This document shows positions 1-14,894 of a DNA stretch of 14,894 nucleotides, one piece after another. This DNA is from an archaeon (lineage in GTDB: Archaea; SpSt-1190; DYHY01). Location: assembly GCA_043803745.1 (NCBI GenBank), contig JAZDJS010000004.1, positions 1 to 14,894 of the forward strand, written 5' to 3'. Every line of letters begins with the position of its first letter. Within the stretch, counting starts at the first letter, position 1. Both the position numbers and the translations under genes were made by a program. Under the pieces are notes generated by a model that saw only the letters and a program-made list of their open reading frames with translations, ran no database searches and was not told the DNA's origin.

Positions 1-5
1 CAAGG

Positions 6-12
6 AAAAAAA
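6..12 (-). terminator. Possible oligo-T terminator downstream of the histone gene
   Basis: A7 on the + strand is T7 on the - strand, about 40 nt after the histone stop codon; archaeal intrinsic terminators are typically U-tracts. Confidence 0.3.
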
Positions 13-52
13 GCGAAATCGCGAAAAGAACGAATCCCCAGACCATTTCCAG

Positions 53-289
53 CTAGTCCCAGAGTTCCTTTATTGCGCGGTTTATGTCCGCAGCAGTGAC
101 CGACTTGCGCTTTTCGGTTTGGGAATAGAGGATTGCCTGCCTGGAAATCTCAATTGCGAGTATCTCAAGAAGCGAGAGAAGGGTTTCCTTTGCATCCTCG
201 GAAACCCGGAGCTCCGGGGCGCTCTTCCGGAAGATCTCGTCAATCCGCGACCTGGGGAAGTCCTTCTTTGTTCCTTGTTGTCGTGCCAC
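53..289 (-). CDS. Archaeal histone (HMf-like histone fold), divergent
   Basis: 78 aa with the HMf pattern FPRSRIDEIFRK...RVSEDAKETL...A..I...A....KRKSVTAADI..A; GTG start with a TATA-like element about 23-30 nt upstream. Confidence 0.85.
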   Translation of the reverse strand: MARQQGTKKDFPRSRIDEIFRKSAPELRVSEDAKETLLSLLEILAIEISRQAILYSQTEKRKSVTAADINRAIKELWD

Positions 290-311
290 GGGACCTCCGC
301 GCGAATCCGGG

Positions 312-319
312 TTAATAAA
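312..319 (-). promoter_or_regulatory. TATA box for the histone gene
   Basis: TTTATTAA on the - strand, 23-30 nt upstream of the GTG start in GC-rich context. Confidence 0.5.
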
Positions 320-343
320 GATTGGCGGGGAGGGGCGTTGTGC

Positions 344-1225
344 TCAGGCGGTCGTCACGGTCACTTTCCCGCCGGAAACAAGGAAAGTGTGCTCGGCCTG
401 GGCAACGACTCCGCCGGATTTTTCCTGCAGAACGGGATAATTGTGGGCTGCCCCTGAAAGGACGAGACGTTTCAGGATTGGCAGGTCTTCCTCTGGGACC
501 CATCTCGATGTGAACGGAAGCGTTGAGAATTTTCCCCTGAGCCTCGCGAAAAGTTCGCGCTCGATTGGGAGCCGCAGCTTCCTTTCCGGAACAATGAGAT
601 ATATTTCCGAAGGCGCGCCGTTCTCGACATAGCCGTCCCCGTCCGTTGCGAAAGGCTCTATTGCAACCGCGCATTCGCCTGGAATCTCCCCCCTGCCGCT
701 GCGGTAGTTAGGGACTGAAAGCCCTGCATGCAGGTCGAATCTCTTCAGGAGGTGCCCGGTCAGGTTGTAGATCGGCTTGAATCCGCGGGAGGTTATCGCT
801 TCCTCTATTACGGCGCCTATTTCCGAAACGGCAACCCCGGGTCCGATTGCTCTCCCCACGGCGGCAAGGGCTGCGCCCGCGGCAATCTTCATTTCGGCGT
901 GTTTCGGGTTGTCTGAGAGAACTTTCGTGACAGCGGTATCCGCAACAAACCCATTGACGCTGACCCCGAGGTCGAGCTTGACAACATCGCCGTCCTTGAA
1001 TATCGCCGGGTCGGCCCGCCTGGGGGTGTAATGGGCTGCCGCCGAATTCGTTGAAATGTTTGTCGGGAAAGCAGGGCTGCCGCCGAGCCGCACAATTTCC
1101 GATTCGACGAACTCCGCGACCCTTAGGAGGGATGCGCCAACCGAAATTTTCCCATATCCGGAAGCCCTTGCAGCGGAAGCTATCCTCCCGGCCTTCAGAT
1201 ATGCTTCAAATTCCTCGGATTCCAT
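344..1225 (-). CDS. map: Type II methionine aminopeptidase
   Basis: Motifs AFPTNIS, AAHYTP, KLDLGVSVNGFVADTAVT, NLTGH, LHAGLSVPN, AIEPFAT and AQAEHT, plus the helical insert of type II MetAP; 293 aa. Confidence 0.96.
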   Translation of the reverse strand: MESEEFEAYLKAGRIASAARASGYGKISVGASLLRVAEFVESEIVRLGGSPAFPTNISTNSAAAHYTPRRADPAIFKDGDVVKLDLGVSVNGFVADTAVTKVLSDNPKHAEMKIAAGAALAAVGRAIGPGVAVSEIGAVIEEAITSRGFKPIYNLTGHLLKRFDLHAGLSVPNYRSGRGEIPGECAVAIEPFATDGDGYVENGAPSEIYLIVPERKLRLPIERELFARLRGKFSTLPFTSRWVPEEDLPILKRLVLSGAAHNYPVLQEKSGGVVAQAEHTFLVSGGKVTVTTA

Positions 1226-1867
1226 TTATCGCCTAAACAACTCCTGTGGAATTCGGGCTTCTTGCGCTCTTTGCCGTTTTTCCGAAAAATGCCTCCCCCA
1301 GATTTCCGCGAGCTTTTCCGCGGAGTACGCCCCTTCCCGGAGAATTTTCCCGGTTGAGACGTTCATAAGGGTCGACGGCTTCCCGTATTTGCAGGCTCCC
1401 GGAACAACCGAAAGTATGCCTAGTTCCCGTTCGACTTGGCTCGCTGATGTTGCCGGCCTCTTGCCCGCCGGATTCGCGCTCGTTGATGTAATTGCCCCGA
1501 CTGATTTCGCGAGCGCCCTTGCAAGCCGGTTAGCTGGAATCCGTATTCCGACAAGGTCGCTTCCTCCGGTGATTTCGGGGGGAACCGTCGCCTTCCTTTT
1601 CAGGAGGACTGCTACGGGGCCCGGAAGGATTTCCCGGAGGAATGCAAGCTGCCCTCTCGTAGCGTGCGCATATTTCGGTATTGAGCGGACGCCTGGCAGG
1701 GCTATCAGGAAAGGCTTTTTCCCGTCCCGCCCCTTCAGCTTCTTAAGGCGCCCGATTGCGGCGAGGTTGTCAATCCGCACTCCGAGACCGTACAGCGTTT
1801 CGGTCGGATATCCGACTATTCCGCCCTTCTTCAGTATCGCAACGGCCTGCTTGAACGTGACAGCCAT
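1226..1867 (-). CDS. tsaC: L-threonylcarbamoyl-AMP synthase (TsaC/YrdC domain of the Sua5 family)
   Basis: Likely real start is MAVTFKQAV at ATG 1867 within ORF 1226..2470; motifs YPTETLYGLG, KGR, PGPV, GIRIP, STSAN, PST; 213 aa, no Sua5 C-terminal domain. Confidence 0.92.
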   Translation of the reverse strand: MAVTFKQAVAILKKGGIVGYPTETLYGLGVRIDNLAAIGRLKKLKGRDGKKPFLIALPGVRSIPKYAHATRGQLAFLREILPGPVAVLLKRKATVPPEITGGSDLVGIRIPANRLARALAKSVGAITSTSANPAGKRPATSASQVERELGILSVVPGACKYGKPSTLMNVSTGKILREGAYSAEKLAEIWGRHFSEKRQRAQEARIPQELFRR

Positions 1868-1890
1868 TTGGGGAAAATCCTGCTGGGGGA

Positions 1891-1897
1891 TTATAAA
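1891..1897. promoter_or_regulatory. Candidate bidirectional TATA box (TTATAAA) between divergent tsaC and the presenilin-like gene
   Basis: Single AT-rich box in a 51-bp intergenic gap, about 24 nt from ATG 1867 (-) and about 22 nt from GTG 1919 (+). Confidence 0.55.
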
Positions 1898-1918
1898 GGA
1901 TTGTTGGCGGATTCGGAA

Positions 1919-2773
1919 GTGAAGCCGGAAGTCCTCGCTTTCAGCGGGATACTTGTTGCCGCACTCGTCTTTTCCCAATTCGTTGAAGCCGGAAGTTTGG
2001 ACCTTGCCAACTACAGGCCGGAAATACTTTCGGAGCGCCCGGGAGTGGGCGATGTCGGGAGGATTCTCCTGATTGTCTTCGCCGGGACCGCATTCCTTGT
2101 TGTGGCGAAGCTCCTTGGACTGACGCTTCGGATTTTCGTCGAGGCGGGGGCGTTTGCCGGCGCATACTACTTCGTTTCCCCGTTCCTCGGGGATTTTGCG
2201 GGAATTTCCGCCGGAGTGCTGATGGTCGCGCTCAGGGCAACGCCGTACCTGCTCTTCCTGAATCTTTCCGCGGTCCTCTCGATACTTTCGTTCGCATTCC
2301 TCTTCGGAACCTTTCTTTCCTGGAACCTCGTGCTTCTGACAATTTCCGCAATGGCCGTTTATGACGCGGTTGCGGTGCTTTACACCAAGCACATGAAATT
2401 CCTCTGGCTCGGCTCGTTCGGGAACCGGTTCGGGAACCGGTTCGGGGTTTTCGGGGGGCTGATTGAACATCCCAAGTGGCGGGAAACGTTCGCGCTTTTC
2501 TTTCCCAGGAAGGGCGCGCTCTCCGTAATCGGCGCCGGGGATTTTGCGCTCCCCGCAACATTCGTTGTTTCCGTTGCGTCCTCAGGAGGGTTTTACGCAG
2601 GACTGGTCACGGCAGCCTTCCTCGTCCTCTCCTTCCTGCTCCTTGAGAAAATCTCCTCCGATAGCGAAAAAACCTTCGACACGGGAATCCCTGGAATTCC
2701 CCCGATGGCGCTCGGAGCCTGCCTTGCGGCGCTTTTCCTCATTTCATCTGGTGTTCTTCTTCCGGCCTTTTAG
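1919..2773 (+). CDS. Presenilin/signal-peptide-peptidase family (A22, GxGD) intramembrane aspartyl protease
   Basis: Multi-pass hydrophobic protein with AVYDAVAV (YD), HM, IGAGDFALP (GxGD) and IPGIPP (PAL-equivalent). Start is uncertain (TTG 1868/1901/1904 or GTG 1919); 1919 was chosen from TATA spacing. Confidence 0.88.
   Translation: MKPEVLAFSGILVAALVFSQFVEAGSLDLANYRPEILSERPGVGDVGRILLIVFAGTAFLVVAKLLGLTLRIFVEAGAFAGAYYFVSPFLGDFAGISAGVLMVALRATPYLLFLNLSAVLSILSFAFLFGTFLSWNLVLLTISAMAVYDAVAVLYTKHMKFLWLGSFGNRFGNRFGVFGGLIEHPKWRETFALFFPRKGALSVIGAGDFALPATFVVSVASSGGFYAGLVTAAFLVLSFLLLEKISSDSEKTFDTGIPGIPPMALGACLAALFLISSGVLLPAF
2416..2446 (+). repeat. 12-bp in-frame tandem repeat (GTTCGGGAACCG) x about 2.6
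   Basis: gttcgggaaccg gttcgggaaccg gttcggg encodes FGNR-FGNR-FG in the loop between the YD and GxGD helices. Confidence 0.9.
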
Positions 2774-2924
2774 AAACCACAACCGGAGCAAGCAGAGTCC
2801 CTGAAAGGAACACCACAAGCCCGGCATAGAATGCGTGGGCCGGGCTCGCGAACATCTGCCCGGAGAAGAATACAATTATCCCAAGAAGCAGGGAAATCCC
2901 CAGAGCTGTGAGGATGCGCATCAT
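2739..2924 (-). CDS. Small membrane protein (two predicted TM helices)
   Basis: 61 aa with two hydrophobic stretches; ATGA overlap with the upstream Zn-ribbon gene; convergent 35-bp overlap with the protease 3' end. Confidence 0.6.
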   Translation of the reverse strand: MMRILTALGISLLLGIIVFFSGQMFASPAHAFYAGLVVFLSGTLLAPVVVSKRPEEEHQMK

Positions 2925-3136
2925 ATGAAGGACATCCTCCCGCCGAATCCGGAATCCTCGTTGTTGCCGTCGGAAAGCTCCTTTAGCCCGACAAGGTCGA
3001 GGCTCTTGAAAGCCTTCTTGTCCCGCACAACAAGATCGGCACCGCAGTTGTCGCAGGTCAAAACTTCCCCATCATTCCCTTCGAGTTCGGGCATTATCTC
3101 GTCGCCGCAAATCGGACAAACAAGCATGTTCGGCAT
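2921..3136 (-). CDS. LysW-like zinc-ribbon small protein
   Basis: CPICG...GEVLTCDNCGADLVV matches the LysW/ArgW pattern; C-terminus is EDSGFGGRMSFI instead of EDWGE. Confidence 0.7.
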   Translation of the reverse strand: MPNMLVCPICGDEIMPELEGNDGEVLTCDNCGADLVVRDKKAFKSLDLVGLKELSDGNNEDSGFGGRMSFI

Positions 3137-3158
3137 ATGCCGGGTAGTTGGCAGCTGC

Positions 3159-3166
3159 TTTTATAT
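3159..3166 (-). promoter_or_regulatory. TATA box for the LysW-like gene
   Basis: ATATAAAA on the - strand, 23-30 nt upstream of ATG 3136. Confidence 0.5.
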
Positions 3167-3188
3167 TTGCGCTCCCGGGCGGGCCCCG

Positions 3189-5486
3189 TCAGAAAAACCT
3201 CTCGAGCTTCTTCTGGTCCCTGAATAAATCCTCGCCAAAGCCGACCGCGTCCATTATCCTAGTTACCGCGGGAAGGAGCTGGTTCTCGATATAATAGTCC
3301 GCGTCATAGTTCTCAAGAGTGACCTGCTCAATCGGCCTTGCCCTGTGGGAGATGAGCCCCTTGCCCTTCACGATTCCGAACCTGATGACCATTCCCGCCC
3401 TTGCGGGGGTTTTCCCGAGCTTGGCTGCCTCGACGTGCGGGGAAGTCAGCTTGTATTGCCCGGGCTTCTTCGTCAGCTGGGTGTAGATCGTAATGTCGTC
3501 AATCGAAACCGTCCGGTTCTTCAGGGCGGAGACTGCGGCGGAGATCATCTCCCGCGCCTTTTCCGGAGAGCCGTCCCGGAGGATTGCAAGAAGAACCTCC
3601 TCCTGGGTCTTCCGGGCGATTCCCGCCCAATCGCGCCTGATTCTCTCAAGCCCCTTGATGATTATCCGCCCGTCGCCGGTGATCACAGCATATCTTTTCT
3701 TCGTCAGGAAAATCCCGCGGGAATAAACATCCTGAAGCTCTAGCTCCATTTCCCCGGGAAGCGTCCGATTCACTTCGGAAACGAATTTCTCGACGCGCTC
3801 GCGGAAATCCCGCTTGTCGTCCGAGGAGAAGAACGCAGAATCGGTGTCCCCATATATTATCCGGAACCCGGCCTTCTCGGCGGAATCAATCGCGTCCTTG
3901 ACATATTTTCGCCCCCACGCAGCCGTCGAGCGCGCGCCCTCGAATGAATACCACCTCGAGTTCTGGTATCCAAGATATCCGTAGAAGCTGTTTGCAATAA
4001 GCTTCAGCGCGGCCTGCTTCGCGTTGATTGAAACGTAATCGGGCGTTCCCGGCCTCGCCTTCCTCATCGCCTTCTTGAGTTCGGCGCGCTCGCGCACCAA
4101 CTTCTTCAGGGATTCCGGAATCAGCCCGAATTTCTGAAGGCAGAATTGGTCCCCCGCGGGAGAAACGTTCCCGGGGCAGCAGGCGCATTTGCCGAAAGAA
4201 TCGGGATCGATGTTCCTGCTTATTATTATCGAAGGATAGAGGCTCCGGAAATCGCAGGCGGCGACGCTCTCGTGCAAGCCCCTCTCCGGCTCCCTGACGA
4301 ACGCTCCCTCGAACCTCTGCTCGTTCCGCTCCTCGGCGAGTTCTGCTCCCGGCCTGTTGGGAACAATCCTCCCTGAGGAGAATGACTCGTGCACAAGGAA
4401 CCATTCGACAATCTGCCCGCTTGTCATCCTCGAAACGTCGGCGGGGAGGAGGGAAATGAGGTGGGAAAGCTCGATTATCAGCGGGGAGAATTTCCCGGCA
4501 AGCTTCGCCGTAAGGAGCGAGTCCCGGAGCGAGTATTCGAAGAATTGCCCGAGGTCGTTCTTCCGCAAAAGCTCGGGAAGCATTTCAAAGTCGAACGGCG
4601 CTTTCCCCTCCCCGAAAATTTCCTGGCCGACGGCATCTAGGTCAAGGGTCTTGGAGCGGAATGTCGGGTCGTGGCTGATGATATATCTGACGAAAAGGTA
4701 GATGTCAATTACCTGCCGCCCGAAAATCTCGGGGATTGTCCCGCCAAGGCGCCCCCGTTTCCTGAAGGAAAGTTCGCTGCCGTCAATCCCGAGCTTCGCT
4801 TCAATCCCGTTCTTCTTCGCCCTCTGCGAAACGTAGGGAAAGTCGAAATTGTCGGAGTTGTAGCCGGCGACAATGTCCGGGTCAAGCCGGCGGACCGTTG
4901 AGAAGAATTCCTCTATTAGTTCCCCTTCGGATTCGAGCCTTCGGACGTAATCCGGGACCATTTGGGAGCCCTTCGAGGAGAGAACCGCCGATTCCGCCGG
5001 TTTCCCGTCCCTTAGGAAGCAATAGCTTATGAGGATTATTTCATCTTTCTTGGGGTCGGGCATTCCGGGAAGCTGGGCTAACACCTCAATGTCGAAAACC
5101 AGTATTGTCGGCTGCCCGCTGGAGAACGGCTTCAAACCGTTGTCGATCATGAATCTGCGAAGAAAGGGAATCTCTGCCTCGAAAGTCTTGCCTGGAAGCT
5201 TTTCCCTCAGTTCCGGAACCCTTGCAGGGGAGTCTGCGAAAACCTTCAGCAGGGTCTCCTTTCTTCCGGAAATAGTCCGCTCAACATCTTCAAGCCGGAT
5301 GATTCCGTCGACTTTCTCTGGGCGGGCAGGAGGAGGTCCCTTTAGGTAAAAGTACGGAAGAAAATCGGTCACTGTCTCGACGCGCCGTTTGCCGGAGGAA
5401 CCGAAAGCAACGCGGATTTCAGAGGGCTTTGCGCCGAACGATATGTCCGTCAGATTCTCCGGAAGCGCTCCCTTGAGAAAATCCAT
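3189..5486 (-). CDS. polB: Family B DNA polymerase (archaeal PolB3-like) with 3'-5' exonuclease
   Basis: ExoI FDIE, ExoII GYNSDNFDFPY, ExoIII YSLRD; motifs A DFRSLYPSII, B KLIANSFYGY, C YGDTDS; KKRY; KGLE..RRDW; C-terminal PIP box QKKLERFF. Confidence 0.97.
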   Translation of the reverse strand: MDFLKGALPENLTDISFGAKPSEIRVAFGSSGKRRVETVTDFLPYFYLKGPPPARPEKVDGIIRLEDVERTISGRKETLLKVFADSPARVPELREKLPGKTFEAEIPFLRRFMIDNGLKPFSSGQPTILVFDIEVLAQLPGMPDPKKDEIILISYCFLRDGKPAESAVLSSKGSQMVPDYVRRLESEGELIEEFFSTVRRLDPDIVAGYNSDNFDFPYVSQRAKKNGIEAKLGIDGSELSFRKRGRLGGTIPEIFGRQVIDIYLFVRYIISHDPTFRSKTLDLDAVGQEIFGEGKAPFDFEMLPELLRKNDLGQFFEYSLRDSLLTAKLAGKFSPLIIELSHLISLLPADVSRMTSGQIVEWFLVHESFSSGRIVPNRPGAELAEERNEQRFEGAFVREPERGLHESVAACDFRSLYPSIIISRNIDPDSFGKCACCPGNVSPAGDQFCLQKFGLIPESLKKLVRERAELKKAMRKARPGTPDYVSINAKQAALKLIANSFYGYLGYQNSRWYSFEGARSTAAWGRKYVKDAIDSAEKAGFRIIYGDTDSAFFSSDDKRDFRERVEKFVSEVNRTLPGEMELELQDVYSRGIFLTKKRYAVITGDGRIIIKGLERIRRDWAGIARKTQEEVLLAILRDGSPEKAREMISAAVSALKNRTVSIDDITIYTQLTKKPGQYKLTSPHVEAAKLGKTPARAGMVIRFGIVKGKGLISHRARPIEQVTLENYDADYYIENQLLPAVTRIMDAVGFGEDLFRDQKKLERFF

Positions 5487-6148
5487 TTTGCCCAGAGTTT
5501 CCAGGTTCCGATAATAAGCTTTACTGGGTGGACATGGGACTTTTCCCTGCCATATATTGCCTCAATCGGGACCTCTGCAATCCGAAGTCCCTTTGCAACG
5601 GCTTCGAGTATTGTGGAAAGCTCTATCTCATAATGGCTTGATTTGAAGGACAGCTTCGCGAGCGCCCGCCGATTGAACGCCCGGTAGCCGGAAGGCATGT
5701 CTGTTATTTTTTCGCGGGTAATGGCGGAGGTTATTGCAGAAGAAATCCTGTTGGCGAGCTTCCTGTGGCCCGGCATTTTTCCCCTCTTCTTGGCGGAGCG
5801 CGCCAACCTCGTGCCAATGCAGACATCGGCAAGCCCCTTTTTCAGCGGCGCGAGGAGGAAGGGGATTTCCTCCGGATTGTGCTGGCCGTCTGCGTCAAGC
5901 AGGACGAGATATTCGGGGCGGAGCTTTCGAGCGGCGCCTATTCCGGTCAGAAGCGCGGCAGCCTTTCCAAGGTTCTTCCCGTGCCGGATTGCTTTTGCCC
6001 CGGCTGCTTTCGCCAGGCGGAAAGTCCCGTCGGTTGAGCCGTCGTCAACCACAATTACGCGGGAATGCTTTCGGGCAATGCCAACAACCCGGCCGATTGT
6101 TTTTCCCGCCTGATATGCGGGGATTACGGAAACAACCGCGACCACCAT
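5450..6148 (-). CDS. GT2 glycosyltransferase (DPM/DPG synthase-like)
   Basis: VIPAY, VVDDGSTDGT, NLGKAAAL..G, LDADGQH, GTR, D..SGYRAF, EVPI; overlaps the annotated polB start by 37 bp. Confidence 0.93.
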   Translation of the reverse strand: MVVAVVSVIPAYQAGKTIGRVVGIARKHSRVIVVDDGSTDGTFRLAKAAGAKAIRHGKNLGKAAALLTGIGAARKLRPEYLVLLDADGQHNPEEIPFLLAPLKKGLADVCIGTRLARSAKKRGKMPGHRKLANRISSAITSAITREKITDMPSGYRAFNRRALAKLSFKSSHYEIELSTILEAVAKGLRIAEVPIEAIYGREKSHVHPVKLIIGTWKLWAKWIFSRERFRRI

Positions 6149-6155
6149 GGGCGTT

Positions 6156-6665
6156 CTACCAGGGCTCCCGTTTTATCTTCAGGTAATGCCCGAGAATCCC
6201 GAAAAGGCGATGGAACGGGATAACTATCAGCGATAAAAGTGCAACGTCCGAAAGCGTCCAGGAAAAGAAACCAGTTGAATGGGTGAAAACCACTGCGCCA
6301 GCGACAAAATTGAGCTGGTCAAGGAGGAAAATCGGCTTTCCGCGGGGCAGCCCCATGCGCCGCTTTATGAACGCACCGACAACATCGCCGAAAAGGGCTC
6401 CTGTTGAAAGCAGGAATCCCGTGAGCGGAATCCCCTGAAGAAATCCCGTGAGCGTTCCGAAAGCGACTCCGAGGAGGAATCCGAAAAATGACTTGCCATC
6501 TCCGAATATCCGATTGCCGTCCCAGAGTTTCCCTCCGAAATCGAGAGGGGGATTGGGAACCTTCTTGAAAAACTCGCTCCGGGAAAGGACCGGCGCTGCG
6601 TTTGCAACGGCAGCCGGAAGGAAATACCAGAGCTTTCCGATGAAGGTCAGCACAACCGCAGTCAC
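6156..6665 (-). CDS. carS: CDP-archaeol synthase (CDP-2,3-bis-O-geranylgeranyl-sn-glycerol synthase)
   Basis: LPAAVANAAP, PLDFG...DGNRIFGDGKS, GD..GAFIKRRMG..RG, LDQL.F, KIKREPW end; start reassigned to GTG 6665, which overlaps the upstream TGA stop (GTGA). Confidence 0.93.
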   Translation of the reverse strand: MTAVVLTFIGKLWYFLPAAVANAAPVLSRSEFFKKVPNPPLDFGGKLWDGNRIFGDGKSFFGFLLGVAFGTLTGFLQGIPLTGFLLSTGALFGDVVGAFIKRRMGLPRGKPIFLLDQLNFVAGAVVFTHSTGFFSWTLSDVALLSLIVIPFHRLFGILGHYLKIKREPW

Positions 6666-7246
6666 TTGGAGGAACGCCCCTCCCTTTGCATAAGAAGGAA
6701 TGTCGCTCTTTGGAATATTGTCAGAACTGCTGCGGCAATTGTCAGGTAGAGGAGCGGTCCGGCCGGATTGAACCCGAACGGGAGGGATATTGCAAGCGCG
6801 AGGAATGTTACGGCTGTCCGATTCGCCCTTGAGAAAAATCCGAACTTGGCTTTCTTCCCGAAGAGGGCAAGCCCCTGGAGTGAAAGATATGAATTGAAGA
6901 CAAGAAGGATTGCGCAAATCGCGCCGAGAAGCGGCGAGCCGGCGGCGCCCCCAAGTCCCAGGGAAATTGAAACGTCCGAAACCCGGTCGGCAAGGTCGTC
7001 AATCAGGGAGCCCCGCTTCGTAATCCGCCCGTACTTCCGGGCAACAATCCCGTCGAAAAGGTCCGAAAGCGCGTTGAGGAAGATGAATGCAAGCGCGAGC
7101 AAGAATGCCTTCCTCCAAAGGAAGAGCCCGGCAAAAGGACCGGTAAGGAACCCGAACGAGGAAACCAGGTTCGGGGGGACTCTCGGGGCAAGGGGCTCAA
7201 GGAGCTTTTCCCTGATTCTGAATTTCCTGTCTAGTTTTTCAAGCAT
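6662..7246 (-). CDS. CDP-alcohol phosphatidyltransferase (archaetidylinositol-phosphate or archaetidylglycerol-phosphate synthase-like)
   Basis: PN.VS and the signature DLFDGIVAR-x8-GSLIDDLADRVSD; hydrophobic; head-group specificity cannot be determined by eye. Confidence 0.92.
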   Translation of the reverse strand: MLEKLDRKFRIREKLLEPLAPRVPPNLVSSFGFLTGPFAGLFLWRKAFLLALAFIFLNALSDLFDGIVARKYGRITKRGSLIDDLADRVSDVSISLGLGGAAGSPLLGAICAILLVFNSYLSLQGLALFGKKAKFGFFSRANRTAVTFLALAISLPFGFNPAGPLLYLTIAAAVLTIFQRATFLLMQREGRSSK

Positions 7247-7255
7247 TCGCGAAAC

Positions 7256-7600
7256 TCACATCATTTTCAGCTTTCCGGTTACCGCGTCGATTTCGGATTC
7301 CTCCGCGGGGCCTATTCCGACGCAGGTTGTTGTGCCCGGAGCTATTTCGGTGTGCCCGGCATCGACTATTTTCTCGGCGGGAAGTCTTGCCCGCTTCGCC
7401 GAAAGGAAGGTTTCCTCAAGCTCCGAGAGCGTCTGCACCTTCAGGACGACTTTTTTCGCCCCTTCCGACTCCCACTCGGCGCGTGCGGGGGGCTTGCAGT
7501 TCTTGTATGCCGCAAGGGATGCGTGGGCGACCTGGGCGGACATCTTTCCCTTTGAGAGCTTCAAGTCGTCCCTGACGACAATGACCTGCTTCAGAACCAC
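7256..7600 (-). CDS. pth2: Peptidyl-tRNA hydrolase Pth2
   Basis: KQVIVVR.DLKLSKGK..AQVAHA, W..EG.KKVVLKV, DAGHTEI.PGT.T..GIGP, ID.VTG.LK. Confidence 0.96.
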   Translation of the reverse strand: MVLKQVIVVRDDLKLSKGKMSAQVAHASLAAYKNCKPPARAEWESEGAKKVVLKVQTLSELEETFLSAKRARLPAEKIVDAGHTEIAPGTTTCVGIGPAEESEIDAVTGKLKMM

Positions 7601-8335
7601 CTAATCAGTCCACCCCAGAAGGAACATTTTGACGGCAACAGCCGCGAGGTCGAGGGAATCGAGGTCCTTACCGACGATGAAAAGGGCAACCCCCTTCGAC
7701 TCCTCGGTGTAGAATGACGAGATTGAGGTATTCCCCGGAATCCCTTCAGAGGTTGAAAAGTAAAAGACAACCGCGGCTTCATCAAGTTTCTGTATGTAGC
7801 TGACATTCATTATTTTGGCATCAACCTTTTGGGAAGGTTCTTTTGTGAACGCAACTTCGGGAACCCATCCGTTCGCGCCAAGAGCGGTTGAGATTTCCGC
7901 CGCTGCGACAGTCACTCTGGAGGTTGCATTGGTATCCGGCTCGAGCAGGATGTATGTTTTCTCGAACTTCTTGCCGGAAAGTATGTCGAAATGGTTCGGA
8001 CCGGCCATTACTGTCGAAAGAATCAGTTTGTGCCTGCTGTCGATTTTTATTTTCCCTGCCTCGGCCGGGTTCGCCCTGAAGTGGACCTCGACTCCGCCCA
8101 GGTTTGCGTAATAGTCGTTGTCGGAAACTTTGTAGACATCGATTCCCCCGACAGTCCCGACATGCTCCCCGTCGTTCGAATCATTCGCCGCATCCGTCTT
8201 TCCGGAGAGGACGACTCCGCCGAAAACCGACGCGGCCATCAGGAAAATCAGGAAAATCCCGCCGATTACTTTCCAGTTCCGGGTGAATAGGGATTTGGCC
8301 CTCTTCCCCGCCTTGATAATCGCCTTCTTGACCAT
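7601..8335 (-). CDS. Hypothetical protein with N-terminal membrane anchor or signal and an extracellular domain
   Basis: Basic N-terminus followed by hydrophobic IGGIFLIFLMAASVFGGVVL; abuts pth2; TATA about 25 nt upstream. Confidence 0.75.
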   Translation of the reverse strand: MVKKAIIKAGKRAKSLFTRNWKVIGGIFLIFLMAASVFGGVVLSGKTDAANDSNDGEHVGTVGGIDVYKVSDNDYYANLGGVEVHFRANPAEAGKIKIDSRHKLILSTVMAGPNHFDILSGKKFEKTYILLEPDTNATSRVTVAAAEISTALGANGWVPEVAFTKEPSQKVDAKIMNVSYIQKLDEAAVVFYFSTSEGIPGNTSISSFYTEESKGVALFIVGKDLDSLDLAAVAVKMFLLGWTD

Positions 8336-8359
8336 ATTCCTTCCGGGAGTCTCCGGTGG

Positions 8360-8368
8360 TTTATAAAA
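8360..8368 (-). promoter_or_regulatory. TATA box of the putative hyp-pth2-CAPT-carS-GT2-polB operon
   Basis: TTTTATAAA on the - strand, 25-33 nt upstream of ATG 8335. Confidence 0.55.
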
Positions 8369-8376
8369 TAAGCTTT

Positions 8377-8409
8377 GCGAAAGTCCGGGTATTTACCCGC
8401 GGATTTCGC
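8377..8409. promoter_or_regulatory. Imperfect inverted repeat between divergent promoters
   Basis: gcgaaa(g)tcc-gggta-tt-taccc-(gc)ggatttcgc. Confidence 0.4.
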
Positions 8410-8442
8410 TTCCGGCTCAATGGCCCTCGGCAGGCAAGTGGT

Positions 8443-8451
8443 TTTTTATAC
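8443..8451 (+). promoter_or_regulatory. TATA box for the tRNA-Gln/array transcript
   Basis: TTTTTATAC about 25 nt upstream of the first AGCCCCG unit at 8475; no comparable TATA directly upstream of the tRNA. Confidence 0.55.
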
Positions 8452-8474
8452 TGAAGTTGAGCTGTCTGTTGAAA

Positions 8475-8557
8475 AGCCCCGTCGCCGAAACTTTGGAAAA
8501 GTTTCACCAAAATAGGGGGTTTGGTGGCAAACCTCCGGGCAGAGAAGTGATGGCGAC
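8475..8557 (+). ncRNA. Candidate structured RNA unit upstream of tRNA-Gln that shares the tRNA 5' end
   Basis: 14-bp direct repeat gaaaagccccgtcg (8471-8484 = 8569-8582); gtcgcc/ggcgac closing stem; internal hairpins 8487-8505 and 8515-8536. Confidence 0.4.
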
Positions 8558-8572
8558 AATCGAAGAAGGAAA

Positions 8573-8645
8573 AGCCCCGTCGTCTAGCGGTCAAGGATTT
8601 GGGCCTTTGGAGCCCGAGACGGCAGTTCGAATCTGCCCGGGGCTA
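8573..8645 (+). tRNA. tRNA-Gln (anticodon UUG)
   Basis: Cloverleaf with acceptor AGCCCCG/CGGGGCT (A1-U72), D arm GTCT..GGAT, anticodon arm TGGGC-CTTTGGA-GCCCG and T arm GGCAG-TTCGAAT-CTGCC; discriminator A; no intron and no encoded CCA. Confidence 0.95.
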
Positions 8646-8665
8646 CTACTTGTCTTTGTTCGATT

Positions 8666-8741
8666 AGCCCGGGGTGATTCGTGTTTGGGCAGTTCTTGTC
8701 TGCAGACAATCCAGCAAGGCTGGAGAATCTGCCCGGGGCTA
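8666..8741 (+). ncRNA. tRNA-like unit 2 (76 nt), possible tRNA-derived sRNA or pseudo-tRNA
   Basis: AGCCCGGG...CCCGGGGCT-A acceptor-like stem; T-arm halves ggcagttc and gaatctgcc separated by a 29-nt two-hairpin insert. Confidence 0.4.
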
Positions 8742-8761
8742 CTACTTGTCTTTGTTCGATT

Positions 8762-8835
8762 AGCCCGGGCCGCGCATGAGAAAGAATCCCGAAGCGTTTT
8801 AAGCGAAGGTCCTCTGCAGGGGATGCCCGGGGCTA
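8762..8835 (+). ncRNA. tRNA-like unit 3 (74 nt)
   Basis: AGCCCGGGC...GCCCGGGGCT-A closing stem; unique interior with hairpin tcctc-TGCA-gggga. Confidence 0.35.
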
Positions 8836-9474
8836 CTTACACTGCTCTTGAGCCGTCAGATATGGGAGGCGCGATGCTTGCAGATTTTCTTGTACCCGTT
8901 CGTAAATCGCATATGTCACTTCCGCAAGAAGCAGTGCATAGTCAAACTTTCCATCGCGGGAAAGCTCAAGCCCGTTATCGTAAATCTGGACCACGACGTT
9001 CCCGTGCTCGAGGCTGATTTTTCCGACCTCGCGGGGCTGTCCGGCTAGACGGAGCCGGATAACTTCCTTCCTCACGCCGTTTCCTGCTTCATATCCCTCC
9101 TTGACTGCGGAAAGCCCAGGATAGATTTCACCGGCAACGACATCCGAAAAGACTGCATAATACTGCCTACCAAGCACAGCCTTTTCGCTGGACGGCAGGT
9201 CCTCGCCGAAAACAGCCTCGGTCCAATAGGCTACGGAAGCTTCCTCGGGAGACCCGTTGGCGGGAGGCTGGTGGAAAAATGTTGCGAAATTGCTCCGGCT
9301 TGGCGGAGCCCCTGGAATTGTTGCCCCGAAACGGTCCTCGATTTCCGGGCTGAGAACAAGTTCGCTCAGCTGTCGGAGGAGTAGACTGTAGTTTTCCGGC
9401 GCAAGTTCGACTTTTCGGGCCACGCTCCGGCGGAAACTCGCCGCTTTTATCCCTTTGTTATTGGGAGACTTCAA
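8833..9474 (-). CDS. Hypothetical protein (ORFan)
   Basis: 213-aa ORF with globular composition filling the gap between the tRNA array and aRF1; TTG start uncertain; stop codon lies inside the third repeat. Confidence 0.65.
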   Translation of the reverse strand: MKSPNNKGIKAASFRRSVARKVELAPENYSLLLRQLSELVLSPEIEDRFGATIPGAPPSRSNFATFFHQPPANGSPEEASVAYWTEAVFGEDLPSSEKAVLGRQYYAVFSDVVAGEIYPGLSAVKEGYEAGNGVRKEVIRLRLAGQPREVGKISLEHGNVVVQIYDNGLELSRDGKFDYALLLAEVTYAIYERVQENLQASRLPYLTAQEQCK

Positions 9475-9533
9475 AAATTCGGAGTCGAGTCAGCTGAGTG
9501 AGTTCCCGACTGTCTCCGCAAGGGCGCGCGGCA

Positions 9534-10766
9534 TCATATCCTGAACCTAAGGAGCGCGGCAAGTCCCCCGAGGTTGAAAAGCTGCTCCCCTTCGGAAGTT
9601 TCCGAGGAAATCAGCTCGACTTTCCCGCCCAGCCGTTCCATCGTTTCGACAAGGTCCTCGATAACGTCTCTGCTCTCGGAAATCGCAAGGGACCCGCCGC
9701 AGCTCGGGCATTGCTCGTTCCTGAGCTTGAAATAGTAAGAGTCGACGTTCGTGTCAATTGTCTCGCTCCTGGAATACTGGCATGCTGCTGAATTCTGGCA
9801 TTTCACGAGTACCCTTATGCGCTCGGTCCTGTCGGAAATCAGAAGGATGTCGACCGCGTTCATCTCAATTGCCTTCCTGACCTCCCCCTCGCCATATGCG
9901 ACAAATCCGCCCGTGGAAAGCCTCCGGAGAAATTCATTCATCAGGATGCGCTCCTTTGTTATTTCGGCGCTCGAAAGAATGTCCTCGCTGCGCGCAACAA
10001 GCTCCCGAAGGCCCTCAAGCCCCGTATAGCCGACATCCTTCACTCCGATTATCAGCTGCTTCATCTCCCGCCTCAGGAAATCTCCGGATTCGAACGTCTC
10101 CTTCGTCGGGCCCGCGCCGCCGAGAATGATCCCCTTGAGATTCTTTGTTGTCATGAAGATCGAACTCGCAATCTCCCCGACCTTCTTGTAAAAGTCGTTC
10201 GCAAGATTTTCGCGGACGTGCGCGAACCTGACTGAGGACTGTCCCCCTGCGCGGAACTTGCCGGGCACAATCGACTTCACTTCCTGGACGACCTCGATAT
10301 GCGTGCCCTTCAGGAGGCCGACAACCGCGCCGCCGAGCTCGATCACTATGAGCCCGTAAACATCAGTTATCTCCGCCATCTCGAAAAGCGGGTCGAGGAA
10401 GAACTTCTGCTCGCAGAGATAGGTCCGAATGTGAATCGGCTGCGGCGGGATTATCGAGAATATCTCGAAATTGTCCCTGCCTTCCTTCTCGGAAGTGTTT
10501 CCCGAGAAAACCGCAAGACCGTGTTCCGGGACCTTCTTGAAGAGGCGCAGGTGCTGGACCATCCTTTCGAGAGCGGTCTGGACGTTCTTGCGCGTGGTGG
10601 TCGACTTTATGTTTGATGCCGTGCCCTGCTCGTCCTTGATCTGGTTTATCACCTTCGCAAGCTCGGTTTCCGGGGGGATGTAGACTGAAATGAGCTCGGT
10701 GTGGCGGGCGCGCTTGCCCGAAAGCTCCTTCAGATGCTTTTTGAACTCAAACAATTCAAGACCCAT
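9534..10766 (-). CDS. prf1: Peptide chain release factor aRF1
   Basis: TASNIKS, YLCEQKF (YxCxxxF), GKFRAGGQS (GGQ), a Cys4 minidomain and GGLAALLRF end. Confidence 0.97.
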   Translation of the reverse strand: MGLELFEFKKHLKELSGKRARHTELISVYIPPETELAKVINQIKDEQGTASNIKSTTTRKNVQTALERMVQHLRLFKKVPEHGLAVFSGNTSEKEGRDNFEIFSIIPPQPIHIRTYLCEQKFFLDPLFEMAEITDVYGLIVIELGGAVVGLLKGTHIEVVQEVKSIVPGKFRAGGQSSVRFAHVRENLANDFYKKVGEIASSIFMTTKNLKGIILGGAGPTKETFESGDFLRREMKQLIIGVKDVGYTGLEGLRELVARSEDILSSAEITKERILMNEFLRRLSTGGFVAYGEGEVRKAIEMNAVDILLISDRTERIRVLVKCQNSAACQYSRSETIDTNVDSYYFKLRNEQCPSCGGSLAISESRDVIEDLVETMERLGGKVELISSETSEGEQLFNLGGLAALLRFRI

Positions 10767-10769
10767 TTC

Positions 10770-13175
10770 TCAGAGCGCCGCCTCTATTACCGCGCCCGTT
10801 GAAATCTCCTGGATGTTGTGCATTGAAGAGATGTCCTTCTCGAACCCGGCGAGGATTTCCGGGATTATCGCCTTGGTGAGCGGATCCTTCATTGACTTGC
10901 CGGCATCCTTCTTCGTTTTCCAGGAAAGGCTGTTGAATTCTGTCAGCGCTTCCGAAAGGCCCTCCTTTCTCTTGCCTGCCTGGATTGGCGCCGGGAAGCC
11001 CTCTAGGTGTATCGACCTCTCGGGACTGTAGAGCGCCCTCCAGAGATACTCCGTTATGAACGGGGAAATCGGCGCGAGAACCTTGAGGATTGTCCTAAGG
11101 CAATAGTGGAGCGTATGGTGCGCGGAAGCCTGCTCAACTGCAGAGAAGCGGTTCTCCCGGTTGTATGCGCGCGCCTTTACAAGCTCGAGATAATTGCTTG
11201 CGAAAATGTCCCAGGTGAACGTCCTCGCCTTCGTTGCCGGAATGAAAAAGTCCATCTCTTCGTATCCCGCTTCCGCGTCAATGACCAGCTGGTCGAGCTC
11301 GGAAAGGATCCATTTGTCCGCGGGGGAAATCTCTTCCGGCGCGGGCGAATCCGGGAATCCGGAGATGAACTTGGCTATGTTATAGAGCTTCTGGATGACT
11401 TTCGCGGAGCCCCGCAGCCGTTCCTCGGAGAACCTAAGGTCGCTCCCGAGGAGCGCTTCGCTTGAGGAGAACAGGCGGAATGCGTCGGCGCCGTATTTGT
11501 CAATTAAGGGCTCGGGCATTATCACATTCCCGACCGACTTGGACATTTTCTCGCCTCGCTCGTCAACAACGTGCCCGGAAATCCAGACGTGCTCGAACGC
11601 CGGCTTGTCGAAGAGGAGATATGCGCGGAGGAGCGTGTAGTAGAGCCAGGTTCTCACAATATCCTTGCCCTGGGGGCGGACGGAAACCGGGAATGCTTTC
11701 GCGAACAGCTCCGGGTCTGAAAGGTGCCCGGAAACGACGAGCTCCGAAATGCTCGAGTCGAACCAGGTGTCGAACGTCCGTTTCTCTCCGGTGAATTCCC
11801 GCGCGCCGCATTTGGGGCAGGTTTTCACCGGGCAGGCTTCCTGCCAGGGCTGGTAGTACTTTCCGGGCCCTTCCGGAAGGACCATCTCGCCGCAGGAATT
11901 GCAATACCAGATTGGGAGCTCGGTCCCGTAATAACGCCTGCGGGAAATCGGCCAGTCCAGCGTCACTGACGCAAGCCAATCCTCCAGAATTTGCCTGGAT
12001 GCTTCCGGGTGGAACTTGATTTTCCTCGATTCGGCAAGTACGCCGGCGACGGAATCCTTCTGCCTCAGGTAGAACTCGGGCATTGAAACGAACTCGATCG
12101 GGGTTTTGCTTCTCCAGCAGACCGGGGTCCTGTGGGTGAGCTTCTCAACCCTGACAACATAGCCGTCCTTCTCAAGGTCCTCGGAAATCTGCTCGCGGGC
12201 CTTGGAAATGCGGAGGCCTGCATAGTTCCCGGCAACCTCCGTCATTTTTCCCTCCGGGGAAATCGCCTTGATTGAGGCAAGCCCCATGTTCCTGAAAAGG
12301 CGGACGTCGGTATAGTCTCCGTAACTGCAAATCATCACGACTCCCGTCCCGAAATCCATTGCAGCTTCGGGGTGGGCAATTACCTGGACCTCTTTTCCGA
12401 ATATCGGCGTTATCAGGGTTTTTCCGTGGAGCTTGTTGTATCTCTCGTCGGAGGGATTGACGAGAACGCAGGCGCATGCGCAGATAAGCTCGGGCCGGGA
12501 CGTCGCAATGACGACCTTTTCGTCCGAAGCGCCCTTCACCGAGAAATTCAGGAAGATCAGCTTCGATTCCTTGTCCTTGTATTCGATTTCCGCATCGGCA
12601 ATCGTCGTCCCGCAGTCGGTGCACCAGTTGTTCGGGCGGTCATCCTGGTAGACAAGACCGCGCTTCCACATTTCAATGAAGGTGGCTTGGGTGACTTTCC
12701 TATACTCGGGCGAGTCGGTCCGGTATACCCCGTCCGGCTCAAGGGAGTTGTTCGAGCAGCCGAGCCGCTTGCACACGCGCAGGATCTCCGTCTCATATTT
12801 GTCAAGGAGCTGCCTGCAGAGGGCGAGGAAGTGCTTCCGGTCGGTCTCATACATCCTCACCTTGAATTCCTTCTCGGTCTGGACTTCGACAGGCAGGCCG
12901 TTCCTGTCAATTCCCATCATGTAGTTCACTGCAAAGCCTTTCATCCGCTTGTAGCGGGCAATTATGTCGATGCTTGAATAGTGCACCGCGCCTCCGACAT
13001 GCCAGGTTCCGCTCGCATATGGCGGAGGGGTATCGATTGTCCAGACGGGTTTGTCCGAAGTGCTTTTGAACGCGAATGTCCTTTCTCTTTCCCAGAGCGC
13101 GGATATTTCAGCCTCCTTTTCAGGAGCCCACCTGTTTTCGGTGAGGACCGTTGCCGGATTTTGCGAATCTGCCAT
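10770..13175 (-). CDS. valS: Valine--tRNA ligase (archaeal type)
   Basis: IDTPPPY..G.WHVGG (HIGH variant), DWPISRRRYYG, DTWFDSS, RPQGKDIVRTW, KMSKS; ATG 13175 preferred over GTG 13193. Confidence 0.95.
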   Translation of the reverse strand: MADSQNPATVLTENRWAPEKEAEISALWERERTFAFKSTSDKPVWTIDTPPPYASGTWHVGGAVHYSSIDIIARYKRMKGFAVNYMMGIDRNGLPVEVQTEKEFKVRMYETDRKHFLALCRQLLDKYETEILRVCKRLGCSNNSLEPDGVYRTDSPEYRKVTQATFIEMWKRGLVYQDDRPNNWCTDCGTTIADAEIEYKDKESKLIFLNFSVKGASDEKVVIATSRPELICACACVLVNPSDERYNKLHGKTLITPIFGKEVQVIAHPEAAMDFGTGVVMICSYGDYTDVRLFRNMGLASIKAISPEGKMTEVAGNYAGLRISKAREQISEDLEKDGYVVRVEKLTHRTPVCWRSKTPIEFVSMPEFYLRQKDSVAGVLAESRKIKFHPEASRQILEDWLASVTLDWPISRRRYYGTELPIWYCNSCGEMVLPEGPGKYYQPWQEACPVKTCPKCGAREFTGEKRTFDTWFDSSISELVVSGHLSDPELFAKAFPVSVRPQGKDIVRTWLYYTLLRAYLLFDKPAFEHVWISGHVVDERGEKMSKSVGNVIMPEPLIDKYGADAFRLFSSSEALLGSDLRFSEERLRGSAKVIQKLYNIAKFISGFPDSPAPEEISPADKWILSELDQLVIDAEAGYEEMDFFIPATKARTFTWDIFASNYLELVKARAYNRENRFSAVEQASAHHTLHYCLRTILKVLAPISPFITEYLWRALYSPERSIHLEGFPAPIQAGKRKEGLSEALTEFNSLSWKTKKDAGKSMKDPLTKAIIPEILAGFEKDISSMHNIQEISTGAVIEAAL

Positions 13176-13231
13176 CTGTCGGGGAGGTCCCACAAGCCCC
13201 TCTTAAAATGTTTCCATCCGCCTGGCGGAAA

Positions 13232-13531
13232 TCAAGGGAGGATGGGGGGGAGGTTGATAATCCCAAGCTGCTCAAGGAGGAAGAGGGCTATTACGGCAGC
13301 TCCGAGAAGGAGGACTATTGTCATCAGTGCGCGATTGAGCCTGTTTGAATTCCGCTCGCTCGCAAGCTCCTTCATTAGCTTGTAGTCCGTTTCCTTGTCG
13401 CACTCCGGGCAGTAGTCGAGGGAATGGATGTGCCTGTCCATGAACTGGGTGTACTGCGCCCGGAACATCTTGTTGCCGCATTTCGAGCATTTGATCGGAA
13501 GCTGGATTTTGTTGACTAGGTTTCCGCCCAT
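13232..13531 (-). CDS. Small Zn-ribbon protein with C-terminal TM helix
   Basis: CSKC...CPEC followed by hydrophobic ALMTIVLLLGAAVIALFLL; AT-rich TATA-like element about 25-31 nt upstream. Confidence 0.75.
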   Translation of the reverse strand: MGGNLVNKIQLPIKCSKCGNKMFRAQYTQFMDRHIHSLDYCPECDKETDYKLMKELASERNSNRLNRALMTIVLLLGAAVIALFLLEQLGIINLPPILP

Positions 13532-13564
13532 GGGAGGATTGAGCCTTGCGGAAGTTAAATATGT

Positions 13565-14260
13565 TTAGGCGGGGCAAACTTGCTTGGCGGGCGGGGCTAT
13601 GATTTGCGCATATACAGTTCCAACGCTTTCCAAAATTGGCCTAATTCCTTCGGCATCCAAGTTTTCGAGCAATCCGGGAAGTTTGTATTCTACCTGAACA
13701 TATGGCATTTTTCCTGGTTTGAATCTTACCTCGGAAATCTTGTCTCGTCCCACCCCTGGAGAAACTGAGTTTGGACCTGGCTTTGAGATTGTTGCAATCA
13801 GAAGCTGGTCTTCCCCTGAAATCGGAGAGTTGTATGGGAAATTGGTTGCCGCACGTCCGGCATCGTCAACGAAAATTTCTGCGCCCTCTCCGAAAAATGC
13901 GCTAGGACCTAAAAGGTCGCCTGCGGGAAAGTATGTGTAACTCTCGTCTGCTGAGCCGGGAGCATATGTACTTGCAAGCCCGGTGAGCGTGCAAAAAGCA
14001 TCCCTGAGAAGGTCATTGTGCTCGGTTTCTCTGTCCTTAACACGAGCCGGAGCAATGACTTCTGCTAGCTCCAAAACGCCTGCGAGTAAGGAACCTTCGG
14101 CAGGTTCTACCGGAGCACATTTGAAAATTACGGCATGTCCTCCGGGAGCTGGCGCAAGTTCGACTTTGTACTTGTCATCCAGAGGAGCGTTGGCTAGCCA
14201 GTTGTTGAGTTCGCTTAAAGCATCTGAGGCTGTTCCTGTTAATGTGTTGGTTGAGCTCAT
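13565..14260 (-). CDS. Hypothetical protein (ORFan)
   Basis: 231-aa ORF; TTATATAAA at 14282-14290 upstream; looks more AT-rich than flanking genes (judged by eye). Confidence 0.7.
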   Translation of the reverse strand: MSSTNTLTGTASDALSELNNWLANAPLDDKYKVELAPAPGGHAVIFKCAPVEPAEGSLLAGVLELAEVIAPARVKDRETEHNDLLRDAFCTLTGLASTYAPGSADESYTYFPAGDLLGPSAFFGEGAEIFVDDAGRAATNFPYNSPISGEDQLLIATISKPGPNSVSPGVGRDKISEVRFKPGKMPYVQVEYKLPGLLENLDAEGIRPILESVGTVYAQIIAPPAKQVCPA

Positions 14261-14281
14261 GTTAGGAATGGGCGTTCCCTC

Positions 14282-14290
14282 TTTATATAA
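14282..14290 (-). promoter_or_regulatory. TATA box for ORF 13565..14260
   Basis: TTATATAAA on the - strand, 22-30 nt upstream of the ATG. Confidence 0.55.
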
Positions 14291-14299
14291 TTCACTACC

Positions 14300-14894
14300 T
14301 TAAAAGGGTGTTTTTGTTAGCTTCCGGACAATTTGAATCGTTTCTGAAATATTTGGAACAACCCAATCGGCCCTTGAGAGGTCGTGCCCCCTGGCATGGG
14401 CGGACCTGACTGCGATGCAAGCCATCCCCGCCCTTTTGGCAGCTCGCACTCCTGAAACCGAATCCTCGATAGCAAAGCAGTCTTTCGGGTCAATTCCCAA
14501 CCTCTTCGCTGCCAGAAGATAGACTGCGGGGTCGGGCTTCCTTTTTTCCACCTCGTCCCCGCTGGCAATTGCCCGGATATACTTGAAGAACCCCTCGGCT
14601 TTCAGGTATTTCCTCACGTACCATTCCGGGGAAGATGAAGCAACAGCTATGGGGACCCCTCTTGCGGAAAGCGCTTTGACCAGCGAGAGGGCTCCGGGCA
14701 TTCTCGGGAGATGTCTGCGCCGTCTCAAGCCTTCCCAGACGCTGATGACGAACCGTTTCTCGTCCAGCCTAACGCCATAGTTGGAATGAATATAGTCCAA
14801 AACTCCCTTGTCGCCGGAGCCGGAAAAACTCCGGGCATCCTCTTTCGTAAGGGCCAAGCCGCAATCCGTTTTCACGTGCCGGAGGACCAGTTTT
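14300..14894 (-). CDS. HAD-superfamily hydrolase (HAD-IA, beta-PGM/CbbY-like), 5' truncated by the window edge
   Basis: Motif II AVASSS, motif III KPDP.VY, motif IV IEDS..GV.AA..AGM; the frame stays open to the window end, so motif I (DxD) probably lies outside. Confidence 0.9.
   Translation of the reverse strand, partial: KLVLRHVKTDCGLALTKEDARSFSGSGDKGVLDYIHSNYGVRLDEKRFVISVWEGLRRRRHLPRMPGALSLVKALSARGVPIAVASSSPEWYVRKYLKAEGFFKYIRAIASGDEVEKRKPDPAVYLLAAKRLGIDPKDCFAIEDSVSGVRAAKRAGMACIAVRSAHARGHDLSRADWVVPNISETIQIVRKLTKTPF

Follow-up and report, generated by a model that had tools for sequence, protein, structure and literature searches.

The window, a stretch of 14,894 nt that makes up one short contig of a draft archaeal assembly (51 contigs, 90% complete), carries housekeeping genes and a single tRNA gene, tRNA-Gln(TTG). 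ARAGORN placed this gene at 8573-8646, and the Rfam tRNA model RF00005 matched over its full length at 8573-8645 (56.4 bits), the sole match in the window at E ≤ 1. Three tRNA-sized units, designated A, 2 and 3, flank the gene, and a copy of one end of the tRNA closes each of them (Table 1). With the tRNA, the units start at 8475, 8573, 8666 and 8762, a spacing of 98, 93 and 96 nt. This bears out the initial annotation, which had described four units 93-98 nt apart with constant ends and variable interiors behind one promoter-like box. The TATA-like box, 24 nt 5′ of unit A, was read by eye, and no run of five or more T residues was found inside the array. A TATA-like box also precedes the partial copy at the tRNA-Val gene on contig C49. 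The stop codon of the convergent 213-aa ORF falls within the third repeat copy.

The unit ends are exact direct repeats. The longest, a 45-nt repeat of 100% identity, includes a 20-nt linker and AGCCCGGG, and the identical linker reported ahead of units 2 and 3 lies inside it. The 14-nt sequence TGCCCGGGGCTACT occurs at 8634, 8730 and 8824 (three copies compared with none expected from 200 shuffles), and GAAAAGCCCCGTCG, a 14-nt copy of the tRNA 5′ end, occurs at 8471 and 8569 (two copies, none expected by chance). The 45-nt repeat is complete twice in the array and represented a third time by a 14-nt part; the interiors are 51 and 54 nt long. The interiors of unit 2, unit 3 and the tRNA had no significant similarity to one another (z = -1.4, 0.9 and -1.1).

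Table 1. Features of the tRNA-Gln array and its downstream neighbor, in window coordinates.
Feature	Position	Strand	Basis or remark
TATA-like box TTTTTATA	8443..8450	+	Read by eye; ~24 nt before the first partial tRNA 5′-end copy
Upstream partial copy (U): 4-nt leader and tRNA-Gln positions 1-10	8471..8484	+	Identical to 8569-8582
Unit A interior, inserted hairpin element	8485..8568	+	Motif copies elsewhere in the genome; fold
Functional tRNA-Gln, anticodon TTG	8573..8645	+	ARAGORN; Rfam RF00005
45-nt repeat copy 1: tRNA positions 57-73, 20-nt linker and AGCCCGGG	8629..8673	+	Repeat family D1, 100% identity; left edge in the 17-nt boundary class
Unit 2	8666..8741	+	Fold; repeat families D3 and D5
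45-nt repeat copy 2	8725..8769	+	Exact match to copy 1
Unit 3: AGCCCGGG, 54-nt interior and copied tRNA 3′ end (last 12 nt)	8762..8835	+	Orthologues in G001 and L288
14-nt repeat copy 3: last 12 nt of the tRNA and 2 nt	8824..8837	+	Commonest repeat class in the lineage
Convergent ORF, 213 aa, no Pfam family	8833..9474	-	Neighbor only, outside the array

In unit A, an 84-nt hairpin element comes after a copy of positions -4 to +10 of the tRNA. Hairpin 1 (8487-8505) and GC hairpin 2 (8515-8536) of the element are separated by the linker ACCAAAATA (8506-8514). In the predicted fold, bases 8552-8557 pair with 8481-8486. The second hairpin of the element had a mean fold z of -2.24, compared with -0.30 for an upstream control. 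The element belongs to a family with the signature GAAACTTT-N3-AAAGTTTC-AYCAAA followed by a GC hairpin and abutting a partial copy of the host gene; in the window the motif lies at 8487-8511 and the adjoining upstream copy at 8471-8484. Six copies of the element were found in this genome, at tRNA-Gln, tRNA-Val, tRNA-Cys, the SRP RNA and two unidentified loci. Flanking copies of host sequence were clear (11-28 nt) in five of the six, and the sixth had a weaker, imperfect match of 16 nt.

The exact 25-nt motif was present in 53 stretches of public genomes, mostly archaeal, about 20 of which have imperfect direct repeats of 14-88 nt that flank and abut the hairpin. With intron search, ARAGORN predicted tRNA introns at canonical positions that open with the motif in 7 of 52 public segments. 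At locus L079, by our reading, the 5′ arm of the hairpin pairs with the 3′ end of the intron beside two 3-nt bulges. No bulge-helix-bulge (BHB) was present in the fold around the window copy. In three contigs from giant-virus bins, a 120-bp element is bounded on both sides by inverted copies of the 25-nt motif. Unit A is a member of a dispersed, pan-archaeal hairpin family and not a tRNA mimic, one of the possibilities first raised for the units.

In unit 2, the 45-nt repeat, starting from position 57 in the T loop, encloses a segment of 51 nt. The unit comprises, in order, a 5′ arm AGCCCGGGGTGATTC complementary to the tRNA 3′ end, a T-stem remnant GGGCAGTTC (8687-8695), a 29-nt insert (8696-8724) and a copy of tRNA positions 57-73 (8725-8741), and it is a T-arm remnant carrying the 29-nt insert. 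The same T-loop-interrupted design was present on the metagenome contig L288, and the core of the insert recurs at four other loci, one of them downstream of the SRP RNA. Unit 3, probably an older module, is closed by the final 12 nt of the tRNA and 2 further nt. Its orthologues are the one unit found in G001, a genome of the same genus, and the distal unit on L288. A block of ~30 nt around AAGAATCCCGARGC...CGARGTCC is kept in the three genomes, and is followed by a terminal hairpin whose sequence is different in each.

Folding of the units gave a divided result. Unit 2, with a closing stem of 15 bp, folded with a z of -3.5, whereas unit 3, with a closing stem of 8-9 bp, folded no better than shuffled sequence (z +0.3). 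The closing stems described for units 2 and 3 exist, with 8-15 bp, a bulge and the tRNA's discriminator. Pairing with their own tails was -18.5 and -17.4 kcal/mol in these two units compared with about -12 kcal/mol for other tails. Across 31 units, the own tail ranked as best partner in 4 and within the top tenth in 7 (Wilcoxon p = 0.10); an acceptor-like stem is strong in the window but no general feature of such units. None of units A, 2 and 3 scored as a tRNA by ARAGORN or Rfam.

Copies of tRNA ends recur throughout the genome. Counting copies of at least 11 nt of a gene's own 3′ end within 450 nt downstream, 27 of 43 tRNA genes had such copies, several with two or three, and 11 of 43 had upstream copies of their own 5′ end. 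A stricter key gave 34 units downstream of 23 tRNAs. In 18 of 23 arrays, tRNA-Gln included, the stretch from the tRNA to its last copy lacked T runs of five or more. The segments between repeats were 25-200 nt long and without an ORF, and most units elsewhere keep the 3′ copy only. The copied part is quantised: it was the last 12 nt of the tRNA in 29 of 55 copies and the last 17 nt in 11 of 55, and the copy ended 1-3 nt beyond the discriminator in 24 of 55. The repeats in the window fall in the 12-nt and 17-nt classes. An array on contig C44 is designed like that of tRNA-Gln, with a 53-nt repeat and differing interiors; identical tandem unit copies were found at C21:74662 and C21:52756, and a strongly structured, cloverleaf-like unit follows a tRNA on contig C51 (fold z -5.5). 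Units of different tRNAs have motifs in common.

Similar arrays, varying in unit number, were found at the tRNA loci of relatives, a comparison the initial annotation had proposed. Copies of 3′ and 5′ ends, respectively, were present at 14/30 and 4/30 in G001 (same genus), 8/30 and 0/30 in G003 (same family), and 9/30 and 1/30 in G004 (same order). Outside the order, tRNA-end copies were missing in two of the three genomes sampled: G006 (same class) and the distant G019 each had 0/10 at both ends, and G005 (same class) had 2 real 3′ copies of 10 and 0/10 at the 5′ end. The likeness to a repeat-spacer array goes deeper than the window alone shows because it is genome-wide and the repeat boundaries are quantised.

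Within a single genus, species differ in the number and content of units. Where this genome and L288 have two units, G001 has one. Two metagenome alleles, L254 and L234, are distinguished by an 87-nt segment and one copy of an 18-nt repeat. These presence/absence variants are bounded exactly by the repeats. The extra units of this genome, L288 and L254 adjoin the tRNA, and the shared unit is distal. The 5′ 26-mer of the tRNA-Gln retrieved 80 metagenome loci, mostly intron-bearing tRNA-Gln genes of other archaea; downstream copies were carried by 3 of the 32 metagenome loci with a recognisable intron-less tRNA-Gln gene. Strain variants of the 20-nt linker had no match in the metagenomes.

Searches of this genome for PF00589, PF07282, PF00078 and PF01867 returned no matches, and no tyrosine integrase, TnpB, reverse transcriptase or Cas1/casposase was detected. 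Cas1 was present in one of 17 genomes of the class, within a Cas12a-Cas4-Cas1-Cas2 CRISPR operon. Rfam 15 gave no family beyond tRNA, SRP RNA and rRNA in the window and 18 related loci, and a known RNA family was on that ground rejected for the units and the hairpin element in these sequences. Hammerhead-like, box C/D, H/ACA and K-turn readings of the motifs, and IS200/IS605-type ends, were considered by eye and dropped, with nothing in support. The interiors, which had been thought worth comparing with viruses and plasmids, had no match in the phage collection or the plasmid collection, where the single match covers the tRNA only. No terminal inverted repeats were seen by eye at the unit ends. 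An eRF1 look-up placed the genome no more closely than 'Archaea', and the nearest named blastn records were MAGs labelled 'archaeon' (68-76% identity) and 'Candidatus Altiarchaeota' (66%). A literature search retrieved no description of such arrays or of the hairpin motif; supplementary tables, which lay outside the search, may hold relevant entries.

We favor, with moderate confidence, a model in which three passenger modules, of insertion or duplication origin, are stacked on the ends of a single genuine tRNA-Gln gene, inside its transcription unit. Each module would consist of a short segment, inserted or duplicated, and a direct copy of the tRNA's end that closes it; the repeats would be target duplications, and the modules would be made by a DNA-level process acting on stable-RNA genes throughout the lineage. 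Breakage or copying would occur at set places in the tRNA, following position 56 or 61 and 1-3 nt beyond the discriminator, and the events that survive would be only those leaving one intact copy of the tRNA gene. The exact, non-random repeats count for this model, as do their recurrence across the genome and the lineage, the quantised boundaries, the membership of unit A in a family, the presence/absence variants, the similar array on C44, the scarcity of T runs inside the arrays, the failure of the units to score as tRNAs and the lack of relation between their interiors and the tRNA. Recurrence at most tRNA genes points to an insertion or duplication process aimed at them. The modules lie between the promoter-like box and the predicted end of the transcription unit, and are therefore probably transcribed with the tRNA and then cut off as leader and trailer by RNase P and tRNase Z. 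Duplication or integration scars had been named at the outset as the mundane alternative; this comes closer to the favored model than the other early proposals, but the scale and regularity of the arrays are not mundane.

Counting against passenger modules are the lack of a candidate enzyme in this 90%-complete genome and the variable length of the repeats (10-18 nt of tRNA, 45 and 53 nt in two arrays, 14-88 nt in the hairpin family). Classical transposases leave target duplications of fixed length, unlike those seen here. We infer the direction of events; the filled and empty variants could equally be explained by deletion between repeats. The fold of unit 2, the pairing of the window units with their own tails, the conserved block of unit 3 and the motifs common to units of different tRNAs hint at constraint, and hence at function.

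A functional reading, possible but unlikely in our judgment, is that the units are genes for small RNAs capped by tRNA ends, released from a polycistronic precursor through the acceptor-like stem and discriminator, with RNase P, tRNase Z and perhaps the CCA-adding enzyme releasing and finishing them. The closing stems of units 2 and 3, the stability of unit 2, own-tail pairing among the best of 31 units, the cloverleaf-like unit on C51, the unit 3 core kept in three genomes and the predicted position inside the transcription unit are all in keeping with such RNAs. Against them, neither tRNA model recognises any of the units, complementarity to the own tail is not a general trait, unit 3 folds no better than shuffles, units turn over in number and content between species of one genus, and tandem copies on C21 are identical.

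A bolder form of the insertion model, also unlikely, is that the lineage has an unrecognised DNA-insertion system without Cas1. It would target the T loop at 56/57 or 61/62 and a base or two after the discriminator, adding short segments beside the tRNA with duplication of the tRNA's end and building repeat-spacer arrays at most tRNA genes. Events of the same type, involving unit A's hairpin element, would offer a path for the arrival of archaeal tRNA introns.

It is improbable that the arrays arose by serial tRNA-proximal integration of short DNA by a Cas1-like or other site-specific integrase, with the target duplicated to give a proto-CRISPR-like array. Cas1-Cas2 integrates at the leader-repeat junction, and here too the extra units adjoin the tRNA, distal copies are degenerate and left boundaries are quantised; loss could also give this polarity, and the 45- and 53-nt repeats are at odds with a ruler. 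The commonest repeat, 12 + 2 = 14 nt, agrees with the 14-15 bp that casposases are described as duplicating at tRNA 3′ ends, but the casposon duplication in that description has only the last 4 bp of the tRNA, not 12 or 17 nt (PMC6977970). Cas1 was absent from this genome, its one occurrence in the class being in the CRISPR operon, and unit ends had no visible terminal inverted repeats.

Less probable still is that the repeats are att scars, left when ordinary integrative elements (viruses or plasmids coding for tyrosine integrases) inserted at the 3′ end of the tRNA and later underwent almost complete deletion. Direct repeats of a tRNA 3′ end are the classic sign of such integration. In this genome, however, 27 of 43 tRNAs are affected, the inter-repeat segments are short and gene-less, motifs are common to units of different tRNAs, no PF00589 integrase was found, and the phage and plasmid collections gave no match to the interiors. 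The Caldiarchaeum subterraneum case, in which a 5′ tRNA fragment and an insert lie beside an intact tRNA (PMC3293823), nevertheless lends the scar explanation some support.

Decayed tandem tRNA-Gln duplicates, with ends kept alike by gene conversion with the live copy, are an equally improbable source. The period of 93-98 nt matches a tRNA plus spacer, units begin with an acceptor-5′-like strand and end with the 3′ strand, and unit 2 retains its T-stem remnant; but the interiors hold no residual tRNA similarity, units after different tRNAs have motifs in common, and most units elsewhere keep the 3′ copy alone. An assembly artefact, in which the 45-nt duplication reflects mis-joined reads on a short contig of a draft assembly, is highly improbable, as the same architecture is found in the independent assemblies G001, L288 and L254 and at numerous further loci in this genome.

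Partial copies of tRNA ends near tRNA genes are usually taken as scars of occasional virus or plasmid integration. In this genome they are the rule (27 of 43 tRNA genes), in short arrays with boundaries quantised in tRNA coordinates, and they occur in genomes without a detectable integrase, casposase or reverse transcriptase. If a dedicated process is responsible, archaeal genomes would have a new means of reshaping the genes they conserve most, and the process would be a natural analogue of the step proposed between casposon integration and CRISPR repeats. Seen here as an insertion in a leader, with copies of the target, and in other phyla at the start of predicted canonical tRNA introns, the hairpin element offers a handle on the arrival of tRNA introns in archaea, a question that a 2026 preprint describes as still open (10.64898/2026.10.13.758758). 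The units also yield spurious ORFs (e.g. 8457-9017) and can mislead the annotation of tRNAs and att sites.

The arrays were compared with known systems. The casposase described in PMC6977970 integrates at tRNA gene 3′ ends, where upstream tRNA sequence is required as a 'leader'. Beyond the similar repeat length noted above, the arrays differ from casposons in lacking detectable casposase, casposon polymerase cargo and terminal inverted repeats, and in the size of the inserts, 25-200 nt compared with kilobases. They resemble CRISPR arrays in that direct repeats part unrelated segments of similar size, the extra unit adjoins the 'leader' (here the tRNA) and the distal repeat is degenerate. They differ in having only two or three repeats, in that the repeat is the tRNA's own end, in the lack of PF01867 matches in this 90%-complete genome, and in 'spacers' whose motifs recur among themselves and at other loci and for which no phage or plasmid match was found.

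The hairpin family resembles MITEs in being short, gene-less and dispersed, with flanking direct repeats. Its archaeal copies differ in having a single motif without a second inverted end; their flanking repeats vary widely, from 6 to 88 nt, and no transposase was found. The closest arrangement at a tRNA gene is that of Caldiarchaeum subterraneum, as described by Sugahara et al. (2012, PMC3293823), where a 5′ tRNA fragment, an insert and an intact tRNA follow one another and the insertion was proposed as a route to intron gain and tRNA fragments. The insert described there is 1.8 kb, encodes a recombinase and occupies one locus, whereas those reported here are 50-190 nt, gene-less and found at most tRNA genes and at both ends. 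With BHB tRNA introns, finally, unit A shares the motif that starts predicted canonical introns in other archaea, but in the window the element sits in the 5′ leader, upstream of an intact tRNA rather than within it.

The window makes up the entire 14.9-kb contig C4 of a draft archaeal genome, G000 (1.23 Mb in 51 contigs, 90% complete), and encodes housekeeping functions (eRF1, class I tRNA ligase, family B DNA polymerase, CDP-archaeol synthase) and a single tRNA, tRNA-Gln(TTG). The initial annotation had described a periodic array of tRNA-sized units around this tRNA, with constant ends and variable interiors. The array was confirmed with all four unit starts as first described; the repeats were exact, and the interiors of units 2 and 3 proved dissimilar, unrelated to each other and likewise to the tRNA. 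A 14-nt repeat occurred three times around tRNA-Gln, and a 14-nt copy of the leader and tRNA positions 1-10 lay 98 nt upstream, each against a chance expectation of 0. The 186-aa ORF spanning the entire array and the tRNA is surely spurious. A convergent 213-aa ORF, the stop codon of which falls within the third repeat copy, had no Pfam family.

Positions of the array, the surrounding reading frames and the related loci discussed in the text
Feature	Sequence	Position	Strand
186-aa ORF	window	8457-9017	+
Unit A	window	from 8475	
Hairpin element (unit A interior)	window	8485-8568	
25-nt motif	window	8487-8511	
tRNA-Gln(TTG)	window	8573-8645	
45-nt repeat, exact copies	window	8629-8673 and 8725-8769	
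Unit 2	window	8666-8741	
Unit 3	window	8762-8835	
213-aa ORF	window	8833-9474	-
SRP RNA locus	contig C28 (locus L027, 700-1233, minus strand)	~19450-20032	
Element between 28-nt copies	contig C50 (L004)	1-700	
tRNA-Gln 5′ pseudo-copy	G001, L006	~1384-1510, reverse complement	
Cas12a-Cas4-Cas1-Cas2 operon	G001 contig C3 (L333, 8818-14350)	~96800-102350	

The design of units 2 and 3 recurs across the genome. When a 3′ copy was defined as at least 11 nt of a tRNA's own 3′ end lying no more than 450 nt downstream, 27 of the 43 tRNA genes of G000 carried one, and several had two or three; 11 of 43 had an upstream copy of their own 5′ end, and a stricter key returned 34 units after 23 tRNAs. The SRP RNA, as with the tRNAs, had three copies of its own 3′ end. 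Copies were present at 14 of 30 tRNA loci in a genome of the same genus (G001), 8 of 30 in the same family (G003), 9 of 30 in the same order (G004), and 2 real cases in 10 in a small genome of the same class (G005), with 0 of 10 both in a large genome of that class (G006) and in a distant complete archaeon (G019); these counts serve as a description and not a test of the pattern, because the genomes are kin and orthologous loci were counted repeatedly. Annotation of tRNAs in this lineage is tool-dependent, since ARAGORN with intron search called 27 tRNAs in G000 and the Rfam tRNA model 43 full-length ones. Some of the ARAGORN introns (355-1498 nt) were implausible.

The boundaries of the copies are quantised. 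Of 55 copies drawn from four genomes, 29 reproduced exactly the final 12 nt of the tRNA and 11 exactly its final 17 nt, the 17-nt class starting directly after the conserved TTC of the T-loop; 24 of the 55 ended 1-3 nt beyond the discriminator. Longer right-hand extensions were mostly tandem copies of whole units. Both classes are present in the window, where the 45-nt repeat begins at tRNA position 57 and the third copy consists of 12+2 nt. At tRNA loci of G001 (L096, L106, L108), CCA followed the tRNA and the repeat copies; in G000 it often followed only the last copy and was absent after the functional tRNA.

Unit 2 begins with an acceptor-5′-like arm and continues with a remnant of the T-stem (GGGCAGTTC), an insert of 29 nt and finally tRNA positions 57-73. 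A metagenome contig from a close relative of G001 (L288) has the same design with a different insert, and four further loci carried the core of the unit 2 insert, in one orientation or the other, with one of these loci lying downstream of SRP RNA. Unit 3 appears to be the older: it is the sole unit in G001 and the distal of two in L288, and has a conserved block of ~30 nt together with a terminal hairpin sequence that is different in each genome. Two metagenome alleles (L254 and L234) were distinguished by a segment of 87 nt together with a single 18-nt repeat copy, reflecting either insertion with target duplication or deletion between repeats. An array after a tRNA on contig C44 repeated the tRNA-Gln design, with a 53-nt repeat and different interiors, and contig C21 carried identical tandem units; arrays therefore also grow by whole-unit duplication.

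Unit A represents one copy of a dispersed element. In its interior, an 8-bp hairpin (3-nt loop) is followed by an AYCAAA linker and then by a second hairpin, rich in GC; base pairing between the upstream copy and the 3′ portion of the element closes this two-hairpin fold. That the second hairpin is genuine is shown by its mean z of -2.24, versus -0.30 in an upstream control (p 3e-8). The element, which matched no Rfam family, has five further copies in G000: those before tRNA-Val and tRNA-Cys each adjoin a partial tRNA 5′ copy (19 and 25 nt), one is at the 3′ end of the SRP RNA (Rfam RF01857; 50 bits, full length, below the gathering score), and two are at other loci. At the SRP RNA, a locus matching the tRNA-Gln locus in design, the element is followed by a second copy of the last 12 nt of the gene, a T-run and, ~270 nt further on, a third copy of the gene's 3′ end, of roughly 50 nt. 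On C50 the element is flanked on each side by a 28-nt copy of the beginning of an apparently structured sequence that had no Rfam match, followed by ~100-nt tandem repeats at the contig end. A different 5′ event is seen at the tRNA-Gln gene of G001: upstream of the tRNA stand a 36-nt pseudo-copy of its 5′ half, with 2 mismatches, and then an insert of 88 nt that has a TATA-like box but lacks the hairpin motif.

The exact 25-nt motif spanning the first hairpin, loop and linker was found, letter for letter, in 53 public-genome stretches (L032-L084), nearly all archaeal and from many phyla; hosts included Methanocaldococcus and genomes labelled Altiarchaeota, Woesearchaeota, Micrarchaeota and Nanoarchaeota. 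Among 52 usable segments, 7 had it as the first bases of a predicted tRNA intron at the canonical position. In genomes such as that of Methanocaldococcus it lay between imperfect direct repeats, 14-88 nt long and made up of host sequence, protein-gene ends included. Among searchable papers, the string was printed only in an unrelated Arabidopsis study. In viral contigs from giant-virus bins (L088, L089, L091) a 120-bp element resembling a miniature inverted-repeat element had this motif as each of its inverted ends and TA repeats on either side.

The units are probably transcribed together with the tRNA, because 18 of 23 arrays, that of tRNA-Gln among them, are uninterrupted by any run of at least five T and a terminator-like context follows the last copy in ~9 arrays, as read from the array listing. 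Units after different tRNAs share the motifs GGAYYTCG, GCTCRRCC and a CCTCTGAGGAGG hairpin, enriched 5- to 36-fold downstream of tRNAs. A module of AACCC, a T-run in a T/A-rich hairpin and then CCGTTGACGGGCG recurs in G000 after many tRNAs or last repeat copies (e.g. C19:3621, C30:11117, C44:4992) and inside some 5′ modules; it resembles a terminator or regulatory block common to these loci.

The best supported of the readings, held with moderate confidence, is that the locus is a stack of insertion or duplication modules. These would be created by a DNA process specific to tRNA coordinates, filtered by selection for one intact gene copy, and carried as passengers of the pre-tRNA. With quantised boundaries, a pattern on this scale and a hairpin element linked to tRNA introns, the locus amounts to more than ordinary scars. 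The suggestion that the units are tRNA mimics was sustained only in part: units 2 and 3 each paired much better with the 3′ copy at their own end than with tails from other units, but this was not general among 31 units, none of units A, 2 and 3 scored as a tRNA, and the fold of unit 3 was no better than shuffles.

For the stacked modules, a search of the 90% complete G000 for a tyrosine integrase, TnpB, reverse transcriptase and Cas1 found none. Cas1 was present in one of 17 genomes of the class, G001, within a Cas12a-Cas4-Cas1-Cas2 operon located at a contig end, and was not found in G000 or the other 15. Casposase integration is the closest known process. According to PMC6977970, it yields 14-15-bp target duplications at the extreme 3′ end of tRNA genes and requires tRNA sequence upstream; the duplication described there includes only 4 bp of the tRNA, whereas the last 12 or 17 nt are copied here, and no casposase was found here. 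For unit A, the closest anatomy described is that of Caldiarchaeum (PMC3293823), in which a recombinase-bearing insert of 1.8 kb separates a 5′ tRNA fragment from an intact tRNA.
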